Source: Thermoanaerobaculia bacterium (GTDB taxonomy: Bacteria > Acidobacteriota > Thermoanaerobaculia > Multivoradales > Multivoraceae). From it: 64,000 bases of DNA. Within the stretch, counting starts at the first letter, position 1, and each line of letters begins with the position of its first letter. The notes under the pieces are model-generated. The model worked only from the letters and a program-made list of their open reading frames with translations, was not told where the DNA came from and searched no databases. The stretch spans positions 4,928,001 to 4,992,000 of the forward strand of contig OY761158.1 of NCBI GenBank assembly GCA_963664405.1, in the 5' to 3' direction. Below are positions 1 through 64,000 of the stretch, piece after piece. Made by a program: the position numbers and the translations under genes.

Positions 1-44
1 ACGACAGCGTTGCCCGCTACATCGCGGAGCACGTGCGGATCTAG
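1..44 (+). CDS. 3' end of an upstream gene (partial)
   Basis: Frame reads DSVARYIAEHVRI* with TAG at 42-44 supplied by the CTAG at the MITE boundary. Confidence 0.4.
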   Translation, partial: DSVARYIAEHVRI

Positions 45-206
45 ACCAGCGTTTCCAAAGTTCGCGCAGATATCTCGGGCCCTTCTGCCCGCTGGCGTCG
101 TTTCGCCTCCTCGACATATTGCCCAATATGCCTGCGTCAGCGCGCCTAGCCAGCAAACAGAATGACCTCGAGCTATGCAGCACGAACTTTGGAAACGCTG
201 GTCTAG
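41..206. mobile_element. MITE-like element, copy 1 (162 bp, CTAG-bounded)
   Basis: Perfect 24-bp terminal inverted repeat ctagaccagcgtttccaaagttcg (41-64 / 183-206); homologous same-length copy at 41290-41455. Confidence 0.85.
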
Positions 207-215
207 GGCTGCGAC

Positions 216-1382
216 TCAGATCCCCAGATCTTTGAGGTTGTAGTTCAGGATCACCGAGTCCTGGGTCTCTGGAGTCCAACGGTATTGGTCCTCGAGACTC
301 GCGAAGGGCTTGTAGACGTAGCGATCTTCTTCGGGGAAATGCTTGGCACGGGCGTCGATGGCCACCGCGATGACGCTCGAGCGCTCGAAGACGCGTTTCT
401 CGTCGTGGAGCACACCCTCTCCCGATCCGAGCACGCCTCGGGCGCCGATCACGGAGCTGCGGCGATGGAAACCGAAGGTCAGAGAGACGCGAAGGTCCTG
501 CGAGGTGTTGGCGAAGGAGCCGTGTAGGGTCTGACGGTTCGCGATGGTTACGTCACCGGCCTCGCAGAAGAGGGGCACCGCGCCCGGAAGCATCTCCGAT
601 CCGCCATTGGCTTCTACACGGGCTTTGATGTCGGTCTTGCCGAGCTTGTGAGTGCCAGGCATTGCCCAGAGACAGCTGGCCGGGGTGCTCGGGTAGAGCT
701 GCACTTGGAAATTGAAGCCGTGGATCCCTTCGTCCCACTTCGGTGAGCTCCAGTGCGTAAGCCCGTCCTGATGCCAGGCCACGGAACCGCCCAGGCCCGG
801 TTGCTTGATGAAGATGGCGTCGTTGAAGGGCACGAAGTCGGGCCCGTTGATGCTCTCGGCCACGGCCAGAAGCTGGGGATGGCCGTAGAGACGCAGGCCG
901 GAATCCATCGCCTGGCACATGCCGAACATCATGTAGATGATCTCGTCCGGCGCATCGTCAGACGGTACCGGCTCGGCCATCTTGGAGGGATGACGGCCGC
1001 CGTTGAGCGTGGTGCCACCGACAGGATCACTGAGAGGCCGAATCCAGAGGTAAGTGTCACGCTCGAAATCCGTGCCGAACGCGGGTCGGCCCTGCGTATC
1101 CACCTCGGCCCCCTCGTGTACCGGCGCCCGCTCGAGCATGGTGTCGATGTCGGCGCGCAGCTCGACGAGCTCATCAGCCTCGATTACGCTCGTGAATACA
1201 TAAAAGCCGTGCTGCCAGTAGGAGTCGAGGATGTCTTGGTGGAGAGTGCCGTCGTCGTTCAAGCGGAGGGGCCCGCGGTTGCCGAGTGCCAGTGCCCTGC
1301 GCTTGCCCTCGCGCATGTATTCCGCCATCGCCTCGGCGTGCTCGGCCGCCGTCAACTCTTTGTTCTGGAGTGGTTCAGCCAT
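216..1382 (-). CDS. Phytanoyl-CoA dioxygenase (PhyH) family Fe(II)/2OG dioxygenase
   Basis: FIKQPG..VAWHQD (HxD), PGTHK, distal LHGSFAN..R motifs. Confidence 0.85.
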   Translation of the reverse strand: MAEPLQNKELTAAEHAEAMAEYMREGKRRALALGNRGPLRLNDDGTLHQDILDSYWQHGFYVFTSVIEADELVELRADIDTMLERAPVHEGAEVDTQGRPAFGTDFERDTYLWIRPLSDPVGGTTLNGGRHPSKMAEPVPSDDAPDEIIYMMFGMCQAMDSGLRLYGHPQLLAVAESINGPDFVPFNDAIFIKQPGLGGSVAWHQDGLTHWSSPKWDEGIHGFNFQVQLYPSTPASCLWAMPGTHKLGKTDIKARVEANGGSEMLPGAVPLFCEAGDVTIANRQTLHGSFANTSQDLRVSLTFGFHRRSSVIGARGVLGSGEGVLHDEKRVFERSSVIAVAIDARAKHFPEEDRYVYKPFASLEDQYRWTPETQDSVILNYNLKDLGI

Positions 1383-1456
1383 AGTTTTCTCCCGCAAGGT
1401 GGGTGCTTCGAGGTTAACCGAGACCCCCGAGTCGATTCAAGCTCGTTGCCTACACC

Positions 1457-1846
1457 TTACGCGAGTTTCAAGAGGTCGGCCGGTGTGACGATTCGCACCG
1501 GACAGCGCGGAAAGTGCCGACGATTACCGGTGACCAACGCATCCCCGAGTCCCTCGATCGCGACCTCGAGGAAGGGCTGGTCGCTGGGGTCGGAGCAGCG
1601 AAGATCGAGAGGAGCAGCGACGATCCGTTCACCCGTCTCGCAGAGAAATCCCAGAAAGATGCGAATGCTGGCGGCATCGAAGCCGAATTTCGGTCTGGCC
1701 AGAACGGCCTCGTACTCGGCCAACATCCGATCGTCGTACAGGGCACGGAACGACTCTCTCAGCAGCGAATCGACGATTCGCCCCGGTGGCCCCTCCGAAC
1801 GGAGGAGACCCGACACGAGTGCGTTGGTGTCCAAGACCAGCCTCAC
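1457..1846 (-). CDS. PIN-domain toxin (VapC-like)
   Basis: VLDTNALVS, DPSDQPFLEVA, LVTGN motifs; overlaps the antitoxin stop. Confidence 0.9.
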   Translation of the reverse strand: MRLVLDTNALVSGLLRSEGPPGRIVDSLLRESFRALYDDRMLAEYEAVLARPKFGFDAASIRIFLGFLCETGERIVAAPLDLRCSDPSDQPFLEVAIEGLGDALVTGNRRHFPRCPVRIVTPADLLKLA

Positions 1847-2124
1847 GCGGGCTGGCCTGCGCGCGTCGCTCGGATCTCCTCGTCGATCTCTGCTTCGGAG
1901 AGCGCTGCGGCTCCGGACTGTCGCGCCTCCTGCCGCAGCAGCGAGACGGCCGCCGCCGAACGTGCCTGGCGGAGGGTGGAGATCTTGGCTTCGAAGTCAT
2001 CGTCCACGCTCAGAAGAATGCCCACCGGCTTTCCGTTCGAAGTGATTACGCCGGTTTCTTCCTCGAGCTCTTCGATCACCTGGGTGGTCTGATTGCGCAG
2101 CTCACGCATCGTGATGAACTTCAT
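1843..2124 (-). CDS. Phd/YefM-family antitoxin
   Basis: MKFITMRELRN..VITSNGKPVGIL; directly upstream of the PIN toxin. Confidence 0.85.
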   Translation of the reverse strand: MKFITMRELRNQTTQVIEELEEETGVITSNGKPVGILLSVDDDFEAKISTLRQARSAAAVSLLRQEARQSGAAALSEAEIDEEIRATRAGQPA

Positions 2125-2155
2125 CGCCCTATTGTAGCGCAATTGTCGCGTAAGG

Positions 2156-3046
2156 CTACCGCGTCATGCTCGCGTAGGCGCGGTCGAGGAGGCGGGTAGG
2201 ATCGCCTTTCGCGTCGTCCCAGTCGGCGGTGGGCTCGGCGGCGACTACTTCGAGCAGGCTGGCTCCTTTGGCGATCAGCTTGGCGAGCCGGTCACGGATG
2301 GTCGTAAGCATCGCTACGTACTCTTCCATGTCTTTGTAGGTGGCCACCGGCCCGTGCCCGGGGACGACTACGGTGTCTTCGTCGATCTCCTTCAATACGG
2401 CGGTGCAGAACTCGATGATCCCGTCGAGCGAGCCGCCATTGTCGGCGTCGATGAAGGGGTAGCCGGAGTTGTTGTAGACGTCGCCCATATGAACCGCGTT
2501 GTGTCCGCGAAAGACGGTCGCGGTGTCGCCGGTGGTGTGGGCCGGGCCGTAGTGCAAGAGGTCGATCCGTTCGCCATTGAAGTGCAGCTGCATCCGCTCT
2601 TCGAAGGTCGCGATCGGCAGAGCCGGGGGCGGGTAGGCGGGCTGATCGACCGGGGGCCTGAGCACCGTGTTGATGGTGTTGTCCTTGGTCATCATGTCGC
2701 GCGAGTTGGCCTGCGAGATGATCCAGCTTCCTTCGGGCCCGAGAACCTTGTTGCCGTCGGCGTGGTCGTAGTGCCAGTGGCTGTTGACCACGAAGTCGAT
2801 GGCACCGCCGCCAAGCTCTCGGATGGTCGCCCGGTACTTGATCGCCAACTCAGGGAACTGATCATCGACGATCAGCACCCCTTGGTCGCCGATCGAAGCC
2901 AGGATGTTTCCGCCCCTGCCGAAGAGCACGTAGAGATCCTCGCCCACTTTCTCGGTGGTGATCTCCGGAAGCTCAGGCGGCTGGGCGAGACAGGGTAGAA
3001 CGCTGAGGACGGCGAGGACTGCGGTGATGAGTCTTGCGGCTGACAT
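2156..3046 (-). CDS. Secreted MBL-fold metallo-hydrolase
   Basis: Signal peptide; SHWHYDHADG, AHTTGD, HMGD, VPGHG motifs. Confidence 0.9.
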   Translation of the reverse strand: MSAARLITAVLAVLSVLPCLAQPPELPEITTEKVGEDLYVLFGRGGNILASIGDQGVLIVDDQFPELAIKYRATIRELGGGAIDFVVNSHWHYDHADGNKVLGPEGSWIISQANSRDMMTKDNTINTVLRPPVDQPAYPPPALPIATFEERMQLHFNGERIDLLHYGPAHTTGDTATVFRGHNAVHMGDVYNNSGYPFIDADNGGSLDGIIEFCTAVLKEIDEDTVVVPGHGPVATYKDMEEYVAMLTTIRDRLAKLIAKGASLLEVVAAEPTADWDDAKGDPTRLLDRAYASMTR

Positions 3047-3341
3047 CTCTTCTACCTCCTGAGGGTGCCGTTGGCTCCCTGAAACACGCGACTCTTCTTG
3101 GGTCGGTGGAGGAGTCTACTCCTCCACGGGCGCGCGGCGCCCTGCTGGCGCTCTGAGTGTGGCAATATCACTCGCCGGGGAGGAGGACGTTCTCGCGAGC
3201 GAGGGCGAATCTCCTCGCGATAAGGCTGCCTCGCGAGAGCTCGAGCCGAGTGGGCTACCAGAATCGTCGAGCCTTCTCAGAAGTCGGAGTGACGATCCTG
3301 ACCGACTAGAGAATTCAAGTTGGAAGAATGATGGGGGGCGA

Positions 3342-4091
3342 ATGAAGATCTTGGTCATCGGCGATGTACACGGCAACGCCGAGGCTCTGCGAGCCGTGTT
3401 GGAGAAGGAGCGCGACGCCGACACCACCGTATTTCTGGGCGACACAGTCATGTCCGGTCCTCAGCCCAACGAGACGATGGCCCTGCTCGAGGGGATCTCT
3501 GGAACTCTGATCCTGGGTAACCACGATGTCGAGATGATCGAGCCAGGCCACTTCGAAGCCTGGCCGCCTCAGTGGATGGCTTTTGCCCAGTGGGTCCTCG
3601 ATACCCTGGAGCCCTCCGGGTACGAGCTCCTCCACCGACTGCAGCCGGAGGGCGAGTACGAAGAGGGCGGTCTGCGTATGTTTCTGCACCACGGCGTGCT
3701 TCCGGACAAGCCGAGGCAAGGACTGCCCGATCCACCCGACGATCGGCTGAGTGCGCTCGCCAAGGGGACCGACTGCCCGGTGGTGCTCTTCGGTCATTCT
3801 CACATCCAGTTCCGACGAACGATCGGCGGGCGGGAGTTCATCAACCCCGGCAGTGTGGGGCAGCCTCGGTGCGGCAAGAGGGTGGCCTGCTACGGCCTCT
3901 TCGAAGACGGTGTGTTCCGCCACCGCCAGGCCGACTACGACCCTCGGCCCTGGCTCGAGGCGGTGGATCGGATCGCTCCACTCGATGAGTTTCCGGACTT
4001 TCGAGAGTTGCTTAAGCAAGGGCTTCTGCGCGGCTATGGCATCGGCGAGAACGAGCCTTGGACTCGCTACGCGAGGGAAGGCTATTTTTAG
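3342..4091 (+). CDS. Calcineurin-like metallophosphoesterase
   Basis: GDVHGN, LGD, GNHD, GHSH, NPGSVGQPR motifs. Confidence 0.9.
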   Translation: MKILVIGDVHGNAEALRAVLEKERDADTTVFLGDTVMSGPQPNETMALLEGISGTLILGNHDVEMIEPGHFEAWPPQWMAFAQWVLDTLEPSGYELLHRLQPEGEYEEGGLRMFLHHGVLPDKPRQGLPDPPDDRLSALAKGTDCPVVLFGHSHIQFRRTIGGREFINPGSVGQPRCGKRVACYGLFEDGVFRHRQADYDPRPWLEAVDRIAPLDEFPDFRELLKQGLLRGYGIGENEPWTRYAREGYF

Positions 4092-4105
4092 GGGGAAGCT
4101 CAAGG

Positions 4106-5005
4106 ATGAATCGACTTCTATTCTTCGGTCTGCTGACGGTGCTCGCCACGGCGCCGGCAACTGCACAGAATCTCCTCCTCAATCCCGGCTTCGACACCGA
4201 CTTGTCGGATTGGGCCTCTGGTTCTCAAGGAGTCAGCTCCTGGGATCCTGCAGACGCTTCCGACTCGGACCAATCAGGCTCGGCCCGCCTCGAGACCTCC
4301 GCCGAGCCCGGCGTTACCGTCATGGACATTCACCAGTGCGTGAACGTGGGCTTCGACGACGACTTCGTCTTCGGCGCGCAGATCTTCAAGCCTCTCGACG
4401 AGGCTGTCACCGTCTTCGGCTCGGCTTCTTGGTATGCGAGCGCGGACTGTATCGATTTCCTGTCCAGTGAAACGGCCCTTTCGCTCTTCGCTTCGACGCC
4501 CGGAGACGGCAAGTGGCAGGGGGAGTTGGAGACCGTCTCTCGGCCCGAAGGTGCGATGAGCGTCCTCTTCCGCATGACATCCCGCAAGGAGACCGACACT
4601 CCGGTCGTCGCCTTCTTCGATGACCTCGTCTTCATGCCTGGAGTCGCCGATGCCTCGTGCATCAAGAATGCCAACACTCTCTGCCTGAATGAGGGACGTT
4701 TCGAGGTGACGGTCGACTGGCGGTCGGCCGGCGATCAGGGGATCGGCACCGCAATCGAGCTCACCGAGGACACCGGCTATTTCTGGTTCTTCAACTCTGC
4801 GAACGTAGAGCTGGTGGTAAAGGTGCTCGATGCCTGCGAAACGGGCTTCAATGCGTTTTGGGTCTTTGCCGCAGGTTTGACCGACGTCGAAGTCGATCTC
4901 GTCGTGAGAGACACGGAGGAGGACGTGACCAAGGTCTATCTCAACGATCAGGGCAATCCCTTCGAGCCGGTCCAAGACACAGCTGCCTTCAAGACCTGCT
5001 CTTGA
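4106..5005 (+). CDS. Secreted protein with Acidobacteria-type C-terminal domain
   Basis: Signal peptide, QNLLLNPGFD, and LCLNEGRFEVTVDW..GYFWFF..NVELVVKVLDAC..FWVFAAGLTDV. Confidence 0.7.
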   Translation: MNRLLFFGLLTVLATAPATAQNLLLNPGFDTDLSDWASGSQGVSSWDPADASDSDQSGSARLETSAEPGVTVMDIHQCVNVGFDDDFVFGAQIFKPLDEAVTVFGSASWYASADCIDFLSSETALSLFASTPGDGKWQGELETVSRPEGAMSVLFRMTSRKETDTPVVAFFDDLVFMPGVADASCIKNANTLCLNEGRFEVTVDWRSAGDQGIGTAIELTEDTGYFWFFNSANVELVVKVLDACETGFNAFWVFAAGLTDVEVDLVVRDTEEDVTKVYLNDQGNPFEPVQDTAAFKTCS

Positions 5006-5029
5006 GCTTCAGGCCTCGTCGTCTCGGCC

Positions 5030-5368
5030 TCAGCAGAAGGAGGCGATCGCCGACTCTTGGTCGTCGAAGATGTCGAAGAGCCCGCTCATCTGGGTGATGC
5101 TCAACACTTCTCTGACTCGGGAGGAGATCTTCATCAGCTTCATTGCGGCGTTACTCCGGTGCGCCCAAGTGTAGACCGAGATCAGCTCGCCGAGCCCGGC
5201 CGAGTCGACCATCGGGACCTCGCCCATATCGAGGAGGATCTTGGTCTCGCCCGCTTCTATCGCCCCGAGAATGGCTTTGCGCGCCTGCGCGTCGCCTTGC
5301 CCGATGGTCATCCGTCCGGACATCTCCACGATCAGCACTTCACCTTCTTTTCGCTGCTTGATGTTCAT
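5030..5368 (-). CDS. STAS-domain anti-sigma factor antagonist
   Basis: LLDMGEVPMVDSAGLGELI phospho-Ser motif. Confidence 0.9.
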   Translation of the reverse strand: MNIKQRKEGEVLIVEMSGRMTIGQGDAQARKAILGAIEAGETKILLDMGEVPMVDSAGLGELISVYTWAHRSNAAMKLMKISSRVREVLSITQMSGLFDIFDDQESAIASFC

Positions 5369-5475
5369 CGCTTGCCTCCCTTTTTCTCTTGCCTACTTCT
5401 TACTTAGGCAGAGGGGCGGCGAGGTTACCGACAGTGTTACGGTGAGAGCGAGCACCTCGCGACGCCGAAACGGCC

Positions 5476-6330
5476 ATGATTGAAGTTCAGGATCTCCGCT
5501 ACACCTACGCGGGAGCGCAGGAGAGCGCCATCGACCGGCTCACCTTCGAGGTTGGCTAGGGTGAGGTCTTCGGCTTTCTTGGACCCAACGGCGCCGGAAA
5601 GTCGACGACGCAGAAGATTCTCATCGGTCTTCTGCGCGAATACGAGGGCGAGGTCTCGGTACTCGGTAAGGCGATGGGGCACTGGGGCTCCGACTTCTAC
5701 GAGCACATCGGCGTCGCCTTCGAGTCGCCGAACCACTACCTCAAGCTCACGGCTCTCGAGAACCTCCGTTACTTCCGTCGTCTTTACGCCGGCAAGACGC
5801 TCGAGCCTCTCGATCTGCTCGAGCGAGTCGGGCTGCCGGACGAAGGCGACATGCTCGTCTCGCAATACTCGAAGGGTATGAAGAGCCGTCTCAGTATGGC
5901 TCGCGCACTTCTGAATGACGGGGAGCTCTTGTTCCTCGATGAGCCGACATCCGGGCTCGATCCGGTGAGCGCGAGGCGAATGAAGGAGATCGTACAGAGC
6001 GAGCGGGCGGCTGGGAAGACAGTCTTTCTGACCACCCACGACATGGCTGTCGCCGATGAGCTCTGTGATCGCGTCGCCTTCATCGTCGGAGGCACGATCT
6101 CGGTGATCGACACGCCTCGCGAGCTCAAACTCAGGCACGGCGAACGGCGCATCCGGGTCGAGGTCCGCGACAGAGGCGCCCTCGAGCAGAGCGAGCTCCC
6201 TTTGACCGGGCTTGCCGAGAGCACGGAGTTCCAGGAGCTTCTATGCCATCCTGGACTGGAGACGATCCACACCCTGGAAGCCAGCCTCGAGGACGTCTTC
6301 GTCGAAGTCACCGGAAGGGAGCTCTCGTGA
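5476..6330 (+). pseudogene. ABC exporter ATP-binding subunit with in-frame TAG at codon 28
   Basis: ATG 5476 MIEVQDLRYTY.., TAG 5557-5559, then in-frame GEVFGFLGPNGAGKSTT (Walker A), YSKGM, FLDEPTSGLD. Confidence 0.8.
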
Positions 6331-7034
6331 GCCGCCTCGTTGCAACCATGGGATGCGACGTGCGACTTCAGTTTCGCAATGGTTTCTACTGGGCCATCGC
6401 CTTCATGCTTGCCTTCTTTGCCCTGGTCATTCTGCAGTTGCCGGCCTTCGACTGGGCGCGATGGGTACCTGTCCTGATCTTCTCCAATTTGGTGACCGCG
6501 ACCTTCTTCTTCATGGCCGCCCTGGTCATGCTCGAGAAAGGAGAAGGCACGCTGGCGGCGCAGATCGTCACTCCGCTGTCGGCCTCGGAGTACCTGCTCT
6601 CGAAGCTCCTCACCCTCATCGCTCTGTCTCTGGTCGAAAGTCTGGTCCTGGTCTTGATCGTGCACGGCTCGGCATTCCGGTGGCTGCCGATGGCGATCGG
6701 TATCGTCTGCCTGGCTGCGATGTACTGTCTCGCGGGGCTCCTCGTCGCCATGCGCTACGACTCGATCAGCGAGCTCATCTTTCCGTCCATAGGGTGGGTT
6801 CTTCTGCTGTCGCTCCCCCTGCTTCACGCCACCGATCTGTGGCCGCACCCGGTGATGTATCTACACCCACTCCAGGCCCCGCTGGTGTTGATGAGGGGCG
6901 CCTTCGAACCGCTCGCGATCTGGCAATGGCTCTACGGTTTCTCTGGCTCCGTTGTCGTTGTTATTGCGCTCTTCGAGCTCGGCCGCCGCCGCTTTCCGCC
7001 TTTCGTTGTCCAGACTGAGGGTGTGCGCCGATGA
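6327..7034 (+). CDS. ABC exporter permease (Rv2687c-like fluoroquinolone-exporter type)
   Basis: Multi-TM; DVRLQFRNGFY, EKGEGTL..VTPL; coupled to the ATPase gene. Confidence 0.75.
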   Translation: MSRLVATMGCDVRLQFRNGFYWAIAFMLAFFALVILQLPAFDWARWVPVLIFSNLVTATFFFMAALVMLEKGEGTLAAQIVTPLSASEYLLSKLLTLIALSLVESLVLVLIVHGSAFRWLPMAIGIVCLAAMYCLAGLLVAMRYDSISELIFPSIGWVLLLSLPLLHATDLWPHPVMYLHPLQAPLVLMRGAFEPLAIWQWLYGFSGSVVVVIALFELGRRRFPPFVVQTEGVRR

Positions 7035-7783
7035 CTGGCCTCTCTACTGTGTTTGCCCTGGGGCCGATCGACGTCAAAAGCGTACGTCGCGACTCGCTCA
7101 TCCGCTGGATGTTGGCCATGCCGCCGGCTCTCGCCCTGGTCATACGCTTCGGCCTGCCTCCGGCATCTGTCTGGGCCCAATCACAGTTCGGGTTCGATCT
7201 CGAGCCGTACCTTCACCTCTTCGGCAGCGCACTCCTCACCGCGACGCCGCTCATGTTCGGCACGGTGATCGGTTTTCTGTTGATCGACCAGAAAGACGAC
7301 CAGACTCTGACCGCCCTTCAGGTAACTCCACTCACCAACCGTGCCTACCTTCTCTACAGGCTCGGCGTTCCCTGCCTGCTCTCGGTTCCGCTGACGGTCC
7401 TGGTCCTGCGCCTGAGCGGCATCCCACAGATATCGCTCGGCCGCCAGTTCGTTGCCGCGGCGGTCGCCTCCCCGCTGGTGGCAGCCTTCGCCTTATTCCT
7501 GGCGGCTCTTGCCAACAACAAGTTGCAGGGCTTTGCGATCATGAAGGGTTCGTCGGGAGCGATCAATTTCCCACCGATCATCGCCTGGTTCTTCGAATCG
7601 AAGTGGCAGTGGGCGTTCGGAATCGCCCCCATGTTCTGGCCGGTCAAGCTCTATTGGGAGCTGGCCGGTGCCTCACGCGGTCCAACGGCGCCCGCCTGGG
7701 TCTACGCCTTCGCTGGTGTCGCCTACCTATTGGCGCTGATTGTTCTCCTCGGCCGTCGTTTCGATCGGGTGATGCATCGCTAG
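7031..7783 (+). CDS. ABC exporter permease (Rv2686c-like)
   Basis: Multi-TM; DQKDDQTLTALQVTPL, NNKLQGFA. Confidence 0.75.
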   Translation: MTGLSTVFALGPIDVKSVRRDSLIRWMLAMPPALALVIRFGLPPASVWAQSQFGFDLEPYLHLFGSALLTATPLMFGTVIGFLLIDQKDDQTLTALQVTPLTNRAYLLYRLGVPCLLSVPLTVLVLRLSGIPQISLGRQFVAAAVASPLVAAFALFLAALANNKLQGFAIMKGSSGAINFPPIIAWFFESKWQWAFGIAPMFWPVKLYWELAGASRGPTAPAWVYAFAGVAYLLALIVLLGRRFDRVMHR

Positions 7784-9061
7784 GTCGAGCGCCAGAATCG
7801 ATTGGCGGTCTCTTACATAGAGTTTGTCGCCAAGCAGTGTCGGCGCCGTCCATGCCCGTGACTTCATGATCGATGCCTGCGACACAATGTCTAGGCCAGT
7901 GGCCGAAGGGGTCGCGAGTGCGAGATCTCCGTCCTCTCCGACGAGGATGAATTTGCCGTCGGCGTGAATCAATTGGGCCTTCGAGAACCCTCTTTGCTGG
8001 GAGAGCACCTCACCCGTCTTGATGTCGACGCTCATCAGAAACGCGGGGCCGAAGTCGCCGCTGGATCCGTAGACGATGTCGCCCAGGCGGATCGCAGTGC
8101 CGAAATGGACGCGCATCCGCTTGCTGAACCACAGCTCCTCGACGGCCGTTTCGGCGCCCTCTCGCCGCAGCTTTACCACTCGGCTTCCGGAGTCGTAGGC
8201 CGAAGACACGAACAAGAGCTGATCCTCGCCCCACACCGGGGTGAGGATGTTGAGCTCGAGGTTGGTCGGGTGAGGATGACGCCAGTAGAGCTCTCCGTTG
8301 GCGGGGTCGAGCCCGGCGATCACGTCACCCAGAAATACGACCAGCTGTTTCTGCCCGTCGACCTCGATCAAAATCGGCGAAGACGGTGAGAGCTCGAAGT
8401 CCTGGTTCTTCCAAGCGACCGATCCGTCTTTCTGATTGAAGGCGACGATTCCCTGGCCGGCTCCGCCGACCGGCAGGATCACGGTGTCCCGGTAGGCGAT
8501 CGGGCTGCAGGAGTAGCCCCTGTTTGTGGTCATGCCGATCCGCGACATCGAGAACTCGGTGTAGAGGTCGTGGTCCCAGATCACCCCTCCGCCTTCGAGA
8601 TCGAGGGCATGGAACCTACCGGTCGAGCCGACGGCGAAGAGCCTGCCGTTCACGATCAAGGGCGTGGAGGCCGGGCCCGGGCCCCACTGCGCGTCCATCT
8701 CTTCCGGCAGCGGTGCCTGATAGTGGTGCTCCCAATTGGTCTTCCCCGTCTCAGCATCGATGGCGATGACGGTCTCGCGCTCGATCAGATCTCCGGAAGT
8801 CCCTCGAACCATGGTGTAGAGAACGCCCCCCTCCGCGACGATGCCTGAGAATCCATCGCCCAGGGGGCGCTTCCAGATGAGAGGGGGTCCGCCTTCCGGC
8901 CACGCATCGGCCAGACGGGCGGAGGAGACCTTGAAGTCCCGGCTTGCTCCTCCGAATTGCCGCCAGGAAGGCGAGTCTCCCTCGCCGGAGGCCGGCTGCG
9001 CTACGAGGAGGCCAACCCCGAGTCCGACGATTGCGAAAACTCGTGCTCCCAAGCTGGGCAT
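7727..9061 (-). CDS. Secreted PQQ-like beta-propeller (BamB-like) protein
   Basis: Signal peptide, WRQFGG, WPEGGPPLIW, STP, SSP, WTAPTL repeats. Confidence 0.85.
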   Translation of the reverse strand: MPSLGARVFAIVGLGVGLLVAQPASGEGDSPSWRQFGGASRDFKVSSARLADAWPEGGPPLIWKRPLGDGFSGIVAEGGVLYTMVRGTSGDLIERETVIAIDAETGKTNWEHHYQAPLPEEMDAQWGPGPASTPLIVNGRLFAVGSTGRFHALDLEGGGVIWDHDLYTEFSMSRIGMTTNRGYSCSPIAYRDTVILPVGGAGQGIVAFNQKDGSVAWKNQDFELSPSSPILIEVDGQKQLVVFLGDVIAGLDPANGELYWRHPHPTNLELNILTPVWGEDQLLFVSSAYDSGSRVVKLRREGAETAVEELWFSKRMRVHFGTAIRLGDIVYGSSGDFGPAFLMSVDIKTGEVLSQQRGFSKAQLIHADGKFILVGEDGDLALATPSATGLDIVSQASIMKSRAWTAPTLLGDKLYVRDRQSILALDLAMHHPIETTAEENNQRQ

Positions 9062-9079
9062 CAGATCATGTCCCCTAGA

Positions 9080-9883
9080 GGTACTGTCAAGTTATCTTCA
9101 TCGAAGCGAGATGCGGCACCGTCGAAGGTGTCGCTCCGATTCAGCAGGCACACGTCACCTGACGCCAGACGCCGAAGGAACGATCCCGCAGAGTACGGTG
9201 GCTGGCCGAGCTCACGAGGTGCCGTCCAACCCGGAAGAGGTTCTGGATGACTCCGTGAACGGAGAGGAAGCGCTGCGCTTGGCCTGGCGACTTGAACCGG
9301 CGCATCTGTCGTTCGCGTTGCCGGGTCGGCTGATGGGAGACCTCCGCTCGGTTGTTGGCGTACTGCCTCGTATCGTGGATCACGGAAGGCATGGTGATTC
9401 GATGAGCGGCGCCATAGCTGCGCAGTTTGTCCGTCACCAGCCGGTTGGGTTCCCCTCCCTGTCCTTCCAACAGCTTGCGGAAGAAGCGTTCGGCTGCACG
9501 CCGATTCCGACCGGCCTGGACGAGGATGTAGATCAGGTCGCCATCCTGGTCGACCGCTCGCCACAGATACTGTCGCTGGCCCTGGGATGGTCACGAAGAG
9601 TTCGTCCAAGTGCCACGTGTCACCCAGGCGACCTTGTCGTCGTTTCAACCCGCGAGCGTATTCGGAGCCGAACTTCCAGCACCACTGACGGATGGCCTCG
9701 TAAGAGACCGTGACTCCTCGCTCCGCGAGGAGATCCTCGACATCGCGGAAGCTCAGGCAGAAACGGTGGTAGAGCCAGACGGCGTGGCTGATGATCTCTG
9801 GTGGGAACCGATGGCCGCAGTAACTGGGTGCGCTGTTGTTCATCTGCCGACTCTGCCAGCCATGGGCTCAACTTGACAGTACG
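9080..9883 (-). mobile_element. IS6-family insertion sequence (degenerate)
   Basis: 13-bp IR gtactgtcaagtt at 9081-9093 / 9870-9882 around an IS6 transposase. Confidence 0.85.
9141..9843 (-). pseudogene. IS6 transposase, frameshifted near 9585
   Basis: HRFPPEIISHAVWLY..WHLDE in one frame; QYLWRAVDQDG..VTDKLRSY..NNRAEVSH in another; one extra C in ATCCCAG. Confidence 0.85.
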
Positions 9884-10016
9884 GTCCATAGGATTCTCCC
9901 TGTCTGTATCGATGGCGTTCATTATGACCCGGTTCACGTCGACCTCCGCGTCAAAGGTGCTGCGGAGGAGCCCCGGTCCAATAGACTTCGGTCTCGAGGG
10001 AGGAGAGCGGCTGGCG

Positions 10017-11270
10017 GTGAAGAGCAACTGGTCGGGCAATATCGAGTTCAGCGCGGCCGAGCTCCATGAGCCGGCGACGGTAGAGGAGCTTCAGCAGATC
10101 GTCTCGCGGGCGCGGCGTCTTCGGGTAGTCGGAGCGGGCCACTCCTTCAACGACATCGTCGATACCGACGGTACCCTCGTGTCTCTGCGCAGGCTCAACC
10201 GCGTTGTCGCGATCGACCGTGACGCGTCGACCGTACTGTTCGAGGGCGGGATCCTCCACTATGAGCTGACGGACCATCTCCATCGGGCGGGCTTTGCGCT
10301 GCACAATCTGCCATCGATGCCGCACTTCAATGTAGTTGGGGCCTGTGCGACCGGCACGCACGGCTCCGGCGACACCAATCGCTGCCTGGCGGCGGCGATT
10401 CGAGGGATGGAGATCGTTACCGCCGGGGGCGACCTGGTCGAGGTTCCGGCGGCAGATCTGCCGGCGACCGCAATCGGTCTCGGTGCTTTCGGGGTGGTTG
10501 CTCGCATGACGCTCGAGATCGAGTCGACCTTCTATGTCGCCCAGGAGCGTCATGTCGACGTGCCGGTGGCGAACGCGATCGACAATCTCGACGAGATCAT
10601 GGGCAGCGCGTACAGCGTCAGTTACTTCACCGACTGGCAGCACGACCGTCTCCACGAGGTTTGGCGCAAGTTCCGGCTCGATACGGAGAACGGCCCCATC
10701 CCGGATACGCCTGACGACTATTTCGGTGGCACAAGAGCCGGCGACGAGATAGAGCCCGGCATGGTCGAGAACGACGTCAACGTCACCCGGCAGATGTTGA
10801 TCCCGGGGCCGTGGCACGAGCGACTGCCCCATGTGCGCGTGCGCGATCCGATCCAGGTCACCAGCCAACTTCAATCCGAGTTCTTCGTAGCTCGTCGCCA
10901 CGGCCAATCTGCGCTGCGCGCGATTGCCGAGCTCGGGGAGCGGCTGAAGCCGGCGATCGGTGAAGGGATCGTCGCCGAGGTCCGTACTGTGGCCGCCGAC
11001 GATCTCTGGCTCAGCCCCTTTCCGCACCCCAGCCTGGCGCTGCATTTTGGTTGGGTCCCCGACTGGCCTTCGGCGGAGAAGGCGCTGCCGTTGGTCGAGG
11101 CTGCTCTCGCGCCGTTCGAGCCTCGGCCTCATTGGGGCAAGCTCTTCACCATGCCGGCCGAGACGGTCCGTGACTGCTACCCACGCTTCGCCGACTTCGT
11201 TGCCAGGGTGGCTCACTATGACCCGGCCGGCAAGTTTCGTAATCGTTACCTGGAGCAGTTGTTTGTCTGA
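10017..11270 (+). CDS. FAD-linked alditol/arabinono-lactone oxidase family protein
   Basis: NWSGN, GAGHSFN (covalent FAD His), ATGTHGSG, RPHWGK. Confidence 0.85.
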   Translation: MKSNWSGNIEFSAAELHEPATVEELQQIVSRARRLRVVGAGHSFNDIVDTDGTLVSLRRLNRVVAIDRDASTVLFEGGILHYELTDHLHRAGFALHNLPSMPHFNVVGACATGTHGSGDTNRCLAAAIRGMEIVTAGGDLVEVPAADLPATAIGLGAFGVVARMTLEIESTFYVAQERHVDVPVANAIDNLDEIMGSAYSVSYFTDWQHDRLHEVWRKFRLDTENGPIPDTPDDYFGGTRAGDEIEPGMVENDVNVTRQMLIPGPWHERLPHVRVRDPIQVTSQLQSEFFVARRHGQSALRAIAELGERLKPAIGEGIVAEVRTVAADDLWLSPFPHPSLALHFGWVPDWPSAEKALPLVEAALAPFEPRPHWGKLFTMPAETVRDCYPRFADFVARVAHYDPAGKFRNRYLEQLFV

Positions 11271-11289
11271 AACGTCAAGAGGTGGATCA

Positions 11290-13395
11290 ATGGCTCGCAC
11301 GACTCTCATCAAACTATTGGCGATCCTGGCTCCCGCGCTGGCGGTGGCCGAGCAGCCCAACATCGTTCTCTTCATGGCCGATGACATGGGCATGGGCGAT
11401 ACCAGCGCCTACCAGGACTTCACCGCTAACGCCGACGCGGTGCAGGTACACACTCCCAGCATGGAGCGCTTGGCTCAGATGGGAATTCGCTTCACCGACG
11501 CGCACACGCCCGCCTCACGCTGCACGACGACACGCTATGGCCTGCTGACCGGGCGCTACGCCTTTCGCAACCGCATCAAGCACTATGTGTTGTTCGGCTC
11601 GCAGGGCGATCCGATGATCGAGGCCGACCGTCCCACTATCGCGACCATGCTGCGAGACGGCGGTTATCGGACCGCGATGTTCGGCAAGTGGCATGTCGGT
11701 CTGCGCTATCGACGCAGCGACGGCTCGCCCGCGGCGGGCTGGGCTGACGCGGATCTGCGCCAGCCCCTTTACGACGCACCGCTCGATCACGGCTTTGATG
11801 TGGTGCGCTTCACCGCGCGCTCCCATATGAGCTCGGGCCCTGATGTCGTGGCCGGGAGCGCGGCGGGGCCGAATACGCCCGAGCAGGATATCGGGCCAGG
11901 GCACATCCATGGTCGCGAGGTTGTTGGGGCAACCGAAGACCGAAAGAGGCTGATCAGTTCAGGTCCGGATGCTTATCTCCTGACCAAGCTGGGTAGCCGT
12001 CATTCGGATCATGCGATGGGCTTCTTGCAGAGTCACGTCAACGACGGCGCGACCCGGCAGAAGCCCTTTTTCCTCTACTTGCCGGCCAACGCCAACCATG
12101 GTCCCTACACCCCGGACGAATCGATCGGCGGGAGACCTGTCGCGGGCGCATCGCGCACCAAGTTGGGGGCACCGATGGACGCTCGGCACGACCTCATCTA
12201 CGAGAACGACGTTGCGCTGGGTCGCTTGGTCGATTGGCTGGAAGCCACTGAAGATCCGCGTGATCCCGAACAGAGGCTGATCGCGAACACTCTGGTCATC
12301 TTCACCAGCGACAACGGCGCCGAGATAGACAGCAACATCGCCACCGGACCCTTTCGCAGCAACAAGGGCAGCTGCTACGAGGGTGGTCACCGCGTGCCTT
12401 TCATCGCTGCCTGGCCGGCGGGCGGCATCGCACCCGGTTCCAACAACTCGGCTCCCATCGGCCTACAGGATCTCTTCGCCACCTTCGCGGAGATCACCGG
12501 GGAGGAACTGCCGGATCTCGGAGCCGGGGAGAAAGGCGCCGAAGACAGCATCAGCGTGCTGGCGGCCCTCGAGGGCGAGGAGTTGCCACAGCGGCCGCCG
12601 CTCTTCTTTCACGACAACAAGGATGCCCTTGGCGACAATGCGGTGGTGGCGATGCGTCTGGATAATCCCTCCGTGAGCGGAAGGGTTTTCGAAGGGCAGT
12701 GGAAGATCTTTTTCGATGAGCGCCTGCTGCGGGCGGGAGAGGCGGACGCGGTCGAGCTGTTCAACCTCGCCGAAGACCAGTGGGAAAAGAGCAATCGCCT
12801 GGCAGATCCCTCGCTCGAGTCCCTGGTCGAGCACCTCGAGGCCCTGGCGTTGTTACACCGAAACGCAGGCGGACATCGCCTGGCGGCGATCGCGTCGCCG
12901 AAGCGCGTCACCTTCGACTGGGGCGGCGAGATGGCCCGGGAGTTCAGCGCTAAGTCCGTCGCCGGCGTCTCGGTTAGACGAGGCGGAATTACCATGCGGG
13001 TCGCTGGAAAGACCGGCGAGTCGGGCACCGATGGGACTTTCAGCCCTGGTGAAGGTGGCTTGGGACTCGCCGGCGGGAAATCCAAACAGGTGGACGGTGA
13101 CGAGGCGTTCGTCATCCGCTTCGATCGCGACGTGATCGTCGAGTCCGCTGCGCTCGTTGCCGGCAGCGGGACGTGCGGCGGGTCCTATCGTGTGGGAGTC
13201 AAGTCGAGGCTGGCGATCTACTGCGTCGATGGCGACAACGACTCAAAGGACCAACAGGGGATCCTCGGCGATATCGGTGTGCTGAAGAGAGGCGAGGAGC
13301 TAGAGCTCAACGCCAGCCCCCACTTCGGTGTCGAAGCCCCTGGAGAGTGGCGCTTGGGTGCGATCACGGTGCGGGGGTTGGGGACGAGCTCGTGA
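11290..13395 (+). CDS. Arylsulfatase-like protein with C-terminal extension
   Basis: PNIVLFMADDMG, CTTTRYGLLTGR, GKWHVG, FTSDNG, YEGGHRVP. Confidence 0.9.
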   Translation: MARTTLIKLLAILAPALAVAEQPNIVLFMADDMGMGDTSAYQDFTANADAVQVHTPSMERLAQMGIRFTDAHTPASRCTTTRYGLLTGRYAFRNRIKHYVLFGSQGDPMIEADRPTIATMLRDGGYRTAMFGKWHVGLRYRRSDGSPAAGWADADLRQPLYDAPLDHGFDVVRFTARSHMSSGPDVVAGSAAGPNTPEQDIGPGHIHGREVVGATEDRKRLISSGPDAYLLTKLGSRHSDHAMGFLQSHVNDGATRQKPFFLYLPANANHGPYTPDESIGGRPVAGASRTKLGAPMDARHDLIYENDVALGRLVDWLEATEDPRDPEQRLIANTLVIFTSDNGAEIDSNIATGPFRSNKGSCYEGGHRVPFIAAWPAGGIAPGSNNSAPIGLQDLFATFAEITGEELPDLGAGEKGAEDSISVLAALEGEELPQRPPLFFHDNKDALGDNAVVAMRLDNPSVSGRVFEGQWKIFFDERLLRAGEADAVELFNLAEDQWEKSNRLADPSLESLVEHLEALALLHRNAGGHRLAAIASPKRVTFDWGGEMAREFSAKSVAGVSVRRGGITMRVAGKTGESGTDGTFSPGEGGLGLAGGKSKQVDGDEAFVIRFDRDVIVESAALVAGSGTCGGSYRVGVKSRLAIYCVDGDNDSKDQQGILGDIGVLKRGEELELNASPHFGVEAPGEWRLGAITVRGLGTSS

Positions 13396-13455
13396 GTCGA
13401 GAGCTCCTTTTGGGCCCCCGCTGCTACAGTGCTCGAGTCTTGGACAGGAGTGACA

Positions 13456-14622
13456 ATGAGGAGGTCGGTTGCCATGGAAGAAGGCCATAGAAATCGCTAC
13501 GGAACGTTGCTCGCGGCGACTCTTCTCTTCAGCGTGCCTGTGATGAGTCAATCATCCCGAGCTCCGATCGACGTCAACGCTCTCGGTCCGCAGGTAGGCG
13601 AGTCCGTTCCCGACTTCAGTCTGCGGGACCAGAACGGTGAGGCGCAGACCCTCGAATCGATCATGGGCCCTCGTGGCGCACTGATCCTCTTCCACCGCTC
13701 GGCCGACTGGTGACCCTACTGCAAGGCGCAGCTCGTGGAGCTGCAAGATCAGTTGGAAGAGCTGGCGGCGGCAGGACTCGGAGCGGCGGCGATCAGCTAC
13801 GACTCGGTCGAGGTGCTAGCCGACTTTGCCGGCCGTCGCGACATCACCTACCCATTGCTCTCGGACGAAGGCTCTGTCGCGATCAAGGCCTTCGGCATTC
13901 TCAATACCGTCGTCGACGAGGCGATTGGGCCGAACAAGGACGATCCTGCCGTTCGGGCCGACACCGGGCTCTACGTGGCAGTGGGGGGCGGCAGTTCGCT
14001 CGGGATCGGAATCCCCTTCCCCGGCACCTTCATCGTTGACCGCAAGGGTGTTGTGACCGCGCGCTTCTTCGAAGATTTCTACCGCGAGCGGACCACCACC
14101 TCGCGCATCATGATGCGGCTGGGAAAGGAGTCCGACCCGGTTGCTTCACTGGAGGGTGAGACCACCCATCTGAGCTTTCGCACCTACCAGAGCAACGAGG
14201 AGGTCTCGATCGGGGCTAAGTTCACGCTGGCGTTGGAGATCACGCCGGAGCCGGGTATGCACCTCTACGCTCCTGGCGCCGAAGCCTTCGGTTACAAGCT
14301 GACGCGTCTGAGCTTCGATGAGGCTCCCCACCTGCGGATGCTGGACCTCGAGTACCCCGAATCGGAGATCTACCACTTCGCCCCCCTCGACGAGCACGTT
14401 CCGACCTTTCAGCAGCCGTTCACCCTGCTACAGGACGTCGTCGTTGGGGCGTCGCGGGAAGCGCATCAAGCCCTGGACGGGGTCGAAGTGCTGACTTTGA
14501 CCGGGCGGCTCGACTACCAGGCCTGCGACGACGAGAAGTGCTTCAACCCGGTTTCGGTGCCGCTGTCGTGGACGGTTGCCTTGGCACCGCCCGATCGCCA
14601 GCGGGCGAAGCGTCCCGAGTAG
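13456..14622 (+). CDS. Selenoprotein: AhpC/TSA peroxiredoxin-like (UxxC) fused to DsbD N-terminal-like domain
   Basis: In-frame TGA 13711-13713 in FHRSADW-U-PYCKAQL; the ORFs on each side share a frame; C-terminal YQACDDEKC; start may instead be 13474. Confidence 0.85.
13728..13744 (+). promoter_or_regulatory. Putative bacterial SECIS hairpin
   Basis: GCAGCTC-GTG-GAGCTGC; G-first loop 21 nt after UGA. Confidence 0.7.
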
Positions 14623-14644
14623 TGGCCGCCGTCGACTCCACCCT

Positions 14645-14663
14645 CAGCAGCCAAAGGCTGCTG
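14645..14663. repeat. REP-like short hairpin GCAGCC-(G/A)AA-GGCTGC
   Basis: Related copies near 14727-14741, 19912-19932 and 56409-56425, all intergenic. Confidence 0.55.
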
Positions 14664-14817
14664 GGTGTTGAGAATTAGCGGTTCGATCCCCTCGGGGTGG
14701 CAGAAATGTTCGGTTGGCGCCCTTGGGAGCCGAAGGCTGCCTTGGCTCCGGTCCCCTTGCTCGAAGCCGCGGTTCCCATAGCGCGTCGGCGATCGATAAT
14801 TATAATATAATGAAAGA

Positions 14818-15096
14818 GTGCGGTTCGAATGGGACGAGACCAAGGGGGCCGGGAATCGGCGAAAACACGGTGTGTCTTTCGAGGAGGCGCAGAGTGTCTT
14901 CTTCGATGAAGACGCAATCGAGTACCCAGACCCCGCTCACTCCGATGGCGAAGACCGCTTCCTGATGCTCGGCAGGAGTTTTCAACTGCGAGTACTGGTC
15001 GTTTGCCATTGCTTGAGAGAGCGAGAAACGGTGATACGCATCATCTCGGCTCGACGGGCTACTCCACGCGAGCGACGCGCCTACTCACAGAGGTAA
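14818..15096 (+). CDS. brnT: BrnT-family toxin
   Basis: RFEWDETK..NRRKHGVSFEEAQSVF..EDRF..IRIISARRAT. Confidence 0.9.
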   Translation: MRFEWDETKGAGNRRKHGVSFEEAQSVFFDEDAIEYPDPAHSDGEDRFLMLGRSFQLRVLVVCHCLRERETVIRIISARRATPRERRAYSQR

Positions 15097-15100
15097 GCCG

Positions 15101-15319
15101 ATGAAGAAAGAGTACGACTTCGAGAAGATGAAAGGGCGGAGAAACCCCTATTCCAAGCGCCTCAAGCAGCAGGTGACGATTCGCCTAGGGGTTGATGTCT
15201 TGGAGTACTTCAAGCAATTGGCTTCCGAGACGGGAATCCCGTACCAGAACCTCATCAATCTCTACCTCCGAGATTGCGTGGTCTCTGAGAGGAAGCCGTC
15301 GCTCAAGTGGACCTCCTAG
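15101..15319 (+). CDS. brnA: BrnA-family antitoxin
   Basis: MKKEYDF..KQQVTIRL..YFK..GIPYQNLINLYL. Confidence 0.9.
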   Translation: MKKEYDFEKMKGRRNPYSKRLKQQVTIRLGVDVLEYFKQLASETGIPYQNLINLYLRDCVVSERKPSLKWTS

Positions 15320-15605
15320 CCCCAGACCCGACTGTGGTCGACCCTAGACCACAGCTCGCTTCTCTGTGAGCTTGACACGCGGGGGCATGGTGACGGGGTT
15401 CCCTCTGCCTTCGGACTGAGCGCTCGGCCGCAAATCCCGCTCCGTAGTGCGGCAGAGAATAGTCGGGTGGCACTGGGGGAAAACAAGCACTTGCATTAAG
15501 CAGTCGATCGTAGCTATCATCGAAACTGATCGGCACGGCCACGGAACCGGCGCGGCGGAAGCTCAGAAGGGCAGCGACCGCTCGCTCGTGACACGGAGGA
15601 GAAAC

Positions 15606-16724
15606 ATGCTCTCGACCCGCACCCTCAACAAAGTGCTTACCGCCACTCTCATCAGCGGTCTCGCGCCGTTTTTGCCGGCGGCCGCGATGGCCGAAGATGG
15701 GGTCCCGAGAACCGCCTCCGGTCGGCCGGATCTCTCCGGCACCTACGACGCGGCTACCCTGACGCCGCTGGTGAGACCCAAAGCGTACGGCGACAATCTG
15801 TATCTAACAAAGGAACAGGCGGACAAGATCGCCGAAGAAGCGAGGCTTCGCATGGAGAAAAGCTTGGCGGCGAGCAATCCGGATCGCGAGGCGCCGCCCG
15901 AAGGCGGTGACGGCTCACCCGGCCCCGGCGGCAATGTGGGGGGCTACAACAACTTCTGGATCGATCGTGGAACCGAGGCCTTCGACGTCGGCGGCAAGTT
16001 TCGGACATCGATCATCATCGATCCGAAGAACGGCCAGGTGCCGCCGATGACAGCGGCGGGGAGAGCGAGCGAAGCGGAAAAAGCCGCAGACTTAGGCTTT
16101 GTTCGTGGAAACGACGGGACGGCCTGGTGGCTCGAGAAGGGAGACGGCAGTGGCCCTTACGACAACGTCGAGCAGCGCAACCTCGCTGAGCGCTGCATGC
16201 TCGGGTTCTCCGGAGCCACACCGACCTTTCCCAGCGTCTACAACAACTTCAAGCGAATCGTGCAGACCGAAGATCACGTGATGATCCTGATCGAAATGGT
16301 GCACGACGCTCGCATCGTGCGTATGAAGTCGGAGGGGCACCCCGTAGCGCACCTACCGGCCTCCGAGACGACCTGGCTCGGCGACTCGATCGGCTGGTGG
16401 GAAGGCGACACTCTGGTGGTCGACAGCACCAACTTCAACCCTGCGGCTAGTAACCTGGCGGCGACTAAAGGAGGCTCCGGAGACCTGCACGTCGTCGAGC
16501 GTTTCACCCGGCTCGAGGACGGCAATGTGCTCTACAACTTCACCATGGAAGACGACACGGTCTGGGAGACGCCCTGGACCGGCGAGTACGTCTGGCGTGC
16601 CAGCGACCAGAAGGTCTACGAGTACGCTTGCCACGAAGGGAACTACTCCCTCGGCAACATCATGCGCGGAGCTCGGCTACTGGAGCAGGAAGCCTTAGCA
16701 GCGAAGCCGAGTGCAACCCACTGA
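15606..16724 (+). CDS. Secreted hypothetical protein (PRTASGRPDL..EYACHEGN family), paralog A
   Basis: GGAGGAG RBS, signal peptide; highly similar to 29416-30534. Confidence 0.8.
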   Translation: MLSTRTLNKVLTATLISGLAPFLPAAAMAEDGVPRTASGRPDLSGTYDAATLTPLVRPKAYGDNLYLTKEQADKIAEEARLRMEKSLAASNPDREAPPEGGDGSPGPGGNVGGYNNFWIDRGTEAFDVGGKFRTSIIIDPKNGQVPPMTAAGRASEAEKAADLGFVRGNDGTAWWLEKGDGSGPYDNVEQRNLAERCMLGFSGATPTFPSVYNNFKRIVQTEDHVMILIEMVHDARIVRMKSEGHPVAHLPASETTWLGDSIGWWEGDTLVVDSTNFNPAASNLAATKGGSGDLHVVERFTRLEDGNVLYNFTMEDDTVWETPWTGEYVWRASDQKVYEYACHEGNYSLGNIMRGARLLEQEALAAKPSATH

Positions 16725-16742
16725 AGGGCTGGCCGACCGCGC

Positions 16743-18389
16743 CTATCTTCCGTCTTGTGCAGCCACCGACTCCAGAATCGCCTCCAGCTCTCCCAGGTCG
16801 ATCCCGCCGTCGCCGTTGCCGTCGATGAAAGCAAAGTTCTGCTTCAATCCACCCTGTGCTTCGCTCTCGCTGATCTTCTTGTCGCTGTCTGTATCTAACG
16901 TAGACAGGATTGATAGAGCCCGATCCGGAGAGGGCGATGCTTGCGATTGCCCACCTCGAGGCTCGGTCATGGTGGCGTTCCACTTGTCCCACAGAGCCTT
17001 CAACTCTTCGACCTTGTCCGGCTCGCTCGCGGCGAGGTCACGGGTTTCGCCAATGTCGTCGCGCAAGTTGTACAGCCGGTGCGGGGTGAGCGGCGGGTTC
17101 TCCGAGCGATGCACATCCCCTTCGTCGATCTTGTTCATGTACCTCACCAGCTTCCAGTCTCCCCGGCGAACGGCCGTCTGTCCGATCGTGAGCCAATAGA
17201 GCGCTTCGTGGGGTGGAGCGGTGGATCGATTCTCGAGTTGGGGCAGGATGTTCACCCCGTCGAGCTTCCAGTCCGGCTCCGCTTCGACTCCCGCCGCAGC
17301 CAACGCCGTGGGCAGAATGTCCAATTGGATCACCGGCTGATCGTAAACCTCACCGGCCGGCAGATGTCCTTTCCACGAAACGACGAACGGCACGCGGATA
17401 CCGCCCTCGAGCGAGGTTCCTTTCGAACCGCGGAGCGGCGTGTTGCGTGAGGCGTTGTACGCAAATTTATGGATGGTTGGCCCGCCATTGTCGCTGAGAA
17501 AGAAGATCAACGTGTCCTCTTCCAAGTCGGCTTGTTTCAATTTATCGATCACCCGTCCAATGGCATCATCCATTGCCAGCGTCATCGCGGCATAGGTGCG
17601 CCGGACCGGATCCTTGATGGCCGCGAACTTCGCCAGCCGCACATCGTCAGCGTGCATCGGCGTGTGCACCGCGTTGAACGACAGGTACAAGAAGAACGGA
17701 TCGTCCTGGTGTCGCTCGATAAATGAAACCGCCTCGCGACCGAACGCATCGGTCAGGTACCCCGGTTCCTCAACCGACTCGGTACCGCGAAGAATGTTCC
17801 CCTCCATGCGGCTTCCAACGTCCTGCCCGGCTCCCGTGCGATCTGGGAAGACGATGTTCGGCAATCCGTTCTGGTAGCTGTGCCCGCCACCCAAGAACCC
17901 GAAGAGCTCATCAAAGCCCCGTTGTTGCGGATGATAGTCGGGCGTGGTTCCCAAATGCCATTTCCCAACGATGCCGGTGGCGTACCCGGCTGCCCGCAGA
18001 CGATCCGCAATGGTGGTTTCCGACAAAGGCAAACTCAGGGGGGGTCGGGCGCGGGCCTTCTCATCGGCCGCTACGCCTTGACCGTGCCCGCCGGTGGGTT
18101 CGTGGCCCCAGCGTTCTTGATATCGCCCGGTCAAGAGGCCGGCCCGGGTCGGGCTGCACCAGCTTGCCGACACATAACCGCTGGTAAACCGCACGCCGCT
18201 TCGGGCCAACGCGTCCAGATTTGGTGTGGGAATGTCCCGGCCTCCCTGGAAACCAAGGTCGCCATATCCCAAGTCGTCGGCCATGATGATCAAGATATTG
18301 GGCTTGCGCTCCGCCGCCGCCGCGACGGAGGTGAACACCACCGCGGCCATCGCCGCAAACAGTAGATTTGTGCAGCGCATTGTTTTCAT
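16743..18389 (-). CDS. Sulfatase with C-terminal EF-hand pair
   Basis: PNILIIMADDLG, CSPTRAGLLTGR, SDNGG; DTDSDKKISESE and DGNGDGGIDLGE. Confidence 0.9.
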   Translation of the reverse strand: MKTMRCTNLLFAAMAAVVFTSVAAAAERKPNILIIMADDLGYGDLGFQGGRDIPTPNLDALARSGVRFTSGYVSASWCSPTRAGLLTGRYQERWGHEPTGGHGQGVAADEKARARPPLSLPLSETTIADRLRAAGYATGIVGKWHLGTTPDYHPQQRGFDELFGFLGGGHSYQNGLPNIVFPDRTGAGQDVGSRMEGNILRGTESVEEPGYLTDAFGREAVSFIERHQDDPFFLYLSFNAVHTPMHADDVRLAKFAAIKDPVRRTYAAMTLAMDDAIGRVIDKLKQADLEEDTLIFFLSDNGGPTIHKFAYNASRNTPLRGSKGTSLEGGIRVPFVVSWKGHLPAGEVYDQPVIQLDILPTALAAAGVEAEPDWKLDGVNILPQLENRSTAPPHEALYWLTIGQTAVRRGDWKLVRYMNKIDEGDVHRSENPPLTPHRLYNLRDDIGETRDLAASEPDKVEELKALWDKWNATMTEPRGGQSQASPSPDRALSILSTLDTDSDKKISESEAQGGLKQNFAFIDGNGDGGIDLGELEAILESVAAQDGR

Positions 18390-18476
18390 CCTCAGATTCT
18401 CATTTCTGCGCCCGTCGGCTACTGCGCCGTCGCGAGAGCGTTTACATTGCTGATCAGCGCCAGCACTAAGACCAAC

Positions 18477-19760
18477 TTACAACAGTTGCAAGATCGGCAC
18501 TGTCACTGACGATAGGGTGTCGCCCAGCTGCTTGTTGGAGCGAATGCCGGTGAAGAACGTGCTTCCCATCATGTCCCCGAAGTACTTGACGCCTGGGTAG
18601 TAGACCAGAACGACAACGTCGAAGTCGGCATCTCCCTCCAGCTTGACGGCTTGGCCAACGTGTAGGGGGCCATGACCGCCCTCGGCAAACAGAGCCATCA
18701 TTTCCTTGCCGTAAGACGCATTCGCCTGTAGTTGTTCGCCCTCGCCGAACTTCTGAAAGTTCACGATGACGATCGCATCTTCGCTGTACGCCGCGTGCTC
18801 TGCCGCCAGCTCTGCGAAGAGCTGAGCTTGTTGCTTCGCGGCGGCCGACTCGTCCGGTACCCTTTGGAATGGGAGTCGCTTTGGCTCGTGGTTCAACGTT
18901 TGCTGAATTCGTGTGGCCAACAGGTTCGCCGGCATCCTCAAGTTCTCGAGCGAGTCGCGATTGAGGCCAATCGAGTAGGTTGTCTCGAAGGCCGAGAGCA
19001 TCTCCTTATATTCGGCACTCGCGGTCAGTTCATTCCATTGCTCACGGCTGTTGAGTTGCAGAACGGCAAAGACATCCCATTGGCTCTCGGCGAGTTGCTT
19101 TGACGCGAGTCCAGCGAACGCCGTCTTGCCGACGTAAACAACCTCGCCGCCGAGCTCTTCGAGGACGCGTTTATACTCCTTCATCGTTTCGATCAAGTCG
19201 GCGTCGGCACCCAGTTTCAGCGATGTCACGACATGCAAAACATTGGGTCCGTGTACATGGCGTTGATGATCGTGAACGGTGTTTTTCTGGACTGAGAAGT
19301 AGCGTTGCTGTTCTTCAACAACCGCACTGGCCACCATCTGGTAGAGCTGCATGGACTCGGCTTGGCTCAGCTTTCCAGACTCAGCGAGGGCTTCGAATCT
19401 CGCCGTCAAGGCATCGAAGGCAGGTGCGTCGAAGGCCGGACCGCTCGTACCGGAAGGAGAAGCACCCGCGGCAGAACCACCTCCACCGCTCCTGGATGCG
19501 ACCAACTCGAGAACGCGCTCCAGTTCTCCTAGATCGATGCCGCCGTCGCCATTGGCGTCGATCATCGGGAAGTTCGCTTTCATGTCATCCACCGCTTCGT
19601 CCCTACTAATCGCGCCACTATTGTCGCCGTCGAGCGCGTCAAGGATTTGTTGAGGCGACTGGGCAGCCGCGGCAGGAGAGAACATGAAAGCGGCCATCGC
19701 CGCAATCACGAGCCCAGCCATCGGACGTGAACTGATGATCTTCGCCGGATCGATTCTCAT
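18477..19760 (-). CDS. Secreted EF-hand plus DUF1330-like protein
   Basis: Leader, DGDNSGAISRDE/DANGDGGIDLGE EF-hands, DVVVLVYYPG; N-terminus shared with 39546-41480. Confidence 0.65.
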   Translation of the reverse strand: MRIDPAKIISSRPMAGLVIAAMAAFMFSPAAAAQSPQQILDALDGDNSGAISRDEAVDDMKANFPMIDANGDGGIDLGELERVLELVASRSGGGGSAAGASPSGTSGPAFDAPAFDALTARFEALAESGKLSQAESMQLYQMVASAVVEEQQRYFSVQKNTVHDHQRHVHGPNVLHVVTSLKLGADADLIETMKEYKRVLEELGGEVVYVGKTAFAGLASKQLAESQWDVFAVLQLNSREQWNELTASAEYKEMLSAFETTYSIGLNRDSLENLRMPANLLATRIQQTLNHEPKRLPFQRVPDESAAAKQQAQLFAELAAEHAAYSEDAIVIVNFQKFGEGEQLQANASYGKEMMALFAEGGHGPLHVGQAVKLEGDADFDVVVLVYYPGVKYFGDMMGSTFFTGIRSNKQLGDTLSSVTVPILQLL

Positions 19761-19828
19761 GATGCCTTCTCCTATGCGTAACACGACCTTTCTCGGACAT
19801 TCCCGTAGATTGACACAAATGCCTACTA

Positions 19829-19847
19829 TTGTCACCAGGAGTGACAA
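19829..19847. promoter_or_regulatory. Palindromic operator TTGTCAC-N5-GTGACAA
   Basis: Related palindromes at 30783-30801 and 41638-41658. Confidence 0.6.
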
Positions 19848-19953
19848 CGATGGTTTAGCCACGTGGGCCAGAGCCCAGACTCGAGGTGTCAGCCTCTTGT
19901 TGACGAACCGCCCGGCAGCAGAAGGCTGCCGGTCGCTTTTGCAGCCGTAGCCC

Positions 19954-20729
19954 TCAGCGACTCTGGTTGAACACGGGCTTTCTCTTCTCGAGAAACGCCC
20001 TCATGCCCTCCTGAGCGTCCGCCGAGCCACGAGTGCTCTTCACCGCACGCTGCTCGTCTCGGATCGACTCGGCGAGGGTCTTGGACTCGAATCCGACGAC
20101 GGTCTCGAACACACCCTTGACCGCGAGCCTGGGCTGCGCGGCGAGATCCCGGGCGAGCTCCTGGGCGGCTCCCTTGAGATCGGCGAGCGGCCAGACCTCA
20201 TTGACCAGTCCGATCCGGAGCGCCTCGTGCCCGTCGATCTTCTTGGCGCGGAGAATCATGTCGAGCGCATGGTTCCGGCCGACGCAGCGGAGCCGCCCCA
20301 CGCGGGCAGGGCGCCGAGGTCCAGCTCCGGAAGCCCGATCTGGGCTCCTTCGGCGGCGGCCAGTCGGAAATGGCAGGCGAGCGGCAGCTCCAGCCCGCCG
20401 CCAAGGCAGAACCCGAATAGCGTGGCGATCGAGGGCTTGCCGCAATGCTCGATGAGGTGCAACAGGTCGAGGCGCTCCTTGAAGAACGCCTCACTGCTGC
20501 CGGCCCGCCGGACGCCCTCCGGGATCTGTTTGAGATTCATTCCTGCCGAGAAGTGATCGAGCCCTTCCGCGGTGAAGACGATCGCTCGCACTTCGTCGTC
20601 GGCGACCAGCTTGGGGAAGAGCTCCCGCAGCGCGTCGATGTACTCCAGGGTCATCAGATTGTACGGTGCGCCGTTGATGCTCACCGTCGCCACGGCGTCT
20701 TCGACGGTCAGGAGAAGCGGCTCGGTCAT
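19954..20729 (-). pseudogene. Enoyl-CoA hydratase/isomerase, frameshifted near 20285
   Basis: FSAGMNL, GGGLEL..LPELDLGALPAWGGS then frame change to RCVGRNHALDMIL..EGMRAFLEKRKPVF; appears to be a short deletion. Confidence 0.85.
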
Positions 20730-20760
20730 GGTGTGTTCCTTTCACATGGCCCGCTCCGGA

Positions 20761-20826
20761 TGCGCCGTCCTCGGCGCCATGAGCAACTAGGCTCCACAAA
20801 TGATATTCATCATTTGTGGAGCCTAG
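20761..20826. repeat. Double-hairpin repeat, short copy
   Basis: tgcgccgtcctcggcgcca plus ctaggctccacaaatgat-attc-atcatttgtggagcctag; homologous to 35948-36074 and 38423-38550. Confidence 0.75.
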
Positions 20827-21692
20827 TTCTTGACCAGCGGTCGCACCTCTTCAGCGACCTTGCTCATTGCGGCGACGATCTCGTCCAGACCCCTGGCCCG
20901 CGGCGCGAACTGAATCTGGGTCAGGCCCATCTCCGCGAGCTCGTCGATGTCGCTGGCAATCTGCGCCGACTCACCGACGCACATCATGCGGCCCTCTCCG
21001 ACCGGCGGCGGCCCCTCCATGGCACGCATGCAGACCGCACCGACCGGCTTGCCCGCCTTATCGCACTCCTCGCGATACGAAGCGACCCGCTCGCGGAAGC
21101 TCTCAGCTGTCAGGTTGAGTGGCATCCAGCCGGTCCCGCGCGTCGCGGCGCGGCGGATCGACTGCGGCAAGCTGCCGCCAACCCACACCGGGAGGGGATT
21201 CTGAATCGGCTTGGGGTTCTGACGCATGTTCTCGAAGCCGACGAAGCGGCCCTCGAACGTGGTCGGGTCGGTGGTCCAGAGCGCATGCATCGCGTCGAGG
21301 TATTCGTCGCAGATGGCTCCGCGTTTGTGGAAGTCGACGTTGACCGACTCCATTTCGGACTCCAGCCAGCCGACACCTGTGCCGAGGATGATGCGCCCGC
21401 CCGACATGTGATCGAGGGTGGCGATCATGTTCGCGTTCAAGACCGCCGAGCGCAGCGGAATCACGATCACGCTGGCGCCGATCCGGATGCGCTCGGTGGC
21501 TCCCACCATCGCCGCCATCACGATGTACGGATCGTAGATCCGGTCCGGTACGCGGCCCCCCTCCGGCACGATGATGTGGTCGTTCACGTAGACCGCATCG
21601 AAGCCGAAGGTCTCGGCCGCCTTGGCCGCTTGCTCCATCACACCGGGTTGCGCGCTCGGTCCCAGGTTGGGGATGACGATTCCGTACTCCAT
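20823..21692 (-). CDS. LLM-class (probably F420-dependent) oxidoreductase
   Basis: GFDAVYVNDH, ATERIRIG, LDHMSGGR..GVGW, PKPIQNPLPVWVGG. Confidence 0.9.
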   Translation of the reverse strand: MEYGIVIPNLGPSAQPGVMEQAAKAAETFGFDAVYVNDHIIVPEGGRVPDRIYDPYIVMAAMVGATERIRIGASVIVIPLRSAVLNANMIATLDHMSGGRIILGTGVGWLESEMESVNVDFHKRGAICDEYLDAMHALWTTDPTTFEGRFVGFENMRQNPKPIQNPLPVWVGGSLPQSIRRAATRGTGWMPLNLTAESFRERVASYREECDKAGKPVGAVCMRAMEGPPPVGEGRMMCVGESAQIASDIDELAEMGLTQIQFAPRARGLDEIVAAMSKVAEEVRPLVKN

Positions 21693-21734
21693 GAGGCACC
21701 TCCACTCAGACGGGTGCGGAGAAGGGTCCGCCCC

Positions 21735-22712
21735 TCAACGACCTTGCACAGGATTGGCAGCGATGAAGTCCACGATGATGCGAGCCAACTGTGCGCCGTG
21801 GGATTCCTGAATGAAGTGACCGGCGCCTTCGACGATCAGGTGTTCCTGGTCCTGGGCCCCTGGAATCTCGCGCTGGAACTTCTCGTCCTGATCGCCTAGG
21901 ACGGGATCGCTGTCTCCGAAGGCAGTCAAGAACGGCTTTTCCCACTTCTTGAACACTTCCCAGGCGGCGAGGTTGGCCTCGCGAGCCGGGTCGTCCGTAG
22001 TCACCGGAACCCGCTGCGGCATGATGAGAGGCCCCGCCTTGTAGCGAGGATCGGGAAAGGGCGCGTCGTACGCCGCCTGCAACGCAGGGTCGCCGCTGTT
22101 CCGCGCCAACATCATGCCGGTCGGGATGTCGCCACGGTCGATCATGCCCTGATTCGTTCCTTTCCAGTTCATGAAGGCTGCGGAGATCTGGTCGTCTCCG
22201 GTCGGCAGGGCGGTATTGGAGATCACCACCCGAGCGAAGCGATCCGGCCTCTCGGCCACCACCCGCAGGCCGATGAGACCACCCCAGTCCTGGCCGAAGA
22301 AGGTTGCGCCGCGCAGGTCGAGCGCCTCGACCAGCTGCTTCATCACGTCGACGTGGAACTCGTAGGTGTGGACCTCCATCTCGGCCGGCTTGTCTGAGCG
22401 TCCAAAGCCGACCAGGTCCGGCACGATCACCCGATGCCCCGCGGCCGTCAATACCGGGATCATCTTGCGAAAGAGGTAGGCCCAGGTCGGCTCGCCGTGG
22501 ATCAGTAGAATCGTCTCACCGTCCCTCGGTCCCTCGTCCAGGTAGTGGACTCTGTAGCCTTCGATCTCCTGATAGCGCGGCTCGAAGGCGAAACCGGGAA
22601 GATTCTGAAAACGATCGTCCGGCGTGCGAAAGACCCCGGGCCGGATCTGCTCACCACCGACAGCTGCGGCCACCAGTGCGACCGATGCGAACACGAGAAT
22701 GTTGCGAATCAT
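21735..22712 (-). CDS. Haloalkane dehalogenase with signal peptide
   Basis: RTPDDRF, HGEPTWAYL, GQDWGG nucleophile elbow, AGHFIQE. Confidence 0.85.
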   Translation of the reverse strand: MIRNILVFASVALVAAAVGGEQIRPGVFRTPDDRFQNLPGFAFEPRYQEIEGYRVHYLDEGPRDGETILLIHGEPTWAYLFRKMIPVLTAAGHRVIVPDLVGFGRSDKPAEMEVHTYEFHVDVMKQLVEALDLRGATFFGQDWGGLIGLRVVAERPDRFARVVISNTALPTGDDQISAAFMNWKGTNQGMIDRGDIPTGMMLARNSGDPALQAAYDAPFPDPRYKAGPLIMPQRVPVTTDDPAREANLAAWEVFKKWEKPFLTAFGDSDPVLGDQDEKFQREIPGAQDQEHLIVEGAGHFIQESHGAQLARIIVDFIAANPVQGR

Positions 22713-22812
22713 CTGATTTGACCTCCCCGTCGAGCGAGCCACATCCTAATCCATACGAGGTCTCGGAGCCACCGCCAGCGGTAGGCGACGCAGGCCCGGG
22801 TGAACACGACGC

Positions 22813-23979
22813 TCACAACGCGGCGTAGACGGCATCGACCAAGGCGATGTTGCGTGGATCGCGCCAGGCAAAGCCTTGATGGTTCATGTGGTAAGCGAAA
22901 CCCAGAGGCACGTCGGGGTCGCCGAATCCAAGGTGCCCGCCGTTGCCGTAGTGGCCGAACGCGCGTGGCGACGTGCCTAAGGGCCGGTCCGGCTGGCTGA
23001 GCTGAAGCCCCAGTCCGAACTTCGTCGGACGCTCTATGACGAGGTCAGGACCGTCCGAGCGCGGTGTGATTGCGTCGAGTAGCGCTGCCTGTCCTGGGAT
23101 GTGCGCATGTGGCTTGCCGCCGACGGAGCTCGCCATCAGGCCGAATATCTTCGCCACGGCCCGCGCGTTCGCTTGCGGGCTGGTCGACGGGAACTCGGCC
23201 GCGCGCCATTCAAAGCTGTTCAAAACCGACGGATCCAGCGTCGGATTGTTGTAGACCATCCAGCGCATCTTTCCAAGGTGGTCGTCATCGGCTGGTTTGC
23301 CGGGGGGTAGAGGGACGGAGCGCTTAAAATCGGGCGGCGGCGGCGAGAAGATGAGATCAGCTACGCGATCCGCGTCGCGCTGGTGGATACCGATGTAGAA
23401 GTCGGCGTTGAGGGGCCCGGCGATGTGCTCCCGGAAGTACTTGCCCACGCGTTGGCCCGTCACGCGCCGCACAATCTCACCGTTCAGAAATCCGTAGGTG
23501 TTGGCGTGATAGCCGTGCGCAGTGCCGGGTTCCCACCACGGCGTCTGATCCGCCAGCGCTTGGGTCATCGTATCCCAGTGAAAAAAGGCATCGTCGGGCA
23601 ACGCTCTTTCGATGCCGGGCAGCCCCCCTCTGTGTGCCAACGCCATCGCCAGTGTCATCTCATCCTTGCCGCCGCGGCCAAACTCCGGCCAGTAACGGAC
23701 GACCTTGTCGTCGGGCGACAGATCGCCGGTGTCGAAGAGGCCGATCAGGCAGAGTGCTGTCATGGCCTTGCCGAGCGACCAGACGTTCACGATGCCGTCC
23801 TTGGGCCATGGCCTGGTGCGCTCGGCGTCGAGATAACCGCCCCACAGATCCACCACGGGCCGGTCGTCGAGATAGACGGCCACGGTTGCGCCGACGTCGC
23901 CGCGTGCCGTGAAGTTCTCGTAAAAGGCGTCGCGCACGCCGGCGAATCTCGTGTCACAGGTGCCGTGAATCTCTGTCAC
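22813..23979 (-). CDS. Serine hydrolase, beta-lactamase/esterase family
   Basis: WSLGK (SxxK), HRGGLP, PWWEPGTAHGYH, FGHYG. Confidence 0.9.
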   Translation of the reverse strand: MTEIHGTCDTRFAGVRDAFYENFTARGDVGATVAVYLDDRPVVDLWGGYLDAERTRPWPKDGIVNVWSLGKAMTALCLIGLFDTGDLSPDDKVVRYWPEFGRGGKDEMTLAMALAHRGGLPGIERALPDDAFFHWDTMTQALADQTPWWEPGTAHGYHANTYGFLNGEIVRRVTGQRVGKYFREHIAGPLNADFYIGIHQRDADRVADLIFSPPPPDFKRSVPLPPGKPADDDHLGKMRWMVYNNPTLDPSVLNSFEWRAAEFPSTSPQANARAVAKIFGLMASSVGGKPHAHIPGQAALLDAITPRSDGPDLVIERPTKFGLGLQLSQPDRPLGTSPRAFGHYGNGGHLGFGDPDVPLGFAYHMNHQGFAWRDPRNIALVDAVYAAL

Positions 23980-24332
23980 TTACCTTGCGCTCCTTCTGGT
24001 CTCTGTCGTCGACCACACCGCACCCGCTCGGGAGGACCTGAGGCACCTCCCACTTGATGTCTGCGGCCCAACCGGCGTCGGCGAATCGACAACGTAGGCT
24101 ACGGGGTTCGCTTTCCAGGAAGGTTCGCCTTCCCGGAAGGACTGTAGCGGAGGCAGAATAGGGCATCAAGCTCCGAGAAACGTGCGTCACCTGAGCTTCG
24201 AGGATTTCGAAGAAGTCGAAGGCAAGGAACGGAAGATCGGAGGCAAGAGGATCGAGAGCAGCCCCGTCCCCAGCGCCTCAGGCTAGCGCCGGCCGTCCAG
24301 GGCCCCCCCCCTCGCTGGGTTAGAGTGGAGCG

Positions 24333-25463
24333 ATGACGAGAGCGATCTTCAGTGAGGCGCCGTACCCGATCCGTTCGGACCTGGATCAAGCGACGCGCAA
24401 AGCCTGGGAGTCCCTCGGGAGGCCCGGAAACTGGTGGACCGGCGCGGAACGCGCAGCGTTCGTCGCGGAGGTTCGCTCTGCGCGGGATTGTCGCTTGTGC
24501 GCGGATCGAGCGGATGCGCTCAGTCCCTACGCCATCCAAGGACAGCATGAGATCGCGAGCGACCTTCCGGCGGTTGCCATCGAGGCAACACACCGGCTGA
24601 CCACGGACGCGGCTCGCCTCAGCGAGAAAGCCGTTCGTGAATGGAACGCTGCCGGCCTCACGGATGAGGCCTACGTCGAGATCGTCAGCATCGTGTCCAC
24701 GGTGATGGGCATCGACGCCTTCTGCGACGCTCTGGAGATCCCCCTACTTCCGCTCCCGGAGGTGCAGGCCGGTGAGCCTTCCCGCTACCGACCCGCGGAG
24801 GCCGTCGACGATGGTGCCTGGGTTCCCATGATCCCCAACAATGGCGAGGGTGAGAGCGAAGCCGACCTCTACGCTCGGCTTCCCCCTTCCCGCCCGTTCG
24901 TGCCGAACGTGATTCGGGCCATGTCCCTGGTGCCCGATGCCGTGCGCAATCTGCTCGATCTCCTGTTTCCCTTCTACCTGGTGGGTCGCATCCCAAAGTC
25001 CGGCTACAGCCTGGACGGCCGGCAGACCGAGTTGATCGCCGGCCGCGTATCCGCCCTCAACGAGTGTTTCTACTGAACGGCCGCACACGCACAACAGCTC
25101 CGTGCGAGCAGTCAGGGCAGCGAAGTGGATTTCGAGGCGATCACCAAGGGTGCCGGCGATGGAGTGACCGGGGTGGCGTCTGGCGCAGAGTTGATCGCCT
25201 ACGCGGATGCGGTGGTTGCCCGATCTCCGGATGTGGCACAGAGCCGCGACGCCGTCCAGAAGTCGATGGGAGATGCAGCGGTCGTCGACGCCGCCGCCGT
25301 CATCGCGAACTTTCAGCGCATGGTTCGCATCGCCGATGGAATTGGAATCCCCCTCGGCGAAGAGCTCGATCTTCGCTCGGCGGACCTTCGACAGGAGATC
25401 GGGATCAACGAGTTTGCTAGTGCCGAGGGGCGCGGCAGTAGCGGGCCACTGCGGTCCCCTTAG
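24333..25463 (+). CDS. Selenoprotein: alkylhydroperoxidase (AhpD/CMD)-related, CxxU
   Basis: ELIAGRVSALNECFY-TGA(25074-25076)-TAAHAQQL continues in frame into ORF 25125-25463 (ANFQRMVRIADGIGIPL). Confidence 0.85.
25094..25112 (+). promoter_or_regulatory. Putative bacterial SECIS hairpin
   Basis: ACAGCTC-CGTGC-GAGCAGT; loop 24 nt after UGA, similar to the SECIS at 13728. Confidence 0.65.
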
Positions 25464-25546
25464 GGTCGACTGGGGCCGATCGGCGCGAAGGTGGCGAACC
25501 GCGCCCTGGCGGCCCTCCATCCTGTGTACTGCGCTAAAATCCTACG

Positions 25547-25780
25547 GTGCACGAAGCTCAGTCACGGAAAGACACCTCGACGCTCGAGGAGAGAAGTCGA
25601 AGGCGGCGCGAGCAACTCGTCGCCAACCGCACCGAGAGTTTCGACGACGCTGAAGCGTGGGATCTCGATTTCTGGCAGAGCCAGACTCCCTCCGCGAGAT
25701 TGTCGGCGCTGGTAGCGATCCGGCGCGAAGTGGAGATTGTGGAAGCGGCGCGCAAGAAGGACGGCCGTAGGAGACCTTAG
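25547..25780 (+). CDS. Small partner protein of the nucleotidyltransferase (TA-like), copy 1
   Basis: WDLDFWQSQTPSARLSAL; 3 nt upstream of the NTase. Confidence 0.6.
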   Translation: MHEAQSRKDTSTLEERSRRRREQLVANRTESFDDAEAWDLDFWQSQTPSARLSALVAIRREVEIVEAARKKDGRRRP

Positions 25781-25783
25781 GTC

Positions 25784-26242
25784 GTGGACACGGTCCATGA
25801 CTTCGAGGATCTGCTCGAGATCTTCGCAAAATTTGAGGTTCGGTACCTCATCATTGGTGGATTGGCCTTCATCTACCACGCAAAGCCGCGGTACACGAAG
25901 GACCTGGATCTCTGGGTCGACCCCGAGCCGGTGAATGTGGGACGGGCCAATGAGGCTCTAGCTGCCTTCGGTAGCCCGCATCTGCTCGACGCTCGAAAAA
26001 TCGACGAGATCCTCCAATTGGGAGTCGCGCCGAACCGCATCGACCTGCTACGCAACCCCGAGGGTCCGACCTTCGACGAGGCCTGGCGGCGCCGAGTTGA
26101 AGGCACCTACGGGCGCGCAGCCACGCACTGGATCGACCTGGACAGCCTGATCGACATCAAAAGCCGGATCGATCACCCGCGCCACCAAGAAGACGCACGC
26201 GTTCTGCGGCTGGTGCGCGATCGCAAGACCCGCGACGAGTGA
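25784..26242 (+). CDS. Nucleotidyltransferase (DUF6036-like), copy 1
   Basis: YLIIGGLA..PRYTKDLDLWV, RIDLL, K..R.QED. Confidence 0.8.
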   Translation: MDTVHDFEDLLEIFAKFEVRYLIIGGLAFIYHAKPRYTKDLDLWVDPEPVNVGRANEALAAFGSPHLLDARKIDEILQLGVAPNRIDLLRNPEGPTFDEAWRRRVEGTYGRAATHWIDLDSLIDIKSRIDHPRHQEDARVLRLVRDRKTRDE

Positions 26243-26277
26243 CCGCACCGAGGCCAGCGCCGGAGGGTAGCCAGAGG

Positions 26278-27345
26278 TCAGGGCCCTTGCAACGCGGGAA
26301 GCACCTCCTTGGCCGCCAGTGCGATCGCGTCGACGCCCTCCTCTGTCTGCATGATCGTGAAATTGGTCGCCAGGAAGAGCTTGTCCAGGCCGAGCGAGGC
26401 AAGGCCCTGCAGTCTCTCGATGCAGCGCTCCGGTGTGCCGACGATCGAGAAGCGATCGATGAACTCCGGCGTCAGCGTTTCGGCTTGGCGGGAGCCGCTC
26501 CGGGTATGCATCTTCATGTCGTAGACGCTGTGGAGTGTCTTGAGTGCTTCTTGGGTCTGACTGGATGCGGGTCCGGTGACCTTGCCGTGCAGGATCGAGA
26601 AGCGGGCGAAGGTCGTCAGGCCGGCCTTGACCAGCTCCCGCGCGATCTCGATGCGCGGGTGGCACACGCAGTTCACATAGACGCCGAAGGCGACTCCTTC
26701 CGGATCCAGACCGGCATCGGCACGGGCCGTCTTCGCGACCTCGATACCCCAAGCGATCCGCTCCTCGTCTGCCCCGAGCGCGAACATCAGCCGATCTGCG
26801 TGGACGGCGGAAAGGGCAATCATCCGGGGTCCACTGACCGCGACCTCGACGGGAACCTTGCGCCCGCCTTGCAGCCACTGTATACGGCTTTCAGGGGCCG
26901 CATCGGCAAGATGAAGCTCGTCGACCGGCGCTGCCGCCGATACCTCGATCTCATCGAAGGGAATAGCTTCGCCCCTCAGGTAGGCCTGCAGGTGTCGAAG
27001 ATAGGTTTCGAACTGTGCGACGCGCGCCGGAGCGCGGCCGACGTCCGCGAGCGCGGAGTCGCCACGGCCGATGCCAAGCACCGCGCGCCCGTCGGAGATC
27101 CGGTCGACGCTTGCGATCGCCGTCGCGGTTGCCGCCGCCATGCGGGTTACCGAGTTGGTCACTGCCGTCGCCAGCTTGATGCGTTCGGTCACTGTCGCTG
27201 CCATCGTCAGGGCGATGTAGGTGTCCCCCGATCGATTCTGGGAGTCGACGACCCCCAACCCATCCCATCCCTGCGCTTCGGCGATCCGTGCTCCATCGGC
27301 AATGGCGCGCGGAGCCGCGGTCAGATGCGTCCAGACTTCCACCAT
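26278..27345 (-). CDS. LLM-class flavin-dependent oxidoreductase, copy 1
   Basis: GWDGLGVVDSQ, TERIKLATAVTN, GRAVLGIGRGDS. Confidence 0.9.
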   Translation of the reverse strand: MVEVWTHLTAAPRAIADGARIAEAQGWDGLGVVDSQNRSGDTYIALTMAATVTERIKLATAVTNSVTRMAAATATAIASVDRISDGRAVLGIGRGDSALADVGRAPARVAQFETYLRHLQAYLRGEAIPFDEIEVSAAAPVDELHLADAAPESRIQWLQGGRKVPVEVAVSGPRMIALSAVHADRLMFALGADEERIAWGIEVAKTARADAGLDPEGVAFGVYVNCVCHPRIEIARELVKAGLTTFARFSILHGKVTGPASSQTQEALKTLHSVYDMKMHTRSGSRQAETLTPEFIDRFSIVGTPERCIERLQGLASLGLDKLFLATNFTIMQTEEGVDAIALAAKEVLPALQGP

Positions 27346-27412
27346 AACGTCTTACAACTCCCTTTCAAGAGACCAAATTCATGAGGCGCTTCTAGGGCCA
27401 CCCGCTTTGTGC

Positions 27413-29206
27413 CTATCGCGGTATCAACCAAATTGGCGACGAGAAGGCGCGCTCCTGGAGCGTTGTGTCGAGGCCGGGTCGAGGCGGCGTACCCGCACGC
27501 ATTGCGTCCCACATGGACCAGCGGCAGGTTGGATTCTCCAAGGCGCGCACGTAGTAGAAGGCACGTTGCCCGCGGTCGAACTCGGGATCGGTCCAAAGTG
27601 TCTTGAGCTGCGCCGCGCCGACGTCGGCGCTGACACTGCAATCGGCGAGATTAACCTCGGCGCCGTTGTCGGGGCAGCGATGGGTTTTGGGATCGACCTC
27701 GAGATCGTCCGAGCAGGCGACATCATAGACCCGCTCCTTCGCCTCGCCGTCCTCGATCCAGCCCTTGATCACCTGCACACGCTGGAGCCTTGCGGACTCA
27801 GGGTCCTGCACCGCCCAGACGAGAAACCGCGGCGCGCCACGCCGCCGGGCTGGGAGGTCGGCGCCCATCGGCACACCGTGCTCGTAGGCCTTGGCCACCA
27901 GATCGCTGCTCTCCGGCGCATCGTCGCGGAAGTCGTAGCTGGCGAAGAAACGCACTCGGATGCGCGGTCCTGTGGTGGCGAAGGTCTCTTTGCGCCGGAA
28001 CGCGTCGTAGATCGATTCCCGGGTGTTTTCGTCGGCCCACACCCCCGCCAGACCGGACGCGCCGAAGTAGGGCACACTACCCCGGCTCTGCACGGGCTCC
28101 TCCCAGGTCTTGGCACCCCCCGGAGGCACCGACCCGCGCCGCTCCGGAGTCCCATCGTTGAGCCCGAGCTTGCTGAAGTATTTCGACTCCTTGTACGAGG
28201 CGCCAGCATCGTGGGTGTCGCTGGCGCCGATCATCCCGAAGCGGTAGGGGTTGAAGCCCTCCTTTTCCTCGAGCGCGAGACCGGTCAGGTAGGCGTCGCG
28301 CACAAAGCCGCCTTGGAGATCCTCGAGCTCGGTCGACAGCGGCAGCAGCTCGAAGTCGGCCCATTCGTCGTTGGCGGAGAGCACGGGGTGTGTCTCGGAG
28401 GTGCCCTTGACCTGCGTCATCTCGACCAGTGGCTCATTGCGCATCCGCAGCCGGGCGTACGCCGCGTCGAGGGGCTCCCCCGCGTGCCTCTGCCGCGCAA
28501 ACTTCCTGCCCTCGCTCTGGTTCGAGTTGTGGGGGATGGCGAGCGCCTCGATACCCTGCTCGCGGAGGCCATCGAGCCAAGCCCAGAGATCCTCGGGATT
28601 GAGCGAGTCGACTCGAGTGAAGGGGAGCTCTGGCGCTTTGGCGCCGCGGAAGATGACGTTGCGATGCAGATTCCCGCCCTCGGGGTGGTTGGACGTGTAC
28701 TCATAGGCGACGAAGGTCGTCAGCTTGCCCGGCTCGTAGTTGCGCTCCGCCGACGCGATGGTCTCCTGCCATGCCGAGCGCGACGCCGCCGGGTCGAGAT
28801 GACGGCTGAGAAACTCGGCGGCAGGGCGGAGGTCGGAGCCTCCCCCGAGGAGGGTCCCACGGTCCGAATCGATAAAGCGACGGGCTTCGGGATCGTTCTG
28901 CAGGGGATGTCCAGGGTCGTCCATCGCCGAGAACACGCCGAGAAACATGCCGTGGTCGGTGACAGCGTAGAAATCGAGCGGGCGAGAGAGTTGGATCTCG
29001 AAGCCGATGGGATGTTTGATCGCCTCCCCACGGGCATAGGAATAGGCGACGTCGGGTGACGCGCGGGTACCGAAGGTGAAGGCGTCGAACGAAAAGCCGG
29101 TATGGATGTGCAGATCGCCGAAATAAGCGTTCCGCTCCGCACCCGCGGCGTAAGTGGCAGTCAATGCGCCGACCGTCAGCGCGGCAATGCGATGGACTCT
29201 TGTCAT
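27413..29206 (-). CDS. DUF3604 family secreted PHP-like protein
   Basis: YFGDLHIHTGFSFDA, AVTDHG, NLHRNVIF, IPHNSN, QERAFSSPIW. Confidence 0.9.
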   Translation of the reverse strand: MTRVHRIAALTVGALTATYAAGAERNAYFGDLHIHTGFSFDAFTFGTRASPDVAYSYARGEAIKHPIGFEIQLSRPLDFYAVTDHGMFLGVFSAMDDPGHPLQNDPEARRFIDSDRGTLLGGGSDLRPAAEFLSRHLDPAASRSAWQETIASAERNYEPGKLTTFVAYEYTSNHPEGGNLHRNVIFRGAKAPELPFTRVDSLNPEDLWAWLDGLREQGIEALAIPHNSNQSEGRKFARQRHAGEPLDAAYARLRMRNEPLVEMTQVKGTSETHPVLSANDEWADFELLPLSTELEDLQGGFVRDAYLTGLALEEKEGFNPYRFGMIGASDTHDAGASYKESKYFSKLGLNDGTPERRGSVPPGGAKTWEEPVQSRGSVPYFGASGLAGVWADENTRESIYDAFRRKETFATTGPRIRVRFFASYDFRDDAPESSDLVAKAYEHGVPMGADLPARRRGAPRFLVWAVQDPESARLQRVQVIKGWIEDGEAKERVYDVACSDDLEVDPKTHRCPDNGAEVNLADCSVSADVGAAQLKTLWTDPEFDRGQRAFYYVRALENPTCRWSMWDAMRAGTPPRPGLDTTLQERAFSSPIWLIPR

Positions 29207-29415
29207 CGACTTCCCTCTCACTGGCTACTCGGCGATGCTCGAAAACCGAATTTGGCACACATGCGAACGGGGGCCCATGGATTGGATCTCATGGCTACTC
29301 CTGGCTGTTCCGTTTTGAACGTTTCGTGGTGAACTGTCAATGCGACAGTCTGATTCTCGGCTTTGCTGTGAACTGAGGTGCCGAAAGGCCGGAACCTGAT
29401 CTGAAGCTCTTCGCG

Positions 29416-30534
29416 TCAGCGAGACGCGTTCTGCTTCCCTTTTAGAACGTCCTGCTCCAGGATCCGGGCCCCGCGCAAGATGTTGCCGAGGGAGTAGTTG
29501 CCTTCGTGGCAGGCATACTCGAAGACTCTCTGCTCGCTCGCCTTCCACACGTACTCACCTGTCCAGGGCGTCTCCCAGACCGTGTCGTCTTCCATGGTGA
29601 AGCCGTAGAGCACATTGCCGTCCTCGAGGCGGGTGAAACGCTCGACGACGTGCAGGTTTCCGGAGCCTCCTCTAGTCGCCGCCCCGCTACTAGCCGCAGG
29701 GTTGAAGTTGGTGCTGTCGACCACCAGAGTGTCGCCTTCCCACCAGCCGATCGAGTCGCCGAGCCAGGTCGTCTCGGAGGCCGGTAGGTGCTCTACGGCG
29801 CGCCCCTCCGACTTCATGCGCACGATTCGAGCGTCGTGCACCATTTCGATCAGGATCATCACGTGATCTTCGGTCTGCACGATTCGCTTGAAGTTGTTGT
29901 ATTCGCTGGGAAAGCTCGGTGTGGCTCCGGAGAACCCGAGCATGCAGCGCTCAGCGAGGTTGCGGAGCTCGACGTTGTCGTAAGGGCCACTGCCGTCTCC
30001 CTTCTCGAGCCACCAGGCCGTCCCGTCGTTTTCACGAACAAAGCCTAAGTCTGCGAATTTTTCCGCTTGGGCCGCTCTCCCCGCCGCTGTCATCGGCGGC
30101 ACCTGGCCGTTCTTCGGATCGATGATGATCGATGTCCGAAACCTGCCGCCGACGTCGAAGGCTTCGGTTCCGGGATCGACCCAGAAGCGGTTGTAGCCCC
30201 CCACATTGCCGCCGGGGCCGCGTGAGCCGTCGCCACCCTCGCGCGGCGCCCCGCGATCCGGATTGCTCGACGCCAAGCTTTTCTCCATGCGAAGCCTCTG
30301 ATTTTCGGCGATCTTGTCCGCCTGTTCTTTTGTTAGATACAGATTGTCGCCGTACGCTTTGGGTCTCACCAGCGGTGTGAGGGTCGCGGCGTCGTAGGTG
30401 CCGGTGAGATCCGGTCGACCGGAGGCTGTTCTCGGGATCTTGTCTTCGGCCGGTAGCGCCGTCGTTAATGACAGCGCCAGAGCAGTGACGAGGACGACAC
30501 TAAGAAGTCTCTTGATCGATCGAGATGACAGCAT
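29416..30534 (-). CDS. Secreted hypothetical protein, paralog B
   Basis: Inverted paralog of 15606-16724 with a different signal peptide. Confidence 0.8.
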   Translation of the reverse strand: MLSSRSIKRLLSVVLVTALALSLTTALPAEDKIPRTASGRPDLTGTYDAATLTPLVRPKAYGDNLYLTKEQADKIAENQRLRMEKSLASSNPDRGAPREGGDGSRGPGGNVGGYNRFWVDPGTEAFDVGGRFRTSIIIDPKNGQVPPMTAAGRAAQAEKFADLGFVRENDGTAWWLEKGDGSGPYDNVELRNLAERCMLGFSGATPSFPSEYNNFKRIVQTEDHVMILIEMVHDARIVRMKSEGRAVEHLPASETTWLGDSIGWWEGDTLVVDSTNFNPAASSGAATRGGSGNLHVVERFTRLEDGNVLYGFTMEDDTVWETPWTGEYVWKASEQRVFEYACHEGNYSLGNILRGARILEQDVLKGKQNASR

Positions 30535-30782
30535 GGGTTTCTCCTTGTCGAGCGAACGTCGCCGTCTCTTAGAGCGCTTAGTCGGCGGTTCTCGGGTTCA
30601 GGTTTTACCGGGCACAGGGTAGCAAGCGGTTCGCTACTTTGGACTGACCCAAATCGGTGATGACAGCGCAGGCCACGTCCCAAACGTCGTCGGCACCAAA
30701 ACGGCCATCGCCATCGTCAATAAAGTCCTGTGATGCATATCGATTCGTCCTCGGTAGCTGGGCGATACCACCAGGCTAGTAG

Positions 30783-30811
30783 TTGACACTCGTAGTGTCA
30801 ATACATATTCT
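30783..30811 (+). promoter_or_regulatory. Sigma70-type promoter overlapped by a palindromic operator
   Basis: TTGACA-17-TATTCT; TTGACAC-N5-GTGTCAA palindrome. Confidence 0.65.
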
Positions 30812-30904
30812 TGATCCATGACGATCAGCACGTCCCTCCCGGGTCGTTTCGCTATGGCTTTGGTGCCGATCGGCACCCCGTCGGTGTAGTGTGCTTGGCG
30901 CGTT

Positions 30905-31260
30905 CCCAGCGGAGCGGCGATCCTTGCGAGGAGGGGGACTGTGGACTTCGGTCGGCGGGCGGCAGATCGCCAGCGGGCGAAGCGTTCCGAGTAGCGGCCG
31001 GGTGGGGTCAGGGCGCTTGCAACACCGGAAGCACCTCCTTGGCCGCCAGTGCGATCGCGTCGACGCCCGCCTCCGTGCGCATGAGGTTGAAGTTGAGCGC
31101 CAGGAAGAGCTTGTCCAGGCCTTCGCATCGCCGATGGAATTGGAATCCCCCTCGGCGAAGAGCTCGATCTTCGCTCGGCGGACCTTCGACAGGAGATCGG
31201 GATCAACGAGTTTGCTAGTGCCGAGGGGCGCGGCAGTAGCGGGCCACTGCGGTCCCCTTA
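30905..31260. pseudogene. Mosaic of four gene-end relics
   Basis: Pieces match revcomp 38357-38403, 14593-14628, 34082-34197 and 25324-25462. Confidence 0.8.
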
Positions 31261-33265
31261 GGGTCGGCGCGGAAATAAGTTTCCAGTATCTGGGGTGACC
31301 ATACCACTGCCCCCTTCTTCAGCCACCGCATAATCCTCCGGTACGCGCCTTGTTTGCAAGGTTTAGAGCTAGCATAGCCCTGCCCGCATTTGGTATAGTT
31401 TCCCCTGTCACCTCTTTTGGAAGGGGAACTATACCAAATGGTACGAGCCGAAGATCGTGATGCAACAGTGCGCGAGCTCTTGATGAGCGAACAGATGGCC
31501 ACCATGGATGAGCTCAAGGACGCCATGGGAACCCGAGCCACCATGACGGTCTACCGTTCGCTGTCTCGATTGGGCTATTTGGCCAGCTACTCGGATCGAG
31601 GGCGGTTCTATACCTTGAACGAGATTCCCGATTTCGACGATCTGGGTTTGTGGTCGTGCGGTTCGGCGAGGTTCAGTCGGCATGGCAGCCTCCTCGAAAC
31701 TGCGGTGGCTGCCGTGGACCGGTCCGCTGCCGGCTATACGGCTTCTGAACTCGAGCTCCTGCTGCAGGTCGAGGTCAAGCACGCGATGTTGCACCTCGTT
31801 CGTCGCAAGAGAATCGTACGATCCAGAGTTGGGAAGAGGTTCGTATACTTGTGCTCGGAAACAGGGCGCCGTCGTCAGCAGAAGCTGATGCGCAACGAAC
31901 GGCAGGCTCTCCAGGATGTAGCTGCCAGCCTCGTTCCAGAAGTGCTCCCCGAGGAGCTCAGGGCTGCCATCGTTTTATTCTTCAGCCTGCTAGACGAACG
32001 CCAGCGGCGGCTCTTCGCTGGCCTGGAAGCGACCAAGCTCGGGCATGGCGGCGACCGGAAGATCGCCGATCTTCTGGACCTGGACCCTCATACAGTCGCA
32101 AAAGGACGTCGCGAGCTCTTCGGCGGCTCCGTGGAGCGCGGAAGAGTTCGAAGAGCAGGCGGTGGCAACCAACGAGTGGAAAAAAAACGCCCGAGATAGT
32201 CGATGGAATCCATTCCATACTCGAGGCCGATATAGCTGGTGATCCCATGTCATCAAAAAGATGGACGCACGAGACCGCTGCAAAGGTGGCCCAATGCCTT
32301 GCCGAACGCCTTGACATCATCGTATCGGCTACGGTGGTGCGTCGATTGCTCGCAGACCTGAACTATTCCCTCAAGAGCAATAGGAAATGTCTGTCTTCGG
32401 GGAACTCCCCAGATCGTGATGCACAGTTCAAGGCCATCAAGCGACTGCGCGAGGATTTCACAAGCGCTGGCGACCCGATCATCAGCGTCGATACGAAGAA
32501 GAAGGAGCTGATCGGTCGGTTCAAGAACCAGGGACAGACATGGTGCCGCGAGGCCAAGCGGGTCAAGGATCACGACTTCCGGTCCGAAGCTCTCGCCATC
32601 GCCTCCCCCTATGGGATCTACGATCTTCAGAGGAACTTCGGCGTTCTCGTCCTCGGACAGTCGTCGGACACGCCGGAGTTCGCTGTCAACAGCATCGCGA
32701 CCTGGTGGCTCAAATACGGTCGATCTCACTATCCGGCGTCTCAGCGTCTCCTCATTCTTGCCGACAGCGGCGCAAGCAACGGCGCACGGCTTCGAGCCTG
32801 GAAGAAGTACCTCCAGGAGAAGCTCGTAGACAAGTGCGGCCTCATCATCACCGTCGCCCACTATCCAACTGGCACCAGTAAATGGAATCCCATCGAGCAC
32901 AGGATGTTCAGCGAGATCAGCAAGAACTGGGCCGGAGTTCCTCTCGAGAGTTTCGAGATCCTCGTCAACCTCGTCCGCAACACGACGACATCCACCGGAC
33001 TGCGCGTCGAGCCGTGCCGTGATCAACGCCAATACCAGAAAGGAGTCAGGGTATCGGACAAGGAAATGCTGCAGCTCGCGGTGGCCAGGAGCGACTTCCT
33101 AGGAAAGTGGAACTACACCCTCTCGCCGAGACCGCGAACCGAGCAGGAAGAGCTTGCCCCACAGCCTGGGCTCAGCTCACCACCACCTCCAATGCAGCGA
33201 CCGCCCTGTGGCGCCTCGGCCTCACACGCTCCGGCGATAATGTGAAGTTATTTCCGCGCCGACCC
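31261..33265 (+). mobile_element. ISAzo13-family insertion sequence
   Basis: Perfect 18-bp IR gggtcggcgcggaaataa; TTA target duplication; empty site at 25460-25462. Confidence 0.95.
31438..33245 (+). CDS. ISAzo13 transposase, two ORFs joined by a -1 shift at A8 (32180-32187)
   Basis: LDERQRRLFAG; GDPMS, ISVDTKKKELIG, DHDF, ADSGASNG, SKWNPIEHRMFS. Confidence 0.85.
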
Positions 33266-33352
33266 TTAGGGTCGACTGGGGCCGATCGGCGCGAAGGTGG
33301 CGAACCGCGCCCTGGCGGCCCTCCATCCTGTGTACTGCGCTAAAATCCTACG

Positions 33353-33586
33353 GTGCACGAAGCTCAGTCACGGAAAGACACCTCGACGCTCGAGGAGAGA
33401 AGTCGAAGGCGGCGCGAGCAACTCGTCGCCAACCGCACCGAGAGTTTCGACGACGCTGAAGCGTGGGATCTCGATTTCTGGCAGAGCCAGACTCCCTCCG
33501 CGAGATTGTCGGCGCTGGTAGCGATCCGGCGCGAAGTGGAGATTGTGGAAGCGGCGCGCAAGAAGGACGGCCGTAGGAGACCTTAG
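33353..33586 (+). CDS. Small NTase partner protein, copy 2
   Basis: Protein identical to 25547-25780. Confidence 0.6.
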   Translation: MHEAQSRKDTSTLEERSRRRREQLVANRTESFDDAEAWDLDFWQSQTPSARLSALVAIRREVEIVEAARKKDGRRRP

Positions 33587-33589
33587 GTC

Positions 33590-34048
33590 GTGGACACGGT
33601 CCATGACTTCGAGGATCTGCTCGAGATCTTCGCAAAATTCGAGGTTCGGTACCTCATCATTGGTGGATTGGCCTTCATCTACCACGCAAAGCCGCGGTAC
33701 ACGAAGGACCTGGATCTCTGGGTCGACCCCGAGCCGGTGAATGTGGGACGGGCCAATGAGGCTCTAGCTGCCTTCGGTAGCCCGCATCTGCTCGACGCTC
33801 GAAAAATCGACGAGATCCTCCAATTGGGAGTCGCGCCGAACCGCATCGACCTGCTACGCAACCCCGAGGGTCCGACCTTCGACGAGGCCTGGCGGCGCCG
33901 AGTTGAAGGCACCTACGGGCGCGCAGCCACGCACTGGATCGACCTGGACAGCCTGATCGACATCAAAAGCCGGATCGATCACCCGCGCCACCAAGAAGAC
34001 GCACGCGTTCTGCGGCTGGTGCGCGATCGCAAGACCCGCGACGAGTGA
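33590..34048 (+). CDS. Nucleotidyltransferase, copy 2
   Basis: Protein identical to 25784-26242. Confidence 0.8.
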   Translation: MDTVHDFEDLLEIFAKFEVRYLIIGGLAFIYHAKPRYTKDLDLWVDPEPVNVGRANEALAAFGSPHLLDARKIDEILQLGVAPNRIDLLRNPEGPTFDEAWRRRVEGTYGRAATHWIDLDSLIDIKSRIDHPRHQEDARVLRLVRDRKTRDE

Positions 34049-34083
34049 CCGCACCGAGGCCAGCGCCGGAGGGTAGCCAGAGG

Positions 34084-35151
34084 TCAGGGCCCTTGCAACG
34101 CGGGAAGCACCTCCTTGGCCGCCAGTGCGATCGCGTCGACGCCCGCCTCCGTGCGCATGAGGTTGAAGTTGAGCGCCAGGAAGAGCTTGTCGAGGCCGAG
34201 GGCGGCGAGGCCCTGGAGTCTCTCGACGCAGCGCTCCGGCGTACCGACGATCGCAAAGCGATCGATGAACTCCGGGGTCAGCGTTTGGGCTTGGCGGGAG
34301 TCGTCCCGGGTATGGGCCTTCATGTCGTAGACGCTGTGCAGCGTCTTGAGCGCTTCCTGGGTCTGGTCGGACGCGGGTCCGGTGACGGTGCCGTGCAGAA
34401 TTGAGAAGCGGGCGAAGGTGGTCAGGCCACCCTTGACCAGCTCTCGCGCGATCTCGATGCGCGGGTGACACACGCAGTTCACAAAGACGCCGAAGGCGAC
34501 TCCTTCCGGATCCAGACCGGCGCTGGCACGGGCCGACTTCGCGACTTCGATACCCCAGGCGATCCGCTCCTCGTCAGCGCCGAGGGCGAACATCAGGCGA
34601 TCGGCGTGGACGGCGGAAAGGGCAATCATCCGGGGTCCACTGACAGCGACCTCCACGGGAACCTTGCGCCCGCCTTGCAGCCACTGTATACGGCTTTCCG
34701 GCGCCGCATCGGCAAGATGCAGCTCGTCGACCGGCGCTGCCGCCGATACCTCGATCTCATCGAAGGGAATGGCTTCACCCCTCAGGTAGGCCTGCAGGTG
34801 TCGCAGATAGGTCTCGAACTGTGCGACGCGCGCCGGGGAGCGGCCCACGTCCGCGAGCGCGGAGTCGCCCCGGCCGATGCCAAGCACCGCGCGCCCGTCG
34901 GAGATCCGGTCGACGCTTGCGATGGCCGTTGCGGTTGCCGCCGCGATGCGGGTTACCGAGTTGGTCACCGCCGTTGCCAGCTTGATGCGTTCGGTCACTG
35001 TCGCTGCCATCGTCAGGGCGATGTAGGGGTCCCCCGATCGATTCTGGGAGTCGACGACCCCCAACCCATCCCATCCCTGCGCTTCGGCAAGCCGGGCTTG
35101 ATCGGCAATGGCGCGCGGCGCCGCGGGCATATGTGTCCAGACTTCCACCAT
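34084..35151 (-). CDS. LLM-class flavin-dependent oxidoreductase, copy 2
   Basis: Same-length (355 aa) paralog of 26278-27345. Confidence 0.9.
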   Translation of the reverse strand: MVEVWTHMPAAPRAIADQARLAEAQGWDGLGVVDSQNRSGDPYIALTMAATVTERIKLATAVTNSVTRIAAATATAIASVDRISDGRAVLGIGRGDSALADVGRSPARVAQFETYLRHLQAYLRGEAIPFDEIEVSAAAPVDELHLADAAPESRIQWLQGGRKVPVEVAVSGPRMIALSAVHADRLMFALGADEERIAWGIEVAKSARASAGLDPEGVAFGVFVNCVCHPRIEIARELVKGGLTTFARFSILHGTVTGPASDQTQEALKTLHSVYDMKAHTRDDSRQAQTLTPEFIDRFAIVGTPERCVERLQGLAALGLDKLFLALNFNLMRTEAGVDAIALAAKEVLPALQGP

Positions 35152-35171
35152 AACGTTCGACTCCCTAATTA

Positions 35172-35222
35172 CAGACCTATAATTTCAACAGACCGATGAC
35201 TTCAGCAGACCTATAATAGGCG
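35172..35222. promoter_or_regulatory. Three 17-bp-period CAGACC direct repeats in a divergent intergenic region
   Basis: cagacctataatttcaa / cagaccgatgacttcag / cagacctataataggcg. Confidence 0.55.
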
Positions 35223-35276
35223 CCTCTAGAATGAATTTACCATTCGCCGATTGACGCCATCAGAGGAGATGACCCT

Positions 35277-35948
35277 ATGACCGAGTACACCACCTACGAG
35301 CAGGTCGGCGACGTTGCCCTCATCAGCATGGACGACGGCAAGGCCAACGCTTTCGGGCCACCCATGATTGCCGCCGTCAATGCAAGCCTCGACCGCGCCG
35401 CGGACGATGCCAAAGCCGTCGTATTGACCGGCCGGCCCGGCATCTTCTCGGGCGGCTTCGACCTCAACGTGATTCGCGGTGGAGACGCGGCACAGGCGCG
35501 CGCCCAGGGGTTGGGCGGCGCGCGTCTGATGATGCGTCTGTTCGGATGGCCGCAGCCCCTGGTCGTCGCTGCCCCGGGGCACGCCATTGCGCTCGGCGCT
35601 TTTTGTGTGCTCACCGGAGATCATCGCCTGGGTGCAGACGGTGAGTTTGGAGTCGGTCTGAACGAAGTCGCCATCGGCGCGACGCTGCCGCCGTTCGCCT
35701 GGCTGCTGGCGAAGGAGCGACTTTCCAAACGCTATCTGTCGCAAGCGACTCTGACCGCCAAAATTTACGACCCCAAGGGTGCGCGCGATGCCGGCTTTCT
35801 GGATGAGGTCGTGGAGGCCGACAAGCTGCGCGACGTCGCGCTCGAATGTGCGGCGAAGCTGGCCGAGCTCCCCGCCGAGGCCTATGCGGGCATGAAGCAG
35901 GGCCTGAGAGGCGAATCCATCGCCGCCGTCCTCGCCGATCTCGGCTAG
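35277..35948 (+). CDS. Crotonase/enoyl-CoA hydratase family protein
   Basis: MDDGKANA, FSGGFDL, GHAIALG, GLNEVAIG. Confidence 0.9.
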   Translation: MTEYTTYEQVGDVALISMDDGKANAFGPPMIAAVNASLDRAADDAKAVVLTGRPGIFSGGFDLNVIRGGDAAQARAQGLGGARLMMRLFGWPQPLVVAAPGHAIALGAFCVLTGDHRLGADGEFGVGLNEVAIGATLPPFAWLLAKERLSKRYLSQATLTAKIYDPKGARDAGFLDEVVEADKLRDVALECAAKLAELPAEAYAGMKQGLRGESIAAVLADLG

Positions 35949-36074
35949 GAGTCTGCGCGGCAGCAAACGAGAGCGCTGCCCGAAGCGAATAGGAAGCAGC
36001 CTCGAAGTGCGCCGTCCTCGGCGCCAAAAGAAGACTAGCTTTCGGAAATGATACTTATCATTTTCGAAAGCTAG
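35948..36074. repeat. ~125-bp structured repeat, long copy 1
   Basis: Homologous to 38423-38550; ends in a CTAG-bounded palindrome (36035-36074). Confidence 0.8.
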
Positions 36075-37264
36075 GGCTCGCGGGGAAGACCGAGCCCCCG
36101 CTCGGCGATGATATTGCGCTGGATGTTGGCGGTCCCTCCGCCGATGTGCAGGCCCAGGGCCCACATGCCCTGGCTCACCCAGCCGCCACTCCCCTTCGGG
36201 GAGGCGCCCATCAGGGTTCCCTCGGTTCCGGGTGCCGACAGTCCTTCGTCGTCGAGCAGCTCGAGGCCCAGGGCACTCATCTTGAGCGAGAGCTTGGTGG
36301 TGGCGAGCTTGTTCATGAGGCCGACGATGCCCGGCGACTCCCCACGCGCTCGATGCGTCAGTTGGCGATACATCGAGTAGCGCTGCGCCAGGGCCTCTGC
36401 CTCGATCTCGGCCAGCTGCTGGCGCACGTGGGGATCTTCGAGCGCGGGTCGACCGCCGCGGGTGCTCTCCCTGGCGAGCCGGAGGAGATTCTCGAAGAGC
36501 ACGGTGCCGTAGGAGGCGTCTCCGATCATGTTGCGTTCGTGCTGCAACGTCGTATTCGCGATCTTCCAGCCTTCGCCGCGGCTCCCGACCAGGTTGTCGG
36601 CGGGTACATGAACGTCGGTGAAGAACACCTCGTTGAAGTCGGCGTTGCCCGTCATCTGACGTAGCGGCCGCACCTCGATACCCGGCGTCTTCATGTCGAT
36701 GAGGATGTAGGAGATGCCGGCGTGCTTGCCGGCGTCGGGCTCGGTGCGACACAGACAGAACATCCAGTCGGCCTGGTTCGCTCCGCTGGTCCAGATCTTC
36801 TGACCGTTGATCACCCATTCGTCGCCGGTCAGCACCGCGCGGGTCTGGAGCGAAGCGAGGTCGCTGCCCGCTCCGGGCTCGCTGTAGCCCTGGCACCAGA
36901 TGTAGTCGCCGGCCATGGTCCGTGGAATGAAGCGCTCGCACTGTTCCTCGGTGCCGTGCTCGAGCAGTGTCGGCACGAGCATGAGCGTACCCCCGCCCTG
37001 GACCTCGCCGGGCGCTCCTGCTCGTTCGACCTCTTCGGCGATGATTGCCGCTTTCAGCACGTCCGCAGACTGCTCGGAGCCGCCGTAGCGGCGGGGCACC
37101 GCGCGGGCGTAGTAGCCGGCCTCGGTGGCGCGCCGGCGGAAGAGCCGCACTTGTCGATCGCGCGGTAGTGCCGCCTCGTCGCCGCGGAGCGGCCAGCCCG
37201 TTTCCAGAAAACCGCGAAGCTCGCTTCGAAAGGCCTCGTACTCGTCGCTGAATCTCAGATCCAT
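36071..37264 (-). CDS. Acyl-CoA dehydrogenase
   Basis: WCQGYSEPGAGSDLASL, NGQKIWTS, FNEVFF, IGGGTANIQRNIIAERGLGLPR. Confidence 0.95.
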   Translation of the reverse strand: MDLRFSDEYEAFRSELRGFLETGWPLRGDEAALPRDRQVRLFRRRATEAGYYARAVPRRYGGSEQSADVLKAAIIAEEVERAGAPGEVQGGGTLMLVPTLLEHGTEEQCERFIPRTMAGDYIWCQGYSEPGAGSDLASLQTRAVLTGDEWVINGQKIWTSGANQADWMFCLCRTEPDAGKHAGISYILIDMKTPGIEVRPLRQMTGNADFNEVFFTDVHVPADNLVGSRGEGWKIANTTLQHERNMIGDASYGTVLFENLLRLARESTRGGRPALEDPHVRQQLAEIEAEALAQRYSMYRQLTHRARGESPGIVGLMNKLATTKLSLKMSALGLELLDDEGLSAPGTEGTLMGASPKGSGGWVSQGMWALGLHIGGGTANIQRNIIAERGLGLPREP

Positions 37265-37287
37265 GTCGTCACACTCCCGGATTTCGA

Positions 37288-38367
37288 TTACCAGCCCGCG
37301 AGGTGCGCGCAACGCTCCCGCTGGTGGTCGGGTGTCCCCAGATAGGCGCGGTCAAAAAGCGCCCGTTTGAACCAGATCTGCACGTCGCACTCCCAGGTGA
37401 AGCCGATCCCGCCGTGAAGCTCCACGGCGTCGCGCGCCGTCTGCATGTAGCGGTCGGTGAAGTGGGCCTTGGCCAGGGCGGCGGTGCGCTCGGCCTCGTC
37501 GGGCAGTGCGTCGAAGGCGTAGGCGGCATACCACAGCAGCCCGCGGCTGGGCTCGGCGCGTACCGCCATTTCGGCGAGTTGATGCTTGACCGCCTGGAAC
37601 GAACCGATCGGGCGAGCGAACTGCTCGCGGGAGCGCGCGTATTCGACGCACATCTCGACCAGCTTCGACGCTCCGCCCAAGGCGTCCGCCGCGAGCAAGA
37701 CGAGGCCGGCGTTACGAACCGCGCCCGCGGTCGCGCGCCCCCCTGGGAGGACTTCGGCGGGCGTGCCATCGAAGCGCACCTGGTCGAGTCCGCGGGTGCG
37801 GTCTGCGCCCTCGAAAGGCGTGGCGTCGAGCCCCTCGGCGCCCCTCTCCACGAGAGCGAGCTCCCCTCCCTCGAGCCCGACCACGATCAGATCGGCGAAC
37901 CGACCCGCGAGCACGTACTCCTTTGCGCCGTGTACGCGCCCGTCCTGGAGCGAAGCTGACCAGGCCTCGGGGTCCCAGGCGCCGGCGGTCTCGGCAAGGG
38001 CCACCGTCGCCGTACGCTCTCCCGCCGCCAGCGCCGGCAGCCAACGGGCGCACTGCTCGTCGCTCCCTCCGCGCGCGATCGCGAGAGTCGCGAGCAGGTG
38101 GCCCAGGTACGGTCCGGCGAAGGCCCCTTCGCCCAGCGCCTCCGAGACCAGCGCGGCTTCCAACAGCCCGAGGCCCACGCCTCCCAGCGCCTCCGGGACG
38201 AGCACGCCACCCAAGCCCAGCTCCATCAGTCCCTGCCACAGCAGACGATCGTGCCCCACACCCGCGTCGAATACCTCCCGACGCTTCTCGGCAGGGTACT
38301 CCCGCGCCAGGAAATCCCTCACCGTCCGCTGGAGCATCTGCTGCTCCCCTGAAAGGCCGAAGTCCAC
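37288..38367 (-). CDS. Acyl-CoA dehydrogenase (partner subunit)
   Basis: VDFGLSGEQ, REQFARPIGSFQAVKH, LHGGIGFTWE. Confidence 0.9.
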   Translation of the reverse strand: MDFGLSGEQQMLQRTVRDFLAREYPAEKRREVFDAGVGHDRLLWQGLMELGLGGVLVPEALGGVGLGLLEAALVSEALGEGAFAGPYLGHLLATLAIARGGSDEQCARWLPALAAGERTATVALAETAGAWDPEAWSASLQDGRVHGAKEYVLAGRFADLIVVGLEGGELALVERGAEGLDATPFEGADRTRGLDQVRFDGTPAEVLPGGRATAGAVRNAGLVLLAADALGGASKLVEMCVEYARSREQFARPIGSFQAVKHQLAEMAVRAEPSRGLLWYAAYAFDALPDEAERTAALAKAHFTDRYMQTARDAVELHGGIGFTWECDVQIWFKRALFDRAYLGTPDHQRERCAHLAGW

Positions 38368-38422
38368 GTCTATCCTCCTTGCAAGGATCGCCGCCCCGCT
38401 GGGGGCGTGCGCCCCGCGTCGA

Positions 38423-38550
38423 GGAGTCTGGGCGGCAGGAAAAAAATAACGCTCTCCGAAGCGAATAGGAAGCACCGCCCAAGTGCGCCGTCCTCGGCGC
38501 CAGAAGGCAAATAGCTTGCGGAAATGATATTCATCATTTTCGCAAGCTGT
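38423..38550. repeat. ~125-bp structured repeat, long copy 2
   Basis: Direct repeat of 35948-36074; contains the stop of 38534-39475. Confidence 0.8.
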
Positions 38551-39475
38551 CCGTCCGGTCGATCCGGGTCTTGAGCTCGAAGGTGTACTCGTCTTCGAGA
38601 GCGGCGCTGTGGTGATGTCCAAAATCGCTTTCACCGAGCTTCTCGACCACTTCTTCCCATGCACGATGACTGGGGACTCGAAGCAGGCGATAGTCGCTCC
38701 AGGTGCGGCCATCGCCGACGAGTACTCCGTCGACCTCTGCTCTCATCATGGGCACTACACCTGCCTGATGGAGGATTTCCTCGGCAGACTTCTCGAACAG
38801 TTCCATCGCTTCGCGACCGCTGCGTTTCGGCTCGTTGCTGCCCGCCGGGTACTGGGCCACGTCGCGATACTTGACGAGATGGAGGAACGTAAAGGATGGA
38901 TCCTGGGCAGTCGCGGGATAGGGGATGTCCTTGGCGGCGAGGGGCGTCTTGTCAGAAAAAGTCCACGGTTCAGGCGTCGTCACTATGACCTGGGTTATAC
39001 CCAGGCTGGCTCTCTTGTGTTGGACCGTATCCCTGAATTCTGCACTCGAGGTCATTTCCCTGAACTTCGCGCGACTGGGATACATGACCATCGCGACGGT
39101 GTCCCACGTCGGGTCTTTCCCCTCCAGTTGCACTTCGACATCGCCTGCATAGACGAGATCGCCGCCCACTTTCTGGATTTCCGGCTGCGGATTGTAGCGC
39201 TGGCCGGCTTCACGTCCGCTCAACCCGGCCTCGGGGCCGTCGCCATAGTCGGCCTGGTCCCGGTACTTCATGAGGTTGAGCATGTAGAACATTTTGTCGT
39301 TCTCAGGCGCAACCGCCATGAAACTCGCCGAGTCGGGATTCGATGTGCCGAAGCTGGGACTGTCGGGCCGGCGTTGCGCACCCGCGGCAGGAGAGAACAT
39401 GAAAGCGGCCATGGCCGCGATCGCGAGCCCTGCCGTCGGACGTGAGCTAATGATCCTCGCTAAGTCGAACCTCAT
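38534..39475 (-). CDS. Secreted tandem DUF1330-like protein
   Basis: MLNLMKYRDQADY..SGREA, WDTVAMVMYPSR repeated in the second half; shared leader. Confidence 0.7.
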   Translation of the reverse strand: MRFDLARIISSRPTAGLAIAAMAAFMFSPAAGAQRRPDSPSFGTSNPDSASFMAVAPENDKMFYMLNLMKYRDQADYGDGPEAGLSGREAGQRYNPQPEIQKVGGDLVYAGDVEVQLEGKDPTWDTVAMVMYPSRAKFREMTSSAEFRDTVQHKRASLGITQVIVTTPEPWTFSDKTPLAAKDIPYPATAQDPSFTFLHLVKYRDVAQYPAGSNEPKRSGREAMELFEKSAEEILHQAGVVPMMRAEVDGVLVGDGRTWSDYRLLRVPSHRAWEEVVEKLGESDFGHHHSAALEDEYTFELKTRIDRTDSLRK

Positions 39476-39545
39476 GATGCTTTCTCCTATGCGTACACGA
39501 CTTGCCTCGGACATTTGCGCATGATCGCGTAGATTGACACATAAA

Positions 39546-41480
39546 CTAGACCGGCGGAGCCAGACGGACGATCTGCCCGCCCGAAGCGTTCTCCAGAAGG
39601 AGCAGAATGTCGCCGGAGGGACTCACCTCGACGTCTCTGATTCGCGCGAGATTCTCGACCACCGTTTCGCGGTGCGAGAGGCTGCCATCCTCGATCACGA
39701 AGCGATAGAGGTCTGACCCCTTCAATGAGCCGACCAGCATGTGGCCGCGCCACTTTGGAAAGGCATCGCCGTGATAGATCACGAAGCTCGAGACCGCGAC
39801 AGATGGTGTCAAGTCGACCACGGGTTGCTCGAACTCTTCGAGACTGTACTCGATACCGAGCCCCTCGCCATCGACCGGCTTGCCGTTGTAGTGCACGCCT
39901 TTGGAGGTGAGCGGCCAGCCGTAGTTGCGCCCTGGTAGGAGGAGGTTCACCTCGTCGCCGCCTCGTGGGCCCATCTCGGTCTCCCACAGTTGGCCGGTCT
40001 GCGGATCGTACTCGAGACCATGCGGGCTGCGATGACCGTAGGTCCAGATCGTGTCGACCGCATCCGGCACGGTGAGGAAGGGGTTGTCCTCGGGCACTCG
40101 CCCATCGTCGTGGATGCGGTGGATCTTGCCCCAGGGACGATCCAGATCCTGAATCCCAGCATATCGTATGCCCGGAAACATGCCGACACTGAGGAAGAGG
40201 TGGCCGGCCTGGTCGAAGGCGATCCGCCCGCCGGCCGTCATATCGGTACCCGGGGCGTAGAGCTCTCGGTCCACCGCCCAGAGGGTCTCCTCGTCAACCC
40301 AGTGGCCGTCGCGAATGCGGCCGCGGATCAGCTTGACCATTGACACTGGAGGCTTCCGGCCGCTGCGACTGATCTCGTTGCAGTCGCTGCAGCGATCGCC
40401 GTAGGAAAGGTAGATCCACCCGTTGTCCTCGAATTCGGGATGAGGCGCGACATCCAGGATCCAGCCATTGCCGAGGCGCATCGGCCCGCGCTGGGGAGCA
40501 TCATCGTAGCCCTCCGGTGCGCCGGCGATGAGGCCGGACTGCTCTCCGTCGGCCGAGATGAGGGTCAGGCCGCGCATCTTCTCGGTGAGCAGGATGCGGC
40601 CGTCTGGGAGCGGAGCGATGGAGTAGGGCAAGGGATCGAGATCTTCGATGACGGTCTCGAGGCGAAAATCGTGGAGCTCGCTCGACAGAGTGCCGCTGGG
40701 CACCTCGAGGGGCGCGGCCATTCTGAAGTCGGCGTAGGTCGACTGGGCGCGTTCTTCGGAGATGAAGATGGCGAGGCTCCTGATCTGGGTGTCGGTCAGC
40801 TCCCCGGAGAATTCCTCCATGCTGGTGCCTGGAACGCCCTTGCTGATCGTTTCGATCAGCTCCGCCATGGAGTCGCCATGCATGAGATCGACGCCGACCA
40901 AGGGCGTGCCCTGGGCTTCACCCGTGAGGTCGGCTCCGTGGCACACCGAGCAGTATTCTGTAAACAGTTCAGCGAAGGCCGGGCCGTCCGTACCGGCAGG
41001 AGAAGCACCCGCGGCAGAAGCACCCGCGGCAGAACCACCTCCATCGTTCCTGGATGCGACCAACTCGAGAAGGCGGTCCAGTTCTCCTAGATCGATGCCG
41101 CCGTCGCCATTGGCGTCGATCATCGGGAAGTTCGCTTTCATGTCATCCACCGCTTCGTCCCTACTGATCGCGCCGCTATTGTCGCCGTCGAGCGCGTCAA
41201 GGATTTGTTGAGGTGACTGCGCACCCGCGGCAGGAGAGAACATGAAAGCGGCCATCGCCGCAATCACGAGCCCTGCCGTCGGACGTGAGCTAGGCCAGCG
41301 TTTCCGAAGTTCGCGCCACCTATCTCGGCCCCTTCTGCCCGCTGGCGGCGTTGCACCTCCTCGCCAGATTCCCAATATGCCTGCGTCGGTGCGCCTTGCC
41401 AGCGAACAGAATGACCTCGAGCTATGCGACTCGAACTTCGGAAACGCTGGTCTAGTGATCCTCGCTGAGTCGAACCTCAT
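39546..41480 (-). CDS. EF-hand + cytochrome c + PQQ-dependent sugar dehydrogenase (GSDH) fusion with in-frame MITE
   Basis: CSVCH heme motif; YGHRSPHG, EMGPRGGDEVN, NYGWP. Confidence 0.85.
   Translation of the reverse strand: MRFDSARITRPAFPKFESHSSRSFCSLARRTDAGILGIWRGGATPPAGRRGRDRWRELRKRWPSSRPTAGLVIAAMAAFMFSPAAGAQSPQQILDALDGDNSGAISRDEAVDDMKANFPMIDANGDGGIDLGELDRLLELVASRNDGGGSAAGASAAGASPAGTDGPAFAELFTEYCSVCHGADLTGEAQGTPLVGVDLMHGDSMAELIETISKGVPGTSMEEFSGELTDTQIRSLAIFISEERAQSTYADFRMAAPLEVPSGTLSSELHDFRLETVIEDLDPLPYSIAPLPDGRILLTEKMRGLTLISADGEQSGLIAGAPEGYDDAPQRGPMRLGNGWILDVAPHPEFEDNGWIYLSYGDRCSDCNEISRSGRKPPVSMVKLIRGRIRDGHWVDEETLWAVDRELYAPGTDMTAGGRIAFDQAGHLFLSVGMFPGIRYAGIQDLDRPWGKIHRIHDDGRVPEDNPFLTVPDAVDTIWTYGHRSPHGLEYDPQTGQLWETEMGPRGGDEVNLLLPGRNYGWPLTSKGVHYNGKPVDGEGLGIEYSLEEFEQPVVDLTPSVAVSSFVIYHGDAFPKWRGHMLVGSLKGSDLYRFVIEDGSLSHRETVVENLARIRDVEVSPSGDILLLLENASGGQIVRLAPPV
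41290..41455. mobile_element. MITE-like element, copy 2, in-frame insertion
   Basis: CTAG at 41290 and 41452 (162 bp = 54 codons); TIR with a compensatory change relative to copy 1. Confidence 0.85.
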
Positions 41481-41637
41481 GATGCCTTCTCCTGTGCGTA
41501 CCCGACGTTTCTCGGACATTCCCGCTGTCCCTTTTCTCTGTCGATGACTCGGTGCGGAGTTTCCTCCACCCGGGCCAAGCTAGCCCAACAAGGGAATCAC
41601 CTCCGCATGGTCGCGTAGACTGACACATATACGTACT

Positions 41638-41658
41638 ATTGTCACTACGAGTGACAAT
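41638..41658. promoter_or_regulatory. Palindromic operator ATTGTCAC-N5-GTGACAAT
   Basis: Lies in an upstream region homologous to 19805-19850. Confidence 0.6.
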
Positions 41659-41736
41659 CGGTTTGGCTAGGAGTCGACCAAGGAAGTCGACGGATGATCA
41701 AGAGAGCTACAGTTGAGCGCATCAGGGGGGGGTGGT

Positions 41737-41844
41737 ATGAAAGAGAAGTTCTCGAACTTCGACAGCAAGGGTGACGGCGGGATCGATCTTGCTGAGCTCA
41801 CTGCGATTCTGAAGGCGGTGAATGCGCAACGCGGTTCAAGCTAA
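41737..41844 (+). pseudogene. Orphan EF-hand fragment
   Basis: MKEKFSNFDSKGDGGIDLAELTAILKAV resembles the C-terminal EF-hand of the sulfatase at 16743. Confidence 0.55.
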
Positions 41845-43972
41845 GACTGGCGATTCAACAAGCGACGTTAGGCTGTCGGTTCCTTGGATCTGCCTCTTGG
41901 TTGCCGGTTGTCTATTGGCGCAGGCCGGAGCCCGTGCGCAGACCCTTTCTCGTAGCCGTGAGATAACCATCGATGTAATCGACGGGCGAGCGTCAGACAC
42001 TCTCGATGCGTCGGCCCTTCGAGTCGAGCAGGGCGGTGGTGAGGCGGAGATCGTGGACCTTCGACCTGTTGCCGGCAGCCCTTGGAGCCTGCTGATCTAT
42101 GTCGACGCTCTCAGTTCCACTGCCCAGGGGCTCGAAAGGGCCGCGGCGGTTCTGCAAGAGGTCGTTCCGGTGCTTACCGGACTCGGCGAGGTGACCCTGC
42201 TCGTAGTCGACGAGCGGCCAGAGCCGTGGATTGAGAGCAGTCGTGATCGAGGGGAGCTCGAGCGAGCGTTTGCAAAGCTGGCGGAGTCCCCTTTCCAACG
42301 GCCGGATCTGGGAATAGAGGGCTTCTCGTCGTGGCGGCGAGGGCTGTTGATCGATGCCCTGGTGGGCGCGGCCGGTGATGGCCCGCGGGCCGTTCTCGTA
42401 GTAGGGGACGCCAACGGCGAGCGGTTGACGACGACAGAACGAGAGGTAGACCGCCTCGAACGAACCAGCCTGGCGGCGATTACGGCGGCTTTGGACTGGG
42501 TTGCTTTTCCGCTCCACCTCGCCGGCGATGGCGCGGATGTTGCGATCTCGCCCTTGGCCGAAGAAACCGGCGGCGCCGTAGCAGCGGATGCCGATGGGCT
42601 CTCGGATGCGCTGCTGCGACTCCACGAGCGCTCATTTCTTCGCTTTCGGGAGCGTGTCGGAGGTAATGGTGAGATCACTCCACTGTCGGTTGTGACAGAG
42701 GCCGGAACAGTGCGGGCCGCGCGTTGGTCGGCGCCGATCAGCCCGGATATCGTGCTCATAGCGCGCGGGAACGGCCTTCTCGGTGAAGGAGTCGATGGCG
42801 ATCTCGACGTGATCAGTACCGGTACGCTGGAGAGCGATGGGAACGGAGAGGAAGAGCTCGAGCTGGAGATTCTGACCGAGGTGTCTTCTCTCCCCGCTCT
42901 TGAACGGCCCCTGGCGGATTTGGTCAGAAGAGGCGCCAACTACTTCTCGTCCTCGCGTCTGCGAGTGACTCTGTTGCTCGACTTTGTCGACCAGTCGCCG
43001 TCCATCTTGCATTTTCGCGGACGCGGAGCGCGTCTCTCCGGCTCCGCCAGGTGGCTGGTTCAGGCACGGGCGCCGGTCTCGGCCGAGCTACGACAGGTGG
43101 TGGCCGTCGTCGAGGACCTGGGGACGGGTCGATGGGGCGTGGCCGAGATCGATTTCGGGGGCGACTCTCTGGGGATACTCGATCCGGACACCGTCGTCGA
43201 GGCGGTCGATCTGCGCCCCGCGACGGATGCCGAGGACAAGCTGATCGAGCTCATCCCTCCTCGTCAGCGCGACCTCACCGGAACGCAGCAATTCCGCACC
43301 ATGTCGCTCAGCTCTCTCATCGGCCGGGTGGTTTTCTACCTCGACGGCAAGGTGATGGGGGAGGATCGGAGAAGTCCTTTCAGCGCGCGCATCGATCTCG
43401 GACCAGAGCTGAGACCTCGGGAAGTTGAGGTGGTCGCTTTCGATCGCGCCGGCCAAGAGATGGGGCGCGACAGCCTGATCGTCAATCGGGGAGGTAGCGC
43501 CTTCGAGGTCGAGCTCGTGCGAGTCGAAGGAGATCCGGTCGATGGATTGCTACAGGTTGCGGTAGAGGTCAGTGTTCCTCCCGAGCGCTCCCTGGATCGT
43601 GTCGAGCTGTGGTGGAACGACACTTTGAAGAAGACTTTGGAGAGCGCTCCGTTTGTCTCGGAGATCGGGGTCCGGGGGACCGGCGGCACTGACTTCGTTC
43701 GGGCGGTCGCCTATCTCGACGACGGCAGCAGCTTCGAGGATGTGGAGCTCTTCGGCGCCGAGTTGCGTTGTAACCCCGGCGCGTTGCATCATCGGGTCAA
43801 GCAAGTAAAGAGGATCGCACCGGAACACTCAACCTTCCGGGCAGGAGAGCCAGTTGTTGTATCGAATGTTGTTGGTGTTTCTGCTGCCGGCCTTGGTTCA
43901 CGCCAAGCCGAACATCTTGTTCATGATGGTCGACGACCTCGGCTGGAACGATGTCGGCTACCACGGCAGTGA
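41822..43972 (+). CDS. Secreted VWA-like/Ig-domain protein, probably C-terminally truncated near 43760
   Basis: Ig-like segments (VVFYLDG..PFSARIDLG; FVRAVAYLDDGS..ED); tail runs out of register into the sulfatase leader. Confidence 0.6.
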   Translation: MRNAVQAKTGDSTSDVRLSVPWICLLVAGCLLAQAGARAQTLSRSREITIDVIDGRASDTLDASALRVEQGGGEAEIVDLRPVAGSPWSLLIYVDALSSTAQGLERAAAVLQEVVPVLTGLGEVTLLVVDERPEPWIESSRDRGELERAFAKLAESPFQRPDLGIEGFSSWRRGLLIDALVGAAGDGPRAVLVVGDANGERLTTTEREVDRLERTSLAAITAALDWVAFPLHLAGDGADVAISPLAEETGGAVAADADGLSDALLRLHERSFLRFRERVGGNGEITPLSVVTEAGTVRAARWSAPISPDIVLIARGNGLLGEGVDGDLDVISTGTLESDGNGEEELELEILTEVSSLPALERPLADLVRRGANYFSSSRLRVTLLLDFVDQSPSILHFRGRGARLSGSARWLVQARAPVSAELRQVVAVVEDLGTGRWGVAEIDFGGDSLGILDPDTVVEAVDLRPATDAEDKLIELIPPRQRDLTGTQQFRTMSLSSLIGRVVFYLDGKVMGEDRRSPFSARIDLGPELRPREVEVVAFDRAGQEMGRDSLIVNRGGSAFEVELVRVEGDPVDGLLQVAVEVSVPPERSLDRVELWWNDTLKKTLESAPFVSEIGVRGTGGTDFVRAVAYLDDGSSFEDVELFGAELRCNPGALHHRVKQVKRIAPEHSTFRAGEPVVVSNVVGVSAAGLGSRQAEHLVHDGRRPRLERCRLPRQ

Positions 43973-45317
43973 GATCAAGACACCGAATATCGACGCGCTG
44001 GCCGAGCGGGGCGTCGAGCTCGATCGCTACTACGCTTTCCCCATGTGTAGCCCGACGCGAGTTGCGTTGATGACGGGTCGGTCGCCAATTCGCCAGGGAG
44101 TCGACACTCCAATCGGTCCCCACGGCGGTATGCCACTCGATGAGCATCTGTTGCCGCAGACGCTGCGGACGGCCGGCTACCAGACCTTCATCACCGGCAA
44201 GTGGCATCTCGGGCTGGAGCACGCCGCCTCGCATCCAAATAACCGCGGCTTCGACCACGCCCACGGGCATCTCGCCTCTGCGGTCGACTACTTCACTCAC
44301 ATCTGGGAAGGTGGCCTCGACTGGCATCGCAACGGCAAGGTGATTCGCGAAGAGGGCTACACCACCGAGCTCATCACCGAAGAGGCCGTGAGCTTGATCG
44401 AGGGGCGCGACAAGTCGAAGCCGATGTTTCTCTACGTCGCCTTCAATGCGCCGCATTCGCCGCTGCAGTCGACCGAGAAGTATCTGCAGCGCTACCCGGA
44501 CATCGGCGATCCGTATAGGAAGCTCTTCGCCGCCATGGTGAGCGCGGTCGACGACGGAGTGGGCAAGATCCTCGATACCCTCGAGACGGAGGGCATCGCC
44601 GACGATACTCTGGTGGTTTGGGTCAGTGACAATGGAGGAGCGTTGCAGGCGGGCGCCGACAACAGCCCCTTGCGCGGTGGGAAGGGCACGACCTTTGAAG
44701 GCGGTCTCCGAGTTCCAGGCCTGATCTACCAGCCTGGCGTGCTCGAAGGCGGGAAGCTCAGCCAGATGTTCACCGCTCATGACTGGTTCCAGACCTTGAC
44801 CACGGCGGTCGGGGTGACACCAAAGAACACCAAGCCCTTCGACGGGATCGACATGTGGGCGGCGCTCAGCGAGGGCGAGAAGGCCGGCAGGCGCGACACG
44901 GTCATCGGCATCGACGGCAACTACACGATCTTCAGGCAAGGCTGGAAGTTGGTCGAACATACGCCGCGGCGAAGCGACACCACAACGATGCACCTGTTCC
45001 GTATTCTGGACGACCCCAGCGAAGAGCACGATCTCATCGATGAGAATCCGGATCTGGCCAAGGAGCTGTTGGCCGCTATCCGAGCGATTCCCCGTCCGCC
45101 CTCGGTCAGCCGAGACCGGCCCGGTGAAGGATTTCGGACCGCGCGTCGACAGAACGCAAGGACTGGGGGCGCTGGGCGTGGTGGCGGGGCCGGGGGGGGT
45201 GGTCGCGGCGGTGGAGTGAGGAATGGTGCTCGTGGTGGCGGTGGCGGCCGGGATCCCTTAGCGGGTTGGAAAGAGGAGACGCGGGAACCGTGGGTGGAGG
45301 TAGCGATCCGTGATTAA
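43854..45317 (+). CDS. Arylsulfatase (ArsB-like)
   Basis: PNILFMMVDDLGW, CSPTRVALMTGR, GKWHLG, SDNGG. Confidence 0.95.
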   Translation: MLYRMLLVFLLPALVHAKPNILFMMVDDLGWNDVGYHGSEIKTPNIDALAERGVELDRYYAFPMCSPTRVALMTGRSPIRQGVDTPIGPHGGMPLDEHLLPQTLRTAGYQTFITGKWHLGLEHAASHPNNRGFDHAHGHLASAVDYFTHIWEGGLDWHRNGKVIREEGYTTELITEEAVSLIEGRDKSKPMFLYVAFNAPHSPLQSTEKYLQRYPDIGDPYRKLFAAMVSAVDDGVGKILDTLETEGIADDTLVVWVSDNGGALQAGADNSPLRGGKGTTFEGGLRVPGLIYQPGVLEGGKLSQMFTAHDWFQTLTTAVGVTPKNTKPFDGIDMWAALSEGEKAGRRDTVIGIDGNYTIFRQGWKLVEHTPRRSDTTTMHLFRILDDPSEEHDLIDENPDLAKELLAAIRAIPRPPSVSRDRPGEGFRTARRQNARTGGAGRGGGAGGGGRGGGVRNGARGGGGGRDPLAGWKEETREPWVEVAIRD

Positions 45318-45384
45318 AGCATCGAGTCAAGCAGACAAAGAGATAGCCCACCGGAACCCTTAACCTTCCGGGGAGGAGAGCCAA

Positions 45385-46770
45385 TTGTTGTATCGAGTGT
45401 TGTTGGTGTTTCTGCTGCCGGCCCTGGTTCACGCCAAGCCGAACATCTTGTTCATGATGGTCGACGATCTTGGCTGGAACGATGTCGGCTACCACGGCAG
45501 CGAGATCAAGACGCCGAATATCGACGCGCTGGCTGAGCGGGGCGTCGAGCTCGATCGTTACTACGCCTTCCCCGTCTGTAGCCCGACGCGAGTTGCGTTG
45601 ATGACGGGTCGCTCGCCGATTCGCCAGGGCGTCGATTTTGCCATCGGCCCCCACGGCGGGATGCCACTCGATGAGCATCTGCTTCCGCAGACGCTGCGGG
45701 CGGCCGGCTACCAGACCTTCATCACCGGCAAGTGGCACCTCGGGCTGGAGCACGCTGCCTCGCATCCGAATAACCGTGGCTTCGACCACGCCCACGGGCA
45801 TCTCGGCGGCGGGCTCGACTACTTCACTCACATTTGGGAGGGTGGCCTCGACTGGCATCGCAACGGCAAGGTGATTCGCGAAGAGGGCTACACCACCGAG
45901 CTCATCACCGACGAAGCGGTGAGCCTGATCAAGAGTCGCGACAAGTCGCGGCCGATGTTTCTCTACGTCGCCTTCAATGCTCCGCATGTTCCACTGCAGG
46001 CGACCGAGAAGTATTTGGGCCGTTACCCCGACATCGGCGATCCGTATCGGAAGCTCTTCGCTGCCATGGTCAGCGCCGTCGACGACGGCGTCGGCAGGAT
46101 TCTTGCCGCGATCGAGGCGGAAGGCATCGCCGACGACACCCTCGTGGTCTGGGTCAGCGACAACGGAGCGATTCCGGGGGTGGGCGACAACAGCCCCTTG
46201 CGTGCGGGGAAAGGCACGACCTTCGAAGGCGGTATCCGTGTCCCGGGCATGATCTTTCAGCCTGGCGTGCTCGAAGGCGGGAAGTTCACCCAGATGGTCA
46301 CAGCGCAGGACTGGTTCCAGACCTTGACCACCGCGGCAGGCGTGACGCCGAAGAATACGAAGCCCTTCGACGGGGTCGACATGTGGGCGGCACTCACCGA
46401 CGGCCAGGAGGTCGACCGGCGGGACACCGTCATCGGCATGTATGGCAACTACACGATCTTCCGAGATGGCTGGAAATTGGTCGAGCACACGTCTCGGATG
46501 GGCAATACGACCACGATTCACCTGTTCCGACTTTTGGACGACCCGAACGAAGAGAACGATCTCATTGATGAGAATCCGGATTTGGCCAAGGAGCTGTTGG
46601 CCGCTATCCGTGCGATTCCGCGTCCGCCCTCGGTCAGCCAGGTTCGGCCCGGAGAAGGATTTCGCTCACGTCGAGAGGCGACGAGGGGTGGCAGAGGTGG
46701 CCGGGACCTCTCGTCGGGTTGGAAAGAGGAGACCCGGCAGCCGTGGGTGGAGGTAGCGATCCGTGACTAG
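45385..46770 (+). CDS. Arylsulfatase, tandem paralog
   Basis: Same motifs; duplicated together with its leader (43790 vs 45320). Confidence 0.95.
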   Translation: MLYRVLLVFLLPALVHAKPNILFMMVDDLGWNDVGYHGSEIKTPNIDALAERGVELDRYYAFPVCSPTRVALMTGRSPIRQGVDFAIGPHGGMPLDEHLLPQTLRAAGYQTFITGKWHLGLEHAASHPNNRGFDHAHGHLGGGLDYFTHIWEGGLDWHRNGKVIREEGYTTELITDEAVSLIKSRDKSRPMFLYVAFNAPHVPLQATEKYLGRYPDIGDPYRKLFAAMVSAVDDGVGRILAAIEAEGIADDTLVVWVSDNGAIPGVGDNSPLRAGKGTTFEGGIRVPGMIFQPGVLEGGKFTQMVTAQDWFQTLTTAAGVTPKNTKPFDGVDMWAALTDGQEVDRRDTVIGMYGNYTIFRDGWKLVEHTSRMGNTTTIHLFRLLDDPNEENDLIDENPDLAKELLAAIRAIPRPPSVSQVRPGEGFRSRREATRGGRGGRDLSSGWKEETRQPWVEVAIRD

Positions 46771-47620
46771 ACCAGCGACCGTGATCACAGTTTTGGCCCT
46801 TTGCTTTGTCCCGTCGTGGGCGTGGGCTGCAGCCATCCGCGACGAGCCCGCGATTCCCGCCGACGCCGAGAGCGCCGTCGATCGCCTCAACAACTCTCCT
46901 CGCCATGGCGAATGGGTGGACATCGTCGAGGGTCGCGGCGATCATGGCGGCTGGAACGACAGCGTGCGGGCCTGGGTCAGCTATCCGGAGCGGGCGACCA
47001 CCGCCCCGGTGGTGATCGTCATCCACGAGATCTTCGGCCTCACCGATTGGATTCGGGCGGTCGCCGATCAACTGGCCGGCGCCGGCTTCATTGCCATCGC
47101 CCCCGATCTGCTCACCGGGGTCGGAGCCGCCGGCGAGACACCGGAGGACCCCCAGGAGGCGATCAAGCTGGTCCGCGGGCTGCGCATCGAAGACGTGACC
47201 AGACGGCTGACCGCCGTCGCCCGTTACGGTAGCTCGCTACCGGCGGCCAACGGAAGGTTCGGCACTGTGGGGTTCTGCTGGGGCGGCGGAACCAGCTTTG
47301 CCTTCGCCGGCCACGACATGGATCTGAGTGGGGCGGTCGTCTACTACGGCAGGACCCCCGAAGCCGAGATCCTGGGGAAAATCAGCGCGCCTGTGATCGG
47401 CTTCTACGGCGGCGACGACGCGCGCGTCAACGCCACCATCCCGCTCGCCGAGAGCGAGATGTCGCGGGCGGAGCAGAGCTACACCAAGAACGTCTTCGAG
47501 GGCGCGGGGCACGGCTTCTTGCGTCAGCAGTCAGGACGCGATGGCGCCAACCTCGACGCGACGAAGGCGGCCTGGCCCGCCACGGTGAAATTCTTCAAAG
47601 AGCACCTGGAGACCGAATGA
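46763..47620 (+). CDS. Dienelactone hydrolase family protein
   Basis: IHEIFGL, GFCWGG, GAGHGF; signal peptide. Confidence 0.9.
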
Positions 47621-49090
47621 GAGCTTGGGCAGCCTTCGCTCTGCTGCTAGCGGCCGCGACTCTCGAAGCGAAACCGAACGTCGTCTTCATCATGGCCGAC
47701 GACCTCGGCTGGAACGACGTCGGTTATCACGGCAGCGAGATCCGCACTCCCAATATCGACCACCTGGCCGAAGAGGGGGGTCGAGCTCGATCGCTACTAC
47801 GCCTTTCCGGTCTGTAGCCCGACGCGGACGGCGTTGATGACCGGGCGCTCGCCTCTTCGTCTTGGCGTCGATCGGCCGATCGAGACCAAGAACGGCGTGC
47901 CGCTGGACGAGCACTTTCTGCCGGAGACCTTCAAGGCGGCCGGTTACGAAACGATGATCACCGGCAAGTGGCATCTGGGCCTCGAGCATGTCGACTACTT
48001 CCCGGGGGCGCGCGGCTTCGATCGCTGGCACGGCCATCTCGGGCCCGGGATCGACTACAACACTCACATCTGGGACGGTGGGCTGGACTGGAACCGCGAC
48101 GGTAAGGCGATCGAGGAGGAGGGCTACTCGACGGAGCTGATCGGTGCCGAGGCGGTGCGCAATCTGCGGGAACGAGACAAGGCGAAGCCGACCTTTCTCT
48201 ACGTTCCCTTCAACGCACCGCATGGACCGCTGCAGGCGCCGGCAAAGCTCGTTGACGAGTACGTGGCGGTAGAGAACCAGGACCGGCGCATCTATGCCGC
48301 GATGGTGAGTGCGATGGACACAGCGGTGGGCTCGATCTTGGCGGCGCTCGAGGATGAGGGGATGGCCGACGACACCATCCTCGTCTGGGCGAGCGACAAC
48401 GGGGGAGCTCTTCCACTCGGAGCGAGCAACGCTCCTCTGCGCGGTGGGAAGGGCGGCTCTTTCGAAGGAGGTATTCGGGTACCGGCCTTGATTCATTGGC
48501 CGGCGCAGCTCGAGCCCGCGAAGTTCTCCCGGCTGATCACTGCGCACGATTGGATGCCGACGTTGGCCGCGGCCGCGGGCATCGAAGTCAAGTCGACCAA
48601 GAAGCTCGATGGCTACAATATGTGGCCTTCACTGAAGGATGGTGAGGATCTCGACCGCGGACCGACTGTCATCGGCATGCTCAATACGGCCAGCGTCTTT
48701 CACGACGGCTGGAAGTACATGGAGCACCGCGGGCGGCGAGAGCCCGAGACGCTTCCTTACCTGTTCCGCATTCTCGATGACCCGAACGAGGAGAACAACC
48801 TGGTCGAGAGTCACCCGGACCTTGTTGAAGAGATGGCGGCAATGCTGCGGTCCATTCCGCGAGCCCCGACGGTGGCGCCCGATGTGGAGATACCTGGCTC
48901 GGGGCGGGCCGGTGGTAGAGGTGGACGGGGTGGGTCCGGAAGAGCCGGGGCGGGGGGAAGAGGTCCTCGGGGAGGCCAAGCTCGGGGAGGCCAACCTCCC
49001 GGAGACGGTCCTCCCGGTCGAGGAGCGGGTAGGCAGGGTTGGAGCGAGATCACCGATATCCCATGGGTAGAGAGAGCGAAGCGAGATTAG
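47617..49090 (+). pseudogene. Arylsulfatase, third paralog, +1 frameshift in G6 (47775-47780)
   Basis: [19 protein letters not shown] then [16 protein letters not shown] continues in the next frame. Confidence 0.8.
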
Positions 49091-49120
49091 TGGACTAGAG
49101 TCGTAGGTAGGAGAGTCGAC

Positions 49121-50317
49121 ATGGCAAGAATACCGAGTCTGAGTCTTGTCCTCGTTTTGGCGGCAGCCGCCCTGCCGGGCGCCCAGAATAGCGAGTGCCC
49201 CAGCGACGGTTTTCTGGACGTTGCCAACCAACCCGGCCCCGGCGGGGACTATCCAATGCCCGAGCTCCAGGTGGAGTGCGAGGGCAACACCATGATCGTG
49301 CGCGGCAACGGGATCCCTCACTACGAGTTCGTCCAGGTCACCCCGAATCCTCTGCTCACTTCGGATCGGGAGTATCGAATCAACCTCGATCCGCGCCTTG
49401 CCGAGACGCCGAGCCCGATTCCTCTGCTCGGAACCGTTGGCGTCGCCATCAACGGCATCCCCTTCTTCGGACCCAATGAGGGCGCGGAGCCCTTCCCCGG
49501 CTTCGGCGACCCGATCTACAACTCGATCATGGACGCGTGCATGGGTCACACCGCAAGGGAGTACCACTACCACGCGTTGGTCCAGGCGTGCCTCGCCGCC
49601 GGCGTGAAGACCGGCGCTCCCTCGCCGGTTCTGGCCTATGCGGTCGATGGCTTTCCTGTCCGCGGGCCCTACGGCTGTGTCGACGAGGACTGCTCGGAGG
49701 TGGTCAAGTTCAAGAGCAGCTGGGAGCGATTGCGCGAGCCAGAGGTCGATTCCTGGGATGCCTACCGCTATGTCGCCAAGGAAGGTGCCGAGTATCTGGA
49801 CCGTTGTAACGGACACAGCGGCGCCGATGCCGACGGCAGGTATCACTATCATGCCACCGAGACCTGGCCCTATATCCTGGGCTGTTTCTCCGGCACGCCC
49901 TCCGGCGGTGCCGGTGCTCACGCGGCGCCGGCGCGCGAGACTCGTGGCGGGCGACGTCAAGGGCCGCCAGTCGATCCCAGGCCGACCGCGGAACAGGTGA
50001 AGATGGCGGCCGCCGCACTCGATCTCGAGGAAACGGTGGTCGCCTCGGCACTGCGAAAGACCGATGGACGCATCGTACCGATGAATTTTCTGGCTTCTTC
50101 CCGCACCCTTGGCGTCGAAGAAGCCGCCCTGCGAGAGGGCCTGGGCGTGCCGCCGAGGAGAAGAAGAGGGTCACCCCCTGGGCAGCTCGCGCCCGGCGAG
50201 GAGCCGCCGTGCCGATTCCGCTGTGGCCAGAGTGACCACAATGCCGTCGGCTGTTCCCTGACTCCGGAGCACAAAGTCGTCTGCAGCCGCCCCTGCGACA
50301 ACAACAAGTGCGGCTGA
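49121..50317 (+). CDS. YHYH-domain secreted protein
   Basis: GVAINGIPF, DACMGH..YHYH, DGFPVRGPY, LDRCNGH..YHYH. Confidence 0.85.
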   Translation: MARIPSLSLVLVLAAAALPGAQNSECPSDGFLDVANQPGPGGDYPMPELQVECEGNTMIVRGNGIPHYEFVQVTPNPLLTSDREYRINLDPRLAETPSPIPLLGTVGVAINGIPFFGPNEGAEPFPGFGDPIYNSIMDACMGHTAREYHYHALVQACLAAGVKTGAPSPVLAYAVDGFPVRGPYGCVDEDCSEVVKFKSSWERLREPEVDSWDAYRYVAKEGAEYLDRCNGHSGADADGRYHYHATETWPYILGCFSGTPSGGAGAHAAPARETRGGRRQGPPVDPRPTAEQVKMAAAALDLEETVVASALRKTDGRIVPMNFLASSRTLGVEEAALREGLGVPPRRRRGSPPGQLAPGEEPPCRFRCGQSDHNAVGCSLTPEHKVVCSRPCDNNKCG

Positions 50318-51438
50318 CCACGAGGAGAGTGGCCCCGGGCCGCTGGCTGATCCTCGTCGGTCTGGTCTTCGTCGTGGGCGTGGTTTGGCCGCAGATGCCG
50401 CACCCCGATCACCTGGTGGTCGAAGTGCCTCACGACAGGCCGTACCCGTCGGTCGTGATCGAGCTCGAAGCGGATCCGGTCGACGGCTACAACCTTCATC
50501 TGGTCACCCGTAACTTCGAGTTCACCCCCGAGGCCGTCAATCAGGAGCTGGTGGCCAACCAGGGACACGCGCATCTGTTCCTCAACGGCGCCAAGGTGGC
50601 TCGCCTCTACTCCGCGTGGAGGCATCTGCCGCAGGCGCTCTTCGAGGAAGGTGTGAATCGGCTCGAAGTCGTGCTCAACGCCAACGACCACTCCACCTGG
50701 GGCATCGCCGGCGAACCGATCGGTGAGGAGCTGCTGACCTATTCGGGAGCCACCAGCGGGAGCCCGATCGTTTACGGCGATGTCAGCTACCGAAGCAGCT
50801 GGTTTTGGGGACGAGCCAAAGCTCATCGATCGGGAAGGGGTTGGAGGACGACCAACGATCTGGGGTACGAGGTCCACGTTCGGGCCGGACGTGTGGTGAC
50901 CCGGAACCTCGAGCTGGTGCCTTGTCACGCACCTTCCGGGAGCATGTCGATGGCACGGCTGTTGGAGCTCTTCCGGCCGCCGGCGGTCCACGCCGGGCAC
51001 GCCAGCATGCTGCCGAATGCGTCCAGGATCTCGAAGTCTTTCGAAGATGACCTGGGGGATCCGAAGCCGCGAGAGATCGAAGTTCGCCGGGTGCGCGACC
51101 CAGAGTACTGTCAAGCTCACCTTTTGGTCGCCCGCCCCTCGGGCACCGCCCCGTCGGCAAGCAGCGTCGAGGTTTCCGGAACGTGGAAGAAGAAGGGCGG
51201 GGGGCGTTCCTCGTTCGAGATCGACGGCGGTGTCGCTTACGGCGAGTTGAAAGACCTGCGCGCCCTATCGGGGGGCGAGCCTGAGGCTCAGAGCATCATC
51301 GGGGGTGTTCGCGTCGAGCTGCGTCGTCGACTCGACACCTTGTTCGACGGAGTCGACTTCGAGACCATGGACTCCGCCGCCCAGGCCAACGCTGTTGCCC
51401 ACTCACTCGTCGGCGACGCCGAGCTGCTTGCCAACTAG
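50308..51438 (+). CDS. Hypothetical exported protein (possible metal-binding GHAHLF)
   Basis: NFEFTPE..GHAHLFLNG..LNANDH. Confidence 0.6.
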   Translation: MRLTTRRVAPGRWLILVGLVFVVGVVWPQMPHPDHLVVEVPHDRPYPSVVIELEADPVDGYNLHLVTRNFEFTPEAVNQELVANQGHAHLFLNGAKVARLYSAWRHLPQALFEEGVNRLEVVLNANDHSTWGIAGEPIGEELLTYSGATSGSPIVYGDVSYRSSWFWGRAKAHRSGRGWRTTNDLGYEVHVRAGRVVTRNLELVPCHAPSGSMSMARLLELFRPPAVHAGHASMLPNASRISKSFEDDLGDPKPREIEVRRVRDPEYCQAHLLVARPSGTAPSASSVEVSGTWKKKGGGRSSFEIDGGVAYGELKDLRALSGGEPEAQSIIGGVRVELRRRLDTLFDGVDFETMDSAAQANAVAHSLVGDAELLAN

Positions 51439-51604
51439 ACCGGCGGAGCCAGGCGGACAGTCTCCTCTCGGTGCGATCTCGGCGCGCGCCGCATCGCGTT
51501 CGATTTTGCGGCGGAACTATAGCCTAGGCCTTGATTCGGCCTGCTCGCTCGGCGATCACGGGCTGGTACTCTGCGGCCGGTGACAGTAGATTAGGGAGGT
51601 CGTT

Positions 51605-51976
51605 GTGGAGACGCGCGCTTACTTTGTAGTTGGCGATCTACTGTCGACCTGCGTGATCGGCACTGCCGTCGGCGGGGTCACCGGCCTGGCAGTGCCGGCA
51701 GGATGGTCGATGCCGATGGGCATGATGGCCGGAATGCTTCTGGGTATGGTACTCGCCCTGCCGCTCTCTCTGGTCTTCATGCCCGCCTTTGGCGCGATGG
51801 AGATCATGCTGCCTGGGATGCTTGCCGGAATGGTGTCGGGGATGGCTTCCGGCATGGCAGTTGCGGCGGGGGCCGTGAACGGTCTCGAGACACTCGCGGT
51901 CGGCGCAGGGTGTGGGCTCCTGGTCTTTGTCTATACCTATGCGCTCAATGCCAGGTTCGGAGGGCTACGCCGTTGA
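51605..51976 (+). CDS. Met/Gly-rich membrane protein
   Basis: GGGAGG RBS; several TM segments; coupled to the methyltransferase. Confidence 0.7.
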   Translation: METRAYFVVGDLLSTCVIGTAVGGVTGLAVPAGWSMPMGMMAGMLLGMVLALPLSLVFMPAFGAMEIMLPGMLAGMVSGMASGMAVAAGAVNGLETLAVGAGCGLLVFVYTYALNARFGGLRR

Positions 51977-52581
51977 CGGACGCTGCAACACGCGACAAGT
52001 GGGACCGGGCGGCGAAGACTTTCGACCTGATGAACGGAGCCGGTCCGGAGAAGCGATGGGGCGCGGTGAAGAGCCGGCTGTTCTCGCTCATGCAGGGCCG
52101 AGTTCTCTTCGTCGCCGCGGGAACCGGACTGGATTTTCGATTCTTTCCGCCGGGTCAGCAGATCGTCGCTATCGACATCAGCCCGCGCATGCTGGAACAG
52201 GCGACGCTCAAGGCGGCTTCCTACGACGGCGAGCTCGAGCTACGAGAGATGGACGTTCACGATCTCGAGTTTGCGGACGGGAGCTTCGACCAGGTCTTCA
52301 CTTCGTGCACGTTCTGCTCGGTACCGAATCCGGTGAAGGGGCTCGAGGCCCTGCGAAGAGCTCTCGTACCCGGCGGCGAGCTGCACATGTTCGAGCACAC
52401 CGGCAGCCGACTCTTTCCTTTCAACCTCATGCTCCGCGCCATGACCCCGCTGAGCCGTCGAGTAGGACCCGAGCTCGACCGAGATACCCCCGCGAATGTG
52501 GAGCAGGCGGGCTTCGACGACATCGAGGTGGAGAATGTCTTCCTCGACGTAGTCCGCCTCATCCACGCGCGGAAGGTCTAG
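51973..52581 (+). CDS. Class I SAM-dependent methyltransferase
   Basis: VLFVAAGTG, IDISPRML, DGSFDQV, FCSVPNP, PGG. Confidence 0.85.
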   Translation: MTDAATRDKWDRAAKTFDLMNGAGPEKRWGAVKSRLFSLMQGRVLFVAAGTGLDFRFFPPGQQIVAIDISPRMLEQATLKAASYDGELELREMDVHDLEFADGSFDQVFTSCTFCSVPNPVKGLEALRRALVPGGELHMFEHTGSRLFPFNLMLRAMTPLSRRVGPELDRDTPANVEQAGFDDIEVENVFLDVVRLIHARKV

Positions 52582-53264
52582 CTTTTCCTTTCGCGAAACT
52601 GTTTTCTCACGGCGGAAGGCGTGACCTTGATCTTGCTCCAGCGGGCGACGGTCTCAGGGTCGATGGGGTCTTTGCCGGCGAGAAACATCTCCATGTAGGG
52701 GAAGTCGTCGTAGCCGAAGAAGAGCTCCTCTCGAACGATCATCGTCGGCACGGCGAAAACTCCGGCGGCGATGGCGTCGTCGGTCTGCCGGCGCAGGCGC
52801 GCCTTGATCTCGGGATCGCTCGCCTTCTCGACGATCGCTCGACCGTCGAGGCCGGCGGCATCGGCCACCGCCTCGACAACCGCCGGCTCGCTGACGTGGC
52901 GCCTCTCGGCCCAGACCGCGAGAAAGAGCCCGTCGATGAGGCGCCGCCGTGGGTCGGGCTCTAGATCCAGGGAAGACACCCGCAGCGAGAGAAGGGGGTT
53001 GTACGGGTGGTGCAGGGGCGGCTGTAGCGGCACGCCGAGAATCGCCGCCTTGCGCATGACGTTTCGCCCCATCCACCTCGCTTTGGGTCTCACCTCGGCC
53101 GGACCCATCTGGCCGTGGGCGCCGAGCAGGCCGGCGAAGAGCACCGGGATCGGCTCGAGGGTGACGCCGTATTCTTCTTCGAGGCGTGCCAGCTGGGTCC
53201 AGGCGATATAGGCGTTATTCGAGATGTAGTCGAAGTAGAAGCGTAGTGGATCGTTGGCGGTCAT
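52578..53264 (-). CDS. 2-hydroxychromene-2-carboxylate isomerase / GST-kappa (DsbA-like)
   Basis: FYFDYIS, GVFAVPT, FFGYD. Confidence 0.85.
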   Translation of the reverse strand: MTANDPLRFYFDYISNNAYIAWTQLARLEEEYGVTLEPIPVLFAGLLGAHGQMGPAEVRPKARWMGRNVMRKAAILGVPLQPPLHHPYNPLLSLRVSSLDLEPDPRRRLIDGLFLAVWAERRHVSEPAVVEAVADAAGLDGRAIVEKASDPEIKARLRRQTDDAIAAGVFAVPTMIVREELFFGYDDFPYMEMFLAGKDPIDPETVARWSKIKVTPSAVRKQFRERKS

Positions 53265-53273
53265 GGGATGGGC

Positions 53274-55082
53274 TCAGCGAGAGGCGCCGGTCGGACTCTG
53301 CCCTGCTGGCGGCAGGACGGCCGCGCCTGGCTTCTCGATCCACCAAGAACGTGTGCCAGGGCGAAACGCGGTTACGCCAGAGGGAGCGACCTCGACTCCT
53401 CTCATTCGCTTCGAGAAGCCCCAGGTCGTGCTGTACTCCCACAACCAGAGCACCGCCTGATCCTCGTAGACGACACGCTGAATCTCGCGAAAAAGCCCCG
53501 CACGCTTCTCCCTGTCGAGCTCGAGGCGGGAGCGGTCGAAGAGCTCGTCGACTTCGGGGTTGGAGTAGCTATCGTAATTACGGCCATTGTCGATGGCGTC
53601 GGTGTGGAAGAAGTTGCGCCAGATGTCGGGGTCGGAGAACACCTGGTAGGTGTCGATGTGACCGACGTACTCGTGCTCGACCATCATCTGTTGCCGGCTG
53701 GCGTTCTCCTGGATCTCGGTGGCGAAGGAGACACCGATTCGACGTAGGTCGTCGCGATAGATGTCGGCAAAGCGGCGGGCATCGACGAAGGACTGAGCAA
53801 GGTTCAAGACGAAGTGGAATTGCACCCGCTCGCCGTCGATGGTTTTGTAACGCCAGCCGTCGTCGGGGTCGGTCAGCCAACCGGCTTCGTCGAGGAGCGC
53901 CGCTGCCCGATCGAGGTCGTAATCGAGGATCTCGATGTCGGGGTTGTGAGCCCAGTGGGTCGGGCCGAACATTCCGTTCGACGGCGTGTAGAGATTCCAG
54001 GTAACCTGGCGTAAGACGCGCTTGCGGTCGTAGGCGTGAGCCATTGCTTGACGCACCCGCTTGTCGGTAAAAAAGGGAGTCTTGCCGCTCTTGTCCCAGC
54101 CGATGAAGGCCTGCATCCAACGTGGTTTCCAAGCCTTGACGCCGACTTCGCGAAACGCTTCGTCGTTGGTCTGGCTGCCGTGCTGTTGCACCGTGAGCCA
54201 GATGTCGTCGAGCGTGCCTTTGCGGAACTGCAGAAGAGCTGTGTTGCGGTCGGGCTGGCTGGTGACTACCTGGCGCCAGATCGGGGGCTGCTCGAAGGGG
54301 TAATCCTCCCAACGTTCCACCACGACCCGGTCCCCCTCGATCCATTCGACGAAGCGATAGGGCCCGTTGCCGATGCCAAGCTCCCTCTTGTAGCGATTGA
54401 AGAAGGTGCTCGAGCGCATGGTGGGATCTTTGGCGCGCTCTTCGGGGTTGTCGAGAAGATGCTTCGGCAGAGTGGGGAAGTACATATTGTCGATCGCCAA
54501 CGCTGTGATCTGGCGATGGACCACCTCGAAAGTGTGGTCGTCGAGAACGCGGATGTCGTCGATCTCTGAGACTTTGTACTTCGCATCGAGTGCGGGAACG
54601 CTGTCGTCGGAGATGGCCTCATAGGTGAAGCGCACGTCGTGCGCGGTGAACGGCTCGCCGTCGTGCCACCGCAGAAAAGGATGCAGATGGACGCGATGAA
54701 TGAGTCCGCCTTCGAGCTCCTCGACGTGGTCGACGATGTTGGGGTTCCAGACCGCCTGCAGCTCCGAGTTGCGATGCGCAACGTAATCGAAGAGGAGCTC
54801 GTAGAGATAGCCGTCCGCCCAGGCACCGGAGAAGAGGGGGTTCAAGGAAGTTGGCTTGTCGAGCGCGTAGCGGATCACGGTGGCTTCGGTATCGGCTCGA
54901 TAGCGCTCGGACTCGGTGAGCGGCTCGAAGAGCGATGCAGGGTTTGCCGCTGGATCGGCAACCGGATCGTAGGACTGGCTCGAGTCCGATGTCTGTCTGG
55001 GGTCGCTCAGACAGCCCGCGAAAAAGGCTGCTGCGGCGATGAGGGGAGCACCCACAGAACGAGCGGATCGTCTCGATTCCAT
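53274..55082 (-). CDS. Peptide/nickel ABC transporter substrate-binding lipoprotein (family 5)
   Basis: FAGC lipobox; WHDGEPFTAHDVRFT, GNGPYRF, VRQAMAHA, NYDSYSNPEVD. Confidence 0.9.
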   Translation of the reverse strand: MESRRSARSVGAPLIAAAAFFAGCLSDPRQTSDSSQSYDPVADPAANPASLFEPLTESERYRADTEATVIRYALDKPTSLNPLFSGAWADGYLYELLFDYVAHRNSELQAVWNPNIVDHVEELEGGLIHRVHLHPFLRWHDGEPFTAHDVRFTYEAISDDSVPALDAKYKVSEIDDIRVLDDHTFEVVHRQITALAIDNMYFPTLPKHLLDNPEERAKDPTMRSSTFFNRYKRELGIGNGPYRFVEWIEGDRVVVERWEDYPFEQPPIWRQVVTSQPDRNTALLQFRKGTLDDIWLTVQQHGSQTNDEAFREVGVKAWKPRWMQAFIGWDKSGKTPFFTDKRVRQAMAHAYDRKRVLRQVTWNLYTPSNGMFGPTHWAHNPDIEILDYDLDRAAALLDEAGWLTDPDDGWRYKTIDGERVQFHFVLNLAQSFVDARRFADIYRDDLRRIGVSFATEIQENASRQQMMVEHEYVGHIDTYQVFSDPDIWRNFFHTDAIDNGRNYDSYSNPEVDELFDRSRLELDREKRAGLFREIQRVVYEDQAVLWLWEYSTTWGFSKRMRGVEVAPSGVTAFRPGTRSWWIEKPGAAVLPPAGQSPTGASR

Positions 55083-55160
55083 CCAAACACCGTAGCAGAG
55101 AGGCTCAGTCTCCGGAAGTGATTGCTGTCACTTCCTGCGGCTAGCCGAGTCGAGGATCAA

Positions 55161-55260
55161 CCGGGGCTAGGAGCGTGTCCGAGAATTCGGACACGCGAGT
55201 AGTTCTTAGGGGGGGATGGGCCGGAGAACGGGCCGCAGGCCCGTTTTTCCGGGGCTAGGA
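55161..55260. repeat. Two hairpins bracketed by a 12-bp direct repeat ccggggctagga
   Basis: DR at 55161-55172 and 55249-55260; hairpins at 55173-55196 and 55221-55252. Confidence 0.55.
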
Positions 55261-55315
55261 TAAGCTCTTATGCCTCCGCTATCGGATCCAGCTCGAGAGG
55301 AGGTCGCTCGACTCG

Positions 55316-56248
55316 ATGAAGACGATCGTAGCCCTGTTGTCTCTTACAGCTACCGTCGCGGCGTCGGCCCAGGAACCCTGCAAGCCCTCTCGATGGGGGG
55401 CGGACGACGAGATCGGCAACACCAATCTGATCACCACCGAATCGGTGCTTGCGGCGTCGAAGCTGATCACGACCGGCAAGACCTACAGTCTCGGCATCAC
55501 TATCGACAGTACGACGCCCGCCTTCGCGCCACGCGGAATGATGCTGCAGGTGGTCCAGCCGAATCAGCAGCAGGGGCGGGCCGCCTTCCCCAACGCGACT
55601 TACAACGATGACATTTTTCAGGGCTGGTTCGGTATCGGTCCCCAGATCGACGGCCTGGGCCACATCGGCTCTCCCGACGGCGTGTACTACAACTGCAATG
55701 ACGCCAAAGATTTCGCCTTCATCACCGGCTTGACCAAGCTGGGCATCGAGAAGGTGCCGCCCATCGTCGCCCGCGGCATCGTGCTCGACATGGCCGGGCA
55801 TTTCGGCGTCGACCATATGGAAGCGGGCCAGTCTTTCACGGTCGATGACGTCAAGGCAGTGGAAAAGAAGCAGGCGACGCCGGTACAAGAGGGCGACGTG
55901 GTCCTGTTCCACACCGGCTGGACCGACGCCAAGCTGGAGTCGGATCCCGACACCTGGGGGACCGCCGAGCCGGGCCAGAGTGAGGAGGTCGCGCGCTATC
56001 TCGCTTCGAAGAACGTAGTGGCGGTTGGCGCCGACACCTGGGGTGTCGACGTCGTGCCTCCCGCTGATGCGAACCGCCCCTTCCAGGGGCATGTGATTCT
56101 GCTACAGGAGAACGGCATCCACATTCTCGAGACCATGAATACCGGACCGCTCGTGCGCGACGGGGCCTTCGAGTTCATGTTCGTGCTCGGCCAGGCGAAG
56201 GTGAGAGGCGCCGTTCAGATGATCATCAATCCGATCGCGATTCGTTGA
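55316..56248 (+). CDS. Secreted cyclase (kynurenine formamidase-like) family protein
   Basis: WGADDEIG, GPQIDGLGH, GDVVLFHTGW, VGADTWG, GIHILE. Confidence 0.85.
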   Translation: MKTIVALLSLTATVAASAQEPCKPSRWGADDEIGNTNLITTESVLAASKLITTGKTYSLGITIDSTTPAFAPRGMMLQVVQPNQQQGRAAFPNATYNDDIFQGWFGIGPQIDGLGHIGSPDGVYYNCNDAKDFAFITGLTKLGIEKVPPIVARGIVLDMAGHFGVDHMEAGQSFTVDDVKAVEKKQATPVQEGDVVLFHTGWTDAKLESDPDTWGTAEPGQSEEVARYLASKNVVAVGADTWGVDVVPPADANRPFQGHVILLQENGIHILETMNTGPLVRDGAFEFMFVLGQAKVRGAVQMIINPIAIR

Positions 56249-56510
56249 GGGGCAACGTCCTATTCTCGTCTGTGATCAATAGAATCATAGGCTTACGAGG
56301 ACTCCGCTCTTTGCGAGCCAGGTGCCACCCGAAAGTGTCGAACGAAGAGCAGATAGAGACTCAGAGACGTCCCGGCCAGCAATCCACCAACAAACGGGTG
56401 GCACCGTTGGCAGCCGAAGGCTGCCGGGGGCACGCGAGCGCGTAGAGGAATGGATTCACATTTGCGACGGGCGATGATCTCGTGATCCGATGCCAGAGGG
56501 AGGCCAGAGA

Positions 56511-57348
56511 ATGAAGCTCAAACAACCGACCTTTCTCATCCCGCTTGGCGGTCTCGTTCTGGTGCTGGGGATGGGCTGCTCGGATGCCTTGCCAGAGGCC
56601 GAGAAGGGAGAACAGGGAGGGGCCCGACGTCGCGTCACCGGTCCCGGCATCGGGAGCTGAAAAGCCCACAAGCTTGCCTATCGTCGACCGAGCCATCGAA
56701 TTCCACGGCGGCGACATCTACGAGGCCTCAAGGACCGCTCTAACGGTGACGTCGCGGTCGGGAAGTTTCGACCTCCTCGTGACGAGGAACAGCGGCGAGT
56801 TCGACTACACCGTGACGGGAAAGGTCGGCCGCGACCAGGTCGAGCGCAAGGTCCACTACATGAACACATCGGTGGAGCGTTGGGACAATGGTGAACCGTT
56901 CGAGCTCGACGAGGAAACGGCGCAGCGGGCCCGCAATTTCGTGAACGCCAGGGTCTACTTCCCCTTCCTGCCGTATGGGATCAATGGCGCTGAGGTATAC
57001 CGGGAGGATCTCGGGGTCGACATCTGGGAGGGCAAAGAGCTACACAAGGTTCGAGTGAGCTTCGAGCCGGGCACGTCGACGGACGCCGACGACCAATACA
57101 TGTACTGGTTCGATCCGGAGACCGGCGAGATGGCGATGTTCGGGTACGACTTCACGAACGGCCTTCGCCTGCGCAAGGTCAGCGGGTCGCAGCGGGTTGG
57201 CGGTGTGCTCTTCACGGATCAGGAGAACTACGCGATCGACGGGCAGGGCTTCTCGGTCCTCCAGCTGACGCCGGACTTCGTCGCCGAGAACATGGAGCTG
57301 CTCTCGACCGTGAAGCTCTCGAACGTGGAGGTGCAGGGGTCGAATTGA
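56511..57348 (+). pseudogene. DUF6503-like lipoprotein, frameshifted near 56615-56625
   Basis: ATG 56511 MKLKQ..LVLGMGC lipobox in one frame; body IVDRAIEFHGG..YFPFLPY..YMYWFDP in the +1 frame. Confidence 0.7.
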
Positions 57349-57350
57349 GC

Positions 57351-57379
57351 CTGTCGCGATGCACCGAATTTCACGACCG
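57351..57379 (+). repeat. 29-bp putative recombination site 1
   Basis: ctgtcgcgatg-caccgaa-tttcacgaccg; 2 nt after stop at 57348. Confidence 0.6.
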
Positions 57380-57420
57380 CCCGCCCCTCCGCTCAGAGGC
57401 TTATTTACTTTCGGCTATTC

Positions 57421-57432
57421 TTGTCGCAGTCC
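57421..57432 (+). repeat. Site 2, left part (split by IS110)
   Basis: ttgtcgcagtcC joins 58999-59015 to give ttgtcgcagtc-cgccaga-tttcacgacac. Confidence 0.75.
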
Positions 57433-57459
57433 CAAGGGATGAGATGTCAAGACAAATCT

Positions 57460-57828
57460 TTCCTAGGCCCTCGACGACTTGATATCGAGCGCGGTACTTT
57501 CCGTTACCGAGCCGGTCCGCTACGCGCAGTTCGGTCCTCAGATCGGTTGTGTGAGCGGTGCGGCGTTGGAGATAAGAAGCGAGTTTTGGTGTCCTACTAG
57601 GTTTGTGGACCAACTTCCCAACGGGGCCTCTTAGGCCATTTCTTCTTTCGGTCCTGTGAGGGGGCCTAGTTTCCGCCTGGTGACTTCCACCGTCTTCGAT
57701 GGGGCCGATGACGACACTGGAGACTTCCCCTCGACCTTTCGATCTCGCTGCCGATCCCGCTCCCGATCCAGGCTCCTGAGCTACGTCAGCCTGCAGACGG
57801 CTCGAGCAAGGAGCGGAGAAGGGGTGGC
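57460..57828 (-). ncRNA. Putative bridge/seek RNA of the IS110 (boundaries approximate)
   Basis: Contains GUGUCGUCAUC (57717-57707) and CCAGGCGGA (57680-57672), which match the target-site consensus. Confidence 0.6.
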
Positions 57829-58863
57829 TCAGCTCATGGGTTTGTACTCGCTTTCGGTCTTCCACATCGCCAAAACGATGGCCGCGAGCTTGCGCGCCAG
57901 CGTCAGCTGCGCCAGGTTCGGGTTCGTCCCGGCTTCTAGCATGCGGTCGTAGTGGTTGCGGAAGGGGTTGGGCGCCAACATCGTGCGCGCTGAGAGCGCC
58001 GCGCCCTTGAAGACCGCTTTCAGCGGCCGGTTGGATGCCCGATTCAAACCGCGGGTCTGGATCACCGGTGCGCGCACCCAGTGCCCGGACTGCTGGACCC
58101 AGTCCGAGGAGCTCCGAGTCACGATTCCCAGACCACAGTACGACCAAAACTGCCGCTTGGTGCGAAACCGGTGCGGTGTGACCACCGTTGCGAGCAGGAT
58201 CGCGGCTCGCTTCTTGGCAATCCCCGGTGCGGTCTGCAGCGTGCTCCAGACCGGAAACTGCGCAGCCGCAGCGTGCATCTGTTTCTCTGCTTTCTCGTGG
58301 AGCTCTGCGAGCAAATCGATCTGCTCGCCCCAGATCTCCGCGCACGGACGTCCGCTCGGAGGCAGCTGTTTTACCCACTTCGAGCGATGCCGTGGTAGGT
58401 AGAGGTCGCCGTTGGGGCACGTCACCCCCCGCCGACGGTAAAGGCTGTTCAAGCGCAGCTTCGTGCGAGTCAGATCCTGGGTCAGCTTCGACTCCAGGCG
58501 CACCGCTTCGCGCAAACGAGCCCACTCCTGCCCGGGCTTGTACACCGGCGGGCCCGTCCGATTCGTCCGCAGACGCTCTGCCAGCTCCCGAGCATCGCAG
58601 GCATCGCTCTTCGGACCTCGACGCTTCTCGGGCCGACAGACCACCAGGCGAGCCACCCACGGTGTCAGAATCTCTGAGATCCACTCGCCCCACTCGCCCT
58701 CTTCCACACAGACGTGCAGCGGCCCTCGAAGCTCCCGCACCGTCTTGACCAGCTCCGACCCTTCGGTCGGCACCACCATCTGCTTGACCTTCTTGCCTCG
58801 CGGGCTCACCAACGCCAGCGTGCAGCTGTCGCGGTGGGGATCGATGCCAAGGTATCGTTCCAT
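57829..58863 (-). CDS. IS110-family transposase/recombinase
   Basis: YLGIDPH, CVEEG, KSDACDA (DEDD); APGIA, RF..KRQFWSYCGLGIVTRSS, LARKLA. Confidence 0.95.
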   Translation of the reverse strand: MERYLGIDPHRDSCTLALVSPRGKKVKQMVVPTEGSELVKTVRELRGPLHVCVEEGEWGEWISEILTPWVARLVVCRPEKRRGPKSDACDARELAERLRTNRTGPPVYKPGQEWARLREAVRLESKLTQDLTRTKLRLNSLYRRRGVTCPNGDLYLPRHRSKWVKQLPPSGRPCAEIWGEQIDLLAELHEKAEKQMHAAAAQFPVWSTLQTAPGIAKKRAAILLATVVTPHRFRTKRQFWSYCGLGIVTRSSSDWVQQSGHWVRAPVIQTRGLNRASNRPLKAVFKGAALSARTMLAPNPFRNHYDRMLEAGTNPNLAQLTLARKLAAIVLAMWKTESEYKPMS

Positions 58864-58998
58864 CTTGGTCCTCCTTCCTGGGTCCAAGCCCAGGTGTTTG
58901 TGTTTCCCTAAGCTTGACGCCTTCGGGGGAGGACCACTCAAGAATATTCATCGACATCGTCCGGGGGCGCCACCCGCGCGCCATCCCATGATGTTTGC

Positions 58999-59015
58999 GC
59001 CAGATTTCACGACAC
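58999..59015 (+). repeat. Site 2, right part
   Basis: gccagatttcacgacac; 2 nt from the kinase stop at 59018. Confidence 0.75.
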
Positions 59016-59017
59016 GT

Positions 59018-61735
59018 TCACTCGGTAGGCACCAGCCGCTTCAGCTCCTCGAACCAGTTCACGACGACATGGAGCTTGGCGTTGATCTGCTCGTGTGCTC
59101 GCTTCACCACGAAGAGCTGCTGACCGTCCGAGGAGACATCATACGAGCGCCCCGGCGTATCGATGAAATCGGTTTCGAAGACGAGCTGCGCCGGGCCGAA
59201 CTCGATCTTCCGGCCCTGCCTGAACGTGTGCGCGAACCAGCGGTCACCATCGCGATAAAAGAGCTCGTCACAGCCACGGCAGACGTACGGCTCCATGCCT
59301 CCGTTGGTCGAGATCTGCTCATCGGCTTCGTCGCCTGGATAGGAGCGAACTCGAATCTCATAGCGACCCGTCCGGTTCGAACTGTGCGCAAACCATCTCC
59401 CGTCTCGAGAGAAATAGGGCGCGGCCTCGCTGGCGTCGCTACGAGAAGCCCAACGTACTGTATCGTCACCGATCTCTAGAAAGCCGAAACGGAACCTGCC
59501 GTCAAAGCTGTAGACCCCGAGCCTGTCGCCGTCCGGATGCCACGAACCCGGAGCAACGCGGGTCTCTCCCATAAACACTAGTTGCGGTTCCTCGTCGCGA
59601 TCTGCTGCCGCAATGAAGAGCCCATGCCCTTGCCCCGGCATCGCCGCCGTGAAAGCGATCTCATCGCCGTCCTGGCTCCACTTGGGCCAGCCCGCGTTAC
59701 CGGGCACGGTCAGTCTCCTCTCTGTCTTCGCCACGCGGTCCCAAATGACGATGTAGTCGTTGACATCTGCGACCTGAAGGGCGATCCGGGAACCGTCCGG
59801 GGAGAACTCGAAGTAACCGTAGACTCGCTCGGGTAGATCCAGGAACTCGACCGCTTCGGTGCCGCGGTCGATCGATGCGATCTTGCCGATCGCTGCGTCG
59901 CTTCCGGGCACATAGACCAGCGTACCTGTCGCCGAGAAGGCAACCTGAGCTTGGCCGAATAGCGATTCCATCCTCACATCTGGTACAACCGGAACTGAAG
60001 CGCCGAAGACCTCAAGGGCGGCGATGTCAAACGCTACCGCGTAGAGCGTCCCGGAGCGAGCGAACAGCAAGTGACCCGTGGGGACGTATCGCGCGTCGTA
60101 CCCGCGTTCGATCAGTAGCTTTCGCTCCAGTGTCTCTAGCGAGAGCAAATAGGTATTTGCATAGTCGTGGCCGATGCTCGTTAGGGCAGTCTGGATGAGT
60201 GCGTGCTTGCCGTCGGGAAGCACGTCGCTGAGGTATGTTTGACGGCCGCCGACTCCAAGGCTGTCGATCTCGGTGACAGTGCCGCCGGCTTCGGGAACGC
60301 TGCTCAGCGTGAACCCCTCGTCTTCAGCGAAAAAGATCGTTCCGTCAGCTACCCATGCAGCGTGTGTGGGATTCCTCGCCTTGCATACGGTTTGTGGGCG
60401 ATCTCCCTCTCTCAGCGAGACTTTCTTGACCTCTTGGTTGGTCAGGAATCCGAGCCAATCGCCGTCTGGCGAGAAGAATGCAAAGAGGGCGCCCTCCGTT
60501 CCCTCGATCGGCTCAGGTTCATCGAAGCTGTTGATGGGACGCTGGTAGAGCAGGGTGCCCGGGCCGTACTTGCCGATGTAAACGATAAGCGCCCCATCCG
60601 GAGATACGGCTACCTGCGGGCTATCAAACCCGAGAGCTGTTGTACCGAAGCCGAGAGGTGCTTCTGCCGGGAAATCGATCTCTGTGCGCACAACGACTGC
60701 CGCCGTGGGCGGCGACCTAGGCTCGGATCGTTGTCGCCACGCGGTACCAAGCCAAAGACCGGCCGCTAGGGTAGTCAGCGCGACGACGATGACCATAGCC
60801 AACGTGGAAACGGAAAACGCCCCGTGCCCGCCAGCCGGCACGGTCGCCACGACACGCTGCGACTCGGGATTGCGCAGCGCGTCGCTGATCTCGATTCGTG
60901 CGTCGGCGATATCGTGCAACCGATCCCTCGCGGGCTTTGTCAGGCAGCGCCTCAAGAGCCGAACGATCGAAGCTGGTGTCGGCGGCGGAAGTTGCTCCCA
61001 TTCAGGTTCCCGTTCAAGTATCTTTGCGAGTGTTTCGGGAGCCGTCTGCGCATCGAAACCGCGAGATGCAGTTAGCGCCTCAAAGAGGCAGACTCCGAAA
61101 GCCCAAATGTCCGCTCGCCGGTCGACCGCCTGACCTCTCGCCTGCTCGGGAGCCATGTAGGCGGCTGTGCCGAGAATCTGACCCCGTTGAGTTGCTGCAA
61201 GAGTGAGGGTCGGAGACTCGGACAAGCCGTCGTCTCCGCTCGCACTGCCTTCCACAGCCATCGCCTTGGCCAGCCCGAAATCGAGGATCTTGACCTGACC
61301 GTCTTCAGACACTTTGATGTTCGCGGGCTTCAGATCGCGGTGGATGACGCCCTTTTCGTGGGCTGCCTCCAGCCCCTCAGCGATCTGCAAGAAGACGGGC
61401 AATGCTTCGTCGACTGGCATGGCTCCTCTCTTGATGCGATCCGCTAGAGTCTCGCCCTCCACCAGTTCCATGACCAGGAAGCTGGTGTCGCCTTCCCGCT
61501 CGAAGGCGTAGAGCGTGGCTATGTTGTTGTGGTTCAACGAGGCCAGGACCCGCGCCTCGCGCTCGAAGCGAGCCAGACGTTCTGGATCGGTGGAGACCTC
61601 TTCGAGGAGGAGCTTGATCGCCACCTCGCGCCCGAGCTTCGTGTCCATGGCTCGATACACTTCTCCCATGCCTCCCGCACCAAGCGAGGAGACCACTTCG
61701 TAGTGGCCGAGCGTCGAACCAGCTTCCAGCGCCAT
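59018..61735 (-). CDS. Ser/Thr protein kinase with TM and TolB-like beta-propeller
   Basis: LGAGGMGEVY, VAIK, HRDLKPAN, DFGLAK, APE; SPDG repeats. Confidence 0.95.
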   Translation of the reverse strand: MALEAGSTLGHYEVVSSLGAGGMGEVYRAMDTKLGREVAIKLLLEEVSTDPERLARFEREARVLASLNHNNIATLYAFEREGDTSFLVMELVEGETLADRIKRGAMPVDEALPVFLQIAEGLEAAHEKGVIHRDLKPANIKVSEDGQVKILDFGLAKAMAVEGSASGDDGLSESPTLTLAATQRGQILGTAAYMAPEQARGQAVDRRADIWAFGVCLFEALTASRGFDAQTAPETLAKILEREPEWEQLPPPTPASIVRLLRRCLTKPARDRLHDIADARIEISDALRNPESQRVVATVPAGGHGAFSVSTLAMVIVVALTTLAAGLWLGTAWRQRSEPRSPPTAAVVVRTEIDFPAEAPLGFGTTALGFDSPQVAVSPDGALIVYIGKYGPGTLLYQRPINSFDEPEPIEGTEGALFAFFSPDGDWLGFLTNQEVKKVSLREGDRPQTVCKARNPTHAAWVADGTIFFAEDEGFTLSSVPEAGGTVTEIDSLGVGGRQTYLSDVLPDGKHALIQTALTSIGHDYANTYLLSLETLERKLLIERGYDARYVPTGHLLFARSGTLYAVAFDIAALEVFGASVPVVPDVRMESLFGQAQVAFSATGTLVYVPGSDAAIGKIASIDRGTEAVEFLDLPERVYGYFEFSPDGSRIALQVADVNDYIVIWDRVAKTERRLTVPGNAGWPKWSQDGDEIAFTAAMPGQGHGLFIAAADRDEEPQLVFMGETRVAPGSWHPDGDRLGVYSFDGRFRFGFLEIGDDTVRWASRSDASEAAPYFSRDGRWFAHSSNRTGRYEIRVRSYPGDEADEQISTNGGMEPYVCRGCDELFYRDGDRWFAHTFRQGRKIEFGPAQLVFETDFIDTPGRSYDVSSDGQQLFVVKRAHEQINAKLHVVVNWFEELKRLVPTE

Positions 61736-61795
61736 TAGATGGGCGGGATCTTATCTCTCACTGACCGGAGTCAGCTGGCAGGAGTCGCTTTCGCC

Positions 61796-61824
61796 GTGTC
61801 GTCCTCCGCCAGGAATCACGACAC
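61796..61824 (+). repeat. 29-bp putative recombination site 3
   Basis: gtgtcgtcctc-cgccagg-aatcacgacac. Confidence 0.8.
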
Positions 61825-61925
61825 CCCCACGAAGCAGAGTACCTCCTGAGTCGGCTCCGTATGGATACCTCAGGAGTACACTCGAGTCTCCGGGAGCATT
61901 CCCGAGTCACGAAAACCAGTTCGTC

Positions 61926-62225
61926 ATGTCCCGTATAGTTCACCGGACCCTTTGGTTGACTCTCTTTCTGGCGATCGCCTTCAATTCTCCACCGGTACTG
62001 ATTCACGCTGGTCCCCTCGGGATTCTTGCTCTGTTGCCTCTCGTCGTTTGGAGCTTGGCCGCGGTGCCCTTTTCCTTCTTTCTTCCGAACCACTTCGGCA
62101 TCACTGACTTCGGGCCGGAACCAGAGACCCCGTTTGCCGTTGGGCTCGTGGTCGCTGTCTGGTGCTTTGTCGCCTGGGTCGGGGCGGTTCTCCTCGTGAG
62201 AATCAAGGAGGCTCGGGAGTCGTGA
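61926..62225 (+). CDS. Small membrane protein
   Basis: 99 aa, about three hydrophobic segments. Confidence 0.55.
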   Translation: MSRIVHRTLWLTLFLAIAFNSPPVLIHAGPLGILALLPLVVWSLAAVPFSFFLPNHFGITDFGPEPETPFAVGLVVAVWCFVAWVGAVLLVRIKEARES

Positions 62226-62611
62226 AGGGATCCCTTCCTCGAGGGTTGGCACCGATGTCCTTCAGTTCCGCGTTGGGCTTTGGTATTTGGGCCGCTTCAC
62301 CGTTGATCACCGGTCGTGCAGAGCCCTGGGATGCCGAGATCACGTACTACACGCTCACCTCGGTGATCGGCGCGGCCGTGGTGGGCTACGCCTTCCCCCG
62401 CCATTGGCTGCTCGTCTTCCCCGGAGCCTGGTCAGGCCAGGTGATAGGACTGGCGGTCCTGCCGGGTCTTGACAGGGGATGGCTGCTTCTTGGGGCCATC
62501 ACGACCGGCATCGGCAGCCTACTCTTTCTTCCCGGTTCGGCCCTCGGTGCGCTCGTCGGCCGGCGGACGCGGAAGCGTCGGGGGGCGTCGAAGGAGAAGA
62601 CAGGGGACTAG
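62222..62611 (+). CDS. Small membrane protein
   Basis: AGGAGG RBS, GTG overlapping the upstream stop; ITGRAEPWDA; about four TM segments. Confidence 0.6.
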   Translation: MKGSLPRGLAPMSFSSALGFGIWAASPLITGRAEPWDAEITYYTLTSVIGAAVVGYAFPRHWLLVFPGAWSGQVIGLAVLPGLDRGWLLLGAITTGIGSLLFLPGSALGALVGRRTRKRRGASKEKTGD

Positions 62612-62629
62612 CTTGCCTCGGCGGGGAAG

Positions 62630-62658
62630 GTGTCGTGGTTCGCCAGATTTTGCGACAC
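62630..62658 (+). repeat. 29-bp putative recombination site 4
   Basis: gtgtcgtggtt-cgccaga-ttttgcgacac; 2 nt from the stop at 62661. Confidence 0.8.
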
Positions 62659-62660
62659 TC

Positions 62661-62801
62661 TCAGTCGGCGGGCACGCCGCTAGCCAGAACGCCCGAGTCT
62701 TCCAGGTCCTTCTTCAAGTCTTCAAACTCCTTCCGGAGCTTGGCTATCAGCCCCCAGGCAATGATCCCAAATGTCATTCCAATCATTCCAAACACTTCCA
62801 T
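62661..62801 (-). CDS. 46-aa TM plus coiled-coil microprotein
   Basis: AGGAGA RBS; MEVFGMIGMTFGIIAWGLIAKLRKEFEDLKKDLEDSGVLASGVPAD. Confidence 0.65.
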   Translation of the reverse strand: MEVFGMIGMTFGIIAWGLIAKLRKEFEDLKKDLEDSGVLASGVPAD

Positions 62802-62918
62802 TGTGCTTCTCCTTTTCCTTGGTCACAGCAGACTGTCCGGTGTAGCTGTCGGCGCTCGCCTGGCTTGCCCCGTGACTCCAGCCTGAGGGTCGGGCGTGGG
62901 GCTGAAGCGCGACGCCCA

Positions 62919-63350
62919 TCAGAGCGCAAGCGCGCCGAAGTAGACAAAGGGCGCGCTGATGGCGATGCGCACCAGTCCCAACAGGCGCCACCCGATCAGG
63001 CTCCCACTCAGGTCAGAGGGCACGAACGCCTGGATGATGGCTCGGAAAGAGCCTGGGAACAGCACCAACGCTGTTGTCATGAACACGACCAAGACCCAGC
63101 CGATGAGCGACAGGATGAACGCCAAGGTGCTCTGCCCATTCAGGTCCAAGGACCCCTGCTCTGAAGCTCCTGCCCAAATCATCGCCAACCCGAGTGGGAG
63201 CAAGAACGCCCCGAACGTTCGGGTTCGACCGTTCGTCGTGGTCGTCCTAGTGAACCAGCGCAGCACAGACGCTGGCGCGACGAAGACGAAGCCCCCGTAG
63301 CCAACACCGAGGACCCCAACCGCGATGCTCACGATTCCAAGCGCGCTCAC
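62919..63350 (-). CDS. Membrane protein
   Basis: AAGGAGG RBS; about four TM segments. Confidence 0.7.
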   Translation of the reverse strand: MSALGIVSIAVGVLGVGYGGFVFVAPASVLRWFTRTTTTNGRTRTFGAFLLPLGLAMIWAGASEQGSLDLNGQSTLAFILSLIGWVLVVFMTTALVLFPGSFRAIIQAFVPSDLSGSLIGWRLLGLVRIAISAPFVYFGALAL

Positions 63351-63474
63351 GAGCCCTCCTTAGAGACTTCCTTGGGGGTGGCTGAACAAGCTACCCGAGT
63401 GGCTGCTTTCAGCGACATCGAATGGACAGCATTCTAGCTGGCGGTTCAGGAGCCTGATAGCTATTCAGCTCTTC

Positions 63475-63503
63475 CTGTCGTCCTTCGCCAGGAAGTGCGA
63501 CAG
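63475..63503 (+). repeat. 29-bp putative recombination site 5
   Basis: ctgtcgtcctt-cgccagg-aagtgcgacag. Confidence 0.8.
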
Positions 63504-63543
63504 CCTCAGCCGCCACTCGGGAGAGCGGCGTCTTGAGGCGACC

Positions 63544-63999
63544 TCAGGTCTTAGCCATCTCGCCCAGACCCACCCGGCTCATCGCAGACAGGAAACGAGG
63601 ATCAGACCGAACCGGAGCCGACCAGCGGAACACCAGCCACACCATCGCTATCAGGGTGCCCTCGTCGACGGCCTTCTCCAGGAAGTCCAGGGCCGTATCG
63701 TAGTCCCCTATCCCCAGATAGAGGATACCGACGTAGGCAGGCGGTACGTAGCGCAACTTCGAGATGGCCACGAGCTTGTTCAGATGTTTCTTGGCTTCCT
63801 CTTGCTGGCCCATACCCTCAAGGACGGCGCACAAGCGAGCGTAGACATAGTAGGCCTCCTCACCCGCGACTGATAGTGCCCGCGAGAAAGCGCGGTGGGC
63901 AGCCTCGAGGTCTCCGGTTTCACAATAGGTGTCACCCAGAAACTGGAGCGCGAGATAGTAGTTTCGATCCGTCGTGAGAACACGTTCAAGTTGAGCGAG
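63544..63999 (-). CDS. TPR-containing protein C-terminus (kinase/cyclase TPR-tail type), partial
   Basis: Open to the window end; YVPPAYVGILYLGIGDYDTALDFLEKA..VRSDPRF..RVGL. Confidence 0.75.
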   Translation of the reverse strand, partial: LAQLERVLTTDRNYYLALQFLGDTYCETGDLEAAHRAFSRALSVAGEEAYYVYARLCAVLEGMGQQEEAKKHLNKLVAISKLRYVPPAYVGILYLGIGDYDTALDFLEKAVDEGTLIAMVWLVFRWSAPVRSDPRFLSAMSRVGLGEMAKT

Positions 64000-64000
64000 C

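What the first reader, a model, noticed from the sequence alone, without database searches (positions are those of the whole stretch)
57351..63503. Candidate gene-cassette array delimited by co-oriented 29-bp (11-7-11) recombination-like sites
Seen in sequence: five sites, all in the same orientation and all with TGTCG-N17-CGAC spacing. They are ctgtcgcgatg|caccgaa|tttcacgaccg (57351), ttgtcgcagtc|cgccaga|tttcacgacac (57421+58999, split by IS110), gtgtcgtcctc|cgccagg|aatcacgacac (61796), gtgtcgtggtt|cgccaga|ttttgcgacac (62630) and ctgtcgtcctt|cgccagg|aagtgcgacag (63475). A possible degenerate sixth starts at 62846 (ctgtcggcgct|cgcctgg). The asymmetric central 7-mer is conserved (CGCCAGR in four of five) while the inner arms do not pair, unlike terminators or REP hairpins. 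The sites partition the DNA into modules: a 41-bp spacer, the kinase, two membrane genes, microprotein plus membrane gene, and a TPR gene. Three stop codons lie exactly 2 nt from a site edge (57348, 59018, 62661). Established: tyrosine-recombinase sites are two inverted 11-13 bp arms around a 6-8 bp directional spacer. These sites match neither the attC core pattern (RYYYAAC..GTTRRRY) nor the canonical XerD arm. Inference: an integron/pdif-like cassette-shuffling system that I do not recognise as described. No recombinase lies in the window.
Basis: partly seen in the sequence, partly recalled or inferred. Interest (0 to 1): 0.92.

Follow-up and report, generated by a model that had tools for sequence, protein, structure and literature searches.

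The report
Gene-cassette arrays bounded by recombinase sites
The repeated 27-base sites are real and mark the edge of one of eight arrays in this genome in which receptor-kinase genes and small genes sit as swappable cassettes between recombination sites, probably served by an unusually small tyrosine recombinase.

Summary
The site is TGTCG-N5-C[G/A]CC-N8-CGACA. The genome holds 118 TGTCG-N17-CGACA matches, against 6-32 at other spacings. Of 108 scored sites, 95 lie in eight arrays, and every site within an array has the same orientation. The window shows only the first 6.7 kb of a 19-kb array.

Cassettes are mostly about 900-aa Ser/Thr kinase paralogs, 30 in all, plus small genes. Inner arm positions do not covary, so the site is not a hairpin.

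Near-identical segments shared between arrays end inside the sites, at or just after CRCC. A 62-nt unit recurs four times with different outer arms.

One intact 175-179-aa tyrosine recombinase, catalytic domain only, sits between two sites at the end of another array. Orthologs in other phyla carry similar 27-bp sites just upstream.

IS110-family elements inserted into the site core twice. No integron integrase reaches its cut-off.

Recombinase activity is inferred, not shown. I found no published description in my searches.

The parts
57352..57378 (+). Type A site (core CACC), the last site at the downstream end of the array. Its right end is CGACC, one mismatch.
   Evidence: The 938 bp to its left, up to site position 13, are 98.8% identical to a copy at genome 2.683 Mb, and the homology ends at the core.
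57379..57421 (+). Conserved A-to-B spacer. It contains the small inverted repeat CCTC..GAGG and GCTATTC just before the B site.
   Evidence: Alignment of 27 A-spacer-B units. 28 A-B pairs lie 57-70 bp apart genome-wide.
57422..57431 (+). Left arm (positions 0-9) of a type B site interrupted by an insertion sequence.
57432..58997 (-). IS110-family insertion sequence (DEDD transposase, ORF 57829-58941) inserted at about position 10/11 of the B site. The long non-coding end lies 3' of the transposase gene.
   Evidence: Pfam DEDD_Tnp_IS110 and Transposase_20. A 99.4% copy at genome 779050-780613 is also followed by a B right half, CGCCACAAATCACGACA.
58998..59014 (+). Core plus right arm (CGCC...CGACA) of the interrupted B site, 3 nt (59015-59017) from the kinase stop codon.
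59018..61735 (-). Cassette gene: a 905-aa Ser/Thr protein kinase with a C-terminal PD40/TolB-like beta-propeller. It is one of 30 paralogs found in the arrays.
   Evidence: Pfam Pkinase 2e-50 and PD40 4.5e-10. Paralog cluster of 30, 27-100% identity, median 43%. Its 5' part plus leader is 90% identical to genome 23769-24323, and that homology ends at position 13 of the B site.
61797..61823 (+). Type B site (core CGCC).
   Evidence: Identity to the copy in array 3 starts at position 10.
61824..62630 (+). Cassette of about 840 bp holding two small predicted membrane ORFs on the + strand (61926-62225 and 62162-62611). This is the opposite direction to the kinases.
   Evidence: 98.4% identical copy at genome 767719-768573 in array 3, flanked there by B sites and different neighbours. 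No Pfam family.
62631..62657 (+). Type B site.
   Evidence: Identity to the array-3 copy ends at position 16.
62661..62801 (-). 46-aa ORF (hydrophobic microprotein candidate) in the next cassette.
   Evidence: No Pfam family.
62847..62914 (+). Degenerate site remains: a left arm plus CGCC at 62847-62860 and a right-arm remnant at 62888-62914.
62919..63350 (-). Cassette gene: a 143-aa predicted membrane protein.
   Evidence: 99.5% identical copy at genome 599488-600069 in array 2. The shared segment ends at position 14 of the B site on the right. No Pfam family.
63476..63502 (+). Type B site.
63544..64000 (-). 3' part of the next cassette gene, 763 aa in the genome.
   Evidence: The domain content of its C-terminus was not tested here.

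Best explanation
The sites are double-stranded recombination sites of a site-specific recombinase. Each has two inverted arms with conserved outer TGTCG/CGACA around an asymmetric C[G/A]CC core.

They divide eight chromosomal arrays into cassettes. Most cassettes hold one receptor-type Ser/Thr kinase of about 900 aa; others hold small membrane proteins, methyltransferases, an MFS transporter or a sulfatase.

Because all sites in an array point the same way, recombination between two of them would excise the DNA between them as a circle carrying one site. That circle could re-enter at any compatible site. The result would be copying, loss and reordering of cassettes within and between arrays.

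Shown:
- the site family, its clustering and its orientation;
- the absence of hairpin covariation;
- cassette copies in different arrays whose homology ends at the core;
- free reassortment of left and right arms;
- an intact small tyrosine recombinase flanked by the sites;
- similar sites next to its orthologs in other phyla.

Inferred:
- that this 175-179-aa, catalytic-domain-only recombinase is the enzyme;
- that excision goes through circles;
- that exchange happens within or at the edge of CRCC. Several partner pairs already differ at position 14. This points to a short overlap, or to a one-strand exchange completed by replication.
For: 1. Site family. There are 118 genome copies against 6-32 at other spacings. 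G000 holds 88 strict copies and 0 in the reversed control, against 0-5 in each of 30 relatives.

2. Clustering. 95 of 108 sites lie in eight arrays, and orientation is unanimous in each. In 93 metagenome contigs carrying the B-type site, all 58 contigs with two or more sites have them co-oriented.

3. Homology ends in the site centre.
- 28161/759557: identity starts at position 10.
- 31969/755749: identity ends at position 15.
- Window 61797: identity starts at position 10.
- Window 62631: identity ends at position 16.
- Window 63476: identity ends at position 14.
- Window 57352: identity ends at position 13.
- 3953450/3962734: identity ends at position 13.
Window 61256-61810 against 23769-24323 also ends at position 13.

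4. Recurring inner unit. The 62 nt from A position 14 to B position 9 recur at four places (three identical, the fourth differing at one base). They carry three different A left arms and four different B right arms. Three further clusters of two behave the same way.

5. Arm reassortment. Variable parts of left and right arms are unlinked. Mutual information is 3.80 against a shuffled mean of 3.84 for 60 B sites, and four-gamete quartets are present. This test has low power.

6. Recombinase in place. The ORF L016:1062-1601(-), genome 5456062-5456601, lies between a B site and an A site. Its R, K, HxxR, H and Y residues fall in invariant columns. Remnants lie beside sites at 783022-783126 and 874069-874206.

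7. Orthologs. Six of 10 bacterial ortholog loci have a 27-mer with perfect 6-bp inverted ends within 300 bp upstream of the gene. The arms differ between loci: TGTCGC, GTTCGC or TTGCGC. All 5 exact TGTCG-N17-CGACA matches in the 18 loci scanned lie upstream of the gene.

8. Relatives. The only relative with look-alike sites (G008, 4 matches) is also the only one of five tested that holds the recombinase. There it is in pieces, 312 bp from a site.

9. Insertion sequences. Two IS110-family copies sit at about position 10/11 of B sites.
Against: - No excised circle, empty site or strain-to-strain reordering was observed. The runs laid were contigs that simply break at the repeats.
- No genome of the same genus was available.
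- Only one intact copy of the small recombinase exists, and it lacks the DNA-binding N-terminal domain that other tyrosine recombinases use.
- Clear sites were not found next to the 6 archaeal orthologs (0 of 6) or the 7 viral-contig orthologs (0 of 7).
- G192 and G406 each have one B-type match but no recombinase at E <= 1e-15.
- One comparison (L160 against G000) loses near-identity inside a kinase 5' remnant, not at a site. Ordinary homologous recombination therefore also acts here.
- Kinase cassettes carry their own conserved leader, so the A site could also be regulatory.
- Partner sites often differ at positions 14-16, which is unusual for a classical 6-8-bp overlap.
Confidence: 0.68

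Rival explanations
1. The sites are operators or promoter-associated boxes for a dimeric DNA-binding regulator. They were copied together with the kinase genes by tandem duplication. Their similarity is kept by selection and gene conversion, not by site-specific recombination.
For: - The A site sits at a fixed distance of about 60 nt upstream of kinase start codons, in a conserved leader.
- GCTATA precedes B sites.
- The outer 5 bp form an inverted repeat two helical turns apart, as for a dimer.
- There is no hairpin covariation.
- Homologous exchange in kinase 5' regions does occur.
Against: - B sites follow stop codons and also flank non-kinase genes on either strand.
- Homology between cassette copies ends within a 4-7-bp zone of the site in at least eight boundaries, and in the recurring 62-nt units. 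Duplication or conversion would not place ends there.
- Similar 27-bp sites accompany a recombinase gene in unrelated phyla that have no kinase arrays.
- IS110-family elements target the core.
Confidence: 0.12
2. The sites are genuine recombination sites, but another enzyme acts on them. Candidates are the 286-aa tyrosine recombinase carried with an IS91-type Y2 transposase (four full-length copies (5 Pfam-matching loci incl. 5'-truncated copies), several inside arrays), the host XerC/XerD pair, or the small serine recombinase beside array 9.
For: - Three copies of the IS91-type element have their right end 17-19 nt from a B-like site.
- That recombinase has both a core-binding and a catalytic domain.
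- A resolvase gene lies at 6509415-6510104, 160 bp from the first site of array 9.
- The small recombinase lacks an N-terminal domain.
Against: - One full copy of the IS91-type element (887165-889767) has no site at either flank. In the arrays the element interrupts the A-B spacer, which makes it an invader rather than a resident part.
- A 27-bp site with a single central base does not fit the 2-bp central stagger of serine recombinases. This point rests on my own knowledge.
- Only the small recombinase is flanked by an A and a B site and shows the same site next to orthologs in other phyla.
Confidence: 0.12
3. The sites are a passive intergenic repeat of the REP or MITE type. It would be spread by a transposase, or act mainly as a landing pad for IS110-family elements, and would not move cassettes.
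For: - The repeat is short, has palindromic ends, is intergenic and is present in about 100 copies.
- IS110-family elements are known to target such repeats (abstracts of PMC11187229 and PMC11208160), and do so here.
- The genome holds 13 weak Y1_Tnp matches.
Against: - There is no stem covariation.
- None of the 13 Y1_Tnp matches lies in or next to an array.
- Sites are confined to arrays with strict co-orientation, not dispersed.
- The break of homology at the core on both sides of shared cassettes is not explained.
Confidence: 0.05

Closest known systems
Integrons (IntI integrase, attI, attC-bounded cassettes; sedentary chromosomal integrons)
   Same: Long arrays of co-oriented cassettes, mostly one gene each, bounded by recombination sites of a tyrosine recombinase. 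The same cassette occurs in different arrays. IS110/IS1111-family elements insert into the sites. The presence of attC-targeting IS1111 elements is recalled; PMC11187229 and PMC11208160 were seen as listing and abstract only.
   Different: - Sites are 27 bp with no hairpin covariation and no RYYYAAC/GTTRRRY cores.
- No integron integrase is present. The best TIGR02249 score is 122 bits against a cut-off of 265.
- The candidate enzyme is 175-179 aa and has the catalytic domain only.
- Cassettes are large (2.7 kb), and kinase cassettes carry their own conserved leader.
- Two site types (CACC and CGCC) alternate.
- The recombinase gene sits at the downstream end of an array, between two sites.
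dif modules (pdif) of Acinetobacter plasmids, moved by XerC/XerD
   Same: Gene modules are bounded by short double-stranded Xer-type sites (inverted arms around a short centre). Modules are shuffled between replicons. PMC6449649, PMC13141974 and PMC7399989 were seen as listing and abstract only.
   Different: - pdif sites are 28 bp (11-6-11) and flank a module in alternating orientation, and host XerC/XerD act on them. These three points are recalled.
- Here the sites are 27 bp with an odd centre, all co-oriented, chromosomal, about 100 per genome, and accompanied by a dedicated small recombinase.
Xer/XerA-type tyrosine recombinases and plasmid or phage dimer-resolution systems
   Same: The small recombinase is nearest to the catalytic domains of XerA, XerC, XerD and IntI (PDB 5hxy and 4a8e). 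In some ortholog loci it lies next to a ParA-like gene, read from translated starts and not tested with a profile. It also occurs on predicted viral contigs.
   Different: - It lacks the roughly 100-130-residue N-terminal core-binding domain. The alignment covers only residues 133-309 of XerA.
- All NCBIfam scores are far below their cut-offs.
- In this genome its sites have multiplied into cassette arrays.
Shufflons (Rci recombinase, sfx sites)
   Same: Many copies of a short asymmetric tyrosine-recombinase site with variable arm sequence rearrange neighbouring gene segments. This description is recalled.
   Different: Shufflon sites are in inverted orientation and invert segments of one gene. 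Here the sites are direct repeats bounding whole genes.

Membership tests
Integron | An integron integrase (IntI, with its family-specific extra domain) next to the array | tested here: not met
   No TIGR02249 match in the genome exceeds the cut-off; the best is 122 bits against 265. The small recombinase scores 68 bits.
Integron | attC sites: imperfect palindromes folding as single strands, with R''/L''/L'/R' cores (RYYYAAC...GTTRRRY) | tested here: not met
   Inner positions show no covariation. The cores are absent from the sequence. There is no Rfam hit at gathering score.
Integron | Co-oriented cassette array | tested here: met
   Orientation is unanimous in all eight arrays. ORFs of 100 aa or more split 67 to 20 between the strands, and the minority includes IS genes.
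dif (pdif) modules | 28-bp XerC-6-XerD sites | tested here: not met
   The site is 27 bp (29 with flanking bases) with an odd centre, TGTCG-N5-CRCC-N8-CGACA. The pdif layout is recalled.
dif (pdif) modules | Flanking sites in alternating orientation | tested here: not met
   All sites in an array share one orientation. The same holds for 58 of 58 metagenome contigs.
dif (pdif) modules | Recombination by host XerC/XerD | not testable with these tools
   Two Xer-like genes exist, at 3565677-3566696 and 5350023-5351009. No assay was possible.
REP/BIME repeats with RAYT transposase | Stem-loop maintained by compensatory changes | tested here: not met
   Watson-Crick counts equal the independence expectation at positions 5-12.
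REP/BIME repeats with RAYT transposase | Y1 (RAYT) transposase flanked by the repeats | tested here: not met
   None of the 13 weak Y1_Tnp matches lies in or beside an array.
Tyrosine-recombinase core site (general) | Two inverted arms around a short asymmetric centre where exchange occurs | tested here: met
   Logo and arm structure. Homology breakpoints fall at positions 10-16.
Tyrosine recombinase (Phage_integrase, PF00589) | Catalytic domain with R, K, H-x-x-R, H/W and Y | tested here: met
   PF00589 gives 102 bits against a cut-off of 27. R44, K68, H128, R131, H154 and Y163 lie in invariant columns of 21 sequences.
Tyrosine recombinase (Xer/IntI 'simple' type) | N-terminal core-binding domain | tested here: not met
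   The protein is 175-179 aa and matches only the C-terminal halves of XerA, XerC and XerD. Most of the 120 best homologs are 175 aa, range 152-200.
Shufflon | Sites in inverted orientation causing inversion | tested here: not met
   The sites are direct repeats. Only the array-end B-like site is inverted.

The most novel reading that the evidence does not exclude
This would be a previously undescribed kind of cassette platform, parallel to integrons. A minimal tyrosine recombinase with only a catalytic domain would act on 27-bp double-stranded sites. Its family is spread across bacterial phyla, archaea and predicted viruses. In this lineage it would have been recruited to build and shuffle chromosomal arrays of about 100 sites. 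The arrays store and reassort a repertoire of 30 receptor Ser/Thr kinases and other genes. Exchange would occur at a 4-bp core, possibly by a one-strand-exchange route.
Probability: 0.45. Interest if true: 0.88.

Novelty: new variant of a known kind. Interest (0 to 1): 0.8.

Why it matters
Integrons are the textbook case of gene cassettes moved by site-specific recombination, and dif modules are a second, narrower one. A third system with a different site and a much smaller enzyme would show that cassette platforms arose more than once.

It would also give a natural example of a tyrosine recombinase working without a core-binding domain.

It would further link cassette shuffling to signalling genes (receptor kinases) rather than to resistance or metabolic genes. 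The small enzyme and short site could be of practical interest as a compact recombination tool.

For genome annotation, about 160 kb of this chromosome (eight arrays) would be explained as one system.

Tried and rejected
- Hairpin, attC or REP reading: rejected, because inner arm positions show no covariation and folding gives only a weak outer stem.
- Known RNA families: nothing at gathering score in 56500-64000.
- Relatives: 30 relatives and 401 genomes of the phylum show no comparable site counts. No same-genus genome was held, so strain comparison of cassette order could not be done.
- Metagenome contigs with the site (93): they confirm co-oriented arrays in other organisms, but they share too little near-identical sequence with G000 to test reordering. 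Five contigs had a segment with at least 85% identity over at least half its length. One of these, L160, showed a homology end outside a site.
- tblastn with the small recombinase found no copy on those 93 short contigs.
- Sequencing runs: 'no RNA holder listed'.
- The four runs laid were Logan contigs, not reads. They break at the repeated sites, and the listed joints lie in the conserved kinase-domain region, as expected from paralogs.
- One contig (X6 record 24) joins window 62909-64000 to 165 letters unlike the window. Its letters cannot be seen, so it stays a hint only.
- Viral contigs: 7 orthologs, with no clear 27-bp site upstream. Archaeal loci gave the same result.
- The arm-linkage test is nearly saturated, with 60 distinct combinations among 60 B sites, so it has little power.
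- Literature: searches found no description of such arrays or of this small recombinase family. PMC8138268 was read only as passages found by term, and it describes 'simple' recombinases as having both domains.
- Supplementary files were not consulted. The supplementary classification tables of PMC8138268 could list this family.
- Structure prediction, complex prediction and the representative-protein search were not used.

Full report
**The observation.** TGTCG-N17-CGAC gives 8 strand-matches in the window, against 1.52 +/- 1.49 in 100 shuffles, none of which reached 8.

The window lies at 4,928,001-4,992,000 of a single 6.78-Mb contig with 62.6% G+C. In that genome TGTCG-N17-CGACA occurs 118 times, against 6-32 times at every other spacing from 5 to 30.

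Aligning the copies gives the site TGTCG-N5-C[G/A]CC-N8-CGACA. It comes in two types: B with core CGCC, usually preceded by GCTATA-NN, and A with core CACC. A weight matrix finds 120 sites at score 14 or more, against 5 on the reversed genome.

**Not a hairpin.** At the inner arm positions the number of Watson-Crick combinations equals what independent columns would give. For 59 B sites the counts are 29 against 28.5 expected, 14 against 18.5, 14 against 9.6 and 32 against 30.2 at positions 5/21 to 8/18. The A sites behave the same way. Only the outer 6-7 bp can pair, giving -5 to -7 kcal/mol as DNA. No Rfam family reaches its gathering score.

**Arrays.** Of the 108 scored sites with a CRCC core, 95 lie in eight loci. 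Seven are arrays of 10-22 sites spanning 13-35 kb, and one has a single site. Within each array every site has the same orientation: 13/13, 10/10, 22/22, 12/12, 11/11, 15/15 and 11/11.

The window holds the first 6.7 kb of array 7, which runs from genome 4,985,352 to 5,004,316, that is 12.4 kb beyond the window.

The usual unit, read in the direction of the genes, is as follows:
- the stop codon;
- a B site within a few bases;
- a conserved 39-nt spacer with a small inverted repeat;
- an A site;
- a conserved leader of about 60 nt;
- the start codon of the next gene.

There are 28 A-B pairs 57-70 bp apart and 23 intervals of 2.5-3.0 kb.

The 2.7-kb genes are Ser/Thr kinases with a C-terminal PD40-type beta-propeller. 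Thirty paralogs lie in the arrays, 27-100% identical with a median of 43%.

Other cassettes hold methyltransferases, an MFS transporter, a sulfatase and small proteins without a family. Some of these are on the other strand, as with the two small ORFs at window 61926-62611. ORFs of 100 aa or more split 67 to 20 between the strands, and the minority includes insertion-sequence genes.

**Evidence that DNA is exchanged at the sites.** Several segments are nearly identical between arrays but have unrelated neighbours, and the identity stops inside a site.

- A 3.8-kb segment (99.7%) shared by arrays 1 and 3 starts at position 10 of one B site and ends at position 15 of another.
- The window's 840-bp cassette (98.4% to array 3) starts at position 10 of the site at 61797 and ends at position 16 of the site at 62631.
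- The window's 582-bp segment 62909-63490 (99.5% to array 2) ends at position 14 of the site at 63476.
- The 938 bp left of the window's A site (98.8% to genome 2.683 Mb) end at position 13.
- A 2.3-kb segment within array 5 ends at position 13.
- The kinase 5' region and leader at window 61256-61810 are 90% identical to 23769-24323, and that identity ends at position 13 of the B site.

The clearest case is the 62-nt piece from position 14 of an A site to position 9 of the following B site. It recurs at four places (three identical, the fourth differing at one base), with three different A left arms outside it and four different B right arms. Three more such pieces each occur twice with the same behaviour.

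All these ends are compatible with exchange within or at the edges of CRCC (positions 10-13). Site centres make up well under 1% of the arrays, so random duplication ends would not fall there.

The variable parts of left and right arms also show no linkage, but that test is nearly saturated.

Against a purely site-specific picture, one metagenome contig (L160) is about 99% identical to the flank of array 1. It loses that identity inside a kinase 5' remnant rather than at a site. Homologous recombination between the conserved kinase 5' regions therefore also occurs.

**A candidate recombinase.** The window has none apart from the IS110-family transposase. The genome has 25 Phage_integrase matches and 12 resolvase matches.

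One of them, an ORF of 179 aa (probably 175 from the second Met) at genome 5,456,062-5,456,601, lies at the downstream end of array 8. It sits between a B site about 100 nt upstream of its start and an A site 30 nt after its stop.

It is a catalytic domain only.
- PF00589 scores 102 bits.
- Its best NCBIfam matches are the C-terminal halves of XerA, XerC, XerD and integron integrases, all far below their cut-offs.
- Against solved structures it aligns to residues 133-309 of XerA.
- The catalytic R, K, HxxR, H and Y fall in invariant columns of an alignment with 20 homologs.
- A 35-residue N-terminal remnant lies next to the last site of array 3, and a C-terminal remnant lies 190 bp from the end of locus 4.

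The family is large. There are 2691 proteins at E <= 0.001 among 2762 candidates, and the best 120 are nearly all 175 aa. It crosses phyla and domains: Poribacteria, Aerophobetes, Clostridia, Acidobacteriota, Elusimicrobiota, Nitrospirota, Planctomycetota, Methanosarcinales and nanoarchaea. It is also found on seven predicted viral contigs.

In 6 of the 10 bacterial ortholog loci, a 27-mer with perfect 6-bp inverted ends lies within 300 bp upstream of the gene. The arm sequence changes from locus to locus (TGTCGC, GTTCGC, TTGCGC) while the geometry is kept.

Three loci also have the 'arm-NNN-arm' junction found at the upstream ends of the arrays in this genome. In the 18 loci scanned, all 5 exact TGTCG-N17-CGACA matches lie upstream of the gene.

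The archaeal loci (0 of 6) and the viral loci (0 of 7) gave no clear site.

Among the relatives, G008 is the only one with look-alike sites (4). It is also the only one of five tested that holds the gene, there in three frame-shifted pieces 312 bp from a site.

This association is the basis for assigning the sites to this enzyme. It is an inference.

**Other mobile elements use the sites.**
- The IS110-family element in the window splits a B site at about position 10/11. A 99.4% copy in array 3 is followed by a different B right half at the same point. A 70% relative sits in another B site.
- A 2.6-kb element encodes a 286-aa tyrosine recombinase and an IS91-type Y2 transposase. It has four full-length copies (two 5'-truncated in the alignment) plus two shorter partial matches. 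Three of them end 17-19 nt from a B-like site, interrupting the A-B spacer. One full copy elsewhere has no site beside it.
- A resolvase gene lies 160 bp from array 9.

These are rival candidates for the enzyme, but they look like invaders or neighbours rather than parts of the system.

**Distribution.** The B-type pattern with its GCTAT prefix occurs 36 times in this genome. It occurs once each in 2 of the 400 other genomes sampled from the phylum. It is found on 93 metagenome contigs carrying 177 strict sites. All 58 contigs with two or more sites have them co-oriented, and cassettes there range from about 0.4 to 2.9 kb. Related uncultured organisms therefore have such arrays as well.

**Reads.** Seven runs hold half or more of the stretch's sampled words, but only as contigs. 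These break at the sites and cannot show excision.

**Comparison with known systems.** The arrangement works like an integron or like dif modules, but it fails the defining tests of both.
- There is no IntI and no attC structure.
- The sites are not 28-bp Xer sites and are not in alternating orientation.
- It is not a REP family, because there is no covariation and no Y1 transposase at the arrays.

My literature searches and the passages read from the tyrosine-recombinase survey PMC8138268 did not turn up a description.

The layouts of attC sites, pdif sites and shufflons, and the occurrence of integrase genes in some IS91-family elements, are taken from my own knowledge.

**Verdict.** The most likely explanation, at about 0.68, is a cassette-shuffling system. 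It would be built on 27-bp duplex sites and probably driven by a minimal tyrosine recombinase. This is a new variant of a known kind of system. Activity, the identity of the enzyme and the exchange chemistry remain to be shown.

Noticed in passing
genome 34789-37391, 41380-43976, 887165-889767 (full copies); 596927-599449, 615191-617709, 1011285-1012249 (partial); loci L002, L003, L004, L020, L021: A 2.6-kb element encodes a 286-aa tyrosine recombinase (Phage_integrase plus SAM_4) followed by a 408-aa IS91-type Y2 transposase. Three copies end 17-19 nt from a B-like site, inside the A-B spacer.
   Followed up: partly
window 57432-58997; genome 779050-780613; genome about 5459550-5461090: IS110-family elements inserted in B sites, two of them at the same core position. 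The long non-coding end lies 3' of the transposase, as in the IS1111 group. A guide RNA complementary to the site core would be worth looking for.
   Followed up: partly
genome 41243-41362, 617694-617813, 747662-747781, 873756-873875, 3944777-3944896, 4411763-4411882, 5004316-5004435, 6523119-6523238: Every array's upstream end has a conserved module. It consists of an A site, about 55 nt, a lone right arm (GGCGACA), 3 nt, and then an inverted B-like site. The same 'arm-NNN-arm' junction lies just upstream of the small recombinase gene in Poribacteria, Nitrospirota and Planctomycetota loci (L022, L028, L030).
   Followed up: partly
genome 2682982-2683030 (locus L017): An A-type left arm plus CACC is joined to a near-perfect palindrome, followed by an inverted second left arm plus core. 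It stands next to a 98.8% copy of the DUF6503 gene that borders the window's array. It may be the product of an aberrant or inversion event.
   Followed up: no
genome 6509415-6510104 and 2755044-2755679: Two 91%-identical small serine recombinases (resolvase plus HTH). One lies 160 bp from the first site of array 9, and the other lies next to a kinase fragment.
   Followed up: no
genome 2675383-2676045, with sites at 2674280, 2681998 and 2684027: Another short tyrosine-recombinase open frame (221 aa, 37% identical to the Xer-like genes) lies in a small outlying group of sites.
   Followed up: no
genome 4414141-4417531 and more than 25 other places; 602346-604290 and more than 12 other places: Two high-copy insertion sequences, about 3.39 kb and about 1.95 kb, at 99.9-100% identity. 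Some copies lie inside or beside arrays.
   Followed up: no
genome 5456724-5459403: Two adjacent ORFs of 440 and 438 aa both belong to the kinase paralog family. This is probably one kinase cassette split by a frameshift or stop.
   Followed up: no
window 62909-64000 in run X6 (record 24): A contig joins this stretch to 165 letters unlike the window on its left. This may be a different left neighbour of the 143-aa cassette in another sample. The letters could not be seen.
   Followed up: no

Follow-up and report, generated by a model that had tools for sequence, protein, structure and literature searches.

The element described here lies in a 64,000-nt window of a Thermoanaerobaculia genome, where an IS110/IS1111-type insertion sequence of 1.57 kb precisely interrupts, with the minus strand as its coding strand, a copy of the repeated 27-bp palindrome TGTCG-N17-CGACA. 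In the window this pattern gives 8 strand-matches against 1.52 expected, a number reached by 0 of 100 shuffles, and genome-wide the 17-nt spacer was counted 118 times, compared with 6–32 times for each other length from 8 to 29. The interrupted copy is a type-1 site and has an intact type-2 site as its companion; elsewhere in the genome the two types are also paired, 66 nt apart. The arrays consist of recurring modules, ~2.8 kb and ~0.83 kb long, and flanking sequences recur as well. Several of these arrays are adjoined by multi-copy Xer-like tyrosine recombinases, whose NCBIfam scores reach the cut-off neither for Xer nor for integron integrases. The features of the element and of the occupied site are as follows.

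57352–57378, plus strand: intact type-2 companion site, ~70 nt upstream of the interrupted site (pattern search)
57421–57430, plus strand: left half of the interrupted type-1 site, with core GT at 57429–57430 (sequence reading)
57431–58996, minus strand: insertion sequence, 1566 bp with one copy of the dinucleotide core (flanks restore TGTCG-N17-CGACA; ends set by copy 2 and two remnants)
57433–57441, minus strand: sub-terminal inverted repeat of the right end, reading CATCCCTTG along the element (8/9 complementary to the left repeat)
57445–57450, minus strand: −35 hexamer TTGACA, 12 nt from the right end in the frame of the earlier note (sequence reading)
57829–58866, minus strand: DEDD/serine transposase gene, 345 aa (Pfam and IS621 alignment)
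58982–58990, minus strand: sub-terminal inverted repeat of the left end, reading CATGGGATG along the element (8/9 complementary to the right repeat)
58988–58993, minus strand: CATCAT, −10-like hexamer of the left end, brought to 17 nt from TTGACA only by end joining (sequence reading)
58995–59015, plus strand: second core copy TT (58995–58996) and right half of the interrupted type-1 site (sequence reading)

Boundaries, copies and transposase

The flanks at the insertion read TTGTCGCAGTCC / element / GCCAGATTTCACGACAC. An earlier note on this DNA had described a precise insertion into an array site, and deletion of 57433–58998 in silico indeed yields TGTCG-N17-CGAC, as in the intact sites at 61797, 62631 and 63476. 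Deletion of 57431–58996 gives N17 back just as well. We prefer this second frame to the equally possible earlier one, from which it is 2 bp apart, because two solo left-end remnants part from the present element (copy 1) directly after ..GATGTTT, because copy 2 then has the same TT dinucleotide at either side, and because the guide register across the family places the dinucleotide core there. Insertion was site- and orientation-specific, with no long target duplication and at most 2 bp shared, in copy 1, copy 2 and remnant A.

The other copies in the genome also lie in or beside array sites, in keeping with the targeting proposed in the earlier note. Copy 2 (99.7% identical to copy 1, with 5 of 1541 aligned bases differing) and the left-end remnant A are found at the same position and in the same orientation in type-1 sites; a relative, c3 (68% identical, its transposase frameshifted), occupies a site from the same family, and remnant B adjoins a type-2-like half-site. 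Copy 1, copy 2 and remnant A have unlike flanks, both inside and past the site, with left arms CAGT versus TTT and spacings N17 versus N16.

Inverted repeats of at least 7/9 were present in 25 of the 34 loci examined, the remaining 9 being without them. Beyond these repeats the extensions measure 6 bp on the left and 2 bp on the right in the frame 57431–58996, with the core counted left, or 8 and 0 bp in the frame 57433–58998, depending on the core assignment. Abutting the ends brings the complements of TGTCAA (57445–57450) and ATGATG (58988–58993, both read on the plus strand) together as TTGACA and CATCAT, separated by 12 + 5 = 17 nt, exactly the joined-end sequence given in the earlier note, a putative junction promoter. 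A search for sigma-70-like promoters in the linear element returned none, and of the 42 homologous loci with enough downstream sequence, 30 have a single TTGAC equally far from the terminus.

The transposase contains an N-terminal RuvC-like DEDD domain (PF01548, 42.3 bits; cut-off 29) and a C-terminal Transposase_20 domain (PF02371, 40.2 bits; cut-off 21.3). Residues D9, E55/56, D88 and D91 align with the catalytic residues of IS621 (8wt6, E 5e-6), and serine 253 aligns with the serine of its SG motif, the following G being S here. Its score against the NCBIfam IS110 equivalog NF033542, 118.5 bits, stays under the cut-off of 140; the clade is a diverged one. Among 57 genomes of the same taxonomic family the transposase was found at E 1e-40 or better in this genome only, and a scan of genome contigs with the single protein returned one locus (L011), a remnant. 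Relatives found in a metagenome scan were 38–51% identical among the matches listed, and closer homologous proteins, 60–91% identical, exist.

A conserved RNA core and its guides

The non-coding sequence 3' of the transposase gene amounts to 396 nt (57433–57828), compared with ~130 nt 5' of the gene. The RNA string reported for this region in the earlier note is present, the minus strand at 57664–57722 reading CCA-GUGUCGUCAUC-[26 nt]-CCAGGCGGA-AACUAG, whereas the size of ~370 nt given there was too small. The region contains the following features.

57586–57743, minus strand: two-loop RNA core of ~158 nt, bridge/seek RNA candidate (profile matches; pairing and compensatory changes across the family)
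57607–57654, minus strand: second internal-loop domain with a GGACC/GGUCC stem and a GGCC hairpin, candidate donor-binding loop (helices 4 and 5 paired at 89.0% and 98.7%, with compensatory changes)
57614–57622, minus strand: left-donor guide, loop 2 3' strand, RNA GUUGGGAAG, sense of the right terminus CTTGGG plus core (fixed-register family test)
57669–57680, minus strand: left-target guide, loop 1 3' strand, RNA CCAGGCGGAAAC, sense of the left flank plus core (family test; copy 2 variant)
57681–57706, minus strand: apical hairpin between both target guides (folds CCAUCG/CGGUGG; basal helix 3 with 88.6% pairing in the family)
57707–57717, minus strand: right-target guide, loop 1 5' strand, RNA GUGUCGUCAUC, antisense to the flank at the element's right end (family test; copy 2 variant)

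A two-sequence nhmmer profile located the RNA core 3' of the transposase in 60 of 81 homologous loci; 11 of the 21 loci without a match have less than 200 nt 3' of the gene. The core combines hypervariable segments with conserved scaffold parts on either side, and the guide-bearing RNA that had been proposed for this region withstood a covariation check: five helices comprising 23 pairs were paired in 94.7% of cells across 60 aligned sequences, compared with 80.7% in shuffled alignments and 30–54% with slid partners. Compensatory changes occurred in 16 of the 23 pairs (60 sequences), and the covariation score of 0.430 versus 0.187 was reached by 0 of 500 shuffles. In this alignment (A3) L031 and L037 were left out as poorly aligned and L059 was represented by its second hit. 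Since the family loci are related to one another, family counts given here and below overstate the number of independent events. Folding of single sequences gave no better result than shuffles for the core (z −0.47) or the whole non-coding region (z −0.75), so the evidence for structure comes from the alignment only. Rfam release 15 contained no family at gathering score in the whole window, and between 57300 and 59100 at E up to 10 the only match was a chance miRNA. The covariance model scores the present core at 100.6 bits, this sequence having belonged to the training set, and in the genome it finds the RNA only in the three element-borne copies, with no orphans.

Contigs of the RNA-labelled libraries X3 and X5 (RNA on record) and X1 (guessed to be RNA) span the element, but could derive from DNA and record neither strand nor ends; among those of X3 is one of 202 nt that covers 57540–57741 with 6 differences. 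The DNA library X14 has the element at the same site. Neither a circle junction nor an empty site nor a joint across the element was seen in the contigs of X1, X3, X5 and X14.

Both guide matches of the earlier note could be reproduced. GUGUCGUCAUC agrees with GTGTCGTCCTC of the 61797 site at 10/11 positions, and CCAGGCGGA is the reverse complement of TCCGCCTGG, the 61797 site having TCCGCCAGG (8/9). The antisense guide precedes the sense guide, which is also the order given for IS1111-type seekRNAs by Siddiquee et al. 2024 (PMC11187229). Guides and targets covary, each strand of loop 1 tracking its own flank across homologous elements as well as between the two copies in this genome. The right-target guide matched its own flank at 8.33/11 positions on average (n = 43; the right-end anchor was absent in 17 of the 60 loci, and the anchor of this test drew on the donor-guide match) versus 5.18 for foreign guides (sd 1.05, n = 1728), and for 27 of the 43 flanks no unrelated guide scored as high. 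The left-target guide reached 7.64/11 with its own flank (n = 25) versus 5.28 for foreign guides (sd 0.98). A boundary-free best-match guide search over 420 nt proved too noisy, and fixed-register tests were used instead.

A comparison of the two copies adds a case within the genome itself. Of the 158 positions of the RNA core only two separate them, one per target guide, and the 23 guide bases hold two of the five differences between the copies (~2e-3 by chance, as an estimate). Copy 2 carries C at the equivalent of 57717 in its right guide, which fits its flank ACGACAG at 7/7, and its left guide, which differs at 57673, reads GGCGC like its own flank, with a fit of 9/9 to GGCGC-AA-AC.

The second internal loop is a candidate for the donor loop that the earlier note had failed to find, as suggested by the match of its 3' strand to the right terminus. 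This left-donor guide agreed with the right terminus of its own element at 7.03/8 positions (n = 30) versus 4.24 for foreign pairs (sd 0.99), in a fixed-register test whose anchor was independent of the guide match and replaced an earlier one based on the donor guide; copy 1 itself scores 6/8. Inspection by eye of the loop 2 5' strand in five subgroups gave no right-donor guide antisense to the left end of the element, and three of the four guides are assigned.

Likeness to known elements

RNA-guided IS1111-type elements aiming at REP or attC repeats have already been published, and the present element is a further bridge/seek-RNA transposon. Siddiquee et al. (PMC11187229) describe ISEc11, ISPa11, ISKpn4 and ISPst6 as seekRNA elements of this type, with REP sequences as targets of ISPa11 and attC sites as targets of ISKpn4 and ISPst6. 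These elements share with ours a DEDD transposase of 330–350 aa, a long non-coding region 3' of the gene, sub-terminal inverted repeats, a circle-junction promoter and repeated sequences as targets; this likeness is one of layout, the named proteins compared being IS621 and ISCro4 from the PDB. The present element differs from them in its target, TGTCG-N17-CGACA with a CGCCA centre, and in its C-terminal motif, GLGIVTRSSS, which keeps GL and the serine but has the P and G of GL-P----S(t)G replaced. It also differs in its inverted repeats, 9 bp with one mismatch versus the usual 11–13 bp, and in its core of ~158 nt with a second, donor-matching loop versus purified seekRNAs of 70–100 nt. Durrant et al. 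2024 (PMC11208160) give 7–17 bp for IS1111 inverted repeats. IS1111 elements extend past their inverted repeats by 7 (or 6) bp at the left end and 3 bp at the right, compared with the 6 + 2 or 8 + 0 bp found here.

The IS621 bridge RNA (Durrant et al. 2024, PMC11208160; Hiraizumi et al. 2024, PMC11208158) resembles the present core in having two internal loops with one guide per strand, L-guides in top-strand sense and R-guides in antisense, and a core dinucleotide common to the guides; the DEDD residues and the serine of the transposase also align. Unlike that of IS621, however, our RNA lies in the right end instead of the left and the guide order within the loop is reversed (PMC11208160, PMC11208158). 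The protein is distant (E 5e-6), the core is AA/AC instead of CT, the right-target guide leaves the core uncovered and no right-donor guide was found by eye. The supplementary covariance models and tables of Durrant et al. may already cover this clade. A third likeness is to ISPpu9 and ISPpu10 of Pseudomonas putida, which are reported (PMC12288879) to be IS110-family elements in repeated palindromic intergenic sequences; host lineage and repeat differ here. For ISPpu10 a 2026 preprint (10.64898/2026.03.19.712850) describes a target stem-loop that gives specificity beyond base pairing; in our case such a structural gate is a possibility.

Site choice and interpretation

Our data indicate that the locus very probably carries an IS110-family element of IS1111-type layout whose right end encodes a two-loop guide RNA of ~158 nt matching type-1 repeats. 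By analogy with IS621 and the IS1111-type elements, the element would excise as a circle, and the joined ends would create TTGACA-17-CATCAT, which could drive transcription of both the transposase and the RNA. Bound by the transposase, the RNA would then bridge the circle junction and a type-1 TGTCG-N17-CGACA repeat, and strand exchange at the core would insert the element in a single orientation, 1–2 nt from the CGACA arm. The central proposal of the earlier note, that the element is RNA-programmed to target the cassette sites, is supported by the other copies and by guide covariation, but is limited by the fit of copy 1 to its own occupied site, which amounts to 13/20 with the composite guide (hand count). 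Among the 118 N17 sites, 20 score at least 14/20 with the 20-nt composite guide, where 0.48 would be expected, and three reach 16/20, where 0.011 would be expected. In the whole genome, 9,162 positions reach 13/20 and 1,732 reach at least 14/20, array sites being just 20 of the latter, and none of the four best positions (17/20) is an array site. The right guide of copy 1 matches its own site at 6/11, a score equalled by 10 unrelated guides; its two core positions mismatch the AA core given by the other two guides, and its fit to N17 sites needed a register shift of 1 nt relative to the family. The left guide of c3 matches its own left flank at 7/11. Simple base pairing alone would not pick out the array sites in this genome.

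These numbers bear on a reading in which the guides contribute but restriction to array sites comes mostly from a second determinant, either the palindromic or hairpin shape of the site or a site-bound protein, read by the recombinase. Such dual recognition is possible, if on balance improbable. The occupied sites fit no better than thousands of other positions, yet all insertions found are in or beside sites of the family. When four sites were folded as single strands of DNA, three gave arms of 6–7 bp (z −1.9 to −3.2), and the preprint on ISPpu10 reports a structural gate of this kind. On the other hand, mismatch counting disregards position weights, wobble and the core, and may therefore understate the specificity of the guides; moreover, no single-strand fold was obtained for the window's type-2 site (z +0.5). 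A related and more doubtful idea is that a cassette system of integron-like or Xer-module-like kind, served by the Xer-like recombinases and shuffling kinase and small membrane-protein genes, recombines at the TGTCG-N17-CGACA sites, with the IS clade as its specialised parasite; if so, site confinement would need a structural or protein gate besides the guides.

It could also be argued that array modules already carrying the element were duplicated or recombined, and that the copies came to lie in like sites in this way and not by site-specific insertion, as the modular build of the arrays and their recurring flanks would allow. However, copy 1, copy 2 and remnant A have different flanking sequences in and past the site, the neighbouring sequences of the two copies are unlike, and the guides vary in step with the flanks, which makes this origin very improbable. 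Hardly any credence can be given to the view that the guide-like matches arose by chance in a mere untranslated tail of the transposase gene. Single-sequence folds no better than shuffles and the lack of an Rfam family would fit such a view, but a structure conserved with compensatory changes over 60 sequences, hypervariable segments set in a conserved scaffold, three separate own-versus-foreign guide tests and the enrichment of guide fits at array sites all argue against it.

Taken as an RNA-guided IS110-family element, the locus provides a clean natural example of a bridge/seek-RNA transposon from a clade far from those studied, for which a family-wide RNA model of 157 positions and 23 pairs now exists. 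Its insertion also shows the repeats to be a genuine class of sites in the genome that can be recognised as such. The two copies, whose cores differ by one base per target guide following their flanks, constitute a natural reprogramming pair, so that guide-swap predictions are directly testable. Finally, a modest guide fit combined with strict confinement to one repeat family makes this element a candidate for studying limits on off-target insertion beyond base pairing.

An IS110-type element and its relatives in the genome

Judged from its sequence, the element at about 57431-58996 (window positions, minus strand; copy 1) appears to work like an IS1111-type bridge/seek-RNA transposon, most of whose defining features it displays. 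The earlier note, which had seen and interpreted it as an RNA-programmed IS110 element in a repeat site, was right on both counts. The window corresponds to positions 4928001-4992000 of one 6.78-Mb contig. The transposase gene (57829-58866, minus strand) is bordered by ~130 nt of non-coding sequence upstream and 396 nt downstream, and 9-bp sub-terminal inverted repeats, complementary at 8/9 positions, lie at 57433-57441 and 58982-58990. The 345-aa product passes the Pfam cut-offs for both IS110-family transposase domains (PF01548, 42.3 bits; PF02371, 40.2 bits) and scores 118.5 bits, below the cut-off of 140, with the NCBIfam equivalog 'IS110 family RNA-guided transposase'. Among solved structures IS621 comes closest (8wt6, E 5e-6); its four acidic residues and SG-motif serine align with D9, E55/56, D88, D91 and S253 of the product. 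The transposase lacks the strict C-terminal motif of the IS1111 group.

Other insertions in the genome (genome coordinates)
~779.07-781.93 kb: copy 2, protein identical to that of copy 1
780614-781897 (L002:3065-4348): ISL3-family element within copy 2
1144819-1144958 (1.1448 Mb, L004): remnant A, a 96-nt solo left end, 97% identical
3962570-3962679 (3.9626 Mb, L005): remnant B, a solo left end, 87% identical
5459560-5461170 (5.4596-5.4612 Mb, L003): c3, a 68%-identical relative with a frameshifted transposase

The mapping of other insertions, proposed in the earlier note, places copy 2, both remnants and c3 in or against sites or half-sites of the same repeat family, TGTCG-N17-CGACA. Copy 2 occupies a type-1-like site with N16 spacing, in the same position and orientation as copy 1; its right end is split by the 1284-bp ISL3-family element, with an 8-bp duplication (ATCTTTCC), which cuts off the terminal 31 nt, including the -35 box, from the remainder. 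Remnant A abuts CCGCCGAATAATGCGACAC, a type-1 half-site in the position and orientation of copy 1, and remnant B a type-2-like half-site; both are relics of earlier insertions. The c3 element also lies in a TGTCG-N17-CGACA site, near the CGACA arm, with the asymmetric centre in the opposite orientation.

Copy 1 is flanked by TTGTCGCAGTCC and GCCAGATTTCACGACAC, which bear out the claim that removing 57433-58998 restores an N17 site; excision of 57431-58996 does so equally. Both remnants part from copy 1 directly past ..GATGTTT, a boundary that leaves TT on either side of copy 2; we therefore place the end, together with a dinucleotide core, 2 bp to the left of the earlier frame. The core reads AA in element orientation, and AC is found at the right junction of copy 1. 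In the earlier frame the right end is separated from TTGACA by 12 nt and the left end from CATCAT by 5 nt, so that joining the ends yields, as the earlier note had seen, TTGACA-17-CATCAT facing the gene. No sigma-70-like promoter was found in the linear element. Of the 42 homologous loci whose downstream sequence extends for 260 nt or more, 30 carry a single TTGAC equally far from the terminus.

The TGTCG-N17-CGACA repeat and its arrays

The window holds intact sites at 57352, 61797, 62631 and 63476, and eight strand-matches against 1.52 expected, a number (at least eight) reached in none of 100 shuffles. Genome-wide, TGTCG-Nn-CGACA occurs 118 times with n=17, as against 6-32 times for each other n of 8-29. 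By their centres, 56 of these sites are CGCC(A) (type 1), 33 are CACC (type 2), many of them lying 66 nt upstream of a type-1 site, and 29 are neither. Seven clusters contain 88 of the 118 sites, which may be REP-like elements, recombination sites or terminators.

N17 sites and tyrosine-recombinase matches
57352-63502 (window): stretch containing the N17 sites
0.018-0.041, 0.599-0.618, 0.748-0.779, 3.945-3.965, 4.990-5.004, 5.457-5.475 and 6.507-6.523 Mb (genome): N17-site clusters
35274-35741, 43025-43489, 597334-597798, 615598-616062, 887650-888117 and 5456101-5456556 (genome; L092-L094, L097): tyrosine-recombinase matches

Between the sites lie ~2.8-kb modules of paralogous Ser/Thr kinase and PD40 genes (e.g. 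59018-61735) and ~0.83-kb modules encoding small hydrophobic proteins on either strand. Several of the tyrosine-recombinase matches are inside or adjoining arrays, and the scores of five are nearly the same. Of these, L094 was translated (286 aa); neither it nor a 179-aa recombinase just outside the 5.457-Mb array reaches the NCBIfam cut-off for XerA, XerC/D or integron integrase.

A conserved RNA and its guides across the family

A conserved scaffold, broken by two variable stretches, is common to copy 1 and c3. Relatives of the transposase number in the thousands: of 8000 scored, at least 5574 reach E 1e-20 or better, and the highest identity among them is 91%. We analyzed 81 homologous loci, namely 80 metagenome loci among the matches listed (38-51% identical) and one genome locus. 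Searched with a two-sequence core profile, 60 of them contain the RNA region downstream of the transposase gene; 11 of the 21 others have <200 nt of downstream sequence. In the resulting alignment of 60 sequences, from which L031 and L037 were excluded, five helices comprising 23 pairs are 94.7% paired, compared with 80.7% in shuffles and 30-54% with slid partners; 16 of the 23 pairs display compensatory changes, and the covariation score of 0.430 (0.187 in shuffles) was reached by 0/500 shuffles. RNAalifold independently recovered four of the five helices. In the architecture, an outer stem leads into internal loop 1, which ends in a variable hairpin; beyond it come a second stem and internal loop 2, which ends in a GGCC hairpin. 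The covariance model (157 positions) has just three matches in the genome, namely copy 1, copy 2 and c3, and no Rfam family matched the RNA region or the window. In two metagenome contigs a second, partial core match lies upstream of the complete element (L059:33-111, L072:992-1111), which suggests tandem or nested elements.

With the right terminus of each homologous element anchored at TTGNNN+8, the 5' strand of loop 1 is the reverse complement of the element's last bases plus the right flank, and its 3' strand runs in the same sense as the left flank together with the core. The 3' strand of loop 2 has the sense of the right terminus plus core, a donor guide tested with an anchor independent of the guide. 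Own right-target guides match at 8.33/11 (n=43) against 5.18 for unrelated ones (sd 1.05, n=1728), and are unequalled by any unrelated guide at 27 of 43 right flanks; left-target guides reach 7.64/11 (n=25) against 5.28 (sd 0.98), and donor guides 7.03/8 (n=30) against 4.24 (sd 0.99), figures that, given the relatedness of the loci, overstate the number of independent events. By eye, no strand antisense to the element's left end was found in the RNA. This scheme is that of bridge RNAs, in which, according to PMC11208160, L-guides pair with the bottom strand and R-guides with the top strand, core included; the R-before-L order is that reported for IS1111-type seekRNAs in PMC11187229. Seven metagenome loci (L017, L018, L020, L021, L022, L025, L028), 80-91% identical in DNA and with near-identical RNA scaffolds, all differ in guide segments and flanks, forming a natural series of reprogrammed guides.

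Guides of the two copies and their targets

Guides of copy 1 (window positions, RNA sense)
57707-57717: right-target guide, loop 1, GUGUCGUCAUC
57669-57680: left-target guide, loop 1, CCAGGCGGAAAC
57614-57622: donor guide, loop 2, GUUGGGAAG

The donor guide agrees with the right terminus (CTTGGG plus AA) at 6/8 positions in copy 1 and 7/8 in copy 2 (the latter counted by hand). A 20-nt composite target, derived from both target guides, was used to scan the genome. Among the 118 N17 sites, 20 match at 14/20 or better (0.48 expected), six at 15 (0.067) and three, including the intact site 61797, at 16 (0.011). The guides thus fit the repeat family, as the earlier note had claimed for the site consensus. 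Occupied sites match at only 13/20 (hand count), a level found at 9,162 genome positions, and the four best matches (17/20) are not array sites; the right guide of copy 1 fits its own flank at 6/11, and the guides of c3 fit its flanks at 10/11 on the right and only 7/11 on the left. Either position weights, wobble and core outweigh a plain count, or a factor other than pairing confines the element to these sites. When folded as DNA, three of four sites tested form hairpins (z -1.9 to -3.2), and a structural gate of this type at the target is reported for ISPpu10 in a preprint (10.64898/2026.03.19.712850).

Of the 1541 bases aligned between copies 1 and 2, five differ. Exactly two of these differences fall within the 158-nt RNA core, and each target guide holds one of them. 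The guide CUGUCGUCAUC of copy 2 fits its right flank ACGACAG at 7/7, and CCAGGCGCAAAC its left junction GGCGC-AA-AC at 9/9; GGCGG-AA, the version in copy 1, fits the half-site of remnant A. The chance of two of five changes falling within 23 of 1541 bases is estimated at ~2e-3, and both run towards the flanks of copy 2 itself. Guides that do not covary with targets, which the earlier note had named as evidence against its reading, are thereby answered in one genome, where the guide changes follow the flanks.

Part of the element is present in seventeen public runs, four of which were examined. Two marine-sediment runs recorded as RNA (X3, X5) and one guessed to be RNA (X1) yielded contigs 90-99% alike over the element, one of them (X3, 202 nt) spanning 57540-57741; the neighbouring gene at 57271-57412 is uncovered in X3 and X5. 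Because these are contigs, possibly of DNA and with neither strand nor end information, this cover was not counted as evidence of transcription. Neither circle junction nor empty site was seen in the contigs of the four runs. Contig depth in the four runs rises at least 10-fold at 58975-59116 (the 3' end of a kinase gene and the adjoining half-site), a conserved sequence widely repeated in those samples.

Published examples already exist of RNA-guided insertion sequences of the IS110/IS1111 family directed at repeated palindromes (REP) or at attC sites (PMC11187229). What is new here is the clade, with its RNA model and target repeat, and the natural two-base guide difference between copies.
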